64,000 nucleotides of DNA from an uncultured delta proteobacterium. Lineage in GTDB: Bacteria; Desulfobacterota; Syntrophobacteria; Syntrophobacterales; Syntrophobacteraceae. Below are positions 1-64,000 of the stretch, in pieces. The notes below the pieces were generated by a model that searched no databases, had not been told where the DNA came from, and saw only the letters and a list, made by a program, of their open reading frames with translations. Every line of letters begins with the position of its first letter. The stretch's first letter is position 1. The position numbers were made by a program, and so were the translations under genes. The DNA lies in the NCBI GenBank assembly GCA_963808625.1, contig CAWEHK010000039.1:1-64000 (forward strand), in the 5' to 3' direction.

Positions 1-205
1 ACATCCAGAGCGCAATATCCAGAATTTTACTCAAGAGCACATCGGGCGCCCTAGGGCACCTCGGGATGGGGATGTTTTCCAGGCGCAACGACCGAGCAGA
101 GACAGAACCTGCACTCGGGACACAGAGTTTGGTTAAGGTACGCCCCTGCGCTCTGTTTTGCCGGGCGAAAAATAGGCTCACACACTCGGGGAAGTTATCA
201 CGATC

Positions 206-1885
206 TTATGTGCCTGTCCACCGCCACCAATCCCATTGGAGACATTCATAAGCACTGCTGGGAACTTCCAAAAGCCGGGTGATTTTCTTATGCATGGCCG
301 TGACTCCCATCACCTCTGTCCTTATGGATACTCCTGCTATTACAATTTCAGTTAAATGGACATTCCGGAAGAAATAGCGGATATTGTCCCAAGTGGGTCT
401 TCGGGAATTCATCCCCTGAGGCAGGATAGGAATCTTTTCTATCTTCTCTTTGGCCATATTCGATCGAATATTGCGCTCCATAAGGGTTATGATCATCAGA
501 GCCACAAAATACAAAAACATGATAGCTTCGATCCGGTGCGTTTTTTTCAGATAGACCGGAGCAATCTCCAAGACGGACTTCTGAGTGTAGATACGCTTCT
601 CAAGGAAAGGTTGCCGTTTATAGACATCTAATACATCTGAAGTTGTCAGGGAGGTATTGGTAATAAGAGGAAATATCCCATCGGTCTTTGAAACAGCTTC
701 TACCGCCTGCTGATTGACTCTCCATTCAAGTCTGTGTCGGAACTCCCATTTGTATTCGTATCTAGTGCGGACTCCCGGTCTTCCAGGAGATAGCTTTAGT
801 TTCACTTGCTTGCGATCCGTCACTATCTTCACATGGATTAAATTTTTAACATCCTGATAAATCTTCTCTGCTGCAGCTTTGATTTCGTTTTTCGTTTTGA
901 GATGGTACCGGTTGAGCTTTCCAGATAGCTCTTCAAGACCACTGAGGACCTTTGCTATCTTCTTCTCCCTCCTTGTTCTGTCATCTTTTTCTTTACCACT
1001 GCTGTGGACCCAAATAATACGGTAACCCTCTTTTGTTCTCTTGTCTTCGTAGGTTCTATACGCAATAAATTAACCTTTCTTGCGAGAGTCCTCCACCTCA
1101 AAGGCTCTCTCCCACGGGATTGGTTCGCTTTTCACACGATCATAAAACTTCTTCACTTCCTTTCGATCTTTGGGAACCAGAGTGATGAAGTATCCGTTGT
1201 TTCTGTCAATATGAACCAAGTTGTCTTTGCTGCACAGTTTACAGTCCGCCACATAGATGAAGTCTTCCCGCTGGAGTAGTGAACGCAGTGCGCTCCAGTT
1301 GGGTTTATGTGTGACATCATCATTGGTGTTGCCATCGAAAAGATTGAAACTCAACGGAACATGACCATCAGCGGTTATGTTCAACCCAAAGACGATTTGC
1401 AAGCAATCCGGACGGTGGTCCTTGTTGTGTCCGAGTTTGGGCTGCACCGCATCCGGATCGTTTTTCTCGTATGCGCCCATGAAGGTGATCGAGGTGCTGT
1501 CGTTGTGAATTTCTTCCGTCATAAGCTCATGGGCCTTGATGGCGTTCAGCGATAGTTCCGTCATCAATGAATGCCGGTCCGCTCCAAAAAGGGCCGAAAG
1601 ATTTCTTGCCAACCGATCGTCATTGAAGACAGCCCCATGGATTGGGCTTTCAACGAAGCCGTCAGAATACCCCGATATCCATTGTTCAACCTTATACAAT
1701 GGTTTGCTGCTACATATGATATTCTCAACCAGCACACAGAGGCCTTGAGCGTGCTCAACCAGACATTTGCTCGATGTGGGGACGTATTTGTTGAACACGT
1801 TGTATAGGTCAATGGATCCCATATAATGTTTGACTATTGGTAGCACATTAACCTGTTTGAAGTGCGCTTGGATCAGTTCAGTCAT
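206..1885 (-). pseudogene. IS1634-family transposase with one in-frame premature stop (TAA at 1070-1072)
   Basis: ORFs 1070-1885 and 206-832 are in the same frame (1680 bp). Reading through the stop gives DSRKKG*FIAYRTYEDKRTKEGYRIIWVHSS. Motifs IHNDSTSITF, GHNKDHRPD, YVADCKL and YKRQPFLEK...K are typical of the family. Confidence 0.85.
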
Positions 1886-2093
1886 GCCTTAAGATTCCAT
1901 CATGCGAGGACATTACTGAACATAGCGACAGGTTCATCCGATGAGGACAATCTGGAAAAGCAGACCAGACTTCGCGTTGCTGAAAATCAATTTTAAGCTT
2001 GAGGACATGGTTTTCGCGGTCGCCTGGGGGCCATCTGCCAACCATGGGCTCGTTGCCGAAACCATAAACGCATTGGCCCTCTTTCTTAAGCAT
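1878..2093 (-). CDS. Small hypothetical protein (71 aa) inside the IS1634-like element
   Basis: Start overlaps the DUF4338 stop (ATGCTTAA) and stop overlaps the transposase start (ATGACTGA), suggesting translational coupling. No recognisable domain. Confidence 0.45.
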   Translation of the reverse strand: MLKKEGQCVYGFGNEPMVGRWPPGDRENHVLKLKIDFQQREVWSAFPDCPHRMNLSLCSVMSSHDGILRHD

Positions 2094-3024
2094 GACACAA
2101 CTTCAGACCGAAGGTGCGACAGAGAGCATAGCCCCAGACGGTCTTAAGGGATCGATTGGGCCTGTGGGTGTGGTCGTTTTTGCCCCTCCCGGTGGTCGTG
2201 CCCAGACAGACCCAATTGGCAGCCCGATAGCAAGTCCCCTTGAAGTGCTCGGTATCGACAAAGGTCTCAAGCCAATAGACAGGATGGCTGTAGAGAGCCT
2301 GCCAGTCGCGGGAAATGATCCTGGAGCATTGTGCCAGCAGGTAAGAGGCCAGATGTCGGACCCTCACCCAGGGGAGAATAAGAAAACGGCTGTTGTAGGC
2401 GAGAAGATGCAAGTTCCTTAAACGTTGCTCAACACTCCATCCGATAAAGCGGTCCCTGCATCCGATATGTCTGGGAGCCGAAGACCATGTGAGGCAGGCA
2501 ATGGGGCGCTCATGGGCAAAAACGACGTACTTGAGATGCTCTCCCACCGGCTGCACGTAGCCCAGGTAATGAAACTGGGCAAGCAGTCCGTCATGCAGTC
2601 TTTCCAGTTCGGTGCGCCTCACCTGGCGAAAGACGAGAGGCCCAAGGACCCTCAAGTCGGTTTGGAGTAATGTCTGATCGACTTCGACAGGCGCCGGCTG
2701 CTTGCGATATGAATCGAGTCTCCTGGGAACTCCCTGTCTTGGGGGCAGCGCGATATAGCCTTCAGACTCCAGCCGTACAAGGAGTCCCCGACAAATCATA
2801 TCCTTGAGATATCCGTTGGGTTGCACCCAAGCCCAGGCTCTGCATATCCGGCGGGAAAGGGCAGTCCTGTTGTCATCCGGATTGGCTTCGATCAGTCCGC
2901 GGATGAAAGAGATATCTTCCCGGGTAATTGAATAGTATAGGAATTTGCATTTTTCCTCAATGAAATCAATTGAGTCATGATAGAAAGGTAGGTGGACCGA
3001 GAGTAGGGGGAGAGGGTAGAAGCG

Positions 3025-4314
3025 ATTGATCGGAACATCTTCCGTCAGATATTCGAGGAACATTGGATCGAGTTCAAAGAGCGCCATCCGCCGTATGCTG
3101 GAGGGTATTACGAAGAGGTGGTGCAAAAGATGTTGGGTTGTGGAAAGGAAGCGGGAGGATACAGCGAATACCTGTGCACCTGTTGCGGGAAGGATATGCG
3201 GCGGATTGCCTTTACCTGTAAGAGTTGCTTTTGTTTGTCGTGTTGCAAAGGATACACGGATGATTTTGTGGCGCAGGTCAGCCGTGTATTGCAGCCTGGA
3301 GTGAGATACCGTCATATGATCCTGACGGTTCCTGAGCAACAACGGATTATCTTCTATCGAGATCGGCATGAGGGGAAGCTCTTGTCGGCACTGATGCGTT
3401 GTGGGTATGAGTGCCTTGAAGATGTGGTGAGCTGCGCGGTGAGGCAGCAGGTGAAGATTGGAGCGATCGGTGTGGTGCAAACTCATGGTCGGTCTGGGCA
3501 CTATAATCCGCATCTTCACATTATCATGAGCAGTGGAGGGGGCAACGAAGAGACGGGTAAGTGGGTGGAGTTGGGGTATTTTCCGTATGAGATCATCCAC
3601 AAGAAGTGGCAATATCATCTCTTTAAGATGCTTAAGGAGATGGTTCCAACGACGGAGATGAGGTCCTTGATTGATGCTCTCTGGAAGAAGTACCCGAGAG
3701 GACTTGTTGCCCATGTGACCAAAGGAAAAGTTCCAGAGCAATGCCGAGGCTTGGCCAAATACCTGGCCAAATATGTTGCCTCTCCTCCGATAGCCGTAAG
3801 ACGGATCATGGGCTACACCGGTCAGGAAGTGACGTACTGGTACAAGGATCACCAGACAAAGAAAAAAGAAGTGGTCACGGTCAACGTGATGACCTTCATT
3901 GGACGGATGGTTCAACATATTTTTCCGAAAGGATTTCAGCGGCTCCGCTACTATGGTCTGCAAGCAACGAAGACCTTCAAGAAATGGGTGGAGGTGATTA
4001 GGGAAGGATTACGTAGGGTAGGGCGAGTTATCAAGGGTACTTATGAGGTGGTTGCATCCAAGAAGTATCGTGAAAGGTTCCAGGAGATGAGCGGTCGAGA
4101 TCCGCTGATTTGCAGATTCTGTGGTCGGGAGATGGATCTCTGGAAGATATGGCACCCCAAGTACGGGACGATCTACGATGAGTGGGAAAACCTCAAAGCG
4201 GGCAAATACGAAAGAATCGCTAAGAACAGAGATGGAACTTCAGGATGGGGAGGATATTCCCTTTGGCCCCCCTCCGGAGGAGTACAATTATCGCTGTTCC
4301 CTGTGCGGGTGTGA
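3025..4314 (+). CDS. IS91-family (HUH, Y2) transposase; start uncertain (frame open from 3007, first GTG at 3118)
   Basis: N-terminal Cys-rich zinc-binding region (CGK...CTCCG...CKSCFCLSC), RHMILTVP, HUH motif YNPHLHII, YLAKY and GFQRLRYYGL. Confidence 0.9.
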   Translation: MDRNIFRQIFEEHWIEFKERHPPYAGGYYEEVVQKMLGCGKEAGGYSEYLCTCCGKDMRRIAFTCKSCFCLSCCKGYTDDFVAQVSRVLQPGVRYRHMILTVPEQQRIIFYRDRHEGKLLSALMRCGYECLEDVVSCAVRQQVKIGAIGVVQTHGRSGHYNPHLHIIMSSGGGNEETGKWVELGYFPYEIIHKKWQYHLFKMLKEMVPTTEMRSLIDALWKKYPRGLVAHVTKGKVPEQCRGLAKYLAKYVASPPIAVRRIMGYTGQEVTYWYKDHQTKKKEVVTVNVMTFIGRMVQHIFPKGFQRLRYYGLQATKTFKKWVEVIREGLRRVGRVIKGTYEVVASKKYRERFQEMSGRDPLICRFCGREMDLWKIWHPKYGTIYDEWENLKAGKYERIAKNRDGTSGWGGYSLWPPSGGVQLSLFPVRV

Positions 4315-4465
4315 AGTGTGGGTCAACGAGGCGATCATCGATTTCGAGCTTGGCTTTGCCGAGTTTGAGGGAAGAGAAGTAGTTATGCCTGTTATTGGGT
4401 GTCCTGGCTGTAACCGGGAGACTATGCAATACACCGGGATCAAAAGTCCGCCCGAAGGGCGCTAA
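4232..4465 (+). CDS. Small putative zinc-ribbon protein (77 aa) overlapping the IS91 transposase 3' end
   Basis: CSLC...CPGC pair; stop lies 5 bp inside the element end. Confidence 0.5.
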   Translation: MELQDGEDIPFGPPPEEYNYRCSLCGCEVWVNEAIIDFELGFAEFEGREVVMPVIGCPGCNRETMQYTGIKSPPEGR

Positions 4466-4764
4466 GTCCACGGCTTCTGTACCTTAAAATCGTTTCCATC
4501 ACCCATTGGATACACTACCCAGATGCTGAACGCAAGCAAAAAGTTAGACCATATCCATCTGCAGCGGTGGATAATTGCGCAACCTATTCAAAGTTTGCAC
4601 TGTCTTCAGGTTCCCTTGACTGAAAGACACCCCTACCCTCTGCCAACCCCCCATCTCAACTAAATTAAAAAATTGCAGCCGGGATGTGCGAAATGTAAGC
4701 GCTAAGCTATGAAAAAAGCCTTCCATGGCGCGTTTATGATGTAATTGCCATATGATAGCTTGGT

Positions 4765-4842
4765 CCGACCCCGTTCGGCGTTCGGGGCCCGTTCGCGTTC
4801 GGCGTTCGGTTCGGCGACCCCGTTCGGCGTTCGGCGTTCGGC
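4765..4842. repeat. Degenerate tandem array of GTTCGGC heptamers with two GACCCCGTTCGGCGTTCGG copies
   Basis: Directly visible in the sequence. Confidence 0.85.
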
Positions 4843-4926
4843 AAAGTCTCAGCAGATGGGCAACAGCTCAGCGGCGAGTACAAGAACGAAGACGGCTACA
4901 CAAAGGCCCTCGTCTTTCGCCGTTGA
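4843..4926 (+). pseudogene. 3' remnant of a cassette ORF (KVSADGQQLSGEYKNEDGYTKALVFRR*)
   Basis: Protein-like frame ending 47 bp before attC1; no start codon; 5' side abuts the heptamer array. Confidence 0.35.
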
Positions 4927-4973
4927 GCGTCCGTAGCGGACGTGGATGCGGATATACGATAGATAGGAGGAGA

Positions 4974-5052
4974 GCCTAACATCCGCTTCAACACGGACGC
5001 CCTGCAAGCGCCTGGCCCGCTTGCAGGGCGCCGGTTAAGAGGGTCGTTGGCG
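4974..5052 (+). other. Integron attC site 1
   Basis: R'' GCCTAAC, L''-like TTCAAC, perfect 13-bp inner stem CGCCCTGCAAGCG/CGCTTGCAGGGCG, L'-like GTTAA, R' GTTGGCG. Confidence 0.8.
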
Positions 5053-5122
5053 CCGCCTTCGGCCCCGCAAGCGTCGTGCCACGGGTCATCGCCGCACTAG
5101 ATGTGATCGGAGCACGTGACTG

Positions 5123-5902
5123 ATGCAGATCAAAAGTTTGGCAGGTTTCGTTAAGGTTACTGGGCAGCTTGTTGACGAATGGACGCCGAAGGGAGCTGAC
5201 TGGTACTTACAATCATGGTTCCGCGGCCACGATAATGCCTCCTGGTCATTGAAGCCAGGCTGGTACCGACCTGACGTCGTGGGAGGCGGTATTGGCGATG
5301 AATTCTACAATGAGGCAACACTTCTGGAGATCTTCAAGGTTCGAGCGCCGACCTATCTCGAACGTATACCAGAAACGGATTGGGAGTGGTTCTTCCTGAT
5401 GCAGCACAACGGGCTGCCGACGCGGCTATTAGACTGGACAGAAAGCTCCTTGATAGCCCTCTACTTCGCCATTAGGGACAATGCAGGCGACGTCGACGCC
5501 GCAATATGGGCAATTAATCCCTGGTGGCTAAATCTTCAGACCTTTGGTGAGTATGTGCTCTTTCCAGCGGACGACCCGCGAGCCAAGGAACACGCCCCAC
5601 TGCGCCGCGAACAAGCACTGAAAGGGGAGTTGCCTCTCGCCATTACGCCGAGTCACTCTAATCAGCGAATAGCCGCGCAACGTGGCGTTTTCACCATTCA
5701 CGGCAACGAGCCGGATGCCTTGGATCGACTGGCGAGCCGAAGTGGAAAAGAAAGTCCCTGCCTGAGGAGGATAGTGGTCACGAGCACCCATATCCCTGCA
5801 GTCCGAACAGAGCTGGCAATATCAGGAATCAGCGAATCGTCGATTTTTCCCGAATTGAGCGGGCTATGCCGCGAGATCAAGACGCGTTTTTTCGGCGACT
5901 GA
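5123..5902 (+). CDS. FRG-domain protein (gene cassette)
   Basis: WFRGH, MQHNGLPTRLLDWT, ALYFA, RIAAQRGVFTIHG and GISESSIFPEL motifs; flanked by attC sites. Confidence 0.9.
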   Translation: MQIKSLAGFVKVTGQLVDEWTPKGADWYLQSWFRGHDNASWSLKPGWYRPDVVGGGIGDEFYNEATLLEIFKVRAPTYLERIPETDWEWFFLMQHNGLPTRLLDWTESSLIALYFAIRDNAGDVDAAIWAINPWWLNLQTFGEYVLFPADDPRAKEHAPLRREQALKGELPLAITPSHSNQRIAAQRGVFTIHGNEPDALDRLASRSGKESPCLRRIVVTSTHIPAVRTELAISGISESSIFPELSGLCREIKTRFFGD

Positions 5903-5907
5903 TGGCC

Positions 5908-5973
5908 ACCTAACATTTGGGTGAACAAGGATGCGCCAAGAGGACCTGCGCACCTCTTACCCCGGCCGTTCGC
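5908..5973 (+). other. Integron attC site 2
   Basis: R'' ACCTAAC 5 bp after the FRG stop, GTGAAC / TTAC inner boxes, R' GTTCGCT; 66 bp. Confidence 0.7.
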
Positions 5974-5993
5974 TTTCAATAAAGGGCGACCGT

Positions 5994-6022
5994 TTGACGT
6001 CATGTAGCTATGGTGCTATAGT
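5994..6022 (+). promoter_or_regulatory. Sigma70-type promoter of the TA cassette with a probable autorepression operator
   Basis: TTGACG-17 bp-TATAGT; inverted repeat TAGC-N6-GCTA overlaps the -10; GGAGG RBS follows. Confidence 0.75.
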
Positions 6023-6048
6023 AACTTAGCCATTAGGGAGGTGACATC

Positions 6049-6282
6049 ATGGGAACAGCAACACGACGAGCAACGGTTTATTTGGACCCCGACCTACATA
6101 AGGCATTGAGGCTAAAAGCTGTCGAAACATCTCGGTCGGTCTCAGACCTCGTCAATGATGCCGTAAGAGAAGCCCTCGCCGAGGACGCGGAGGACATCAC
6201 TGCATTTGAAGAGAGAGCTGGGGAGCCGTTGATCAGCTATGACGAAATGATCAAGAGGCTGAAGAAGGATGGCCGAATATAA
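6049..6282 (+). CDS. Ribbon-helix-helix (CopG-like) antitoxin
   Basis: RATVYLDPDLHKALRLKA...SVSDLVNDAVREAL RHH pattern; acidic C-terminus; overlaps the toxin gene. Confidence 0.85.
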   Translation: MGTATRRATVYLDPDLHKALRLKAVETSRSVSDLVNDAVREALAEDAEDITAFEERAGEPLISYDEMIKRLKKDGRI

Positions 6283-6526
6283 GGTCTATTTCAAAGAATC
6301 TGTTGAGAAAGATTTCAGCGCCATACCAAAGAAAGACCTCCAGAAGATTCTCCGTCGCATGGAGACACTCGCCAACGATCCGAGACCACCGGGGCACGAA
6401 AAACTCACAGGGCAAGAAAGATACCGTGTGCGTCAGGGTCACTACAGAATCGTCTGCTCTATTCAGGACAAAGAGCTTACGGTATCGGTCGTAAAAGTTG
6501 GCCATAGAAAGGAAGTGTATCGGTGA
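6269..6526 (+). CDS. RelE/ParE-family type II toxin
   Basis: DPRPPGHEKLTG, YRVRQGHYRIV and VKVGHRKEVYR motifs. Confidence 0.9.
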   Translation: MAEYKVYFKESVEKDFSAIPKKDLQKILRRMETLANDPRPPGHEKLTGQERYRVRQGHYRIVCSIQDKELTVSVVKVGHRKEVYR

Positions 6527-6594
6527 AGCGAACAAGGCGCGGAACCGGATCGGCGGGAAAGGACGCCCGCCTCCCGGTTAGCTTTCCGTTATCC
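6527..6594 (+). other. Integron attC site 3
   Basis: R'' AGCGAAC immediately after the toxin stop is the exact complement of the cassette-opening GTTCGCT; inner GGCGGG/CCCGCC stem; R' GTTATCC. Confidence 0.8.
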
Positions 6595-6629
6595 GCCGAG
6601 AAAGTTGCTTCCGAGACAACAGGTGACGA

Positions 6630-7700
6630 ATGGCAAGCCGACACATTGATCTGGCTCGACTGGGCTGGAATGAGTGGTTCGAAGAAAGGGCAGAATGCGG
6701 GCCTGCGGATACTATTGCTCGGGTTGCTGCGGTCGATCGTGACTTGTTATTGGTCATGGATCAAACCGGAACCTTTCGGGCAAAGTTGGCAGGCAGTTAT
6801 CTATACCGACACCACCTGTCGCAGGAACTCCCGTGTGTAGGGGACTGGGTGTGTGTAGAAAAACACCCGACTGACGATTTTGGGTTGGTCCACATGCTTC
6901 TGGAGCGAAGGACTGCTCTGCGCAGAAAGTCAGCGGGAGACTCCGTCGAATATCAGATGATCGCGGCTAACGTGGATTACGTGATTATCGTTCAGTCATG
7001 CCACTATGACTTCAACCTCAAGCGACTGGAGCGTTATCTCGTCATGGTGAGGGATGGTGGGGCAGATCCTTGTGTCCTGCTTACTAAGACGGACTTGGTT
7101 GAGCCGGAAGTTCTAGCGTCCCAGTTGGCGGAGATCCGCGCTGCGGGTGTTACGGCGCCGGTGCTGACCTTGAGCAACGTCACGCGAGAGGGCATTGACG
7201 ACCTTAAACGGACGCTGCTGCCCTCAAAGACGTATTGCTTTGTCGGATCATCGGGGGTGGGGAAGAGCACAATCATCAACCAACTGATCGGCCGAGAAAG
7301 GCTCCAGACAAAGGGCGTCAGCGGTACGGGCGAGGGAAGGCATACGACCGTCCGCCGGGAATTGATCCTCCTCGAGGGTGGCGCCTTGGTCATCGATAAC
7401 CCGGGTATGCGTGAGTTCGGAATCCTGGGGGCCGAAAGCGGGATAGGCGGTAGCTTTTCCGACATCATCGGGTTCGCCTCTGGTTGCCGCTACAGGAATT
7501 GCAGTCATACAGGCGAGCCTGGCTGCGCTGTACTTGAGGCGGTAAATTCAGGCGCTCTCAGTCAGGAGCACTATGACAATTACATCAAGCTCAGGGAAGA
7601 GTCTGAGTTCTACCAAATGTCATATGTCGAGAAGAGAAAGAAGGATCGTGACTTTGGAAGATACATTAAGTCCGCCAAGAAGGATCTCGAAAATTTGTAG
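6630..7700 (+). CDS. rsgA: Ribosome small subunit-dependent GTPase A (RsgA family)
   Basis: Circularly permuted GTPase order TKTD, GSSGVGKST, GRHTT, DNPG; Zn motif CRYRNCSHTGEPGC. Confidence 0.9.
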   Translation: MASRHIDLARLGWNEWFEERAECGPADTIARVAAVDRDLLLVMDQTGTFRAKLAGSYLYRHHLSQELPCVGDWVCVEKHPTDDFGLVHMLLERRTALRRKSAGDSVEYQMIAANVDYVIIVQSCHYDFNLKRLERYLVMVRDGGADPCVLLTKTDLVEPEVLASQLAEIRAAGVTAPVLTLSNVTREGIDDLKRTLLPSKTYCFVGSSGVGKSTIINQLIGRERLQTKGVSGTGEGRHTTVRRELILLEGGALVIDNPGMREFGILGAESGIGGSFSDIIGFASGCRYRNCSHTGEPGCAVLEAVNSGALSQEHYDNYIKLREESEFYQMSYVEKRKKDRDFGRYIKSAKKDLENL

Positions 7701-7848
7701 TCAAGATAAATTCATTTTGATATTGACAATATCAAGACTTCCTGGCATTGAAAGGAAAAGATTCAATGAATTGTTGGACATCACATTCTTTCATTTAAAG
7801 ATGACCTGTGGGCAGTCAAATCAGTCATGTTCGATAAGGAGATAACTC

Positions 7849-8283
7849 ATGAGCAAGACAGTAATGCTGGTAGTCGTAGGCGAACCGAACCTATCGAATC
7901 CGAATGCACTAATTCAAATGACAAGTGATGGTGGGCTGAAGATATTTTCCGGTGGCATGCCTGAGTTCATTCCCGAAGGACGTTCGCTTCTGATAAAGGA
8001 TATCGAATGGACGTACGAGATTTCCGATGACAAACTGGCTACGTACGGAGGGAAGTCTTTCGTGCTAAGATTGACCCTCCGGGACGACGAACACGAGATT
8101 TTTCAGACGGCATCCATCTTGCCAAGCTGCGGGCGGATTGCGGGAGAACACTACTTTGCGCAGGGGATTGAAGTGTCGAAGGGGCCGCAACTCCGATTGA
8201 AGATGTGGTTTGGCGGGGGAGACTCCGGCCTTGATAAGGGGTATTTGCGCATCCTTATGCGAGGAACTCTAATTAAGGCATAG
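7849..8283 (+). CDS. Hypothetical protein (144 aa)
   Basis: AAGGAG RBS and protein-like composition; no recognised motif. Confidence 0.6.
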   Translation: MSKTVMLVVVGEPNLSNPNALIQMTSDGGLKIFSGGMPEFIPEGRSLLIKDIEWTYEISDDKLATYGGKSFVLRLTLRDDEHEIFQTASILPSCGRIAGEHYFAQGIEVSKGPQLRLKMWFGGGDSGLDKGYLRILMRGTLIKA

Positions 8284-8389
8284 CCGCTCTGGTGCATTCG
8301 CAGTGACGACCAACGTATTAAGAATTCGTGTGGCGCGGGTAAGACCGAGGAATGCCATGAGGGCACAGACTGTGCCGCCACACAATATT

Positions 8390-8575
8390 GGAGTCTTCTA
8401 TCTGTTGCGCTTGGACTCAGAGCACGACCCGAACCGCTTTAAGGTTGGGGTTGCCAACAATCTAAACGAACGCTTGCGACAGCCTCGGTGTTCTGCTTCC
8501 TACACACAAGTGGTGAAGACATGGCCGTGTCGGAGGCTGTGGGAGAAAACCGCATTAGAGTGTGTCTCAGAAGCT
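8390..8575 (+). pseudogene. GIY-YIG-like nuclease fragment
   Basis: GVFYLLRL...RFKVGVANNLNERLRQ pattern; lacks a convincing start and C-terminus. Confidence 0.45.
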
Positions 8576-8770
8576 CACCATGTTCTGATCATATGGTCTG
8601 CAAGCCAAGAGGGGCCGCCATTTCATCGGTTTGGCAACAGTCCTTCGGTCGGAATCTCGACATGGATCGGGCTTATCTCTTGAACGGGCCAGCGGAAAGT
8701 GAGTTTGGAGCCGTGGACCTAAATGTTGGAAGCATCCACAAGCTCAAACCCTGATCCGCCCCCAAACCAA

Positions 8771-9091
8771 TCAATAGTGAACCGCAAGCCAGATCGTTTT
8801 CTCGATGGGATCGGTCCATTCCACACGGTGCTTCTTATGGGCAGGAATATTGATCCAATCGCCGGGCTTCATGACCGCAACCTCATCAGAACCCTCAAAC
8901 CGCAGCCCGGCGCTTCCCCTGAGCACGAGCACCCATTCGCTGCGATCCTGATCGTACAGAAACCCGGGCGGAGACGAATGAGCTTCGGAGATGATCCGCT
9001 CGATTTTCACGGCACCCGCCACCACAATATCTTCAAACAGTTCATCCGGAAGGTCATCCGGAACATGTGAAAAGATATTTCCGATTCGCAT
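8771..9091 (-). CDS. Cupin-domain protein
   Basis: IERIIS, YDQDRSEWVLVLRG and PGDWINIPAHKKHRVEWT motifs. Confidence 0.9.
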   Translation of the reverse strand: MRIGNIFSHVPDDLPDELFEDIVVAGAVKIERIISEAHSSPPGFLYDQDRSEWVLVLRGSAGLRFEGSDEVAVMKPGDWINIPAHKKHRVEWTDPIEKTIWLAVHY

Positions 9092-9145
9092 ATTCGCACA
9101 TCTCCCTAATCGTCTCGGTGACGGCAGATTTCCAAAAACTCATTT

Positions 9146-9279
9146 ACCGCAGAGACGCAGAGGTCGCAGAGAAGAGAAAAAAATAAGAGTTCTCTTCTAT
9201 GCACTGCTAACGTCCAACCTATGGACATTGTTTCAAGATTTCGCTCGGATTTATTGTCTTGTCTGCGTTTCTGCGGTGA
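9146..9279. repeat. REP-like element built from CGCAGAGnn 9-mers in inverted arrangement
   Basis: ACCGCAGAGACGCAGAGGTCGCAGAG at 9146-9171 and inverted TCTGCGTTTCTGCGGTGA at 9262-9279; related copy at 40016-40042. Confidence 0.65.
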
Positions 9280-9305
9280 TGCAATGGGAATTCTTAAACC
9301 GGCAA

Positions 9306-10168
9306 CTACCTCCCCCGCGCAAAGAATTCCGCCCTCAGCCCGGCTGCTTCTTCCGGAGAAGGTTCTGCCACAGCCCGCTGATCAACTTGTGAAACCGGCA
9401 TAACACCGATCAAGGAGTTGAGCACCCAGACGGTCTCGGCCGAAAAAAGCCCGGCGACATCAGCGGAGCGTCTCTCCACCTTGGGACCCCTCTCCTCCAG
9501 TATCTTCATGACGTGCCGAAGAGTGATGCCGGGAAGTTGATAAGCACTGTGAGGCGTCCACCATTCCCCATGGGTCCTAAGGAGCAGAGAACCTGCAGCA
9601 GTCTCGGTAAGCCTTCCTTTAAAGTCGAGCAATAACGGCCTCATCGGCGCCCGCGTCCAGGGCAGCCTGCCGCGCCATCAGGCAAGTGAGATAATTCAGG
9701 GATTTCCATCGAGAAAGCGGTGGCGAAAAACCATCCCGAAAAATGTGCAAGCGATATCCGGTTCCGTAGGTGGCTGGTTGCGGTGGCTCATACTTGCGGA
9801 CATAAACCATTACCGTGGGCTCCCGGGGTATCCGGCAGACCAAGCACCGCTGACGGCCCCCTGGTTACGACGATCTTTGCGGAAGCAACCTGATCTTCCA
9901 GGCGATTTTCTCGCAACAAGTCCGCCAGGATCGCTTCCCAATCGACCGTTAACGGGAGCGGCAGCCTCAATTCTGCCAGGGACTCTTTCAGTCGCTCCAG
10001 GTGATCCCTCAGGTAAAGAACATGACCCTGCTCCGCACGCATCGTCGTAAAGATGCCATCACCGTAAAGGAAGCCCCGATCGAGAGGCGAGATGCGAGCT
10101 TTTTCGAGAGGAAGAAGCCGGCCGTTAAGATAGACCATTTCGTTTGTTTCATGGGCATCACACATCAC
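9306..10168 (-). CDS. pabC: Aminotransferase class IV / probable aminodeoxychorismate lyase; frameshifted near 9850-9800 and 9630
   Basis: DRGFLYGDGIFTT, HLERL, KSLNY, LPGIT and NSLIGVMPV are spread over three frames; lies downstream of pabAB. Confidence 0.75.
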
Positions 10169-11585
10169 GGAAGTTCTCCAGTCTTTCCATCACGTCGAAC
10201 AGAGTGCGCGCTTTGTGCAGAGTCTCCTCATATTCGTCTTCCTCGTTGGAATCATGGACAATCCCGCCGCCCACGGAAAAATAGCATAGCTCTCGATGCA
10301 CCAGGGCAGTCCGGATGGCTACATTCAGGTCCATATTTCCATGCCATCCCAGATAGCCAATGGCGCCTGTATACACATGTCGAACGTTCGGTTCCAGTTC
10401 GTCGATGATTTCCATGGCGCGAATCTTTGGACAGCCGGTGATGGAACCCCCGGGAAACGTTGCTCTCAGGATTTTGCCATAAGTGGCATTCTCCTGCAAC
10501 TCGCCCGTCACGATGGAGATCAAATGATGAACATTTTGATAGGATTCAAGCCGCTTATGGTCAGCAACCCTGATCGTTCTCGGACGACACATTCGACCCA
10601 GATCGTTTCGCAGCAAATCCACAATCATGGAGAGTTCAGCATCGTCCTTGGGGCTGGCTGCAAGCTCGAGACGCAATCGTTCGTCGTCTTCGGGGGTCTT
10701 GCCTCGAGGACGGGTTCCCTTGATGGGCCGCGTTTCAATGTAAGAACCCCGCCGAAAGAGAAAACGTTCCATGGACGTGGAAAGCACCTGATGATCACCC
10801 CCTTGGATAAAGCCGTAAAAAGGGCTTGGGTTCATCTCATAAAGGCGTTCCCAGAGTCCGAAGGGGTTTCCATGAAAAGGAAACTGAAAACGTTGCGACA
10901 GATTCACCTGATACACGTCTCCGTCGCGGATATAGCGTCGAACCCGTCGGATGGAATCCAGATAGCGCTCTCGCGTGAAATTGCTCTGCAAAGGCCCGAG
11001 GCGAAGGCTCGGCGACCTGAAGCCCGGTTTTCCCTGTGGGACGGCAATCTCTTCTGCGGCCGGCGAAAGGTCTTGCTTATTGACCAGAACAAGTCCATGA
11101 AGGCTTCCATTGTGGCGATCGTGAATAATCATCCGACGTGGAAAAAAGAGCAGAACATCCGGCAGGTTCAAGTCATCTTGGGCGGTCTGGGGCAAATTCT
11201 CGATCTGGTTCTTAAGATCATAAGCAAAATAGCCCATGGCGCCACCGGCAAAAGGGTGGGGGCCTAAAGGAAAACCCGGGTGCAACAACGCAAAGATCTC
11301 GTCAAGAATGTCCAGGGGCGCTCCCTCGAGTGTTGCGGCGCCGCCTCGAGCGGAAACCTCCACCACCCGGCCCTTGCTCTTAAACACCAGGAAGGGGTCC
11401 CATCCGGCAATTGAATACCGAGCGCAGTCCAGGTGCCCTCCGCTCAAAAGCACGGCGCTGAAGGGCTCGAATGCCAGACTCTGAACTGCATCCAAAAAAC
11501 CGGCATCATCCATGCCGCTCTGAGCCAGCAGTTGGATGGCCAGGCGCATGGGTTGCCGAGGAAGTAAGAAACTGAGCTCATTCAT
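10158..11585 (-). CDS. pabB: Aminodeoxychorismate synthase component I
   Basis: GDVYQVNLSQR, RPIKGTRPRG, AELSMIVDLLRND and FPGGSITGCPK motifs. Confidence 0.9.
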   Translation of the reverse strand: MNELSFLLPRQPMRLAIQLLAQSGMDDAGFLDAVQSLAFEPFSAVLLSGGHLDCARYSIAGWDPFLVFKSKGRVVEVSARGGAATLEGAPLDILDEIFALLHPGFPLGPHPFAGGAMGYFAYDLKNQIENLPQTAQDDLNLPDVLLFFPRRMIIHDRHNGSLHGLVLVNKQDLSPAAEEIAVPQGKPGFRSPSLRLGPLQSNFTRERYLDSIRRVRRYIRDGDVYQVNLSQRFQFPFHGNPFGLWERLYEMNPSPFYGFIQGGDHQVLSTSMERFLFRRGSYIETRPIKGTRPRGKTPEDDERLRLELAASPKDDAELSMIVDLLRNDLGRMCRPRTIRVADHKRLESYQNVHHLISIVTGELQENATYGKILRATFPGGSITGCPKIRAMEIIDELEPNVRHVYTGAIGYLGWHGNMDLNVAIRTALVHRELCYFSVGGGIVHDSNEEDEYEETLHKARTLFDVMERLENFRDV

Positions 11586-12270
11586 CGATAATCCTACCGC
11601 CGGGGATTATGTTCGAGAGGAAAGCTGAGTTATTCGATCCCGCGGGGCCGATTCTGGGGAAACAATCCAGGTTGCCATGCGGATGGTCTGCGGGTGCTCG
11701 CCATTTTGGTTGAAGGGCAAGAAAATTCGCTGCCAACTGGTATCCGTATTCGCTGAGAAACGATTCCGGATGGAACTGAACTCCGCATAGCGGCCAACAC
11801 TCGTGCTGAATCCCCATGACCACATGATCTTGGGCATATGCCAAGGGCCGCAGGCAGGGCGATCTCATGATAATTTGCAGGGAATGATAGCGTGCCACCC
11901 GAAGCGGGGAAGGAAGTCCGGAAAAGATCCCGTAACCATTGTGTTCAATCCTTGAACATTTGCCATGAACGGGTTCCGGGGCCCTGACGGTGATGCCGTC
12001 GAAGACCTCGTTGATGGCTTGCATGCCCAGGCAAACGCCCAGAATCGGGATGGTAGGCGCAAATCGGCGGATCACGTCCTTGCTGATCCCTGAATGAGCC
12101 GGATCTTTGGGCCCGGGTGAGATACAAATCCAGTCCGGCTGCAAAAGCTCTACCTTCGAGAGTGCAATCTGATCGTTTCGGTAGACCTGGACCTCCAGGT
12201 CAAATTCATAGAAGAGCTGGACCAGGTTGTGCGTAAAGGAATCGTAGTTATCAATCATGACCATGAGCAT
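11578..12270 (-). CDS. pabA: Aminodeoxychorismate/anthranilate synthase glutamine amidotransferase
   Basis: IDNYDSFT, ISPGP, GVCLG, RYHSL and QFHPES motifs. Confidence 0.9.
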   Translation of the reverse strand: MLMVMIDNYDSFTHNLVQLFYEFDLEVQVYRNDQIALSKVELLQPDWICISPGPKDPAHSGISKDVIRRFAPTIPILGVCLGMQAINEVFDGITVRAPEPVHGKCSRIEHNGYGIFSGLPSPLRVARYHSLQIIMRSPCLRPLAYAQDHVVMGIQHECWPLCGVQFHPESFLSEYGYQLAANFLALQPKWRAPADHPHGNLDCFPRIGPAGSNNSAFLSNIIPGGRIIDE

Positions 12271-12282
12271 GCTTCACCCCAT

Positions 12283-12320
12283 AAAAAAAGCCACCCCGAC
12301 TCAACGAGCCTGGGTGGCTT
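12283..12320 (-). terminator. Intrinsic terminator 12 nt upstream of the pabA start
   Basis: Minus strand AAGCCACCC-AGGCTC-GTT-GAGTCG-GGGTGGC followed by T7. Confidence 0.85.
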
Positions 12321-12343
12321 GCGCCTGACATAACTCGACCGTT
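12283..12343 (-). ncRNA. Candidate cis-regulatory leader RNA (attenuator/riboswitch) of pabABC
   Basis: Alternative hairpin CGAGUU-AUGUCA-GGC-GCAA-GCC-ACCCA-GGCUCG (12337-12305) uses the terminator 5' arm. Confidence 0.5.
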
Positions 12344-12371
12344 ACCCTATGAGAATTTCAGATTTTGTCAA
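12344..12371 (-). promoter_or_regulatory. Probable sigma70 promoter of the pab leader
   Basis: TTGACA (12371-12366), 16-bp spacer, TAGGGT (12349-12344). Confidence 0.55.
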
Positions 12372-12455
12372 GGTGATTATTAGAGCGTTGGTCGAGTGCC
12401 AATAGGCAACCGAATACCTGCATTTTCTCGGTTCAGGGCAATTCATCCCGTACGT

Positions 12456-13208
12456 TTACGGAGTCAGACGAAACTTCCACGCACAATACCATTCATCAGG
12501 ATGGGCTTCGGGGGGGCAGCCGACACATTCGGTTTCGATGCGGGGATCAATGGCCCAGGCGAAAAATGGATATTCCACCATTCCGGCGGATTTGCACGGG
12601 TAATCCGGCAAGCCGCGGCGTTTGCGGGCTGACTGCACCCGGCAGTCGTCCATGCGGAAGATGAACGAATTTTCGTCCACATCATGAATGGACTGCCGAT
12701 TGATGCGCGCGTACATCCGAAAGCCCAGGGCGCTTTTCAGGCCCTCCAGCCCTGGCGCCTGCGGAAGTCCCAATAGTTCCTTTATGCGCAGGGCCTCGTA
12801 GGGCGAGAAGCGCGACCAGCAAGTGTCATTGCACCGTTTGGCGGTGTCCATCCCGAAGCGCTTTTCGACGGCCTGGAACCACACTCCATCGTTGGCCAGC
12901 CAGTTGACCGAAACGGCATCCGCCACCTTTAACAGCTCCTCCTTCGGTAGTTGTTTCAGGCTCTTGGGAACGCCATCCTCGATCTCGAACCCGAAAATGC
13001 CGGACATGCGCTTGAGGATGATGCCCCAGGAGGCTTCGCCGGCCTCCGACTCAACCGCTGCCGCCCGGTCGATCCCAAGCTGGTAGTCCACCTCCCGGAA
13101 CCAGCACCCGTAATGGATCAAGGTGCGCCGGAAACCGTCCATCACCCATCGCACCAGCTCGGCTTGCGACAGGTCTTCGACTGACCTGGGGAATTGCTGA
13201 TCCGGCAT
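12456..13208 (-). CDS. DUF6125-like protein (two related halves)
   Basis: NWLANDGVWFQAVE, CRVQSARKR, YPCKSAG and CVGCPP...WYCAWKF motifs. Confidence 0.7.
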   Translation of the reverse strand: MPDQQFPRSVEDLSQAELVRWVMDGFRRTLIHYGCWFREVDYQLGIDRAAAVESEAGEASWGIILKRMSGIFGFEIEDGVPKSLKQLPKEELLKVADAVSVNWLANDGVWFQAVEKRFGMDTAKRCNDTCWSRFSPYEALRIKELLGLPQAPGLEGLKSALGFRMYARINRQSIHDVDENSFIFRMDDCRVQSARKRRGLPDYPCKSAGMVEYPFFAWAIDPRIETECVGCPPEAHPDEWYCAWKFRLTP

Positions 13209-13502
13209 TTCTTTTCTCCCTTCCTTGAAAGCAATCAGCTATTGGCTTGAAAGAAACGACAGGAACTCATGCTGGCCGGGATGTGCTCGAAGGAAGTCGC
13301 AGGAGACGAACCACCAGCTTGCGCGGAGGTCAGGCTACAATAAACCTCCCGCTCAGATCAAGGAAAATGGGATGGGAGAAAAGATGGAAGGTCTGGTGGG
13401 GCGGGGGAGGGGACTTCGCTCTCACTCAGCCTTTTCAAGGCCGGAAAACCGCTGATCCGTGGAGGTTACCAGTACACACGGCAGAAATCGTCGGCCATTC
13501 CT

Positions 13503-13593
13503 GGTGGGCACGATAAAGCCCTGTGCCCACCCTACGAAACACTGTTCGTCGCGGGGATTCAAGGTAGGGTGGGCACTTCTTCTGGTGCCCACC
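13503..13593. repeat. Inverted pair of GTAG-family REP palindromes (REPIN/BIME-like)
   Basis: GTAGGGTGGGCAC-loop-GTGCCCACC on minus (13535-13503) and plus (13564-13593) strands. Confidence 0.8.
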
Positions 13594-13629
13594 CAAACTG
13601 ATTTCGGACTTTCGCCCAGCCGTACCGGG

Positions 13630-13677
13630 CACCAGCCACCAGCCACTGGTCACTAGCCACTAGCCACTGGTAACTAG
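13630..13677. repeat. Heptamer tandem array (CACTAGC/CACCAGC/CACTGGT, ~7 units) at the glnA stop
   Basis: Directly visible; overlaps the glnA TAG. Confidence 0.85.
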
Positions 13678-15086
13678 ATATCAAAGTAGAGTTTGAACTC
13701 GTGGGGATGCGGCCTCATCCGGACCGGGTCCACTTCACTCAAGGTCTTGTATTCGATCCAGGTCTGGATCACATCTTCGGTGAACACGTCGCCCTTGAGC
13801 AGGAATTCATGGTCGTCTTCAAGGGCTTTCAAGGCTTCATCCAGCGATCCCGGTGTCGAAGGGACCTTGGCCAGTTCTTCCGGGGCCAGGGCATAGATGT
13901 CTTTGTCCAGGGGCTCTCCCGGATGAATGCGATTTTCGATGCCGTCGAGGGCCGCCATCAGCAGCGCGCTGAAGGCCATGTAGCCGTTGCAGGAGGGGTC
14001 CGGAAAGCGGACTTCGAGGCGTTTGAGCTTCGGCGACGGGGAGTACATCGGGATGCGGATGCCGGCGCTGCGGTTGCGGCTGGAATAGGCCAGGTTTACC
14101 GGGGCTTCATAGCCCGGGACGAGGCGTTTATAAGAATTGGTGGTCGGGTTGGTGATCGCGCAGATCGCCCGAGCGTGTTTGAGGACGCCGCCAGCCGCAA
14201 ACAGGGCCATTTCGCTGAGACCCGCATACTTGTCTCCGGCAAAGAGCGGTTGCCCTTCTTTCCAGATGCTCATATGGATGTGCATTCCCGAACCATTGTC
14301 CCCGAAGAGCGGTTTCGGCATGAAGGTTACGGTCTTACAGTTGCGCCGGGCGACGTTCTTTATGACATATTTGTACCACTGCAGGTTGTCTCCCATCTTC
14401 ACCAGCGGCGCCGCTTTCATGTCGATTTCGGCCTGGCCTGCGGTAGCCACCTCATGATGCTGGCATTCGATGTTGAGGCCGACCTGTTGCAGCATCAGGA
14501 CCATCTCGGTGCGAAGGTCCTGTTGCGAGTCCATGGGGGGCACGGGAAAGTACCCTTCCTTATGGCGCGGTTTGTAGCCCAGGTTGGGGTTTTCCATCCG
14601 GCCGCTGTTCCAGATCCCCTCGACCGAATCGATGAAGTAATAGCCGTACTGACAGGCGTCATCGAAGCGGATTTCATCAAAAATGAAAAATTCCGCTTCC
14701 GGGCCAAAAAAGGCGGTGTCACCAAGGCCCGTAAACTTGAGATAGGCTTCGGCCTTTTGCGCGATGTAGCGGGGGTCCCTGGTGTAGCGCTCTTTCGTGA
14801 CGGGGTCCACCACGTTGCAGATCATGGTCATCGTCGGGACCGCCATAAAAGGGTCCATGATCGCGGTGGCGGCGTCAGGAATGATCAGCATGTCGCTGGC
14901 GTGGATGGGCTGCCATCCGCGGATGCTCGAGCCGTCAAAGCCGTACCCGTTTTCGAAATCCGCCTCACTCAATTCTTCGATGGGGTTGGTAAAATGCTGC
15001 CACGTTCCGACAAAATCCAGAAATTTGAAATCCACCATTTTGGCGCCTTGCTCTTTGGCAAAGGCAAGCACTTCCTTCGGGGTCAT
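13674..15086 (-). CDS. glnA: Glutamine synthetase type I
   Basis: [45 protein letters not shown] and NRSAGIRIP motifs. Confidence 0.97.
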
Positions 15087-15144
15087 AACGCTTCCTCCTG
15101 TATAATTTTAGTGTTTGTCGTCAATCATGGTATGACATGCTATA

Positions 15145-15161
15145 AGCAATTTCCTTGCCAA
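15145..15161 (-). promoter_or_regulatory. Sigma54 (-24/-12) promoter of glnA
   Basis: TTGGCAAGGAAATTGCT (GG-N10-GC) 58 bp upstream of the ATG. Confidence 0.8.
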
Positions 15162-15435
15162 CCGACGCTTCTCAACCTAAAACCTGAGAAATGCTATCAA
15201 TCCAATCGCCAAAATGGACAAAATTGAACTGCGCTCCGGTAACGCCCCATGCATCGGCTTTGCCTCCACCCCCTTTTAGCCTGGCTAACAGTACGTAACA
15301 ACAACACTTTAGGGTTAATAAGTTCGCCTCATGCGGGCGCAACAAAATTGTTGCATTATGGTGAACAGCCAAGGATATTTGCCATTGCATTCCTGAGGCC
15401 GAATTGCCTATCATTCCAGTCTCATTCAAAGGGGG

Positions 15436-16293
15436 ATGATCATGCACCATATTGCCGTCATTTATAAGCATGCCCGGCCGGAAGCAGCGCGTCTGGCAGA
15501 GGACATCAGGGTCTGGCTCGAAAGCCGTCAGGTCCAGGTTTCGTTGCAGGAGAATATCGACACTTCCGAATTTTGCCGCAGTTACTCACGAATCACCATC
15601 CCGGCAACGGTGGATGCCGTGGTGGTACTTGGGGGTGACGGGACCTTTCTGAGCGTGGCGCGCTCGCTCGAAGATCTCTCCATCCCACTGGTTGGAGTCA
15701 ACCTCGGGGGTCTCGGCTTTCTCACTGAAATCAGCACCGGGTCATGTTTCGAGGAGATCAAAGAAATCCTGGACGGCCATTTTGCCATCGAGGAGCGCAT
15801 GCGTCTCCAGGTATCAATCCGGCGTGAAGACGAGGAAGTGTTCTCGCAGAGCGTGCTGAACGATGTCGTCATCAGCAAGGGTGCTCTGGCTCGCATCCTG
15901 GACCTCAAGACCACGATCGATGGGCACTACCTCACCCATTACCGCGCTGACGGCCTCATCGTCTCCACGCCCACGGGTTCCACGGCTTACAATTTGTCCG
16001 CCGGAGGGCCGATTGTGTATCCGACCACCAGCGCCATCATCCTCACTCCTATTTGCCCTTTTGCCCTGACCAACCGTCCCATCATCCTGCCGCCCCACGT
16101 CACGATCCAGGTGGAATTGACCGAACCCGCCAAACATGTAACCCTTACCTGTGATGGTCAGGTCGGCTGTGAACTGGCTCCCTGCGATCAACTCCTGATT
16201 TCGGTTGCGCCCAACCCGCTTAGGCTGATCAGGACTTCGTCCATCGAATACTTCAAGATCCTCAGGACGAAGCTGAAATGGGGTCAGGTTTAG
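15436..16293 (+). CDS. nadK: NAD(+)/NADH kinase
   Basis: LGGDGTFL, GVNLGGLGFL, LND and DGLIVSTPTGSTAYNLSAGGP motifs. Confidence 0.95.
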   Translation: MIMHHIAVIYKHARPEAARLAEDIRVWLESRQVQVSLQENIDTSEFCRSYSRITIPATVDAVVVLGGDGTFLSVARSLEDLSIPLVGVNLGGLGFLTEISTGSCFEEIKEILDGHFAIEERMRLQVSIRREDEEVFSQSVLNDVVISKGALARILDLKTTIDGHYLTHYRADGLIVSTPTGSTAYNLSAGGPIVYPTTSAIILTPICPFALTNRPIILPPHVTIQVELTEPAKHVTLTCDGQVGCELAPCDQLLISVAPNPLRLIRTSSIEYFKILRTKLKWGQV

Positions 16294-16303
16294 GTCTCTG
16301 TCC

Positions 16304-17182
16304 TCAGAGCGCTCTCAGCCATTCGGGTTTGAGCGGGATCGTCCCGCTGATGGCTGCATCAATGGCCTGCAAGGCCTTGTCTTTATCGGCGGGCATCTTG
16401 ACCTTGAGCGGCAAATAATTCGAGGCGTGATTGGAAAGAAAAATGCCGCGCGTCAGATGGGTGTGAAAGAGCATGGTGCGAAGTTCCAGCAGCAATTCCG
16501 GTTGCGTCGGCAGCTCAAACCCGCCGTCTTTGACCTTTTGGCCGATCTCCGTATTGGGCAGGACCATCAGCGTGAGCACTCCGACATAGTTTGGGTTCAT
16601 GGCGGTAAGCGCCACGCCCGTCTCGCGGGCATGAATCAAGGAACGTTCCCGCCCGGCGATTCCCAGGAGAGCCGTAACGGAGAGTTTCAGCCCCGCGTCA
16701 CGCACTTTTTGCCCTGCTGCGATCATCCGTTCGGGGGTAACCCCTTTCTTGATCTCACGCAAGACCTCGGCGTCGCCACTTTCCAGCCCGAGGTAGACAA
16801 TTCCCAGCCCGAGCTCCCGCAGCTGCTCGAGTTCTTCGGGCGTCTTGCGCAGGATGCTCTTGGCGTTGCCATAGAGCCCGACCCGTTGAATCCGGGGCAG
16901 CGCCTGCCTGATCCGGGAAAGGAGCGAGACCAGCTTTGGCTGCGGCAAAATCAACGCATCGCCGTCGGTCAAAAAAACCCGCCGAAGAAAGGCGAGGTTC
17001 TCAGCGGCATAGCGAATGTCCGCGTCGATGATGGCTTCATCCTTGATGCGAAAACGTTCCCCCTTGTATGTTCCACAAAAGGTGCACTTGTTGTGAGAAC
17101 AGCCTACGGTAACCTGCAGCAGGATGCTGTCAGCTTCGCTGGGAGGACGAATGATCACTCCTTCGTAATGCATTCCATTCAT
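16304..17182 (-). CDS. Radical SAM protein of unknown function
   Basis: RPPSEA and CxxxCxxC (CSHNKCTFC), GLESG, NHASNY motifs. Confidence 0.9.
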   Translation of the reverse strand: MNGMHYEGVIIRPPSEADSILLQVTVGCSHNKCTFCGTYKGERFRIKDEAIIDADIRYAAENLAFLRRVFLTDGDALILPQPKLVSLLSRIRQALPRIQRVGLYGNAKSILRKTPEELEQLRELGLGIVYLGLESGDAEVLREIKKGVTPERMIAAGQKVRDAGLKLSVTALLGIAGRERSLIHARETGVALTAMNPNYVGVLTLMVLPNTEIGQKVKDGGFELPTQPELLLELRTMLFHTHLTRGIFLSNHASNYLPLKVKMPADKDKALQAIDAAISGTIPLKPEWLRAL

Positions 17183-17527
17183 GGCGACGATTGTCCTCCC
17201 GGATCAGTCCTCTTTGCTTCGGTTACGGTCTATTTCCCAACAAATGGGATTATGAGCATGGATCTCCATAACCCGGAATACTAAATAACCTGTTCTCCGC
17301 TGGTGGAGTATAGTAAAACTTGAGGGCATGGAGAGTGCCGTGGGTGGGGTTAGCCGCATTTGCCAGTGGGGACATGGGGCGCCGCCTTTCGAGGTGGATG
17401 GCTCTGGGCGTCAAAGGGCAGGGCACACTCGGGGCGGACGGGCAATACAAAAATGTCCAATCCATTAGAGGCCCTTAACGGTATTGCTAAACGAAACACT
17501 GATAAGAAGTCTCGGGGCTGCTCGTTA

Positions 17528-17936
17528 ATGAAACCAACCTTTGCCGAGCTTCCGGCTGGCGCAAAATGCACGCGTTGCCGTTCCCGGGGCACGATCCGCA
17601 TGCGCCAGCACCATGCTATTTTCTGCTCAGAATGCTTTCTGCACTATTTCTGCACTATTTCAGAACAGCGGTTGAACGGGCCCCATGAAGCAGTTCGGGT
17701 TGCCAGCAAATACGGCGATCCTCGTGGCCGTCTCAGGGGGCAAGGATTCGCTGGCCCTCTGGGATGTGCTGCACGACTTGGGCTACCAGACGAAAGGTCT
17801 GCACCTTGGCCTGGGCATTGATGGTTTTTCGGAAGCCTCGAGGGAGGCGATAGAAACCTTTGCCAAGGAAAGAGACCTGGCGTGGGTGAGTCACTCTCTA
17901 AGAGTGTCCCTTTTTCTCCTGCAAGCAATGCGGTGA
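17528..17936 (+). pseudogene. Truncated TtuA/TtcA-family tRNA thiolation protein
   Basis: CTRC...FCSECF zinc finger and PP-loop VAVSGGKDS; 11-bp tandem duplication at 17640-17661; homology-like sequence stops near 17900. Confidence 0.8.
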
Positions 17937-18137
17937 ACCTGCCCATGCTGACTTGTGCAGTGTCTGCAGCCTCCTGGCAAAGATTGGCCGCGGAGGGGAA
18001 GATGGGAGTGAGACACGGTGAAGCGGGGATGGAGTGGGAAGTCATGCCGGTGCACTAAGAGCTGCGGGCAAAGGTGTGCAGCATCTCACCATTAGGGCGC
18101 GTGATCAGACCAAATGGCCCGAGGCTGCGCAAGCAGC

Positions 18138-18186
18138 CAACCATCAACGGTCAACCATCAACGGTCAACCATCAACCATCAACCAT
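18138..18186. repeat. Heptamer tandem array (CAACCAT/CAACGGT x7) overlapping the hoxW stop
   Basis: Directly visible. Confidence 0.9.
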
Positions 18187-18651
18187 AGTGAGCGGCCAGT
18201 CGGGTGGGAGCTGCTCAAGCAATGCGGGGAGGGTGTCGAGAGCTCTCTGGGCCGCCTCACTCAAACCCTCGCCATGATCAAAATCGACCCCCGGGGCAGT
18301 GAGCAGCCAGGCGGGCGGGCTCTTGTCATAGAGCAGGCGGGCATAGGTCAGGATCGCGGCAGGGCCGACATGATGCCCCAAACTCTGGGGGCCCTGTTCG
18401 GTGCCAAGCGGATGGACCTCAAGGTCCATTTGCCCATCCCCGGCAGAGGCGACTCGCGTATCCACAAACACCACAGCAGCAACGCCATCCGCCGCAACGG
18501 AGAGGGCTAAATCGGGGGTAAGCTGGTGGACGGCAATGGAGTCAACAGCCAAGCCGCGTTGGCGCAGCGCATCCTCCAATTGTTGGCCCAAAATTAAGCC
18601 TGCGCCGTCATCACGGCGCAGGCTGTTACCATAAGCGATGATCAGAATCAC
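18172..18651 (-). CDS. hoxW: Hydrogenase maturation protease
   Basis: YGNSLRRDDGAG, HQLTPDLA, VVFVD and HH motifs; follows hoxH. Confidence 0.88.
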   Translation of the reverse strand: MILIIAYGNSLRRDDGAGLILGQQLEDALRQRGLAVDSIAVHQLTPDLALSVAADGVAAVVFVDTRVASAGDGQMDLEVHPLGTEQGPQSLGHHVGPAAILTYARLLYDKSPPAWLLTAPGVDFDHGEGLSEAAQRALDTLPALLEQLPPDWPLTMVDG

Positions 18652-18682
18652 AAGGTCAATCCCCTGATCACTGAATCATCAA

Positions 18683-20131
18683 TTAATCTCTTACCTTCTC
18701 ATCCACCAAAGCGCCACTGGCATCAAACACCTGGATTTGCATGGGCATCTGGCCAACGGCGTGCGTGGAACAGCTCAGGCAGGGATCATAGAGCCGAATC
18801 CCGTGCTCGACGCGGTTGCACAACCCTTCGGTGATCTTGTTGCCACTCATGTAGGCCTTGGCGATCTGGGTGACGGTCTTGTTCATGGCCAGGTTGTTGT
18901 TGCCCGTGGCCACCAGGAGGTTGACATCGGTCAGGATGCCATCGTCATCCACATGGTATTCATGGAAAAGCGTGCCGCGAGGCGCTTCCATAATGCCGAC
19001 GCCGCGCAGTTCGTTCACGCCACCCTGACTGCGAAGATGCGAATCACAGATCTGCGGATCATCAACGAGTTCCTGAATTCTCTCGAGGGAGAAGAGGAGC
19101 TCGATGAGCCGTGCATAGTGGGCATGGAAGCTGCTGCTGACCGGCTTGCCGTCCTTGCCCAAGCGGCGGAAGTTGCGGAGCTCGCGCTCGGCTCGCGGCG
19201 TTCCGGCATAATCACAGATGTTCAACCGAGCAATCGGACCCACGCGGTACAATCCCGGAACGGAACCGTTGCCATTCCCATACCCAAGCGGCTTGTAGTA
19301 GGGGAACTTCAAGTAGCTCCAGGGCTCCACCGCTTCCGCAATGATCTCGGTCCAGCGGTCATTGTCGAGGCCCTTCTCGATGATCCGGCCATCGGCATCC
19401 ATCACGCGGAGCAGGCCGTCGTAATGCTCGAGGCCGCCGTCCGGCGTGACCAGGCCGATGAACAGGCTGGGAAAGTCGCCGTAAGTCTCTACTTCACGGG
19501 TAAAGCTGCCGTAGTTGTCCTTCAGCCAGTTGAGAGCGATTTCCGTCGTCTCAAAGGCTTCGGGCAAGCGGGCTTTGATTTCGTCCATCTGGGACGGAAG
19601 GAGGCAGGTCCGCACGCCACCCGGGACCGCCCAGGCGGGATGCACACTCTTGCCCGTAACCATCCGGATGATGTCCTGGCCAAACTGGCGCAGGCGGATC
19701 GCTTTGCGCCCCAACTCAGGATTGGCCAGAATCAAGCCAACCACATTCCGGAGGGCCGGGTCACTTTCCATGCCCAGAATCAAATCCGGTGCACTCAGAT
19801 GGAAGAAGCTCAAGGCATGACTCTGAGTGTACTGGGCATGGTTGATGAGCCGCCGCAGTTTCTGTGCCGCCACGGGAACCTTGGTCCCCTGGATGGCATC
19901 ACATGCTTTGGCTGAAGCCAGCATGTGGCTGACCGGGCAGATGCCGCAGATGCGCATGGTAATGCCCGGCATTTCAGGGAAAGTACGCCCCACACAGAAT
20001 TTCTCGAAGCCACGGAACTCCACGACGTGGAATTTGACGTCGTTCACCTGGCCCGCGTCATCGAGCTGAACTGTGATCTTGGCGTGTCCTTCAATACGAG
20101 TGACTGGTTCAATGTGAATAGTCTGTGCCAT
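18683..20131 (-). CDS. hoxH: [NiFe] hydrogenase large subunit, bidirectional group 3d type
   Basis: TRIEGH, L1 [10 protein letters not shown] and L2 DPCLSCSTH followed by a cleavable C-terminal tail. Confidence 0.95.
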
Positions 20132-20216
20132 ACTCGTCCTTCTTCACAAACAGATTACAGGTTTGCAACCGACCGGATGAGAAGTTCATCCGACCAACGA
20201 ACCCAATTTTGACCAA

Positions 20217-20759
20217 TTATCCAAAGCTGCGCATCTCGGGAGGCAAATTCAAGGGCTCGCCCTTGAGCAGCGTTACGAGTGCCGTCCAAATTCTCTCTGG
20301 ATCAGGAGGACATCCCGGCAAGTAGAGGTCGACCGGAATGACCTGATGCAACGGCAGAACTTTGTCCAGAAGCACCGGCATGACCTCGATGTCACCTGGA
20401 GGAGCCGCCCCGGGACCCGCCGAATAGACTTCCGCAATCGTATTCCTGACATCCAGTGGGTTACGCATGCTCGGCACGTTCCCGGTGACAGCACAGTCAC
20501 CAAAGCTGATCACCACTTTGCTTTTCGCGCGAAGGTCTTTGGCTTCCTTGACGTTGTCGCTGTTGCACACGGCGCCTTCGACAAGGCATACATCCACATT
20601 TTCCGGGAACTTCTTGATGTCGGCAACCGGGCTGTAAACGATGTCTACCAGACCTACGGCATCAATCAGCCGTTCATCGATGTCAAGAAAGCTCATATGG
20701 CAGCCGGCGCATCCGCCAAACCAAACGGTAGCCAACCGAACTTTGTTGTTTGTCGTCAT
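20217..20759 (-). CDS. hoxY: [NiFe] hydrogenase small subunit
   Basis: [20 protein letters not shown] and PGCPP motifs; 180 aa. Confidence 0.92.
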
Positions 20760-20774
20760 GTCGTGACTCTCCTT

Positions 20775-21503
20775 TTATCTGGCCCAGTGCCAAATCTTTC
20801 TTGTCTCGGCCGTCCAGAATCCAGATCAGGAAATCCTGCTGCTTCTGCATCTCGGAGACCGTAGCGCCCTTCTTGAAAAGCGCACCCGTAGGACAGACCT
20901 GGACACACTTGCCGCAACAGGTGCAGCTTTTGCGCCTGGCCCCAGGACTGATTCATGCCGGTGATGACATTGCACTGAGCGCCGCGACCCATCATATCGA
21001 GACAGTGAGCGCCTTCAACTTCATCACAGACGCGAATACACCGAGCACACAAAATACAACGGTTGGGGTCTCTTACATTGCGTTCATGGCAGGCGTCCAT
21101 GGGGAGGACTTGGACATATATAGTCGTAGCGTACATGATCCACACCCAGTTTCGCCGCCATGCCCTGCAACTCGCACTGGCCGTTCATAACACAAGCGGC
21201 ACAGATGTGGTTGCGCTCCGCAAGGAGCAGCTCAACCATCATCTTGCGGTATTTTTGCAGGCGTTCCGTTTGCGTCATAACAACCATCCCCTCCTGCACC
21301 TGGGTGACACAGGCGGCCATCAGCTTGGGATTGCCTTTCACTTCAATCAGGCAAAGCCGGCAACCGCCCCGATCGGTGAGACCGTCCAGGCAACAAAGGG
21401 TGGGAATATCGATTCCTGCATCCTTAGCCGCGGCCAATACACTCTTCGTTGGTTGAGCGCTGACCATTTTATCGTCAATGGTAAGAGTGACAACCTCTGA
21501 CAT
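20775..21503 (-). CDS. hoxU: Diaphorase small subunit; several frameshifts
   Basis: [27 protein letters not shown] and [19 protein letters not shown] in successive frames. Confidence 0.85.
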
Positions 21504-21566
21504 TATAATACCTCCGTTGGAGACATAAACAATGTATTGGCTGAGACAACACCTCATTCAGCCCGA

Positions 21567-23230
21567 TTATGGTTTTTTCGAAAACGTACAGATCCCAGCC
21601 GGACAATGATGATCCATGATGTGCGCCTCATACTCATCGCGGAAGTAGCGGAGCGTACTGTAGATGGGGTTGGGAGCAGGTCTGTCCCAGACCACACAGG
21701 CTGGCTTCCTTCACCATGAGGCACAGTTCCTCGAGCCTTCGGGATGGTGCCTTTGTCCGCCGTACCGTCGGTGATCTTCTCCAGCATGCGAAGCATCTGG
21801 ACCGTGCCGCCCCGGCAGGGACCGCACTTGCCGCAGCTCTCATCCATGCAGAATTCCATGAAGAACTTGGCCACATCCGGGATGCAGCTGGTCTCATCCA
21901 TAACGATCAAACCACCGGAGCCCATGATCGACCCAAGCTTTGCCAGGCTTTCATAATCAATGGGAACATCCAGGAACTCCGCCGGAATACAACCACCACT
22001 GGGACCACCGGTCTGGGCCGCCTTGAAGGCCTTGCCGCCGGGAATGCCCGCCGCCGATGTCGTACACGATCTCGCGCAGGGTGATGCCGATTGGGAACTT
22101 CGATCAGGCCGGTGTTGTTAACCTTGCCGGCCAGAGCGAAAGATCTTCGATCCCTTGGTAGTTTCCGTACCGTAGCTGGCATACCAGGCCGCGCCCTTGT
22201 TGATGATCGCAGCGATGTTGCCAAAGGTTTCCACGTTATTGAGCAGGGTCGGACTCTGCCACAATCCTTTGTGAGCCGGGTAAGGCGGGCGTGGCATAGG
22301 CTGACCGCGACGGCCCATGACCGACTGCATCAGAGCGGTTTCCTCACCGCACACAAAAGCGCCGGCGCCCATCCGGATGTCGATGCGGAAATTGAAGGGG
22401 CTGTCGAGGACGCGGTTGCCCAATAAACCTTTGCGCTCGGCCTGTCTGATGGCTTTCTCAAGCCGTTTTCCCGCCAGAGGATATTCACCGCGCACATAAA
22501 TATAGCCTTGTTCGGCGCCGACCGCGTAGCCTGCAATGGCCATGCCCTCGAGGACGCGATGCGGGTCGGATTCCATCAACGTACGGTCCATGTAGGCGCC
22601 CGGGTCACCTTCATCACCATTGGCGACAACGTACTTCCTTTCGCCAGAGGCTTTGCGGACCATGTCCCACTTCAGGCCACTGGGAAAACCTGCCCCCCCG
22701 CGACCGCGCAGCCCGCTCTTGGTGATTTCCTGACAAACCTCTTCCGGGCTCATTTCGCGCAGGGCGTGGGCCAATGCCGCATAGCCCCCACGGGCCACGT
22801 AGGGCTCCAGTTTTTCGGGATCGATCACGCCGCTGTCGGCAAGAACGATTTGCATTTGCTTGGTGAAAAAGGGAATGTCGCTGGGAAGGATGTTCTTGTC
22901 CAGCGCCGGGACACTGGCCGCTTTAAAGTGCTTGTCAACAAGGCTCGGGGCCATGTCAGGGCTGACGTTTTCGTAAATAACGTCTGCTTTTCCTTCCGCC
23001 TTTATCGTAATCAGAGGGCCGCGGCTGCAAGGACCCAGGCAACCGGTGGCAACGGTCTCCACCTCAGCTTCCAACTGACCAGCTTTAAGTGCCTCTACCA
23101 GTGCTTCTTGCACAGCGGTCGCGCCGGAAGAGATACACGGAGTACTCATGCAAACGAGAATTCGGCAGCGGAATTTCTGCTGCTGGTCCAGTTCAGCCTG
23201 GGCCATTTCTTGAAGTTCTTCTCGGTTCAT
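21567..23230 (-). CDS. hoxF: Diaphorase large (NADH/FMN) subunit; several frameshifts between ~22140 and 21600
   Basis: [34 protein letters not shown] and [10 protein letters not shown] motifs; no C-terminal ferredoxin domain. Confidence 0.88.
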
Positions 23231-23397
23231 AACGCTGTTTTCTCCTCACATTCTAACGTTTCCAGTGGATTTGGGCTCGCACAATAGCGCCTTTTCGCCA
23301 TTCGCATCATCAGTTCCATTCGAAGCCGAGCCATGCAGGCCAAATCACATGCTCGACAACCTCTCGGGTCGAGATCCGGAGAATGGCGGGATCACAC

Positions 23398-23927
23398 TAG
23401 CCGCCATTGCCACCAGCAATCACCTCACGCACTTTTGCCAAAGTCCCCTCTGGAGTCTCTTTACCGATGCACAACTTGATCCAGAACGACCACCGGCGCC
23501 AGGCCACAACAACCCAAACAACGGGTGGCGATCAGGGTCAGTTTTTCGTCCGCAGTCGTCGAACCGGCCTTTAACGCTGTAGGCTTCCTCAACACTGGCG
23601 ATGATATCAGCGGCCTTGCCAACGTAGCAGGCGGTCCCCATGACACACGATGCAGCTGTGCTCGCCCTGTGGCTTCAGGGAGAAGAAGTGATAAAAGGTT
23701 GCGACTCCATAGACCCAGCTAAACGGCAGCTTCAGCTGCCGGGCGATATAGACCATGCTCTCTTCAGTCAGGTAGCCAAAGGCTTCCTGCGCCGCCGTGA
23801 GCACTTCTATAAGCGCATCCTGTTGATATTGTTGACGTTTTAAGACACGATCAATTCCCTTGTAACGGGGATCTCCCATGGGATGCTCTTTTTCGGCACC
23901 CTTTGTTTTTGGACTGGTCTCAGGCAT
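23398..23927 (-). CDS. hoxE: NuoE-like [2Fe-2S] subunit; several frameshifts
   Basis: [21 protein letters not shown] and [10 protein letters not shown] across frames. Confidence 0.85.
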
Positions 23928-24551
23928 GCTAGTTTCCTCCGTATTACCAGCGCTGTCGATTTAAACAGAAATTACGGTTACTGAGCAGAAGTTTGATCAG
24001 ATCCTCCCACGAACACCAGTAGATTTGTACCATGCTTCCAACAAGTAACTTCACTGCGGATGGGTTTGAACATTGACCTCGTGTATTCTCTCGCGCACAC
24101 CTCCTCGAGCTTAAAAGGAACGTCGAAAAATCACCCGTGAACCATACTACGGGTGCAACCCGGCAGAGTTCGCCTCTCTACCTGGAAAACCTCCATTATG
24201 AGCTTCTACAGTGACGTCGAACTCTATCTGGAGTGCCGAAAACTGTCAAGAGAATTTTTTAACAAAGTATCGTTGTTGGATTTTGGAGCAGCCGCTAAAA
24301 TAAAGGATCATCCGTCGTGGAGGAATGCTCTTCACCGGCGTGCTCGTGAAGGTGAAATCTTTCTCTTCCCTCGCAAGCTCGCACCCCCCCATTGGAGACT
24401 GTCGCGAGGATTGACGATCTCGGATTATTTCACGCGTCATGGCGGTTCGCGGTAATCACCACGACGGTGCTTTTTCGACCTTTTTGGAAACCCTCTTACG
24501 CATTCTCTGCGGGCATGCCCAGACCGCCCCGCAACCGATCCTTCCGCAACA

Positions 24552-27272
24552 CTACGCTATCTTTTCAACCTTCACGGCACAGACCTTGTACTCGGGGATC
24601 TTGGCGACAGGATCCAGGGCGGCGATGGTCAAACGATTGACCGCAGCCTCGTTAAAATGGAACGGAATAAAAACCGTCCCCACATCGGCAACATTGCCGA
24701 CGGCTGCCTTCGCCTCGATTACCCCGCGACGTGACCTCACCCGGACCTTTTCGCCGTCGCGGATATGCAACCTGGCGGCGTCTTCCGTACTGATCTCGAT
24801 CAGGCACTCGGGACAGCGCTCGTTGAGCCCCACCGACCGGCGGGTCATGGTGCCCGTATGGTACTGGTAGAGTACCCGTCCCGTAGTAAGGAGAAATGGA
24901 TACTCGGTATCCGTGGGTTCCGCCGGCGGAATCCACTCGATCGCGTGGAACAGTCCCTTGCCGCGAACGAATCGGTCTTTGTGCAGGAACTTTGTTCCCG
25001 GGTGTTCCTTGGTGGGACAGGGCCATTGGATGCCCCCCTTTGCCAATCGCTCGTAGTCCATGCCGGCATAAGATGGGGTTACCATGCCAATCTCGGTGAA
25101 GATCGCCTCGGCGTTGGAATATTCCATCGCGTAGCCCATGCGCGTGGCCAGGGCACAGATGATCTCCCAATCGGTGCGGACGTCTCCGGGCGGTTCGACG
25201 GCCTTTCGTACCGTCTGCACGCGGCGTTCGGTATTGCTGAAGGTCCCGTCTTTTTCGGCAAAGCAGGAGACCGGTAATACCACGTCGGCAAGCTTCGCGG
25301 TTTCGGTCAGGAAGATGTCCTGCACAACCAGGAAATCGAGCGCTTTGAGCGCCTCTTCGACATGGTGCAGGTCGGGGTCGCTCATCATCGGGTTCTCGCC
25401 CATGACATAAAGGGCCTTAATCTGACCCTCGAGCGCGGCGTTCAAGACCTCGACAATGGTCAATCCAACATTGCCGGGGAGGGCATCGACTCCCCAGGCA
25501 CGGGAGAACTTTTCCCTTGCCTCCGGGGAGGTCACCGGCTGGTATGCGGGGAAAACATTCGGCAGGCAGCCCATGTCGCAGGCCCCCTGCACGTTGTTCT
25601 GTCCGCGCAGAGGGTTCACCCCCCCGGACGCGATGCCGACGTTCCCGCAGAGCATGGCCAGGTTGGCGATGCTCTTCACGCCGTCGGTCCCGGTGATGTG
25701 CTGGGTCACCCCCATGGCGTAGACGATGGCGGCAGCGGGGGCTTTGGCGTAAAGCCTGGCGGCGGCAATGAGGTCCTCTTGGGGAATTCCGGAAATCTTT
25801 TCCACCTTCTCGGGAGTGTATGCCGATACGACCTTTTTGAGCTCTTCAAAACCTTCGGTGCGTTCGGCCACGTAATCCTTCGCATAGAGGCCCTCGTTAA
25901 TGATCACGTTCATCATCCCATTGAGCCATGCCACGTCGCTTCCGGGCTTCATCCGAAGCCACATTTCGGCATGGTCGACCATCTCGAGCCTTCGCGGATC
26001 GACCACGATGATCTTCGTCTTTCCCTTTCTCACCGCCCGCTTCATGTACGAGCCAATGACCGGATGCATCTCGGTGGTGTTCGACCCGGTGAGCAGGATG
26101 ACGTCGGCATTTTCCAGCTCTTCAATGGAATTGGTCATGGCGCCACTTCCAAAGGCGGCGGCCAGCCCGGCCACCGTCGAGGAGTGTCAGAGACGGGCGC
26201 AGTGATCGATATTGTTGGTTCCGATCACCGCGCGGGCAAACTTGTTCAAAAGGTAATTTTCTTCATTGGTGGCGCGGGCCGAAGAGAAGAGGGCGATGGC
26301 GTCGGGCCCGGATTTGGCCTTGATCGTTTCGAGACGTTTGGCCACCAGGTCCAGGGCCTCATCCCAAGATGCTTCCCGGAAAATGCCGCCGTTTTCGGCA
26401 ATCAGAGGAGTCGTGAGGCGGTCGGGATGGTTGATGAAATCGCAGCCGAACCTTCCTTTGACGCACAGACTGCCCTTGTTTGGTCCGGGGATATTCTCGC
26501 TCGAGGTGACCTTGACCACCTGGTTGTCTTTAACGTTCAGTTCAAGCTGGCATCCCACACCACAGTAAGGACACGTGGTCACCGTCTTGGTGAGCTCCCA
26601 GGGGCGCCCCTTGAACCGGGCCTGCTTGTAAGTCAGCGCCCCGGTAGGGCAGACCGTTACGCACTCGCCACAGAATACGCAATTGGATTCTTTGAGCGGC
26701 GTATGGTTGAAGGTAGTGATAAAGGAATCGGAACCACGCGCGGCCACATCGAGCACCCCGTTTACCTGGACTTCCAGACATCCTCGCACGCATCGCCCGC
26801 AAAGCACGCACTTGTTTTGGTCACGGGTGATCATGGCGTTCGATTCATCCTTGGGCCGCGGCTTGAACTCCGACTTGATGCGCATTTGATCGATGCCGTG
26901 CTCATAGACCAGGTCCTGCAGTTCGCAATTCCCCGTCTGTTCACACAGCAGGCAGTTGTGGTCGCCGTAGGCGAGCAGCAGTTCGAGGACCGTCTTGCGG
27001 ACTTGCACCACCTTTTCGCTGTGCGTGTTTACGATCATGCCGTCGGTGGCCGGCGTGGTGCAGGAGGGGGGCAGACCGCGCATGTTCTCGATCTCGACGA
27101 TACATAGACGGCATCCACCGTAAGCGGGCATCTTGGGGTGGTAGCACAGGGTGGGGACAGGGATGCCGCTATTCCTGAAGACTTCGAGCACCGTCTGCCC
27201 TCGCCTCCCCTGGATTTTCTTCCCTAGAAAATCCTTTCCATTTACCGTTAAGTTAATGATATCTTTATCCAT
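24552..27272 (-). CDS. fdhF: Selenocysteine-containing formate dehydrogenase alpha subunit (NuoG-like Fe-S N-terminus plus Mo/W-bisPGD domain), 906 aa
   Basis: ORFs 26187-27272 and 24552-26174 are in one frame, joined by TGA in DHCARL-U-HSSTVAGL. Also CPYCGVGC and LRGQNNVQGACDMG. Confidence 0.95.
26156..26176 (-). promoter_or_regulatory. Bacterial SECIS hairpin
   Basis: CGGUGGCC-GGGCU-GGCCGCCG starting 11 nt after the UGA at 26189-26187. Confidence 0.8.
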
Positions 27273-27331
27273 TGATCCCCTCTCATCACCTCTTTATGGT
27301 TGCGATGGTCCGTTGGATAGACTCCGCTTCT

Positions 27332-29140
27332 TCAGTCAATGGCATTGAACCGGCACGCCAGGATGCAGGATCGGCACTTGATGCATTTCTCGAATTCAAT
27401 GCTCGCCGGCTCCTTCTTCTTCCAGCTGACCGCATTCGTCGGGCACACCTTGGAGCAGCTCCCGCACTTGGTGCACTTCTCTTCGTTTACCTGGAACTTG
27501 ATGAGATCCACGCAGACCCGTGCCGGACATTCTCCCCGCAGGATGTGAGCCTCGTACTCGTCCCGGTAGTAACGGATGGTCGAGAGCACCGGGTTGGGGG
27601 CCGTCTGCCCCAAACCGCACAAAGACCCCGCCTTGACGTCTTGAGCCAGCACTTGAAGCTGGTCCAGGTCCTCGATGGTGGCCTTCCCTTTCGAGATGTT
27701 CGTCAGGGTCTCGAGCATGTTCTTGGTTCCCAGGCGACAGGGCACGCACTTCCCGCACGATTCCTTCTGGGTAAAACCGAGGAAAAACTTTGCCATATCC
27801 ACCATGCACGTGGTCTCATCGGTGACGATAAGTCCCCCCGAACCCATGATCGAACCCACTTCCGTCAGGTGCTCATAGTCCATCGGAATGTCGAAATGGG
27901 CCGCCGGAATGCAGCCTCCCGAAGGGCCTCCCGTCTGCGCGGCCTTGAACTTGCGCTTGTTGGGAATGCCGCCCCCGATATCATCGATGATCGTCCTAAG
28001 TGGCGTCCCCATGGGGATCTCCACCAGACCGCTGCGCGTGATCTTGCCGGCCAGGCAAAACACCTTCGTCCCCTTGCTCTTCTCCGTCCCGACTCCGGCA
28101 AACCAATCACCACCCTTGTCCAGGATCACCGGCAGGTTGGCAAAGGTTTCCACGTTGTTGATATTGGTCGGTTTGCCGAAGAGCCCCTTGATCGCCGGAA
28201 AGGGCGGCCGGGGGTTGGGCATCCCTCGTCGGCCCTCGATCGAGGCCATCAACGCCGTTTCCTCACCGCACACAAACGCCCCCGCGCCCAGTTTCACCTT
28301 GATCTCAAGGTCAAAGCCCGAGCCAAAAATGTTCTTGCCCAGATAGCCGCGCTCGGTAGCCTGCTTGATGGCGATGAGAACGCGCTCGTAAGCCATCGGA
28401 TATTCCGCCCGCACATAGACGTAGGCATTGGTCGCCCCGATAGCGTACCCGGCAATCATCATCCCCTCGAGCACACTGTGGGGATCGCCCTCGAGCACGG
28501 CGCGGTCCATGAAGGCTCCCGGATCGCCTTCGTCGGCGTTGCAGATGAGATATTTCTGGTCCCCCGGCGACTTGTGGCAGAATTCCCACTTCATCCCCGT
28601 TGGAAACCCTCCGCCCCCGCGACCTCGAACCCCGGACTTCTTCACCTCATTGATGACATCCATCCGGGTCATCTTGAAGGCCTTCTGAATCGCCTGATAG
28701 CCGCCTATCTCGAGGTAGTTGTCGATGTCCTCGGGGTTGATGAAACCACAGTTGCGCAACACAATCCGCCGTTGCGGTTCGAAAAAGTCCATGTCCTTGT
28801 AGCTCAAAATCTTCTTCTTGCCCTTGGGATCCAGGAAGATCAGCCGGTCGACCACGACCCCCTTGACCAGGTCGCTGTCAATGATCTCCGGCACGTCCTC
28901 GGGCGTGACGTTGCAGTAGAAGGTCCCCGCCGGCTCGATGATGATCGTCGGGCCCATTTGGCACAGACCATGGCAACCCGTAAACTTCACTTCCGTTTTG
29001 TCAGCTAGACCGGCCTTCTTCACCTCGTCAAGAAGAGCGAAATAAATCACATCCGCCTTCTGCGACTCGCACCCGGTCCCTCGGCAAACAAGGAGCTGAC
29101 GATCCTTTCCCGGTTGAATCCTAATCGCCTCTGTTTGCAT
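27332..29140 (-). CDS. NuoF/HydB-like NADH-binding subunit of the FDH complex with C-terminal 2x[4Fe-4S]
   Basis: N-terminal thioredoxin-like [2Fe-2S] Cys, NADEGDPGAFMDR, GGPSGG, SCGKCVPCR and two CxxCxxCxxxC motifs. Confidence 0.92.
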   Translation of the reverse strand: MQTEAIRIQPGKDRQLLVCRGTGCESQKADVIYFALLDEVKKAGLADKTEVKFTGCHGLCQMGPTIIIEPAGTFYCNVTPEDVPEIIDSDLVKGVVVDRLIFLDPKGKKKILSYKDMDFFEPQRRIVLRNCGFINPEDIDNYLEIGGYQAIQKAFKMTRMDVINEVKKSGVRGRGGGGFPTGMKWEFCHKSPGDQKYLICNADEGDPGAFMDRAVLEGDPHSVLEGMMIAGYAIGATNAYVYVRAEYPMAYERVLIAIKQATERGYLGKNIFGSGFDLEIKVKLGAGAFVCGEETALMASIEGRRGMPNPRPPFPAIKGLFGKPTNINNVETFANLPVILDKGGDWFAGVGTEKSKGTKVFCLAGKITRSGLVEIPMGTPLRTIIDDIGGGIPNKRKFKAAQTGGPSGGCIPAAHFDIPMDYEHLTEVGSIMGSGGLIVTDETTCMVDMAKFFLGFTQKESCGKCVPCRLGTKNMLETLTNISKGKATIEDLDQLQVLAQDVKAGSLCGLGQTAPNPVLSTIRYYRDEYEAHILRGECPARVCVDLIKFQVNEEKCTKCGSCSKVCPTNAVSWKKKEPASIEFEKCIKCRSCILACRFNAID

Positions 29141-29576
29141 TCAGAATCTCCGTCACCCGTTCGGCCTTCATTCTGCCGTATGTGTTCTTGTTGACCACCA
29201 TGGCCGGTGCCAGCGCGCAGGCGCCGATGCACGCCACCGTCTCCAAAGTGAATACGCCGTCTTTGGTGGTCTCCCCCGCGGGAACCCCCAGCTGCGTCTG
29301 AACCTCCTCCAGCACGCGACCACCACCCATGACATGGCAGGCTGTCCCCTGGCAGACCATCACCACGTTCCTGCCCATCGGGCTGAATTTGAACTGTGCG
29401 TAAAAGGTCGCCACTCCATAGACCTCCACGGGATCCATACGGCAGAACTTGCCCGCCGCCGTCATCGCTTCCGGCGGCAGGTAGCCAAATGCCCCCTGGA
29501 TGTCTTGAAGGATCGGGATCAGCGCATCGCGCTTGCGATAGTGCCGGGAAAAGATCTCCTGCAATTTCTCCTGCAT
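29121..29576 (-). CDS. NuoE/HydC-like [2Fe-2S] subunit of the FDH complex
   Basis: GVATFYAQF, CQGTAC and CIGACALAP motifs. Confidence 0.92.
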   Translation of the reverse strand: MQEKLQEIFSRHYRKRDALIPILQDIQGAFGYLPPEAMTAAGKFCRMDPVEVYGVATFYAQFKFSPMGRNVVMVCQGTACHVMGGGRVLEEVQTQLGVPAGETTKDGVFTLETVACIGACALAPAMVVNKNTYGRMKAERVTEILNANRGD

Positions 29577-30013
29577 CGCTTACTTCCTCCCAATGCCGAG
29601 CCGGGTAGCGGACCGGCAATTACGTTTTGAATGAACCTTCTTTGTAAGTTGCTGATGGCATTTACAAAGGGGTAAAAGAAGAACAATACGCCTGAAAGGC
29701 TGCACCAAAAAGCTCTTGGAGCTATGGCCATGGGGTTCTTCCGGGATAAGATTGTACCCTATTGGGAGGCCTTTCGGAATTGCTTTAATGCGAGTGGAGA
29801 GCGATGCTCTGTTGTGGCCTGGCGTGGCCGCCTGTCGATCTGAAACAGGGGAGGTCTCTGACTGGAGTGACAGCCTCCTTCCCTCTGCTCAGCAATTCTC
29901 ATTTCGACTGACAGCTTTTTCCACATTCCCCTATATTCCCCTTCAAAGGGGGACTTTTCATAGGCAATTCCCCCCTTAGACCGCCCTGATTGAAGGGATG
30001 AAAACTCCTTCTT

Positions 30014-30301
30014 CTGAAGTTTCACAATGGATTCCCGACTGGCACAGCAACGTCCTTATCCCTACCTCGTTCATGGATTTGTTGACCTCGGACTCCATGC
30101 TGAGACGATGCTTCTCGATTTCCTTTTGAATAGAAAATGAATATGCGATATGCTTTTCATGGCGGTTCCTTTTTTCTTTGTGGTTGTGGTGACTTAGCAA
30201 AATCAACACTACCAGATGGGGAGCTGCCTTACCATCAAAAACCGTGAATTATTAATTGGTTGCCATCTCCTCTGGCGATCTCATGGTATGCGAAACTTCA
30301 G
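30014..30301 (-). mobile_element. Internally deleted IS4-like remnant (MITE-like, 288 bp)
   Basis: Terminal inverted repeats CTGAAGTTTCACA / TGCGAAACTTCAG (12/13). The interior encodes a transposase-N-terminus-like peptide (ESEVNKSMNEVGIRTLLCQSGIH) running directly into the IR. No target duplication seen. Confidence 0.6.
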
Positions 30302-30330
30302 TCAAGTTTTTTCGAACTGATGGGTAGACA

Positions 30331-30702
30331 ATGAAAATCCTTCTCGTCATCTTGGGCGGAAGCCTCGGGGCGCTCTCCCGGTACGGTGTTTCGGTGCTCG
30401 CTGCAAGCCTGTTTGGGAGCAAGTTTCCGTGGGGCACACTCATCGTCAATCTCTCGGGATGTTTTCTCATCGGCCTTTCCGTTGCTCTGGCCGAGCGAAC
30501 TAGTTTCATGAATCCTTCGGTGCGTCTTTTCTTCGTAACCGGGTACCTCGGGGCATTGACAACGTTTTCCACCTTTGCTCTGGAAACGGTTAACTCCATG
30601 CGTTCGGAAACACACTTCATAGCGGTGGCGAACTTTCTTTCCAACAATGTCCTTGGCGGCGCCCTGGTTTTTCTCGGCATGCGGGTGGGCAGACTGGGGT
30701 AG
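30331..30702 (+). CDS. crcB: Fluoride channel FluC/CrcB
   Basis: GGSLGALSRY, FPWGTLIVN and TGYLGALTTFSTF motifs. Confidence 0.95.
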   Translation: MKILLVILGGSLGALSRYGVSVLAASLFGSKFPWGTLIVNLSGCFLIGLSVALAERTSFMNPSVRLFFVTGYLGALTTFSTFALETVNSMRSETHFIAVANFLSNNVLGGALVFLGMRVGRLG

Positions 30703-30715
30703 GGAGGGATGATGG

Positions 30716-31996
30716 ATGCTGCAGTACAAGGTTATTGAAATATTTATCAATGAAGAGGCGCGCTGGCAGGGAACGGGGCTCTACAGCGCCATCGTTCAGC
30801 AGGTGAACGACTTGAAAATAGCCGCACGTACCATCGTTACGAGAGGGATAGAAGGCTCCTACGAGAGCGGGGAGATTGCCACCGGAAGGATCGAGGTCCT
30901 CTCCTACAATATGCCGGTGCGCATTACCATCATTCTGCCCGCAACGGAATTCGACCGCGTTCTCTCCAAAGTGGAGGAAATGGTTGCAGACGGCATCGTT
31001 GCTGTCCACAACATAGACGTCATATCGCACAAGGCCCACGGGCTTCTCATGCCAAGGTACACGAGGGTCCGCGAGATCATGACTCCTGCCCCCAAGAAGG
31101 TCGGCACGACAACGCCCTTGGACGAAGTGGCGCGGCTCCTTCTCTCTTCAACCTTCACCGGGCTTCCCGTGGTCGATGAGGAGAACCGCCCGGTCGGAGT
31201 CATCGCGCAGGGAGACCTGATCTACAAGGCCGGTATGCCGATGCGGCTGGGCCTCCTGGCCGAATCGGGCCGAGAGAAGGTCGGCGCTGCACTTGAAGCC
31301 CTCGCCCCGAAACAGGCAAGTGAGGTCATGACACGGCCGGCCCTCACCATAGGAGAGGACAAGATGGTTACGGAAGCCGTGGACCTGATGCTCAGGAAAC
31401 AAGTGAAGCGTCTTCCGGTAGTCGATGCAGCAGGGAAACTCGTTGGGATACTTTCCCGAGCGGATGTATTTCAGACGGTCATCAGGGAATGCCCGGACTG
31501 GACGGCCTTCCAGCAGCAGAAAATCCTTGTCGAGGGCTTGCACTTCGTTTCGGAGATCATGCGTCGGGATATTCACACCGTGTTTCCCGACACGCCGGTT
31601 GCAGAGGTGATCCGCGTCATTGCCTGCAACGACATTCAACGAGTTTGCGTCGTGGACAGGGAAGGATTTTTCCTTGGACTCATTTCAGATCGAGACTTGC
31701 TCATCGCCTTCTCCAACCGCCATCCCGGAATCTGGGATTACTTCGCAGGCAAAATCCCTTTCTCGGAGCAGGGCCAACGGAACAGAGAACTGAGGGAATA
31801 TCTCAATGCAAGGACGGCCGCCGATGTCATGAACACCAATATCGTGACGGTGTCGGAGGATGCGCACATAGAGGAGGCCATCCGGCTCATGCTGGAAGGG
31901 GCGATCAAACGCCTGCCGGTACTTGACGCAGAAGGCAAGTTCAAGGGAATGATCAGCCGTGACTCCCTCCTGCGTGCGGGGTTTGCTTCCGTGTGA
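30716..31996 (+). CDS. DUF190 (PII-like) plus four CBS domains
   Basis: IVTRGIEG...LSYNMPVRI DUF190 pattern; repeated LPVVD..G.LVGI CBS motifs. Confidence 0.88.
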   Translation: MLQYKVIEIFINEEARWQGTGLYSAIVQQVNDLKIAARTIVTRGIEGSYESGEIATGRIEVLSYNMPVRITIILPATEFDRVLSKVEEMVADGIVAVHNIDVISHKAHGLLMPRYTRVREIMTPAPKKVGTTTPLDEVARLLLSSTFTGLPVVDEENRPVGVIAQGDLIYKAGMPMRLGLLAESGREKVGAALEALAPKQASEVMTRPALTIGEDKMVTEAVDLMLRKQVKRLPVVDAAGKLVGILSRADVFQTVIRECPDWTAFQQQKILVEGLHFVSEIMRRDIHTVFPDTPVAEVIRVIACNDIQRVCVVDREGFFLGLISDRDLLIAFSNRHPGIWDYFAGKIPFSEQGQRNRELREYLNARTAADVMNTNIVTVSEDAHIEEAIRLMLEGAIKRLPVLDAEGKFKGMISRDSLLRAGFASV

Positions 31997-32389
31997 CGTG
32001 GCAACCAAACCTCCTCGCAGTATTTCTTTGTGACGAGCTTTCGGAGCAAAACCACATCCACTAAAGGGTTGGAAAACCCTCGATCCGGATTTTAAGATGT
32101 CGGTGAAGCGATGTCCATATCATACCCAGCGCCCGGTTCCGGATAGCAAACTCCAGGAACTGGTCTGCGTTGCCGGACGCAATCGCCGGTTGGCCATACC
32201 GGGGGACCGTGATTGCTCTCCCGGCGCACTCTTGTGAGAGACCGTGCCTCGCGCCCTTGGCGGAATCTCATGTGGTCTGATGCCTGCGCACATGCCCATT
32301 GACATCCTCGCGACGTGCATTTACTTGGAGATATCTACCGGATATGCTGGGAACCCATACCATAACATCCATAAACAAGGAGTCAGAGC

Positions 32390-32842
32390 ATGCAGCTTGA
32401 AGATTACAGGGCGATCATCTCAATGGCTATCGGCAATGAAATCGCGGCATACGAATTCTATTCCGCGGTTTCCGAGAAGACTGCGGATGCCAACATAAAG
32501 GGAGTTTTTCGGCAGCTGGCTCAGGAGGAATTGGGACATCGCCGGTTTCTGGAAGGTTTCCTCTCCAACGTCAGGCCCATGAAGTTTGACGTTTCAAGAG
32601 ACTACAAGGTCTCCGAATCGGTTGAAAAACCAAAGCTGTCCATGGCGTTGAAGCCGGCGGACGCGATGGCCCTGGCGATGAAAGAAGAGGAAGAGGCCAT
32701 GCTCATGTACGAAGCCCTGGCTGATGCCAGCACCGAACCGGAACAAAAGGCAATGTTCCATTCCCTGGCCAACATGGAAAAATCCCACAAGATCAAACTC
32801 GAAGATATCTACACCAACATTGCCTTTGTTGAAGTCTGGTAG
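32390..32842 (+). CDS. Ferritin/rubrerythrin-like diiron protein
   Basis: Paired E...FY...EExxH and E...Y...ExxH motifs. Confidence 0.88.
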   Translation: MQLEDYRAIISMAIGNEIAAYEFYSAVSEKTADANIKGVFRQLAQEELGHRRFLEGFLSNVRPMKFDVSRDYKVSESVEKPKLSMALKPADAMALAMKEEEEAMLMYEALADASTEPEQKAMFHSLANMEKSHKIKLEDIYTNIAFVEVW

Positions 32843-33065
32843 CCAGGCGGGTTCTTTCGCATTCGACGGGGCGCGGCAGGTCAAGTTTCCCCACAGCCCC
32901 TCATGTTCCTTCGGGACATCCGAAGACCCGTGAAAAGGGCTGGAACAAACCCGCAGCCCGCAACTTTTCGAACCAGTGCCTGGGAACTGGGGCACGCGTG
33001 TTGCCGGCAGCAATGCAGGCGGTGTCCCAACCGGAATCCCCGGTATCAATGGAAGGCCAGTGCTC

Positions 33066-33792
33066 ATGACGACAAGCCACGACAACTCGCACGAGAAACA
33101 TAAACCTAACCCTGATGTGGTCCTTAAGATCTTGGCTGCAGGCAACGACCGCTTTGTCGCCGGCAAAGCGATCCATCCGCACGCGGGTGCTGGTCGGCTG
33201 GCCCTGGCCGGTAGTTGCGATCAGAAGGACTATGCCTATGCGACGGTGATCAGTTGCTCGGATTCACGGGTACCGGTCGAGTTGATTTTCGATGCGGGCA
33301 TCATGGATCTCTTTGTGATTCGTGTCGCCGGCAACGTCTGCAATACGGACGAAATCGGCTCCATCGAGTATGGCCTGGCGCACGTTAGAACGCCGGTCCT
33401 GGTCGTTCTCGGACACACCCAGTGTGGCGCCGTGACCGAAGTGACGCATACCCTCCAGGGCAAGGGGCACGTGCTCGAACGCAATGTCGCACCGTTGCTC
33501 AAACCGATCATAACGGCCGTCAAACGGGCGATGAGGGGCACGGGGATCTTCAGGGCGAGGAGATCATTCCCTTGGCGATTGAAGAAAATGTCTGGCAAGG
33601 TATCTGGGATCTGTTCCTGCAGAGTCCGGTCACCCGCGATTTGGTCCGAGAGGGACAGCCAGGGTGGCCGGCGCCATCCTCGACGTAGCCACCGGCAAGG
33701 TGAGCTGGCTTGATCACACCAAGGTGGACGAAATCCTTGCACAGGCCGAAGCCTCGCCGGAACGCGCAACCAATCCCTTTGCCGACGGCTGA
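33066..33792 (+). CDS. Beta-class carbonic anhydrase; frameshifted near 33535 and 33660
   Basis: GNDRF, CSDSRV, IRVAGN and GHTQCGAV motifs; C-terminus continues in other frames. Confidence 0.85.
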
Positions 33793-33836
33793 TGACGGAT
33801 ATCGCGGGAGGTCCTTGCCGCACAGGGAACAAGCTG

Positions 33837-34760
33837 ATGGAAGACACGACGCGCCGGGTCATAGAGGCCAGAAATCTCAGGAAGAAATTCGGCGATTTTG
33901 CTGCGGTCGATGGCATTTCTTTCCACCTCCTTTCCGGAGAATGCCTCGGCTTGCTGGGGCCCAACGGCGCCGGAAAGACTTCGACGGTGCGGATGATCTA
34001 TGGCTTTTCGCCGATGACCGGCGGCAAGCTCGAGGTCTTCGGGCTCGATATCCGGACGGACTGGCGCGCCATCAAAGCGCGCATCGGCGTTTGCCAGCAG
34101 GAAAACAACCTCGATCCGGACCTGACGGTTATGCAAAATCTCCAGGTCTTTGCCCGCTACTTCCATATCCCGAAACCCCAGGCCCGGCTTAAGGCCGAAC
34201 AGCTCCTGCACTTCATCGCCCTCGATCAGCGCCGGAACGACACCGTGACCAGCCTCTCCGGCGGGATGATGCGCCGCCTGGTCCTCGCACGGGCGCTGAT
34301 CAACGACCCGGACCTGCTCATTCTTGACGAACCCACCACCGGCCTGGACCCGCAATCCCGCCACCAGGTCTGGGAGCGCCTCCACGAATTGCGCGCCAAC
34401 GGCCTTTCCATCCTTCTCACCACCCATAACATGGATGAAGCCTCGCACCTCTGCGACCGCCTCATTATCATGGACCACGGTAAGATCCTGGTCCAGGGCA
34501 AGCCCGCGTGGCTCATCAGGGAATACGCCGGCCGCGATGTCATCGAAGTCGTCAACCCGAGTGATGAGCTGCGCAGCCTGGTGCGCGCACAGCAGTTCAT
34601 GCACGACGATCTTGAGCGCCGGCTCATCATCTATGGTCAGGAGGGAGAGCAATTGTTTGAACGGATTGGAAGGCGTTTCTGCAGGGAAGACTGCATCATG
34701 CGGATGGCAACGCTGGAAGATGTCTTCTTGCGCCTGACAGGCAGGGAGCTTCGGGAATGA
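33837..34760 (+). CDS. ABC transporter ATP-binding protein (NodI-like)
   Basis: GPNGAGKT, LSGGM and LDEPTTGLDPQSRH motifs. Confidence 0.92.
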   Translation: MEDTTRRVIEARNLRKKFGDFAAVDGISFHLLSGECLGLLGPNGAGKTSTVRMIYGFSPMTGGKLEVFGLDIRTDWRAIKARIGVCQQENNLDPDLTVMQNLQVFARYFHIPKPQARLKAEQLLHFIALDQRRNDTVTSLSGGMMRRLVLARALINDPDLLILDEPTTGLDPQSRHQVWERLHELRANGLSILLTTHNMDEASHLCDRLIIMDHGKILVQGKPAWLIREYAGRDVIEVVNPSDELRSLVRAQQFMHDDLERRLIIYGQEGEQLFERIGRRFCREDCIMRMATLEDVFLRLTGRELRE

Positions 34761-35548
34761 GGAAACTTCCATCCTTCAAAATCTCCCGGCGGTTCCTTCG
34801 GGTCTGGCAGCGCAATGCCCTCGTTTACCGGAAAATATGGAAAGTCAGCTTCCTTACCCCGCTTCTGGAGCCACTTTTCTATCTGCTGGCCTTCGGCTAT
34901 GGGATGAGCGCTTTCATCGGCAGAGTACCTTTTGAAGGCCGGGAGCTCTCCTATGTCGTCTTCATCACCCCTTCGCTCCTGGCCATCGCGATGATGTACA
35001 ATGCTTTCTTCGAAAATACCTACGCTTCCTTTGTGCGGATGTACTATCAGAAAACCTTTGATGCGATGCTGGCGACCCCGCTCTCGCTGGACGAAGTAAT
35101 TACCGGGGAAATCGTGTGGGGAGCGACCAAATCACTCATTGCCACGGCGATCATGCTCGGCGTGGTGAGTGCTTTTGGGCTGGTGCATTACCCACATGCC
35201 CTGCTGGTCCTGCCGCTTTCCTTCATGGCAGGCATTGCGTTTGGTTCTATCGGGATGTTCTTTACCGGTGTCATCCCGAACATAGAATCCTTTAACCTGC
35301 CGATTTTCCTCTTTATCACCCCGATGTTCCTGTTCAGCGGGACGTTCTTCCCCGTTACGGGACTCCCCGGATGGGCGCAGGATCTGGCCCTGATCTTTCC
35401 CCTCACCCATGCCGTCAACGCCACCCGCCACCTGTGCCTGGGCGAAGTGAGCGCGGAGGTTCTGTGGGCAGTGTGCTATCTCTTGATCTTTTCCCTGGCT
35501 TTCTTCCCGTTGGCGCTGATGGTCATGCAGCGCAGGCTCATTCGATGA
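34757..35548 (+). CDS. ABC-2 type permease (NodJ-like)
   Basis: Six hydrophobic segments; PMFLFSGTFFP motif; ATGA overlap with the ATPase gene. Confidence 0.9.
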   Translation: MRKLPSFKISRRFLRVWQRNALVYRKIWKVSFLTPLLEPLFYLLAFGYGMSAFIGRVPFEGRELSYVVFITPSLLAIAMMYNAFFENTYASFVRMYYQKTFDAMLATPLSLDEVITGEIVWGATKSLIATAIMLGVVSAFGLVHYPHALLVLPLSFMAGIAFGSIGMFFTGVIPNIESFNLPIFLFITPMFLFSGTFFPVTGLPGWAQDLALIFPLTHAVNATRHLCLGEVSAEVLWAVCYLLIFSLAFFPLALMVMQRRLIR

Positions 35549-35660
35549 GCCGGTGCGCAGGCTCATCCGCTCATAGCCTATCCACGAAGACACACGAAGA
35601 AGAAGCGAAGTCACTCGAATGAGGAGCTACTAATTCCTTAATAATGAGGGATATGGCGGT

Positions 35661-36683
35661 TCACCGTTCCTGCCTCCACATGCTCGATTGGAGGTAGGTG
35701 GCAAGATTGACGTCGTTGTTGGTGATGCCGAGCTTTCGCCGGATGTGCTCACGGTGACGATTGACGGTCGCGATGGAAACCTTCCGAAGTTCAGCGATCT
35801 CCTTGGTGCGCAGACCATTGCGGATCATATTGCAGATCTTGATCTCGCTCGGGGTCAGGGAATGGTACTCGAAAGACAGGTGTCTGGTGAACGGGGAAGT
35901 CATTTCCTCCAATTGGGTCCTGAGCATCTCGACATACTTTCTCTGCATTTTGGGGAGTTCCCCGGCCAGGGCATGCAGGATCGGCATCAAGACCTTCTCG
36001 ACGTTGGCTTGCACATTTCGGTAAATTTCCTGTTTTTCTTCTTCGATCCGCGCCAATACTGCGCGCAGGGCGACATTGCTTTCCTGTAGGGCCTTCCGCT
36101 CGACGGTGAGCTGCCGGTTGGTCTCCTGCAGTTCCCGCTCGGCCGAAAGCCGCATGGCGATGTGGCTGATCCGTTCCGCAACCGCATCCAGCAAGGCCCG
36201 TTCCTCCCGCAGGAAAGGGCCCTCGTCGATCGGCGGTCGCTCTTCAAGGTAAAACACCGTTACTTCTCCAACGCGTTCATTATAAGCAATGACCGGTGAA
36301 GACTGCCGCCACCTGGTAACCTTGAACGCTTTCGTCTTGAAGGTTTGTTCCTGAAAGATGATGCGCGCACAGGTTATCTCCGGATATTGCCAGGAGGGCG
36401 GAAGCAGGTTTACCAGGTCCTGAAACAGATTGTCGAGGGAATCCGCGTGCCGGTCAGCGACCTGAGAAATTCCATACAAACAGTTCAGCTCCTTAATTCG
36501 CTCGCGGAGGGCAATCAGCACCTTTTCCGGTTCGGTTTCATAGTTCGGGGGAATGCGCCAGAAGGAAGGGAGTTCCATCGGGGATGGCTCTGTTTCGGGA
36601 ATGGGGGCGGGAAGGATTCGGCTGTGTTTTTTAGCGATCGGGCAGCGCTTCATGCGGATTTTCTCCTGGCAATATATAGGCAA
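35661..36683 (-). CDS. LuxR-type HTH regulator with N-terminal GAF-like region and coiled coil (true start may be 36653 or 36578)
   Basis: LTPSEIKICNMIRNGLRTKEIA...TVNRHREHIRRKLG C-terminus. Confidence 0.88.
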   Translation of the reverse strand: MPIYCQEKIRMKRCPIAKKHSRILPAPIPETEPSPMELPSFWRIPPNYETEPEKVLIALRERIKELNCLYGISQVADRHADSLDNLFQDLVNLLPPSWQYPEITCARIIFQEQTFKTKAFKVTRWRQSSPVIAYNERVGEVTVFYLEERPPIDEGPFLREERALLDAVAERISHIAMRLSAERELQETNRQLTVERKALQESNVALRAVLARIEEEKQEIYRNVQANVEKVLMPILHALAGELPKMQRKYVEMLRTQLEEMTSPFTRHLSFEYHSLTPSEIKICNMIRNGLRTKEIAELRKVSIATVNRHREHIRRKLGITNNDVNLATYLQSSMWRQER

Positions 36684-36699
36684 CAGTTAGGCTTAAATT

Positions 36700-36720
36700 A
36701 TACCCATAAAAAATAGGTAT
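36700..36720. promoter_or_regulatory. Candidate operator, inverted NarL-like heptamers
   Basis: ATACCCAT-AAAAA-ATAGGTAT between the divergent regulator and nuoE-like gene. Confidence 0.45.
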
Positions 36721-36808
36721 TTTGGTCTATTCTTATCGTATTTACAGGCTCGACCCTGCCGCATAATTTCCTCGCCGTCAAGATTAAACTTTTCTCAAGG
36801 AGGATCAT

Positions 36809-37309
36809 ATGCCCTTAGCAGCGCTGGATGCCATTTTGGAAGAACGTCGCAGCCAACCCCACCTCCTCATCGAGGTGCTGCAGGATGTACAGGAGCACTT
36901 TGGGTACATCCCGGAGGATGCGATGCTGGCGATTTCGAGAGAGTTGGGAGTGCCTCTCATCGAGGTGTATCGGGTCGCGTCTTTCTATAAAGCCTTTTCG
37001 CTCACCCCCCGCGGCGACAACCTGCTCACCATCTGCACGGGTACGGCTTGTCACGTGCGGCAGGCCAAGCTGCTGCTCAACCAGGCGTGCAGCCAGCTCC
37101 AGGTAACCCCCGGGGGCGTCACGGAAGATCGCCGCTTTTCGGTTGAGCACGTCAATTGCCTGGGCGCTTGCGCCCTGGGGCCCGTTGTCGTGGTCAACGG
37201 GACCTACCATCATCATATGAATCCCGGAAAGCTACGCGGGCTCATTGAAAAAACCGGCAATGGGGAAAAACCTGACAACGGAGGAAGGGAGGAGAAAGTC
37301 AATGGCTAA
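36809..37309 (+). CDS. NuoE-like [2Fe-2S] subunit (third module)
   Basis: VASFYKAFSL, CTGTACH and CLGACALGP motifs. Confidence 0.9.
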   Translation: MPLAALDAILEERRSQPHLLIEVLQDVQEHFGYIPEDAMLAISRELGVPLIEVYRVASFYKAFSLTPRGDNLLTICTGTACHVRQAKLLLNQACSQLQVTPGGVTEDRRFSVEHVNCLGACALGPVVVVNGTYHHHMNPGKLRGLIEKTGNGEKPDNGGREEKVNG

Positions 37310-39156
37310 AATCACCACCACCAAAGACCTTGACTCTCTGCGCCGGCAGCTTCAGAAGGACCGCGAGAAGGTTCGGACCACCATTACGACCTGCGCCGGC
37401 ACCGGTTGTCAAGCCTCCCGGTCCCTGGCAGTGTTCGAAGCGATCAAGCTGGAACTCAGCAAGAACGGGCACCATGCAACGAGCCTCCTGCGCGGTACCG
37501 GATGTCATGGTTTTTGCGAACAGGGGCCCATTATCGTCATTGATCCGGGCAACGTTTTCTACTGCCATGTCACCGCTGAAGACGTCCCGGAAATCTTTTC
37601 CAAAACGATTGCCACCGGGGAGATCGTCGAGCGCCTGCTCTACACGGATCCGGTGTCGGGAAAAAAGGTTCTCAGCGAAGCCGAGATTCCCTTCTACCAG
37701 GCCCAGGACCGTCAGCTCCTGGCCCTGAACCGCCAGGTTGATCCCTGCTCCATCGAGGATTATATTGCCATTGGAGGTTACACGGCGGCGGCCAACATCA
37801 TCGGCAAAATGGCCCCGAAGAAATCATCCAGGAGATCAAAGAGTCGGGGCTGCGCGGTCGCGGCGGCGGCGGGTTCCCCACGGCGCAGCAAATGGCAGGA
37901 ATGCCGCGCCGCAGCCGGGGATGAAAAATATGTCATCTGCAATGCCGACGAAGGCGATCCGGGCGCTTACATGGATCGGTGCGTTCTGGAGGGCAATCCC
38001 CACGTCGTCATCGAGGGGATGATGATCGGGGCCTGGGCGATTGGCGCGCAGAAGGGGTACATCTATGTGCGCAATGAATATCCCCTGGCGGTGAAGCATG
38101 CTCGGCTCGCGGTGGAGCAGGCCCGCGCCCGTGGTCTGCTGGGAGAAAATATTTTGGGAACATCGTTTTCTTTCGACGTGGAAATCGCCCGGGGAGGGGG
38201 CGCATTCGTCTGCGGCGAGTCCACCGCCCTCATGGCTTCCCTCGAAGGGAAAGTAGGCGAGCCGCGTCCCAAGGACGTTCATACCGTCGTCGAAGGGGTC
38301 TGGCATATGCCGACCACCCTGAACAACGTGGAAACCTGGGCGAACGTGCCTGCCATCATGCGCAACGGCGCTGCCTGGTTTGCCGCGAAAGGCACGCAAC
38401 GGAGCAAAGGCACCAAGATTCTGGCCCTGACCGGTCATGTCAAAAATACCGGACTGGTTGAGGTGGCGATGGGTACGTCCCTTGCGCTCGGTGGTTTTTG
38501 ATATCGGCGGGGGGGCAACCGGCGGGAGGGCCATCAAGGCGGTGCAAACCGGGGGTCCTTCAGGGGGCTGTCTGCCGGTCAGCAAATTCGATCTCCCCGT
38601 GGATTTCGATCTGCTCACCGAAGCGGGCTCGATGATCGGGTCCGGTGGTATGGTGGTGATGGACGACAGGACCTGCATGGTCGACGTGGCCAAGTATTTC
38701 TTGACCTTTCTTCAGGATGAATCGTGCGGCAAGTGTGTACCCTGCCGCCTGGGCATTGACCGGATGCTGGAGATCGTCACCGACATCACCGAGGGCCGGG
38801 GGACGCCGGCGCAGATCAACGTCCTCAAGGACCTGGCGGAGACCGTAAAGGAAACATCGCTCTGCGGACTGGGCAAGACCGCTCCCAACCCGGTGCTTTC
38901 AACCTTGCGCTATTTTGCCGAGGAATATGATGTTCATATCCACGACAAACGATGTCCGGCAGGGGTTTGCCAGGCCCTGATCACCTACGCCGTCGATGCC
39001 GAAAAGTGCAACGGCTGCGGCCTCTGCAAGAAGAACTGCCCCAGTAGCGCCATTGAGGGAACGAAGAAACAGCCGCATCGCATCGATACCCTGCTCTGTG
39101 CCAAGTGCGGCATTTGTGCGAGCGAGTGTAAATTTGATGCGATCTCAGTCAATTAA
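37302..39156 (+). CDS. NuoF/HydB-like subunit with C-terminal 2x[4Fe-4S]; frameshifts near 37820, 37885 and 38490
   Basis: [34 protein letters not shown] and two ferredoxin motifs. Confidence 0.88.
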
Positions 39157-39167
39157 AGAGGTGTCCA

Positions 39168-39863
39168 ATGATAGAATATGTCACCGTAAACATTGATGGC
39201 GCCCATGTGCGGGCTCCCAAAGGGACGAGCGTGCTTGACGCCGCCATCGAATATGGAATCTGCATTCCCCACCTGTGCCACGTTCCGACCCTCACCGACG
39301 TTGGCGCCTGTCGTTTGTGCATTGTCGAGCACGTCACAAACGGTCGTTCAAAAGTCACGACTTCATGCACCCTCCATGTCGAAGAAGGGATGGTCATTCG
39401 GAGCAACACTGACAAAATCAAAGGGCTGAGGCGCAACATTGCGGAACTGCTCGTCGCCCAGGCGCCTAACTCGCGGGCCATTCAGGATATTGCCGTCCGC
39501 TGCGGCGTCAAAGAAGTCCGCTATCCCTTCCGGAACGAGAACTGCGTGTTGTGCGGCCGCTGCGTTCGCATCTGTTCCCAGATGTGGCAGGCCAATGCCA
39601 TCGGTTTTGTCGGTCGCGGCAAGGACCGGCACGTGGATTTCCCCCTTGGGACCCGTCCGGAGTCCTGCCGACGCTGCGATTCCTGCATCATGCTCTGCCC
39701 CATGACCATCTCACCCTGTGACGGACCGATGGAACGCGGGAAGGAGCGGCTCTGTGGAAAATGCGAGGCCCAGCTCATGATCACTGAAGAAATGCCGGAC
39801 GCCTGTGTCTTTTGTGAGTTGGGCAAAGGCTTCCAGTGTGGCCGGCAGGCTCTTGGGCAGTAG
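39168..39863 (+). CDS. Short NuoG-like Fe-S protein with no catalytic domain
   Basis: IPHLCH...ACRLC...TSC [2Fe-2S], CVLCGRCVRIC, CRRCDSCIMLCP and an extra Cys-rich tail; 231 aa. Confidence 0.88.
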   Translation: MIEYVTVNIDGAHVRAPKGTSVLDAAIEYGICIPHLCHVPTLTDVGACRLCIVEHVTNGRSKVTTSCTLHVEEGMVIRSNTDKIKGLRRNIAELLVAQAPNSRAIQDIAVRCGVKEVRYPFRNENCVLCGRCVRICSQMWQANAIGFVGRGKDRHVDFPLGTRPESCRRCDSCIMLCPMTISPCDGPMERGKERLCGKCEAQLMITEEMPDACVFCELGKGFQCGRQALGQ

Positions 39864-39912
39864 GCAGTAGGGAGTATGCAGTAGGCAGGAAGCATTAGGC
39901 AGTAGGAAGTTG
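39857..39912. repeat. Heptamer tandem array (GCAGTAG, ~8 degenerate units) starting at the stop codon
   Basis: Directly visible. Confidence 0.85.
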
Positions 39913-40015
39913 GAATAATGGCATCATGTTATACTTATTCGCGTTAACATCCTTCGTTTCTGCGTTTGCCGCAGGGGTGCGAAGAGCGCAGAGACAGACG
40001 GCCAGTCCAAAAATC

Positions 40016-40042
40016 GCTGCGTCCTCTGCGTCTCTGCGGTGA
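40016..40042. repeat. CGCAGAG 9-mer REP-like copy
   Basis: GCTGCGTCCTCTGCGTCTCTGCGGTGA, reverse complement related to 9146-9171. Confidence 0.6.
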
Positions 40043-40089
40043 GAAAGAAGGAATGACTCTTTAGGGGTATGAGTCACACCGGAGGGAGT

Positions 40090-42163
40090 TCACTCGGGGT
40101 GATGGTCGAGGTTGAAGAGCGAGAAGGGTTTATCGGCCCTGCATTCGCGACAGGTTTGGAGGAGACGGTCAAGGGGCGGTAGTTGGCCTTGGGGACCGTC
40201 GCTGAGATCCAGCAGAAACCATCGAAAGCCGTAGCTTCTCAGGGCAGGAAGATGGTCCAGCCAATTGACCGGGCGGTCCGCATAGGTGAGGGCGGTGCCT
40301 CCTTTTTTTTCGAAGAAATAGGTCTCATCTCGCGGTGTTCGAAAGGGCTTGTGTTCGTCCAGTTTGAGAATGAGGCGCGAGGTGAAGAGCGGGGGCCAGG
40401 AATAGAGCGTAACGATGGGTATGGTGCTGAACGGGCCCTGTTCGAGAAGCCGGAGCTCCTCGCGGGTAATTTCCAGCGAGAGGACGCTCCAGCGGCAGCC
40501 GGCCCGGGCCAGCTCGGCCATGGCGGCAAGGTTCCTCACGTTGAAGCGGTAACCGGAGAAGAGGCTAAGGCCGCGAAGGTCCTCGAACCAATCGAAATGA
40601 CCCCAGTTATTGAGCTCCCACGCGCGAAAATCCCGTTCACAAAACCAGCGCACAGCCAAGCGGTAGTATTGGTCATCCTTCTCGGCGATAAGCGGCGGCA
40701 GCGACCAGGCGAAACGGCTCTTTTGTGAGGCACTGAGCCGCTGTTTGGCGAGGAGTTCGAGGTTCTGACGGGTGGCCGTAAGCATCACCCAGCGGGCAGG
40801 CGAGTCAAAGGCCCGAGCAAGCTCGGCGGCACGCGCCACTTTAATGATCAGGCTTTCGCCTCCCTTGGAGTCGGTGGAGGCAGGGCGCGGCAAGGCCTCA
40901 TAGGCGCGCTCCGGATGAGGGAATTTTCTTCCAAAAGACCGGCCAGCCGGGATTTCGTTGCGGATTTTCTGCCAGGCTCCCCCGGGCGATTTGTCCCTGG
41001 TCCCCACTCTGATCAAACGCTCATCCCGCTGCAGATCAACCTTGCAGGGAAGCCACACTTTCTTCCCGGTACGGCCAAAGGGCAGGGGGGCACCCTCTTC
41101 CGAAAAGAGTTCGCCCACCGTGAAAGCCTGTTTTTCCCTGCTCTCCGAGGATTCCGGGCGGAGTCGGTCCCCCGGCCGCAGTTCGTGGCGCAGGGCTATG
41201 AGGACCCGTTTGCCCTCTATACGTTTGACCGTGCCCACCCATTGGCCGCTCGACCCGGATCGATGCGGCGAAAGGACTTCCGCATTGAAGTTGTCGGCAA
41301 AGTAGCCGGAGGTGAGACGCCGCGAAGGCGCCCGTGCGAGCAATTCCCGGGCTTCGCCGAGGGCTTCTTTCTCGTTTTTCGGAGCGGCATCGAGTACCAG
41401 TCGATAGGCCCGGACGACCTGTGCGATGTAATCGGCGGACTTCATGCGGCCTTCGATCTTGAACGCGGCGATCCGCAACTTCTTCAATTCCGGGACCAAA
41501 GGCAGGGCGCAAAGATCATTGCAGGAAAGGAAAAAGCCTTCGTCTCGCCCCTGTTTGAATTGCAGGCGGCACGGCTGCACACAGCGTCCCTGCAGCCCGC
41601 TGTGCCCGCCGCGAAAGCTGCTGGCCAGGCAGAGCCCCGAATAGGAATAGCAGAGCGCCCCGTGCACAAAAATTTCCAGTTCGACTTTGGTGCGATCGGC
41701 AAGGTCCTTGATTTCATGCAGGTTCAGCTCACGGGCCAAAACCACCCGCCGGGCCCCCATCCGTTCGAGTTGATTTACTCCGGCGTGGTTGTGAATGGTC
41801 ATGAGGGTGCTGGCATGGAGCCTCAAGGACGGGGAAATACTCCCTGACCAGAAAGAAAATCCCCGGGTCCTGCACAATCAGCGCATCGACCTCTAAATCC
41901 GAGAGGGATTGAAGGAGATCGAGGACTCTCGGAAAGTCGGATGCCGTGAGCAGACTGTTCAGGGCCACATAAATCGACACGCTGCGTTTGTGGGCAAAGG
42001 GAAGGAGCACGGCCAACTCGTCCAGGGAGAAGTTCGTTGCGGAGGCCCGGGCGCTCAGTTGCTTCAGCCCGAGATAGATGGCATCGGCGCCATTTTCCAC
42101 CGCCGCCCAAAAGCTTTCCATCTGTCCCGCGGGGGCCAGCAACTCCGGTATGCCTCTGGACAA
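40090..42163 (-). CDS. U32-family peptidase-like protein (RNA hydroxylase type); one frameshift near 41830
   Basis: PELLAPAG, GADAIYLG, HGALCYSYSGLC, GRCVQPCR and KIEGRMKS motifs. Confidence 0.88.
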
Positions 42164-42189
42164 CGAACGACCTTCCTTTCCTCCCTTCA

Positions 42190-42224
42190 CCCCCCTTTCT
42201 TAAAGGGGGGCAGGGGGGGATTTT
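42190..42224. repeat. CCCCCTTT-AAAGGGGG palindromic intergenic repeat (related copy at ~29927-29953)
   Basis: CCCCCCTTTCTTAAAGGGGGGCAGGGGGGGATTTT. Confidence 0.55.
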
Positions 42225-42340
42225 CACGCTTCACAGCTCTGCTCTTGATTGATCACTCCTTCGCCTCTGCTTTCAGTGATTCAGACCGACACTCCAAAGG
42301 AGCGCCTATTCCATACGATGCGTACCATTCTGCTGTTATT

Positions 42341-42443
42341 CTGTCTTCTGCTTCTGTCTCCTGTCTTCTGACTCCGTCTTCTGTCTTCTGTCTTCTGTCT
42401 TCTGACTCCTGACTTCTGTCTCCTGTCTCTCTGTCTTCTGTCC
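42341..42443. repeat. Heptamer tandem array (CTGTCTT/CTGACTC, ~14 units) right after the purB stop
   Basis: Directly visible. Confidence 0.9.
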
Positions 42444-43737
42444 CTATCCGAACACTTTCTGAAAAATGGTATCCACATGTTTCAGGTGATACCCCAGATC
42501 GAAGACCGCATCAATTTCTTCGCGGGTGAGCTGCCTGCAGACTTCCGGGTCCTGCGTGAGGCGGTCTTTAAGCTGTCCCCCTTCCTGCCACACGGCCATG
42601 GCATTTTTCTGAATCAGCCGGTAGGCGTCCTCGCGCGTCAGCCCCTTTTTCGTCAGGGCGAGCATCGCCTGCTGGGAAAACAGGAGCCCGCCGGTAAGCT
42701 CCAAATTGCGGCGCATGTTGTCCGGGTAAACCACCAGCCGGTCGAGCACCCGGGTCAGACGCGCCAGCATGTAATCGAGGAGAATCGTGGAATCGGGGGC
42801 AATGATCCGTTCCACCGAGGAATGGCTGATGTCGCGCTCATGCCAGAGGGGAACATTTTCCATGGCGGCAAGCGCATTTCCCCGCAGCACGCGGGCAAGG
42901 CCGGCGAGGTTCTCGGAGGCAATGGGGTTCCGTTTGTGTGGCATGGAAGAGGAACCCTTTTGTCCGGCGGCAAAAAATTCTTCTGCTTCACGCACTTCAG
43001 TGCGTTGCAGATGCCTGATTTCAATTGCGATCTTTTCGATGGAGCAGCCGATCAGGGCCAGGGTCGTGAAATATTCGGCGTGACGGTCGCGCTGGAGAAT
43101 CTGATTGCTTACAGGTGCCGGAGCCAGGCCCAGTATGGCGCAGACCTTCTCCTCAATAATCGGATCGATATTCGCGTAGGTCCCGACCGAGCCGGAAATC
43201 ATCCCCACCCGAACGGCTTCCCGTGCATGATGGAGACGGTCGCGGTGGCGATTCATCTCGGCATACCACAGGGCGAATTTGAGGCCGAGGGTAATCGGCT
43301 CGGCGTGGATGCCATGAGACCGCCCGATCATCACGGTATCTTTCCACTGGTATGCCGATTTCTTGAGCACGGCGATGAGCGCTTCAAGATCTTTCAAGAG
43401 GAGGTCGGAGGCTTCGACCAGGAGCAGGGCGAGAGAAGTGTCAAGCACATCCGAGGAGGTCAGTCCCTCGTGGATATGCCTGGATGCCGGGCCGACGTAT
43501 TCGGCCACATTCGTTAGAAAGGCGATGACGTCGTGTTGCGTTTCCTTTTCAATTTCGGCAATCCGCGCCACATCAAAGTTGGCTTTTTGCTTGATTTCCT
43601 GCAGATCCTGCAGCGGGAATTTGCCCCTCCTCCGAAAGCGCCTCGCACACTGCCAGTTCGACCTCAAGCCACTTGCGATATTTGTTTTCCAAGGTCCAAA
43701 TCCGGCCCATTTCGGGCCGAGTGTAGCGTTCGATCAT
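42444..43737 (-). CDS. purB: Adenylosuccinate lyase; one frameshift near 43612
   Basis: [11 protein letters not shown]-terminus, [16 protein letters not shown] and [11 protein letters not shown] motifs. Confidence 0.95.
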
Positions 43738-44069
43738 CGCTCTTACTCCATGATTAAAAATCGAGTTCTATACGAAGTCAACAAGAATAATGAGAAATCA
43801 AACCCAACAAATCAAATTTCCGCGAACCAAGCCACTATCGGTCAGCTTTGCCGCTTGCGAACCCGCTTTCAGCGCTCCCCGATAGTGGCCATTTTGAACT
43901 GAGAAATCAAGGTATGATTTCAGGTTCAAGCGACGAGAAGGCATAGACCGGTGAGTTCCGGGAGCAGGAATTTCCCCCGGACGGCATCCTGGTCTGCCTC
44001 GGGCGAGACCTTTTTTCTTTGATCCAACCTCGATATCTCGATAAAAGGGTTTTCACGCGGAGGGAATTC

Positions 44070-44921
44070 ATGCCCCTTTTGGGTGCTCACATGTCGATTT
44101 CCGGTGGCTTGCACCTGGCCTTTGACCGCCTGGGCGAAGTCGAGGGCAGGGCTTTGCAGATTTTCACCAAGAACGAGAGGCAGTGGGCCTCCCCCACACT
44201 GAGCGAGGGAGCGGTGACGCGCTTCAAGCAAGCGTGGAAGGCAAGCGGTCACATCCCCGTAGCAGCCCACAATACCTATCTCATCAACCTCGCCGCGCGC
44301 GATGCCGGCACGCTTGAAAAATCGATCGGCGCCTTTGCCGATGAACTGGAGCGGGCCGAGCGGCTGGGGATCGCATATCTCATCATGCATCCCGGTTCGC
44401 ACGTGGGATCGGGAGTCGAGGCTGGGCTCGAACGTTTCGCCGCCAATCTGGATCGTGCTCTTGCCCTTTCCGGAACATCGCAGGTGAGCGTGCTCCTTGA
44501 AACCACAGCGGGGCAGGGCAGCAGCCTTGGGTCGAATTTCGAGGAAATTGCCTTCCTCCTTGACTCTTCATTGTTCGAAGGCAGGCTCGGGGTCTGTTTT
44601 GACACCTGTCACGCGTTCGCTGCCGGTTATGACATCCGAACCAAAGTGTCTTACCAGGAAACCTTCTCCCGTTTCGATGACCTCGTCGGCCTCGACCGGC
44701 TGAAATTCTTTCACCTGAATGACAGCAAACGGGGCCTGGGATCTCGCGTGGACCGCCATGAGCATATCGGGAAGGGAGCTATCGGGTTGGCGGGCTTCCG
44801 ACTGCTTCTGAATGATCACCGCTTTCGCCGCCATCCCATGGTTCTCGAGACACCCAAAGGGAAAGATCTGAAGGAGGATAAGGAAAACCTCGGAGTCCTT
44901 CGCTCCCTGTTGGATGACTGA
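44070..44921 (+). CDS. nfo: Endonuclease IV
   Basis: LGAHMSISGG, HPGSH, LETTAGQG, DTCH, HLNDSK, DRHEHIG and LETP motifs. Confidence 0.95.
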   Translation: MPLLGAHMSISGGLHLAFDRLGEVEGRALQIFTKNERQWASPTLSEGAVTRFKQAWKASGHIPVAAHNTYLINLAARDAGTLEKSIGAFADELERAERLGIAYLIMHPGSHVGSGVEAGLERFAANLDRALALSGTSQVSVLLETTAGQGSSLGSNFEEIAFLLDSSLFEGRLGVCFDTCHAFAAGYDIRTKVSYQETFSRFDDLVGLDRLKFFHLNDSKRGLGSRVDRHEHIGKGAIGLAGFRLLLNDHRFRRHPMVLETPKGKDLKEDKENLGVLRSLLDD

Positions 44922-44945
44922 AAGCATGCAATCCTTCAGGATGAG

Positions 44946-46499
44946 TTAAGAACAGCGTTGGGGATTTGCGTCATATCGGCTCACCCGCATCCGCTCCTGC
45001 GCCACGTACTCCAGGACTTCCCCGGCCATCGGGTCGGCAATTTGCAGCAGGGAAGGGTCGATTTTGGTATTCAGGTACTGCAAGCGCAGAGCATCACCGT
45101 CTTCGACGAGACCGGGGCAAAGGGCGCTGAAGAAGAAGCCTTCCCGTTCCGCCTGGCGACATAGCTCGGCGGCGCCAGGCAGAGCGAGCGGAAGTTGGAG
45201 GTAAATCACGGCAGCCCCGGACAGTTGACACAGATCACGTCGGGCTTGCCGAACCTCAACCGGGGTCTCGGCGCCAATCTGTTTGATGAGGATTTCCCCG
45301 ACACCAAGAGCGGATACGTAATGAACCTCAAGCAACCCGGACCCGGAAGGACGAGAGGGTTTTGCAAAAGTCACCGGGATTTCGAGGTGCTGGTAGATCC
45401 TGCGTATTATTTGTTGATGGTGCTCGGGTGGGTAGATCCTGCTCGCTCCTGGAGGTTTCAGGTATTTGAAGTAAAAAAGGCAGCTTTCTCTCTGCGGAAG
45501 AGGCTCGTCGTGGAGCTTCCTAAAGACCACGGTGTGAGGAAGCAATCCCAGGACCAGTCCGCAGACTCTGGCACCGAGATTCCCGGCGATCTTCTGACTG
45601 TGCAGATGACTGGTCACCGGAAGGATGTTGAGTCCTGCCACATCCTGTTTCAGGGCTTCCAATTCGAGGAAGGTATGCATGCGCTCCAGGAGTTTCCGTC
45701 CGCGATGAGCCGGGTTGACTACCGCCTGCCCAACCTCGGCAACCCGAGCGGGTGACGGACGCTTCAGCGCACAGTGTCCGACAATCTCTCCGGTTTCGCT
45801 TTCCGCTACCACGGAAATGAGCTTTCCAGCCTGGTTCAGGCGCACGATGCTCTCGGGGTAGTACAGATCTTCAAACGGATAGCTATAGCCGTAAGCCCTG
45901 AAAACAACGCGCGAGACCCACGCCGCATCTGCGGGTTGCAGGCGACGGACGCAGTAGTGCTGTTCGGGAGCGGGAGACTCATCCTTGCGGAAAGGAGCGA
46001 GCTGCTCCTCGTCAGATTGCGCGAAAATGTCGGAATGAACGTCATAAAGCGTCAGCCGCAGTTCTTTTCCCGCTCTCCCGTGATTGATCCATTCCATCCG
46101 GTCAACGAGATTCCGGATGAGGCAAAGGCCTGAGCCCGAAGTATTGTTAAAGGTTTCGTTCGACAGAGGGGGCGGCGGGCATTGCGGCGATGAGGATTGG
46201 TCAAAGGGTATGCCTTCATCGATGAGAGAAACGACCAACTTTGATGCGGTCAGTTCGCTCTTCAGAACAAAGCTATCGGACTCTTCAGGATTGAACGCAT
46301 ACTTGATGATATTGGTACAGGCCTCAATAACCGAACGCTCCAAAGCTGCAGCCTTATCCTGCGGGAGCTTTGCCAGGGCGGCGAGTTCCCGGAGATGCAT
46401 CCTTACCACCGGCAGGATTCCCGGTGAAATCGGCAATTTCAGTTCAGAAGAGGCTTTGGACACCATGGGGCCACCCTCCTCAGCGGTTGTCGCCTGCAC
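44946..46499 (-). CDS. RsbW-like HATPase domain fused to a GNAT-fold domain
   Basis: EACTNIIKYA, DEGIPFD and GSGLCLIRNLVD, then EVGQAVVNPAHRGRKL. Confidence 0.8.
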   Translation of the reverse strand: MQATTAEEGGPMVSKASSELKLPISPGILPVVRMHLRELAALAKLPQDKAAALERSVIEACTNIIKYAFNPEESDSFVLKSELTASKLVVSLIDEGIPFDQSSSPQCPPPPLSNETFNNTSGSGLCLIRNLVDRMEWINHGRAGKELRLTLYDVHSDIFAQSDEEQLAPFRKDESPAPEQHYCVRRLQPADAAWVSRVVFRAYGYSYPFEDLYYPESIVRLNQAGKLISVVAESETGEIVGHCALKRPSPARVAEVGQAVVNPAHRGRKLLERMHTFLELEALKQDVAGLNILPVTSHLHSQKIAGNLGARVCGLVLGLLPHTVVFRKLHDEPLPQRESCLFYFKYLKPPGASRIYPPEHHQQIIRRIYQHLEIPVTFAKPSRPSGSGLLEVHYVSALGVGEILIKQIGAETPVEVRQARRDLCQLSGAAVIYLQLPLALPGAAELCRQAEREGFFFSALCPGLVEDGDALRLQYLNTKIDPSLLQIADPMAGEVLEYVAQERMRVSRYDANPQRCS

Positions 46500-46508
46500 C
46501 CACGGCGC

Positions 46509-47477
46509 TCAGCTCACTACCCACACGGTTTTATCTTTCGCCAGGTGGATGACCTTGTTGCTGACGCGGCCCATGAAGAACTCCTGGACTTTCGAGAGGC
46601 CTCTGCGCCCGACGACGATGGTGTCATAGCCCCCCTGTTCCGCCTCGTCCGCGATGGCGCCGGCGCGATTGCCGGCTCCCTTAACGATTTTCGTGTCCAC
46701 CCCGCCGGGAGCAATACCGGCTCTTACCAGACGGTTCCTGGCTTCCTCAAAGACCGGGTCGATCTCCCTCCCGGCCTGTTCCAACTCTTTTTCAAGTTTT
46801 TCTTTCCAGACATTGTCAGAGCCGGGAAGCGGGCTCTTTCCAGCCATTCGGTGAAAGATCTCAAAGCCCCTCAGCACATGGAACAGGGTAACCTTGATGG
46901 GGGAAGAACCGCCCAGCATCCTGGCCACATAATCCACAGCCAGCATCGCGCCTTCGGATGCATCCAGGCACACGAGATATTTGCCCCGCTGCTGTCTCGC
47001 CCCGACGACCCAGATGGGAACACGCACCAGCTTCTCCACCAACTTATTGGCGGTGCTTCCGAGCATGAAATCCTTGAGTTCGCTCAGACCCCTGCGCCCC
47101 ACAGCAACCGTGTCGTAGCCAAGTTGTGACTCGGCAATAATATCCTGGGCAATTCCCTCTTTGCGATCTTGAATCGTGACCCTTACCCTTTCCTGCGGGA
47201 TGCTCGCAGCATAGAGGATGTCGCAGGCCTGCGACATAAATTGCTTGATCATTCCCTCCTGCTGCGTTTCCCATTCCTTGATGTCCAGGAACCGGTAATG
47301 GTATGCCGGCTCTTTCTGCAGGTCCCAGAACGATTCGGGAATTCTGGTCATGATATGAAACAGGACCATTTCAACGCTCTCGGCAGGGACGGTCTTTGCC
47401 GCATAATGAACGACATTGAGCGAGTGTTCCGAGCCATCTACAACGACGAGGATCTTTTTTTGCGCGGGATTTGCCAT
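46509..47477 (-). CDS. Tandem universal stress protein
   Basis: Two USP domains (ILVVVDGS...VGRRG...GSTANK; VGRRG...GRVSNK). Confidence 0.92.
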   Translation of the reverse strand: MANPAQKKILVVVDGSEHSLNVVHYAAKTVPAESVEMVLFHIMTRIPESFWDLQKEPAYHYRFLDIKEWETQQEGMIKQFMSQACDILYAASIPQERVRVTIQDRKEGIAQDIIAESQLGYDTVAVGRRGLSELKDFMLGSTANKLVEKLVRVPIWVVGARQQRGKYLVCLDASEGAMLAVDYVARMLGGSSPIKVTLFHVLRGFEIFHRMAGKSPLPGSDNVWKEKLEKELEQAGREIDPVFEEARNRLVRAGIAPGGVDTKIVKGAGNRAGAIADEAEQGGYDTIVVGRRGLSKVQEFFMGRVSNKVIHLAKDKTVWVVS

Positions 47478-47505
47478 CTTCTCTCCCTTCCGCACTGAAC
47501 ACTTA

Positions 47506-50139
47506 TCAACGGTCACGGTTTTCCGTAATCGCACGGACGTCGCTGATGATTTTATTGCGGTGGTGATTGTAGGCAGCATCGTTGGACATGATCATGTCCA
47601 ACTGGCGGGTATGCATGAGAAGATAGCCCAAAATCTTGAGCTTTTCCTTCATCACCGTCTCATCAAACCCCTCGATACGAGCAAAGGCAGCGTCTTCTTT
47701 GACCTCAACGCGGAACCCGAATTCGTCCAGGATGCTGGATACAAAAACAGCTCGCCGCAATCGCCGCTGATAATCCGCGGCTCCTCCCTTGAAGCTGAAG
47801 CTGATGTAATTCTCGCCGGGCCGCTCGCCAACCAGGGTTTCAATGGTGCAGAAATGAAATCCGAAGCGTGAAGTGAGGCTGCAAAAGTTCCTGGAGATCA
47901 TGAAGTAATTTCGGTTGGTATACTCGGAGGGCATGGACGGGTCCAGCGCCGGGTTGGCGGAAGCTTCGAGCAGCACGGACATGAAGCCCCTGGTGTCGAC
48001 CGGCGGCGGGCCTTCCCAGGGTATGGCAACAATTCCTTCCCACAGGGCCAGCATGGGGATGGAAACAATGTTGTCAAGACTCACATACTTGCCGGGAACG
48101 TCTTCCCGGAAGCCGTCATCAAGATTGATGATCCACCAGAGCATCTTCACATCGCAAACAAGCTGTTTGCTGGCCCGTTCGGAAAAATGGTGCTCTTTGC
48201 CGAAACTGAACATCTCCTTGACCGATTTCTCGTGACAGAATCGAGTTATGTCATGAAGGGTCCGGCATTTTTTCGGTTTGAAGTCGGAAGCGTCAGGATC
48301 GAGAAGATGCAGGGGTACGATATGTTCAGCAACATCTCGCAGGATCTCGTAGACAGGGCTTCCTTTCATGAGGTTCTTTCTAACTTCGCCGGATTTTGCC
48401 AGGAGCGATTCAACGCATCCCCGATAGATTGTGAGGCCGTCCGCATCAATCGTCACCACTTCGTCATTGCGCAGGGCCTGAGTTGCTGACGGCACGCCAA
48501 AAATCGCCGGTACCCCGAATTCTCGGGCCACATTTGCGAGATGTCCGGCGGCACTGCCCTGCTCGGTCACCACCGCAGCCGCCCGGTTAAGAAGCGCCGC
48601 CCATCTGGGCAGGGCTTGCGCCGTCACCAGCACGGCGCCACGGGGAAATTGCAGAGCATCGCCATGCCTCAGAAGGAGATAAACCGGACCACAAGCCACC
48701 CCGGAACTGGCCGCTGCCCCTCCCTGGAGAACTACCAGGTCCCGCGGCACCTCGCTTGTCGAGGTGCGAGATCCCCCTCCATTGCCCCCTTCCGTTTGCT
48801 TCAGCGGGCGACACTGCAAGACAAAAATCGAGCCATTCTGGTCAATTGCCCATTCCACATCCTGCGGAGACCCATAGTAGTCCTCAAGGCGAAGGCCAAT
48901 CCTGGCCAGCTCCAAGGCCTGGGAATCATTCAGGGAGGGATCGCTGCTCTTCTCCCCCGTTACATCCAGGCGGCAGACTCCTTCCTCAGGATAGCAGACA
49001 AACCGCTGGTCCTTGATTTTGATGTCCCTCTGAAGAATCGACATGGGTTCTTCCCGGGAAATGACGAACAGGTCTGCAGCCACGCTGCCGTCCACCACGG
49101 ACTTCGGGAGTCCCCACACGGCATTGATGAAGATGGAGTCGTCTCGAATGTTGAGGGGATTGCGAGAATAGGTCACGCCCCCTGCCGCCGCGTCGACCAT
49201 GACCATGCAGCCCACACACATGGCAATGTCTTCATCCAGGATGCCGCGGTTCAACCGGTAGGCAATCGCCTGCAAACTGTACTTGCTGGCAACGATTTCC
49301 TTGTAAGCGTCAAGAATATCGTCCGAACTGACGTTCAATTCCGAGCGATACTGCCCGGCAAAGGAGGCGCCGACCAGGTCTTCCCCCAGGGCGCTGCTGC
49401 GCATGGAAACCTTGACGTCGCTGCCGGCCTTGGCTTCCAGTTCCCGGTACGCGCCCATAATCGCCTGCTCGAGGTCCGGGGGAACGGCAGCCCGTATGAT
49501 CAGTTGCTGAATGTCGGCGCTCAGGGAATAGAGCTGATCCAACTGATCAACCTCTGATGCCTGAAGACGGCGGTCGATTTCGGTCTGAAGGTCATTGTGT
49601 CCAAAGAAACGCTGGTAGGCCAGGGAGGATATGACAAATCCAAGCGGGACCGGCAGCTCAAGGCGACTCATCACTTCTCCCAAGTTGGCCATTTTGCTCC
49701 CCACCTGGTCGGCCATGTTCATGTCGATATCCTCGAAAGGGAGCGTCAGGCTTTCAGCCGTTGGCTGCTTTCGCTGGCTGAGCAAAGAAGTGATCCGATC
49801 CTGGATTTCTTTGAACCGGTCATACAAGTCCCGGTATTTTCCGGGCGCAAGCTGGTCAAGATTTTTGATGATGCGGAAGACATTGACCGATACCGCGGTG
49901 CTGTTGGCTCGCACGAAGGACATCCCAAAAGGCCGGTCGCCCCTCAGGGCCTCTTCGATTTCTGCCATGATTTCAAGTGCTTTGTTATTGGCAGCCAGAA
50001 GCACCTTGAAATTATGATAGCGGTCTTTGAACGCGGTGCGAAGTTCCTCAATGCGTGCCGGCGAGGATTCCTTTTTGCGGCCTTTGAGGCCGAATCGCCC
50101 AAGTATGTTTGCGAACATTCCCATGGAGCGATCACTCAA
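47506..50139 (-). CDS. PEP-utilising dikinase-like protein (PPDK_N ATP-grasp plus His swivel domain plus atypical C-terminus)
   Basis: VGSKMANLGE, RSSALGED, SFAGQY, QDVEWA, LQCRP and AGHLANVAREFG motifs. Confidence 0.88.
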   Translation of the reverse strand: MSDRSMGMFANILGRFGLKGRKKESSPARIEELRTAFKDRYHNFKVLLAANNKALEIMAEIEEALRGDRPFGMSFVRANSTAVSVNVFRIIKNLDQLAPGKYRDLYDRFKEIQDRITSLLSQRKQPTAESLTLPFEDIDMNMADQVGSKMANLGEVMSRLELPVPLGFVISSLAYQRFFGHNDLQTEIDRRLQASEVDQLDQLYSLSADIQQLIIRAAVPPDLEQAIMGAYRELEAKAGSDVKVSMRSSALGEDLVGASFAGQYRSELNVSSDDILDAYKEIVASKYSLQAIAYRLNRGILDEDIAMCVGCMVMVDAAAGGVTYSRNPLNIRDDSIFINAVWGLPKSVVDGSVAADLFVISREEPMSILQRDIKIKDQRFVCYPEEGVCRLDVTGEKSSDPSLNDSQALELARIGLRLEDYYGSPQDVEWAIDQNGSIFVLQCRPLKQTEGGNGGGSRTSTSEVPRDLVVLQGGAAASSGVACGPVYLLLRHGDALQFPRGAVLVTAQALPRWAALLNRAAAVVTEQGSAAGHLANVAREFGVPAIFGVPSATQALRNDEVVTIDADGLTIYRGCVESLLAKSGEVRKNLMKGSPVYEILRDVAEHIVPLHLLDPDASDFKPKKCRTLHDITRFCHEKSVKEMFSFGKEHHFSERASKQLVCDVKMLWWIINLDDGFREDVPGKYVSLDNIVSIPMLALWEGIVAIPWEGPPPVDTRGFMSVLLEASANPALDPSMPSEYTNRNYFMISRNFCSLTSRFGFHFCTIETLVGERPGENYISFSFKGGAADYQRRLRRAVFVSSILDEFGFRVEVKEDAAFARIEGFDETVMKEKLKILGYLLMHTRQLDMIMSNDAAYNHHRNKIISDVRAITENRDR

Positions 50140-50564
50140 CCCTTCTTCGCCTCGGAAACCTCATCAACGGCGTGCCTGATGCGATCTGCATGAAGGGCCT
50201 TCTTCTTGTAAGCGTCCTGGAGCTTATAAAGCAATTCATCTATGTCCATCGGCTTCATCAAATAGTCAAAAGCCCCAACCTCCATGCCCTCGATGGCCAC
50301 TTCCATGCTGGCATGTCCGGTCAACATGATCACCTCTACCAGGGGACAACGTTTCTTTATTTCCCGCAAAGTCTCGAGACCCCCCATTCCGGGCATCTTC
50401 ACATCCAGCACCACCACGTCCGCCGGGTCTTGAGCCAACATTTCAAGGGCCCTTTCGCCGCTGTTGACACCCGTTACGGACAAATTCCTCCTTCTCAGCC
50501 TCTTCACCAGGGTTTCCAGAAACTCCTCTTCATCATCCACCAGCAGCACCTTGAATGTGTCCAC
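50136..50564 (-). CDS. Stand-alone response regulator receiver
   Basis: LLVDDE, LDVKMPG, LTGH and KP motifs. Confidence 0.92.
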   Translation of the reverse strand: MDTFKVLLVDDEEEFLETLVKRLRRRNLSVTGVNSGERALEMLAQDPADVVVLDVKMPGMGGLETLREIKKRCPLVEVIMLTGHASMEVAIEGMEVGAFDYLMKPMDIDELLYKLQDAYKKKALHADRIRHAVDEVSEAKKG

Positions 50565-50997
50565 CTTCGTTACCTCCTCGCTCTCAGGTCCTCCCCGATC
50601 TTGCCCACCTGGTCTTCGAAATCAAACAGCTTCACTATCCTTAAGCTTTCGACCAAAAATGGCAACCGTGAAATTGTGTTCGCAGAGAATTTGCGGGGCG
50701 TCATTGTTGGAAACCGGAAGAGCGACATGGCTTTGTCGCTTGGCCACTCGCAATTATCGCAAAATGGTCACAACACTGTTGATCGTCATTCATGCAAAGC
50801 AATCCGTTTAGTTTAGGCTTGCGTACGGGTATAAGTTGAGATGGTCATCCGTTGAGTCAGCATAAAGGGCGGGCATAGTGCCCGCCCCTCCAGCGATGAG
50901 ATTTGTTTGTCCGTAGGCGGCGAGCTTTACCCCGCCCTCGACAGGAGTGGCTCCGGCAGACGCTCCAGGCCGGGAACGCCCGCCTTTGGGCCGGGTC

Positions 50998-51447
50998 TTA
51001 TTGCTCGACTGGCACTTTGACCAGATACACCGAGCAGGGGCTATGTTTAACCACCTGAGCGGCGACGCTACCGAGTTTAAACGTCGAGGATGGACTTAGA
51101 CCGCGACTGCCCATGATGATCAGGTCGATCTTCTCGGTCTCGGCAAAATCAATGATGGCATCCGCAACCGCTACGGAAGTGACGATATTCTTCGTACAAC
51201 TGGAAGTAACGTTCGCGGCATGCAGCACGTCACAGGCCTCTATGACGATTTCATCGGCGCGCTTTTTAAACGTCTCCATGTGGCGCTCTCTTCTGGCGGG
51301 AGAGATTTCATGGTCGTCCATCCCTCCAATATATGGCACGACGCTGATCACCGAAATCTCGCAACCCTTTGTCTTGACAAAGTCGATTGCTACATTGAGC
51401 GCTTCGAGCGCATATTTTGAGCCATCTACGGGCACTAATACCTTCAT
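50998..51447 (-). CDS. Universal stress protein
   Basis: VLVPVDGS, IMGSRG and LGSVA motifs. Confidence 0.92.
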   Translation of the reverse strand: MKVLVPVDGSKYALEALNVAIDFVKTKGCEISVISVVPYIGGMDDHEISPARRERHMETFKKRADEIVIEACDVLHAANVTSSCTKNIVTSVAVADAIIDFAETEKIDLIIMGSRGLSPSSTFKLGSVAAQVVKHSPCSVYLVKVPVEQ

Positions 51448-51457
51448 TTCTTCCCCC

Positions 51458-52171
51458 TTAGACTTCTTTTTTCACTCTTGCCTTCTTCATGCTCAACCCG
51501 ATGCCGTCGAACATATAGAAGATCGCATATCCCCACCACATGGTATAGAGCACATAAAAGACCAGCAGGCCGGTCAAGGTGAAGGCTTTGCCGGAAACCC
51601 TTTCAGCTTCGATTCCAAAGAAATTATGAGCGGGCTCGATGGCCCTCTGCATGACCCTCATCACCATGTCTGATTCGTTAAGTTTCTTGTCCTTCTGGAA
51701 CTCTTTGTTCATCTTGTTCAGGACGCTCCACCAGAGCGCCATCACCTCCATCTCTTTCAAGCCGTAGCGGCTGGAGACTATGGTCCCATCATTCCTGAAC
51801 ATATCGTCGGAGTCTTGAATCGCATTCCCGAGCAGTTTGCCCAGGTCGCCACTGATCGCAAGCTGGGTCTCTTTTGCCGTCGCCTGGGCGCCTCCGGCAG
51901 CCAGAATCTTGATCGCATTATCCACCTGTTCGGGCTTATCCAGTTTGATGGCCACCGAGAAGTTGGTCCCCATAAATTTCTCATTGGCTTTGGCCACTTC
52001 CGGGATGAAATAAGAAGAACCTTTGGCGAGCTTATTGAACAGGTCATCAGCAAAATCCAGGCCGGTTTTCCCGCCCGGAAATATCGGCTGGAAGATCAGG
52101 AACAGCACTCCCAGGAAGGTTATCCCCAGGAGCAATCCAAGGTTAAACATCCTTGCATGTCTGATCAGCAT
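51458..52171 (-). CDS. Membrane protein accompanying the TauE gene
   Basis: N- and C-terminal TM helices; FNKLAKGSSYFIP and YTMWWGYAI; starts 2 bp after the TauE stop. Confidence 0.75.
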   Translation of the reverse strand: MLIRHARMFNLGLLLGITFLGVLFLIFQPIFPGGKTGLDFADDLFNKLAKGSSYFIPEVAKANEKFMGTNFSVAIKLDKPEQVDNAIKILAAGGAQATAKETQLAISGDLGKLLGNAIQDSDDMFRNDGTIVSSRYGLKEMEVMALWWSVLNKMNKEFQKDKKLNESDMVMRVMQRAIEPAHNFFGIEAERVSGKAFTLTGLLVFYVLYTMWWGYAIFYMFDGIGLSMKKARVKKEV

Positions 52172-52173
52172 TT

Positions 52174-53427
52174 CTAGTCCTCCTCTCTCAACAGGCCGAG
52201 ATTGGCGAAAAACTTTCCGAAGATCCAAATCCCGAAGACGGCAACGACAATCCAGAAGAGGATGTTTCCGACCGTTTCTATGCCATCGCAGATGGGTTTA
52301 GGGATATTGATCACCTCAAGTTCGGTAAACTTCTTGGGCAGGGTTGCCACACGATTTATAAAACCGGCAATAATGGACACCGCATAAAAGCCTCGGATGT
52401 GGATGCCTTTAACCACCTTGGTCGTCAGGGCCCCAACCTGGATGCCCAACAGGGAACCGATGAGCATCCCCATCGCAAGGGTATAGAACACGTAGCCGTA
52501 AATCGCATACTGGCCGATGGCGGCAAGCCCCGCGGTGAAAATGATCTGGAGAATATCGGTGCCGACGGTGGTCATGGACGATACCCCAAAAATATAGACA
52601 AACATGGGGAAGGTGACGAAACCGCCGCCCACACCCATGATCGCAGCCAGAATTCCGACGACCACACCGCCCGCAGCGATGATGACTCCGGAAAGTTTCT
52701 TGCCACCGGGGACGAAATCCTCATCGAAGGTGATCATCGGCGGAAGGTTCAAATTCTGCAATTTCGTGGCAATCGCCAGGGTCCCCGACGCGTCGCCGCC
52801 ATGGGCGTCCGCAGAAGCCCCCGGGCCTTTTCGCGACCGCAGGTAGTCAGCCAGCGCATAAAACCCGAGAAACCCGAGCAAAATGGCGTAAGTCGCGCTG
52901 ATAAAGGCCTCGCTCAGCAGCGGATCGGTGTTGTAAAGCCCTTTGTTGACGGCCCCGCCGATCACCGTCCCGAGACCCGAACCGACAAGAAACGCCACCG
53001 CAAGCTTGACCGAAACATTTCCCAGTTTCTTGTGAACCGTGGTGCCCATGATGGCCTTGGCGAAGATGTGGAAGAGGTCGGTGCCAACCGCGAGGATGCC
53101 TTTTACCCCTGCGGCCATGAGCGCGGGGGTGATGATGAACCCGCCCCCGGCGCCGATGCATCCGGTGATCAACCCTGCTGCCAGACCGACCGCAATGGAA
53201 ACCAAAAAAATGGTGGTCGTGTAGAATGCCGGTCCGTAGGCAGTTTTACCGCCAAGCCAGGGTGACGCTTCAAGAAAAGAGACGGCAAGGATCGGCAGGG
53301 CCAGGATGAAAAGCACCAGAAGTTTCTTCCGATTCTTCACGATCGACATCGAAACTTCGTAATCCCATTTTGCGTGTGCCACCGAAGCGGCCTTCAGGAA
53401 TTCAAACACCTTTCGCCCACTACTCAT
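52174..53427 (-). CDS. TauE/SafE-family (sulfite exporter-like) membrane protein
   Basis: Duplicated GxGGG motifs (GAGGGF, GVGGGF) and VGTD. Confidence 0.9.
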   Translation of the reverse strand: MSSGRKVFEFLKAASVAHAKWDYEVSMSIVKNRKKLLVLFILALPILAVSFLEASPWLGGKTAYGPAFYTTTIFLVSIAVGLAAGLITGCIGAGGGFIITPALMAAGVKGILAVGTDLFHIFAKAIMGTTVHKKLGNVSVKLAVAFLVGSGLGTVIGGAVNKGLYNTDPLLSEAFISATYAILLGFLGFYALADYLRSRKGPGASADAHGGDASGTLAIATKLQNLNLPPMITFDEDFVPGGKKLSGVIIAAGGVVVGILAAIMGVGGGFVTFPMFVYIFGVSSMTTVGTDILQIIFTAGLAAIGQYAIYGYVFYTLAMGMLIGSLLGIQVGALTTKVVKGIHIRGFYAVSIIAGFINRVATLPKKFTELEVINIPKPICDGIETVGNILFWIVVAVFGIWIFGKFFANLGLLREED

Positions 53428-53891
53428 CGAATACCTCCTTTTGCATCAACAACTCCTCAATTTAAATCGGACTCCAATTTAAGTTAAACCTTCAACCTCT
53501 TATCTGAAGCACTCGAAACAGGGTGTAGGCCTCTATGGCTCACATGAGGCCGTGGCAAATGCAGGCAATGGAGGCACCAAAATCCGGGACCAGACTGACT
53601 TTATCGGAGAGCGCATATCAGCAGGGAAGAGCGGGTCTGCACCAAGGCCTGTCATCTACAACCCGGAAGACTTTCCGTCAAGTTATTTCACACGTGAAAA
53701 AGCCGATCCGGCTGTTTTTTTGTGATTTGCGTTCTTTTAGATCCGGCTCAAACAGTTGACATCGCGCTGCCAGCTAGGATATTCTGCGTTGTGGTTCGGG
53801 GCAGGTTTAGAGCAGTAGTGAAAGGTCCTGACGGTAATTTAGGCTGTCCTTTTGTTAGTGGGTGCTCGATCGAATAAAAAAAGGTCTGCAG

Positions 53892-54455
53892 ATGGCAGTT
53901 AAGAACAGCAGCAAGCAGGATAGTCTCCGGACCTCTCTTCAATCCTACAGGAAAGAAATCAGGTTCCTTTTCCTCTTTGTCATCCTCTTGGCATTCTTCA
54001 ATTTTATGTATTTCCTTTGCGGGGGGACTTCGGTGGAGGATTTTGTTCTCTCCACTCTCACAGCTAAACCTGTCTATTTCGCGATCAAGTTCCTGACCCC
54101 ATCCGAAGAGGTGGTGCTGAACGGTGCCCTCCTCACCTCACCGCACGTGAATTTTAAAATCGTGAGAGGATGCGATGGAATGGAAGGAATGCTGCTGATG
54201 ATATCAGCAATGTGTGCATTCAGTCTCGCCTGGAGCGATAAACTCAAGGGTATTCTTTATGGCGTGGTTTTCATCTATGTCTTTAATCTGTTGCGCATAA
54301 TCGGCCTTTATTATCTGGCGAGGTACTATACCTCAGCTTTCGATTTTGCTCACCTTTTTGTGGGGCAAAGTATTACCGTCATTCTCGTTTCGGTTTTTTT
54401 TATCTTATGGATCTCTAAGAGCCTGAAAAAGAATGAAGAGAAATCTGCTGGTTAA
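53892..54455 (+). CDS. Exosortase family protein (XrtH/XrtM-like)
   Basis: Catalytic Cys (RGCDG), Arg (NLLRI) and His (FAHL) in a polytopic membrane protein. Confidence 0.88.
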   Translation: MAVKNSSKQDSLRTSLQSYRKEIRFLFLFVILLAFFNFMYFLCGGTSVEDFVLSTLTAKPVYFAIKFLTPSEEVVLNGALLTSPHVNFKIVRGCDGMEGMLLMISAMCAFSLAWSDKLKGILYGVVFIYVFNLLRIIGLYYLARYYTSAFDFAHLFVGQSITVILVSVFFILWISKSLKKNEEKSAG

Positions 54456-55167
54456 GACCATCATTATTTTCTTGTCCTCGTACGTCATTCTCCTGCTTTT
54501 GTTCTCCCAGTTTGGGGCCTATTATTTTCAACTTTTTGAAGGGATTTTTCGCTGGGAGATCAACTTCTTTTTCCCCCAATTCGAGGTCTCTTCACTGCAG
54601 ATGGAAACATACGAGGGCCAGCAGATGGTTTCGCTCGCCGTCAAACTTACCGAAAACATCATCACGGATGATGGAACGGTGCTGCATACCATCGGCCGTC
54701 CCTACACATCCAAGACCATTTCCATAAATCAATACCTGCACCCGATCCTCATCTTCTCCATTCTTGCCGCCTGGCCGGCGATTACTTTGAAAGAACGGTT
54801 CATGGCGCTGTTACTCGTGCTGCCTTTCCTGCTCATCGTCGAGATGGTCGACGTCCCGGTGTTATTGGCAACCCGGACTGACGAGATGGTGCGAGCGAAT
54901 CTTCTCAAAGACCCCAACGCCGGCTACGGTCTCGCTTCCTACTGGGTCGCTTTCCTGCATACCGGGGGGCGGGCCGCCCTGTCCATCTTGGCTGCCGGGC
55001 TGGGCTTGAGTTGCCTCTACCTGGGCCGGTTCTGGCGTAACCGGATGGCCGAAACCGGCCACGTCCGCGCCGCAACGCCCAAACCGGCGCCGAGCAAGGT
55101 CGGTCGCAATGCCCCGTGTCCGTGCGGCAGTGGGAAGAAATACAAGAACTGCTGCGGGGAAAATTGA
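54433..55167 (+). CDS. Exosortase-associated membrane protein with C-terminal SEC-C motif
   Basis: Several TM segments; KVGRNAPCPCGSGKKYKNCC; overlaps the exosortase gene. Confidence 0.8.
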   Translation: MKRNLLVKTIIIFLSSYVILLLLFSQFGAYYFQLFEGIFRWEINFFFPQFEVSSLQMETYEGQQMVSLAVKLTENIITDDGTVLHTIGRPYTSKTISINQYLHPILIFSILAAWPAITLKERFMALLLVLPFLLIVEMVDVPVLLATRTDEMVRANLLKDPNAGYGLASYWVAFLHTGGRAALSILAAGLGLSCLYLGRFWRNRMAETGHVRAATPKPAPSKVGRNAPCPCGSGKKYKNCCGEN

Positions 55168-55357
55168 GGCTGTGGGAAGGAGCGCCGGCAGTCAATGAGG
55201 AGAGGGTGAGGTCTCACCTCCTTCATGCCGGAGAGCTCTGTCCAATGAGGAGATGTGTACGCCAAGGGTGCCTATTAGTCAACCCACTTCCCTTGTACGC
55301 ATTCCCGGTGCGTCCCCAACAACCACGCACCGGGAATGCGACCCGCCGGAAACCGAT

Positions 55358-58300
55358 CTACCGTATGGACCCGGCATTGATGACATCTATGAAAGGCATG
55401 ACATTAGGGTCGTGCTCGTAAGCTCCCAGGTCGACCACTGCCCCCTCTCCATCACCGTCCATCAGCCTCGGGTTTGAGTGAAGGTCCCAGGCGGCAAGGC
55501 CCGTGTTGTCCCCTTTATCGATGCACGGAGAGGTCGGACCGAGGGCTAGAAGGCCTCGAGCCGCATCGACAAATTGGGGATCAGCGTCGATATTGCCCGG
55601 TCCTGGGTACCCACCTTCGAGGTCCGAGTAGGTTGCAGTGATTGTGCCGCCAAAGTTGTCCAGTTCGCTTGCCATGCCACCCACCGTATCACCCCAGAGA
55701 ATCGAGTTGGTGATGGTGAGGCTGCTTCCCGCAGCATTGACGATGGCGCCGCCTGAATCCGTGGTCACTATTGCCCGAGAAGGTGCAGTTCCTGATTGTC
55801 ACGGTGGCGCCATCGTTGTACATGGCTCCTCCGTGGATGGCACTGTTGCCGAAGAAAGCACAGTTCTCGAAGGCCACCGTTGCACCAAGGTTGTAGACGG
55901 CCCCTCCCAGGTCTCCGTTGCTATTCAGGAACTGGTTGTTGGAAAAGGTGATACTTCCCTGGGTATTCAAGGCGCTGCCACCAAGGTTGTTATGGCAACG
56001 GGTCAGGACAAACCCATCGATGATGGCGCTTGCGCTCACCTGCAGACAGGCTGTTGCCCCTTGCCCATCAAAGGTTGTAGGATAAACATACCAATTGCGC
56101 TGGTTGCGCTCGCTTTCGTCCCCGGCAAACCCGCCGTAGATGGCCACGGCCTTGTTCACCTGAACCGGGGCCGTCAGAGTGAGCGTGGAAGCCTCCACCC
56201 AGATCTCATCGCCATCCTCTGCCGCGTCAATCGCTTCCTGCAAGCCCTTGAACGCAGCTGCCCAACTCTTGCCGTCTCCGGGAGAAGCGGTGTTCTCGTC
56301 GACGTACCAGGTGACCTTCGGTCCGGTGTCGTTGCCGATGTCAGTGGTCGTCTGATCACTGCTGATCATGACCGTCTCCGATTTCGGGCTATTCCACCCG
56401 GCGACACTCTTGGAAGCCCCGGCGTGCGATCCAGCGGCGAGACCGGATACGGTCGCCCCGCTGTTCTCCGAGGAGCCGCCGTCCACTTGCGCTTGAGCCC
56501 CGGCGGATACGGCGCTGGCGGAGGCGGTGGCGCCCGTAAGAGAGCCAGTTTTGGATACAGAGCAGGTACGCGTGCAAAGGGCATATCCTTTGCTAACGAC
56601 ACTAGCGATGCTGGTGGAGCTATACTGGGGATCGATGTACACGGCGTACGTTCCTGCCGCGTAGCGAACGTTTCCCGTCGCGGACCAGAAACGTATTGGC
56701 AGGGAGGAAACATTGAAGACTTCCGAACTTAGAGACGGACTGTAGGTTGTATAATCAATGATCGTCTGCAACTCCGAAGCGCTGGGCAAACGCCAATCGG
56801 TGTAACCGTCCAGCGACAAGTTTTCACAATATGACTTGGCATCAGCCCAGGTGCGAAGGACGGAATCGTCTTTCCTTTGCCACATATTGTTGCGGTAAGT
56901 ATCCGTGACCGTATTGGAAGAGGACACGGTCAGATGTTCAACAGGATCAAAGGACCAGAACGGTCCGCCGCGTACGCACCGGGTGAAGTAAACCGAAGTT
57001 TTAGAATACGTAAAGACGGTACCGTCGTAAAAGCCAACCAGCCAGCCTCGGCGCGTCGGGTCCATAGCCATGTTACTGCCCGACCAGAATTCCATACCCT
57101 TTAAAGCAGCGAAGGCCGGGTCAATCGTCGGGTAACGACTGTAATCCACAATGGTTGCAAGCTCATCGATCCTCGGCAAGCGCCAATCGGAATAGCCACC
57201 CAGGACGAGATTTTGGCAATAAGTAGTCGCATTGGCCATGGACCGTGTCGTAGCATCCTCCGCCTTTTGCCAGATGAGTTGTGTGGTGTTGTCGGTAACC
57301 GTTCCATCGCCATTGTCAATATAACGAGAATCCGTCTGCTGCACATAGGTGCCGCTCTCACTGGTGGTGACGCCACTGCTGATCGTGACGGTCTTGGCTG
57401 CCGGCGCAGTCCACCCGGAAATAGTCTTGAAGGTCAGGGTGTGTGGTCCTGCGGTAAGACCGGATACGGTCGCCCCGCTGTTCTGCCAGGAACCGCCGTC
57501 CACTTGCCAATTGGCCCCGGCCGTCACCGCGCCGGCGGGGGTGATGGTCACCGTGAGGGCACCACCGTTCTGCTGCACATAGGTGCCGCTCTCACTGGTG
57601 GTGACGCCACTGCTGATCGTGACGGTCTTGGCTGCCGGCGTAGTCCACCCTGAAATAGTCTTGAAGGTCAGGGTGTGCGATCCCGCGGTAAGACCGGATA
57701 CGGTCGCCCCGCTGTTCTGCCAGGAGCCGCCGTCCACTTGCCAATGAGCCCCGGCCGTCACCGCGGCGGCGGGGGTGATGGTCACCGTGAGGGAACCCGT
57801 CTGCTGCACATAGGTGCCGCTCTCACTGGTGGTGACGCCACTGCTGATCGTGACGGTCTTGGCTGCCGGCGCAGTCCACCCGGAGATAGTCTTGAAGGTC
57901 AGGGTGTGTGATCCCGCGGTAAGACCGGATACGGTCGCCCCGCTGCTCTGCCAGGAGCCGCCGTCCACTTGCCATTAGCCCCGGCCGTCACCGCGCGGCG
58001 GGGGTGATGGTCACCGTGAGGGAACCCGTCTGCTGCACATAAGTGCCGCTGTCACTGGTGGTGACGCCACTGCTGATCGTGACGGTCTTGGCGGCCGGCG
58101 TAGTCCACCCGGAGATAGTCTTGAAGGCCAGGGTGTGTGGTCCCGCGGTAAGACCGGATACGGTCGCCCCGCTGCTCTGCCAGGAGCCGCCGTCCACTTG
58201 CCAATTAGCCCCGGCTGTCACTGCAGCGGTGGGGGTGATGGTCACCGTGAGGGAACCCGTCTGCTGCACATAGGTGCCGCTCTCACTGGTGGTGACGCCA

Positions 58301-59606
58301 CTGCTGATCGTGACGGTCTCGGCGGCGGGCGTAGTCCACCCGGAAATAGTCTTGAAGGTCAGGGTGTGTGGTCCCGCGGTAAGACCGGATACGGTCGCCC
58401 CGCTGTTCTGCCAGGAGCCGCCGTCCACTTGCCAATGAGCCCCGGCCGTCACTGCAGCGGCGGGGGTGATGGTCACCGTGAGGGAACCCGTCTGGGGCGT
58501 TCCCGTGAAATCCTGTCCGGAGACTCCGCTGCCATTTATAATGATGGTTCGTGATTGCGGGCTGAAGGTATAGCTAGCTTTACTCGGGGTGACCGTGTAA
58601 GTCCCGTTGGCGGTCCCGGTGAACGTGTAGTTGCCGTTGGCATCGGTCGTCGCAGTACTCGTAGCGGTACCCGTCAACGCCAGGGTTGCTCCCGCCAGGG
58701 CAGCCCCGCTGCTGGTCTTGACCGTGCCCGAGATGGAATAGCTCGCTGGAGGAGATGTGCTCCTGAACGAACGCAAAGGACATATCCTTTACTGGCGACA
58801 CTAGCGATGCTGGTGGAGCTATACTGGGGATCGATATACATGGCATACGTTCCTGCCGCGTAGCGAACATTTCCCGTCGCGGACCAGAAACGTATTGGCA
58901 GGGAGGTAACATTGAAAACTTCCGTGCTTAGAGACGGACTGTAGGTTGCATAATCAATGATCGTCTGCAACTCCGAAGCGCTGGGCAATCGCCAATCGGT
59001 GTAACCGTCCAGCGACAAGTTTTCACAATATGACTTGGCATCTGCCCAGGTGCGAAGGACGGAATCGTCTTTCCTTTGCCACATATTGTTGCGGTAAGTA
59101 TCCGTGACCGTATTGGAAGAGGACACCGTCAGATGTTCAACAGGATCAAAGGACCAGAACGGTCCGCCGCGTACGCACCGGGTGTAATAAACCGAAGTTT
59201 TAGAATATGTGAAGACGGTGCCGTCGTAAAAGCCAACCAGCCAGCCTCGGCGCGTCGGGTCCATAGCCATGTTACTGCTTGACCAGAATTCCATACCCTT
59301 TAAAGCAGCGAAGGCCGGGTCAATCGTTGGGTAACGACTGTAATCCACAATGGTCGCAAGCTCATCGATTCTCGGCAAGCGCCAATCAGAATAGCCACCC
59401 AGGACGAGATTTTGGCAATAAGCAGTCGCATTGGCCATGGACCGTGTCGTACCATCCTCCGCCTTTTGCCAGATGAGTTTTGTGGTGTTGTCGGTAACCG
59501 TCCCATTCCCATTATCAACATAAACCGCAAAAACAGGCATTGTGCCGGCTACTAGAACGCAGAACACAACCAGAAAACCCAAGCCGATGCGCCTCGAAAG
59601 CTTCAT
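55358..59606 (-). CDS. Large secreted/surface protein (~1415 aa): signal peptide, 2x DUF1566, carboxypeptidase-regulatory-like domain, 5 tandem 77-aa repeats, 2x DUF1566, beta-helix and choice-of-anchor-Q-like end; frameshifts near 58760, 57995, 57975 and 55770
   Basis: DNGNGTVTD...W, GYSDWRLP..EL and RCVR DUF1566 motifs; GDGKSWAAAFKGLQEAI; DADPQFVD...SPCIDKG...DLGAYE. Confidence 0.8.
57336..58493 (-). repeat. Five near-identical ~231-bp intragenic tandem repeats
   Basis: Anchor CTGCTGCACAT at 57336, 57570, 57801, 58030 and 58261. Confidence 0.95.
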
Positions 59607-59774
59607 GATGCTCACTCCTTTCTGTCCCGGTGCCGATTACCAACAAATTTGAGATCAAAGCAAGAAAAAAACGCAAATCAGAGCTATTGCGCCTCAACTT
59701 TCGAGCAGCAAATCCTAATCCAAGCCTACGCTTCATCCTGTTTTTGCATGCTTATATTTATTTTTTTCTTAAAA

Positions 59775-59791
59775 AGCAATATCCTTGCCAA
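59775..59791 (-). promoter_or_regulatory. Sigma54 promoter of the DUF1566 surface protein gene
   Basis: TTGGCAAGGATATTGCT (GG-N10-GC), 16/17 identical to the glnA site. Confidence 0.7.
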
Positions 59792-60262
59792 TGTGGTTAA
59801 GTTCGTCATCACCCTTGACTGGTTTGGTCATGGAGCGCGTTCCCGCGGCGAGAGCCCGTACGCAGGAATCATGCGCTTGAAGGTACGGCTGCGTAGCGAG
59901 GCAACCCTCCTGTAGCCTTCGAAATTCGTTTCGGTCACAATTTTTCGAGTTGGTCCGGCCGTGTGATATGGAGCATTCGACCTTGTCGTTTTGGGACTTG
60001 GGGATGCAGGCGGAAGAAACCCATTAGAGGGAAGAAAAGTCTTGGAAGGTGCAAAAGACCCTTTAGTCTGCCGAAGCTTGTCAATTCCCGCACAAAAAAC
60101 CGTCACTGCTGCAGCCCTTCATTCGATGACAAGAGAGGGTGGGAATGGGTCAATGCAACTGATGACAAAGTTTGGCAAAAGACATTGACAATTTGCGTCA
60201 AACCGTTTCTGCGCGGTAAAGAGACCGGAGATTGAGCAGATGATCACTCTCCGGTCCCCCGC

Positions 60263-60290
60263 AAACAAAAGGGGCGCCGAGCGCCCCTTC
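60263..60290 (-). terminator. Intrinsic terminator after the IPTL-CTERM gene
   Basis: AAGGGGCGC-TCG-GCGCCCCTT followed by TTGTTT. Confidence 0.8.
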
Positions 60291-60325
60291 TTAGACACTT
60301 ATTCTTACTTCTTGGTGCATTAGAC

Positions 60326-61620
60326 TTAGCTAACTCTCCTCTTTCTCAGCAGCCATACTGCGGAAGCTGCCAGCAGCAGAGACAAGATGATGGCGCTCCA
60401 CTCGTTCAGGCTGGGAACCGTACCTCCTTTTCGAAGGGTCACGTCGGCCTGACACACGTCAGGTGGAAAGTTAGCAGCGGCAGCAGCCTTTGCGAGATAG
60501 CTATTTGTCAGGGTCCCAGGAGCGTCCATTTTCAGATGCACTTTGAAGGTGAACACCAAGGTTTCGTTAATCCCCAATTGGCTGACACTGGTCCAACTGA
60601 TGATTCCCGTCGAATTGGGCGCAGGATCTGGACCGAGATTGAAGCCCGCCGGGCTCACAACATTGACAGGGCCAAGGAAACTCATTCCAGGAGGCAGGAT
60701 ATCCTGAATAGTCACCTGCGTGGGGGCGGCAGGAATGGTAGGGCTGGAGGCATTGGTGACGGACAACTGCGCATACAAGTCTCCCTCCCAGCTCGAACCC
60801 TGGGGAAGGGTCAAATGCTCCATCATGGCTGCGGTCGTGAAACCCAACTTCTTCGGGCTTACACAATGGATATTGGGCTCATCGGGGAATTCAAGCACGG
60901 CCGTCACTTCCCTCAAGGCTGTATCCAGGGCGTCAGCATTAGTCATCCTGATCTTCTATCCCACAGAGATTGTTAATGTTTGCCGTACCCTGGAATTGTG
61001 CTTTAAGAATTTCTATATCACGCGCAGGAGTGTTCCCCGCCTGGGGAAACGAGTATGTGGAGCTGCCGCCACCGGGGCTGTGAAGTGTCACAGTCCAGGT
61101 CGTGTCCTGATCATTGTACACGCTTCCAAGCTTCAGGCTGTAGAACTTATCCCAGGTGCAGGTGGTGCAATAGCCCACGGTATTTGGTTGTGGAAGGCCG
61201 CAACCCGAATCAGTTGTCGTGCCGTTCCAGATAATCCTTCCCCATCCGTTAGAACCGGTATCGTTGCTGACAACCCATGCCCTTAGGAGCGGATCGGTAT
61301 TGCCATCGATGAAAGCCTTTCCAACTGCGGAGGCCGAGGTAACGATTGTGAGCTCCAAAACGCGGGCGGCTCCCAAGGACATTAGTCTGTAGCCAAAACT
61401 GGCGGGGGCTGAGAGACCTGCTGCTGAATATGCAGGGGTGGGATGGGTTGGTCATTGAACAGTGGCGGGTTGGCGCCATTGCCAAAGCGTATGGTACCAT
61501 GTCATCGATTGTGACACAGAACGAGAAACCAGCCGCCTGGTTCGGCGCCAGCAGGCAGATCATCGCCACGCTCACAATCAACATCCCCAAAGTTAACAAT
61601 AAACTTCTCTTCCTTTTCAT
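60326..61620 (-). CDS. IPTL-CTERM sorting-signal surface protein with a DUF11-like domain; frameshifted
   Basis: Signal peptide MKRKRSLLLTLGMLIVSV; VTIQDILPPGMSF; C-terminus VPSLNEWSAIILSLLLAASAVWLLRKRRVS. Confidence 0.8.
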
Positions 61621-61963
61621 GACTTCTCTCCTCCTCTTTGTTCTAAAAGAAATGCTAACGCTTGGTGAAAACCCCCATGAATACGCCAAATCTCTGGACC
61701 TCTTCACGCCCTTTCTCAATCCTCCATGCTTTGAGGAAAACTGAGTCAGAAAGCATACAGACCGAGACCTTCCGTGGAATACTAACCTTTCTGCACATGT
61801 TTCACCATCTGCTTAAGATATCCTATAAAGGCTAACAGATGCCTTTGTCAAGAAAAAAAAGACAAATGGACTCTTCGCTCCCGCCGGAAACAGTCCTGCA
61901 GGAGTCTGAGCATCATGGGCAGTCGCTTCTTTATCGCTGGAAAAGCATTGGAAAATCAACCAA

Positions 61964-62014
61964 TGATGGTTGATGGTTGATAGTTGATGGTTGATGGTTT
62001 ACGGTTGATGGTTA
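61964..62014. repeat. Heptamer tandem array (TGATGGT x7) downstream of ilvA
   Basis: Directly visible; reverse complement of the unit at 18138-18186. Confidence 0.9.
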
Positions 62015-62041
62015 AGGGGGCAATCCTTCTTGTGGGGCCTA

Positions 62042-63241
62042 TCAGTGGAGCTCGTAGCCCTCCCGTTGCAGTTCCGCGATGACCTCTTCAACATGAGCGG
62101 GACCGCGTGTTTCCAGTTCGACTTCGACGCGACTGAGGTAGACGGGCAGGTTTTTGCCGCTGCGTTGATGGGTGATGTGGAGGACATTGGCCTTGAGCCG
62201 GGCGGTGATGGATAACAACCGGGCCAGGGCATCGGGGATATCTTCCAGGCAGACGGAAAAGCGCATAATGCGGCCATTGCGAAAAAGCCCCTGGCGAATG
62301 ACCCGCTCGAGCAGGGGGCTGTCCACATTGCCGCCGCTGATGACAAGGATCACTTTGCTTCCCTTCGGGATTTCGGTCGACCGGGCCAGAAGGGCCGCAA
62401 GGGGGACCGCTCCGGCCCCTTCGGAAAGCACTTTTTTCCGCTCGATAAGGGTGAGGATGGCGGCGGCAATCTGGTCCTCGTCAACCAGTACTACCCCATC
62501 CACCTTTTCCCGAATAATCGCAAAAGGAAGGTCTCCTATCTGTTTTACGGCGATGCCGTCAGCAATGGAGCGCTGGCTTTCGACGCGGCATACCTTGCCT
62601 TCCTTGAGGGCCTGATACGCGGATGGACATGCGGCCGCCTGCACCCCGATGACTCTGACCCGCGGGTCCAACGCCTTGACGCCGCTCGCAATCCCGCTGA
62701 TGAGGCCGCCCCCGCCGATGGGCACCATGATCAGGTCGGGAGCGGCGCAATCCTGAAAAATCTCGAGGGCGATCGTGCCCTGGCCGGCAATGATGTCCGG
62801 ATCGTCATAAGGGTGAATGAAAACCTTTCCTTCTTGAGCGAGCAACTTCGCTTTCTGGATGCACTCCCCGATATTTTGTCCCACCAGCAGCACTTCACCG
62901 CCGTAGTTGCGGGTCGCTTCCTGTTTGGAGAGGGATGCCGACTCAGGCATGACAATGGTCGCCCTGAGACCCGCCCGTTTTGCCGCCAGGGCCACCCCCT
63001 GGGCATGATTACCGGCCGATGCCGCTACCACCCCTTCCGGACCGATCGTTCCCCGCAGGTTTTGGATCTTGTAAGAAGCCCCGCGCACCTTAAAGGAGCC
63101 GGTTTCCTGAAGGTTTTCGAGCTTGAGATAGACCTCCGCGCCACTCAGGTGACTGAAGGTGGGAGAATACACCAGCGGCGTGCGGATTACTCTGCCGCGA
63201 AGAAACTCCTCAGCCTTTTGAATGGTGGTGAGAGGGATCAT
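62042..63241 (-). CDS. ilvA: Threonine ammonia-lyase with C-terminal ACT domain
   Basis: KLENLQETGSFKVRGA, SAGNHAQG, PIGGGGL and SGGN motifs. Confidence 0.93.
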   Translation of the reverse strand: MIPLTTIQKAEEFLRGRVIRTPLVYSPTFSHLSGAEVYLKLENLQETGSFKVRGASYKIQNLRGTIGPEGVVAASAGNHAQGVALAAKRAGLRATIVMPESASLSKQEATRNYGGEVLLVGQNIGECIQKAKLLAQEGKVFIHPYDDPDIIAGQGTIALEIFQDCAAPDLIMVPIGGGGLISGIASGVKALDPRVRVIGVQAAACPSAYQALKEGKVCRVESQRSIADGIAVKQIGDLPFAIIREKVDGVVLVDEDQIAAAILTLIERKKVLSEGAGAVPLAALLARSTEIPKGSKVILVISGGNVDSPLLERVIRQGLFRNGRIMRFSVCLEDIPDALARLLSITARLKANVLHITHQRSGKNLPVYLSRVEVELETRGPAHVEEVIAELQREGYELH

Positions 63242-63248
63242 GACGAAC

Positions 63249-64000
63249 TCATTCCGCGAACGACATCCCGGCCCGGCCGGTACCATATTGGCCGAGCTCG
63301 CACTCCCAGGGCAGCTCGAGCGCTCGGTGCATCTCGCTATCCAGGGGACTGCCATATCTCAAGGAGAGAATAATCTTGTTGGCCCTTTCCTCCACTTCGG
63401 GAAGGGCTTCGACGAGCACTTTCAGGTACTTGAGCACCCTTTTCATCTGGTGTTTGTAAGGTACCGGCAGGGCGGGGTTTTCCAGGAACTGCAGGATTTC
63501 CTCCAGGACGAAGAGATTGTTGGAGGTACAGTAGACATAGGCGAGGCTGATCCATTTATCGCAGAGGTCCCGTGGCAGGTGATTGACGTTCCTGGCAAGG
63601 TCGAGGTTGAGACCCACCCGCAGGGCTACCGCGAGACGGCCCAGAAGACTGTTGATTTCCTCCTCGTCCTCGTCCCAGGCGCGGAGTACGGTAAGCAGTT
63701 TCTTCCATTTAGGCTGGATCATGTTCTTGAGCCACTGTTCCCCCTGCGTCGGAAGGAGCGGCAGGACCGCCAGTTCCTCCTGTTCGGCCAGGAGGCTCGT
63801 GCTCAATTTAATCCATTCGGGATTGCCCTTGAGGGCAGGCAAGCGCAGGATGATCAATTCTTTGAGCCGCTCCAGGATGGGGCCTTTCCATTCCAGGTCC
63901 GGGAAAGCTTTGCGGAGTTGAACCTCCCACTCCCCTCGCAGGATTCCGATCTCAGCGTTGATGGCAGAGAAAATGAAACCGAACTTGATGAGGGTGTTCC
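63249..64000 (-). CDS. Hypothetical protein, 5' end outside the window
   Basis: Frame is open to the window edge; no recognised motif. Confidence 0.65.
   Translation of the reverse strand, partial: NTLIKFGFIFSAINAEIGILRGEWEVQLRKAFPDLEWKGPILERLKELIILRLPALKGNPEWIKLSTSLLAEQEELAVLPLLPTQGEQWLKNMIQPKWKKLLTVLRAWDEDEEEINSLLGRLAVALRVGLNLDLARNVNHLPRDLCDKWISLAYVYCTSNNLFVLEEILQFLENPALPVPYKHQMKRVLKYLKVLVEALPEVEERANKIILSLRYGSPLDSEMHRALELPWECELGQYGTGRAGMSFAE

Follow-up and report, generated by a model that had tools for sequence, protein, structure and literature searches.

The 64,000-nt stretch of DNA analyzed here (the window), taken from a contig of an uncultured delta proteobacterium, carries on its minus strand a pabABC cluster whose first gene begins only 12 nt beyond a transcription terminator, which raises the question of how transcription reaches these genes and whether the RNA in front of them controls it. 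The cluster consists of pabA (11578..12270), encoding the glutamine amidotransferase (GATase) of aminodeoxychorismate synthase, pabB (10158..11585), encoding component I of the same enzyme (TIGR00553, 333.2 bits against a cut-off of 328.4), and pabC (9306..10168), encoding aminodeoxychorismate lyase (Aminotran_4) and read in three frames in this assembly. A sequence-only reading of the locus had described a promoter TTGACA-16-TAGGGT, a leader, a terminator and a gap of 12 nt before the pabA ATG, and the minus strand contains all of these.

The −35 box, TTGACA (12366..12371), is followed after a spacer of 16 nt by the −10 box, TAGGGT (12344..12349), which is weak, with three of six consensus letters; from the geometry of this promoter, transcription is predicted to start at 12336..12338, ~7 nt past the −10 box and at the first pair of the stem described below as P1. 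The leader, from about 12338 to 12283, would be ~55 nt long and ends in a strong terminator. This terminator, AAGCCACCC-A-GGCUC-GUU-GAGUC-G-GGGUGGCUU (12288..12320), is a G+C-rich hairpin of 9 bp, a 1×1 mismatch, 5 bp and a GUU loop, and has a U7 tract (12283..12289) directly 3′ of it, which is the arrangement of an intrinsic (Rho-independent) terminator. The 12 nt (12282..12271) that separate the U tract from the pabA ATG (12270) contain the Shine-Dalgarno sequence of pabA, GGGGUGA (12274..12280), and leave no space for a promoter; transcription of pabABC must therefore cross the terminator, as the earlier reading had also argued. The stop codon of the upstream gene, which encodes a DUF6125 protein, is located at 12456, and the terminator thus lies 3′ of that gene. 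A simple consensus scanner listed neither a promoter nor a terminator at this locus, because the −10 box has only three of six consensus letters and because a 1×1 mismatch interrupts the hairpin, while the scanner recognizes one stem only, with a loop no longer than 8 nt. Three RNA runs contain 5–7% of the sampled words and represent fragments of relatives; their contigs give no cover between 12276 and 12445.

The leader can also adopt a second fold. The alternative hairpin that had been drawn in the sequence-only reading is present as written at 12337..12305 and comprises ~35 nt: an outer stem, P1, of 5–6 bp, an asymmetric internal loop (AUG-N-YA opposite AYCCM) and an inner stem, P2, with a variable cap. 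In the window, the 5′ strand of P1, CGAGUU (12332..12337), pairs with the 3′ strand GGCUCG (12305..12310), a partnership supported by covariation, and the latter strand also forms the loop and the upper stem of the terminator. The 5′ strand of the internal loop, AUGUCA (12326..12331; consensus AUG-N(1-3)-Y-A), faces ACCCA (12311..12315; consensus A-Y-C-C-M), which doubles as the middle of the terminator 5′ arm, and P2 is formed by GGC-GCAA-GCC (12316..12325), in which GGC/GCC is nearly invariant while the length of the stem varies. In general, the 3′ half of the hairpin (GCC, AYCCM and the 3′ strand of P1) also serves as the terminator 5′ arm, and in many members as the whole terminator loop, so that the hairpin and the terminator exclude each other. 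A pseudoknot in which P1 and the terminator are formed together was considered and ruled out, since in members with short loops (e.g., L030) the entire terminator loop is the 3′ strand of P1. Separately, a segment further upstream in the window (12400..12390) can also pair with the 5′ strand of P1, and conservation among the relatives begins only at ~12337.

The folding energy of the leader is by itself only mildly unusual: the minimum free energy of the 75-nt leader is −27.9 kcal/mol, with a z-score of −2.78, and 1 of 200 shuffled sequences folded as well. What sets the element apart from chance is that it is conserved and covaries in other genomes. When the 241 nt across the intergenic region were used as a query against 40 relatives, 27 of them, belonging to three families, matched an element of ~55 nt with 73–89% identity; the match spans the region from ~12337, where P1 begins, through the terminator and into the first codons of pabA, with nothing further upstream. 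A pattern derived from the aligned loci was then scanned on one genome per species (185,579 species) and returned 111 stretches. Since this pattern fixed UAUGNCAGGC, GCCAYCC and GGNUGGCUUU, the conservation of those letters within the pattern set is by construction. According to the titles of their records, the carriers are mostly Desulfobacterota lineages or “delta proteobacterium,” and the others are WOR-3, Leptospirales, Spirochaetota and Zixibacteria; most are metagenome bins.

A covariance model of the aptamer-like hairpin only, with 37 positions and 9 pairs, was trained on the pattern set; the matches found by the model alone are less biased, although not unbiased. It identified one copy in the window's own genome, and in samples from three phyla the proportion of genomes with a match was 18 of 151 (the window's phylum), 23 of 121 (that of a WOR-3-titled carrier) and 4 of 121 (that of a Zixibacteria-titled carrier). 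The element therefore occurs well outside Desulfobacterota, which goes beyond the earlier reading. In the sample from the window's phylum, 16 of the 17 matches other than the window's own have a complementary arm and a U tract next downstream. Five assemblies contain two copies of the element, for example one before pabA and one before a symporter gene (L073, L089), or one before a symporter gene and one before folP (L038, L098).

The promoter appears to be conserved together with the hairpin. Of 112 distinct elements, 41 have a TTGAC sequence 38–45 nt 5′ of the UAUG anchor; the −10 position of the relatives reads TAAGGT, CATAAG or TATAAT, and the WOR-3 loci have strong, near-consensus TTGACA-17-TATAAT promoters at the same distance from the element. 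With promoters at this distance, the transcript should begin within a few nucleotides of P1, and the predicted start thus falls just before or at this stem.

The pairing of P1, a stem absent from the search pattern, was examined on strands taken at fixed offsets from the invariant letters, which leaves no freedom of alignment. Among 114 distinct sequences, the five inner pairs are formed in 91–100% of cases, and the pair types vary at each position (e.g., AU 62, GC 49 and GU 3 at one position; GC 60, AU 35, UA 5 and CG 2 at another). In total, 637 of 684 cells are paired, compared with 521 ± 7.7 after the partners were swapped between sequences (maximum 546 in 1000 swaps). On a further alignment, A2, 95.1% of the cells are paired and both sides have changed in 149 cases against 58 ± 11 expected; none of 500 shuffles reached as high a value, and partners slid out of register were paired in 11–46%. 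The 41 matches found only by the model gave 92.6% paired cells (0 of 500 shuffles). P1 thus covaries strongly, and does so across three phyla; the conservation and covariation on which the earlier proposal was to be judged are both present.

P2 is a helix, as judged from the compensated changes in its length and from wobble pairs. Extended forms such as GGCUU-UCAA-AAGCC and GGCUC...GAGCC keep both strands complementary, 2 bp are added in loci L024 and L144, a hairpin of 27 nt is inserted in locus L178, and GGU/GCC replaces GGC/GCC in 2 of 39 distinct rows. No covariation was seen at the three core pairs of P2, which are doubly constrained because the same bases serve the terminator. The internal loop is highly uniform: the letters AUG...YA and AYCCM are almost invariant, making ~11 invariant loop nucleotides, and all 41 matches in the covariance-model set have the AUG. 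Insertions of 1–2 nt occur directly 3′ of the AUG (e.g., AUGCCUCAGGC, AUGUUCAGGC), and the nucleotides beyond them stay conserved.

The competing terminator is conserved as a structure as well. A Y/R pair in its arms covaries (U-A 41, U-G 35, C-G 33, unpaired 3), and its calculated stability exceeds that of the hairpin in 112 of 112 elements, with means of −23.9 ± 3.3 kcal/mol for the terminator fold and −9.3 ± 1.7 kcal/mol for the hairpin fold. One locus, L153, is without a terminator, and its most stable fold pairs part of the aptamer with the region of the start codon; as a single case, this carries little weight.

The genes on the two sides of the element behave differently. The 115 upstream neighbors fall into 77 unrelated clusters, the largest of which has five members, and the element therefore belongs to the gene downstream. 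A census of the first long ORF after the element, covering 91 distinct ORFs, yielded pabA or a fused pabAB in 44 and Na+:solute symporters of the SSF family in 39, in addition to two MFS proteins, two proteins of the Peripla_BP_6 family, one FolP, one isochorismatase-family hydrolase and two without a family. The symporters score best against PanF, below its cut-off. For the MFS protein, the best model is TIGR00895 (aromatic acid/H+ symporter; E = 1.4e-91, 307 bits, below the cut-off of 418.6 bits), a group that includes the 4-hydroxybenzoate transporter PcaK. At locus L051, one of the two with a binding-protein gene, a LivH-type permease is encoded next downstream. The hydrolase is paired with a Pyr_redox_2 flavoprotein after the element in five of five tested loci from the phylum of the WOR-3-titled carrier, and the same pair follows the element at L153 in the window's phylum. 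The folP gene follows it at one locus only, at a distance of 290 nt.

FolK, which makes the pterin diphosphate, is present in every carrier checked, and the window's own genome has both FolK and FolP. Five sampled carriers without pabA downstream of the element, four of them symporter-linked and one hydrolase-linked, with the completeness of the genomes not given, have FolP in five of five and FolK in five of five. A chorismate-binding enzyme was found in none of these five (completeness again not given), whereas the control search matched 14 of 14 known genomes. These five carriers, which include three WOR-3-titled bins, look like p-aminobenzoate (pABA) auxotrophs that still make pterin diphosphate. 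The best reading of the regulon is the supply of pABA, a precursor of folate, which would be achieved by synthesis through pabABC, by uptake through transporters and, possibly, by the hydrolase/flavoprotein pair, with the pABA-consuming FolP included occasionally. The sequence-only reading had assigned the element to the control of pabABC; this holds in so far as the element precedes pabA here and elsewhere, but it is not specific to pabABC and also stands before genes for pABA-type transporters, folP and the hydrolase/flavoprotein pair.

The leader has the general features of a riboswitch, namely a covarying structure, conserved unpaired nucleotides, a coherent regulon and a position in the 5′ UTR. 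Given the observed structure and covariation, the mutual exclusivity of the two folds, the distribution and the gene associations, it is probably an ON riboswitch of an undescribed class, with its aptamer embedded in the terminator and the supply of pABA under its control. Transcription would end ahead of pabA by default, and locking of the hairpin would let RNA polymerase continue past the terminator, so that the genes are expressed. The ON polarity is inferred from thermodynamic models and from the architecture: a hairpin so weak needs to be locked for read-through, and the switch would therefore be ON by architecture. This, together with the gene associations, fits the earlier suggestion of an ON-type switch that responds to a folate-related ligand or to an RNA-binding protein.

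The effector would be a small molecule that reports the demand for pABA and that presumably binds the RNA directly. The end products, pABA and the folates, are unlikely inducers, because induction by them would make no sense for genes of pABA synthesis and import, while a signal of pABA demand fits. The gene logic, which is that by which the ligand of the HMP-PP riboswitch was identified, and the analogy with this riboswitch suggest a tentative best candidate, less likely than not to be the ligand: 6-hydroxymethyl-7,8-dihydropterin diphosphate, which FolP uses as its pterin co-substrate, or the compound that precedes it and lacks the phosphates. The full extension of this proposal is slightly less likely still. 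It would comprise a new riboswitch class with a 35-nt aptamer for the pterin substrate of dihydropteroate synthase (DHPS) or its precursor, the first dedicated bacterial pABA importers and a two-enzyme route to pABA without PabB. If it is true, the candidate importers are the PanF-like Na+:solute symporter family, the aromatic-acid MFS transporter and the LivK-type ABC system, and the candidate route consists of the isochorismatase-family hydrolase and the flavoprotein in bacteria that lack PabB.

Other readings of the same observations differ in which of them they accommodate. It is extremely unlikely that the element is not a regulator and simply ends transcription of the upstream gene, its complementarity being accidental, or that it attenuates through a leader peptide that makes use of the conserved AUG. 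The terminator does sit 3′ of the DUF6125 gene, and the loop AUG is invariant, with an ORF readable from it in the window; however, P1 covaries, and the upstream genes differ at nearly every locus while the element and the classes of downstream genes recur. A terminator of the upstream gene is ruled out by the unrelated upstream neighbors, and a leader peptide by the insertions of 1–2 nt after the AUG and the variable terminator loops, which shift the reading frame while the nucleotides downstream stay conserved. An OFF switch is improbable. Here, the hairpin would be the default, and pABA, a folate or a loaded protein would promote termination by binding the 5′ strand when it is free or the RNA in its terminator form. 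Such a scheme would follow end-product repression, which is the commonest logic for genes of biosynthesis and import according to section 6 of Atilho et al. (2019; PMC6478431), and the hairpin is indeed transcribed ahead of the 3′ arm of the terminator. At −9.3 against −23.9 kcal/mol, however, the hairpin should lose unaided, its conserved loop nucleotides are opposed to each other only in the hairpin fold, and a pseudoknot that would keep both folds is excluded in short-loop members.

The nature of the effector is a separate matter, on which two further readings bear. An RNA-binding antiterminator protein could recognize the internal loop and steady the hairpin when pABA or folate is low. The architecture matches that of the RAT hairpins, in that the hairpin is small and imperfectly paired, has a conserved internal loop and overlaps the 5′ arm of the terminator; ~11 invariant loop nucleotides could equally form a ligand pocket or the binding site of a protein, and with so small a hairpin, the evidence obtained here fits a small molecule or a protein alike. 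A protein effector is nevertheless unlikely, in view of the lack of any recurrent neighbor gene that might encode it (77 clusters among 115 upstream neighbors; enzymes and transporters downstream) and of a core that is shared by at least three phyla, also by genomes of only 1.7–2.3 Mb in the phylum sampled around the WOR-3-titled carrier, a distribution more easily explained by a self-contained RNA sensor; a factor encoded in trans would still be compatible with both observations. Within the preferred reading as an ON riboswitch, the ligand might instead signal a general shortage of folate, as ZMP/ZTP or another accumulating intermediate would. ZTP riboswitches turn on folate-related genes, and a deficiency signal agrees with the ON polarity. 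Against this stand a regulon confined to pABA supply and FolP, with no one-carbon or purine genes, as ZTP regulons typically contain, among the 91 downstream ORFs, and a leader without a match to the Rfam ZTP model, so that a ligand of this kind is quite unlikely.

To our knowledge, the folate-related riboswitch classes sense either the end product (THF-I, THF-II) or a signal of one-carbon shortage (ZTP). With a pterin as its ligand, as in the full proposal, the switch would keep both arms of folate synthesis in balance by turning on the supply of pABA. If the preferred reading as an ON riboswitch for pABA supply is true, it would be a second terminator-embedded ON aptamer, in another cofactor pathway and in other phyla, which would make the balancing of precursors by minimal switches a general strategy. 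The regulon also suggests roles that can be tested, with the uncharacterized symporter family as a pABA importer and the hydrolase/flavoprotein pair as a possible source of pABA, and a natural aptamer of 35 nt would serve as a compact sensor part.

In the literature searched, which does not extend to subscription journals, neither a description of the element nor a paper on RNA control of the pABA branch was found; the main texts of three discovery papers (PMC5737381, PMC8632094 and PMC11109978), searched by term, gave no description of it either. In line with the earlier reading, which saw no resemblance to THF, ZTP or T-box leaders, no family of Rfam 15 (4227 models) matches the leader, either in the window segment 11000–13500 at E ≤ 10 or in 20 other representatives at E ≤ 1, and neither THF-I, ZTP and T-box nor the other cis-regulators in Rfam gave a covariance-model match. 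At gathering thresholds, the only match on 20 long loci was a tRNA in L030, and none of these loci contains a known riboswitch in tandem with the element.

Among known systems, the RAT hairpins, which are bound by proteins of the BglG/SacY/LicT type, overlap the 5′ arm of a terminator and permit read-through when they are stabilized. The element is likewise a short imperfect hairpin over a terminator 5′ arm. It differs from RAT in that no genes for PRD-type antiterminators or for sugar PTS components are found among its neighbor classes and in that its regulon concerns the supply of a cofactor precursor.

The THF-II riboswitch (folE motif) consists of P1, an asymmetric internal bulge with conserved nucleotides and P2, and its aptamer recognizes the reduced pterin ring; it is an OFF switch, with the ribosome binding site in the right shoulder of P1, and occurs only before folE and in Rhizobiales, according to passages of Chen et al. 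(2019; PMC6800512). The element shares with THF-II the folate pathway and the simple P1/bulge/P2 hairpin, and this likeness is superficial. In contrast to THF-II as described there, its hairpin is opposed by a terminator, its architecture predicts an ON switch, and folE is found after it in no case (0 of 91 downstream ORFs); it also has no match among the models of Rfam 15, which presumably include that of THF-II.

The closest comparison is provided by the HMP-PP riboswitch (thiS motif). As described in section 6 of Atilho et al. (2019; PMC6478431), its aptamer is embedded in a terminator, its two folds are exclusive and its polarity is ON; it precedes genes for one precursor and senses the other, its regulon occasionally includes thiE, and only Firmicutes is named among its two phyla. 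The element appears to differ from it in conserved sequence and fold, with no match among the models of Rfam 15, which may include that of HMP-PP. It belongs to the folate pathway rather than to that of thiamin, with none of the 91 downstream ORFs being a thiamin gene (thiS/thiE, HET-P), its carriers are Desulfobacterota-, WOR-3- and Zixibacteria-titled whereas the text in question names Firmicutes for HMP-PP, and it has no tandem partner riboswitch in the 20 loci. Among the membership features that could be tested on sequence, the element thus lacks the association with thiamin genes expected of HMP-PP and the placement at folE, with its ribosome binding site, expected of THF-II. What it shares with the HMP-PP switch, as far as the cited section describes the latter, is a way of working rather than membership: a very small aptamer that lies almost wholly inside the terminator, exclusive folds and, as predicted here, ON polarity, together with a parallel in gene content, in that the HMP-PP switch controls one precursor and occasionally the coupling enzyme, as the element precedes pabABC and transporter genes and, once, folP.

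The pabC gene of the window (Aminotran_4; 9306-10168, minus strand) is distributed over three overlapping frames, which correspond to profile positions 1-71 (10168..9788), 75-140 (9843..9619) and 139-223 (9644..9306) and thus indicate two frameshifts. These represent either gene decay or assembly errors; the genome to which the window belongs is 84.6% complete. Genes encoding a DUF6125 protein (12456-13208) and a glutamine synthetase (13674-15086) are located upstream of the leader, both on the minus strand like the leader itself. A comparison of upstream neighbours showed that DUF6125 does not recur beside the element in other loci. The sequence GGCACUCGACC (12390-12400, minus strand), positioned upstream of the promoter, is able to pair with GGUCGAGU of the P1 stem (12333-12340) when transcription of the DUF6125 gene reads through into the leader; in most of the relatives compared with the window, similarity is absent upstream of approximately 12337.

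Two copies of the element, followed by different downstream genes, were identified in five assemblies. The copies precede pabA and a symporter gene (loci L073/L089), a symporter gene and folP (L038/L098), two symporter genes (L052/L102) or two MFS genes, one of them truncated (L046/L047); in the fifth assembly (L084/L085), the only downstream ORF scanned lies at L084, encodes 87 aa and belongs to no Pfam family. The symporters, which are the second most common genes downstream of the element, are approximately 485-570 aa in length and PanF-like, scoring below the PanF cut-off (e.g., L058:875-2500, minus strand; L089:2548-4269, plus strand; L159:3-1454, minus strand), and this family is a candidate for dedicated pABA importers. 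At L047, a DUF5996 protein gene (68-985, minus strand) follows the element-controlled aromatic-acid MFS transporter gene, with which it may form one operon.

An isochorismatase-family hydrolase gene directly followed by a Pyr_redox_2 flavoprotein gene is found under the element at L153 and at L163, L166, L167, L173 and L175, the latter five belonging to the sample from the phylum of a WOR-3-titled carrier. The hydrolase gene follows the element without the flavoprotein partner at L108/L179 and L182, and a chorismate-binding enzyme was not found in the genome of L108. Together, the hydrolase and the flavoprotein are candidates for a route that produces or salvages pABA.

The element also varies in structure. 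At L178 (1501-1561, plus strand), P2 carries a 27-nt insertion that is itself a hairpin (GGCUUG...CUGACA-loop-UGUCAG...CAAGCC); the loop letters remain the same. The match at L153 (1498-1600, plus strand) is the only one without a terminator, and in its most stable fold the P2 region pairs with sequence around the hydrolase start codon; this predicted arrangement suggests that L153 may represent a translational form of the switch.
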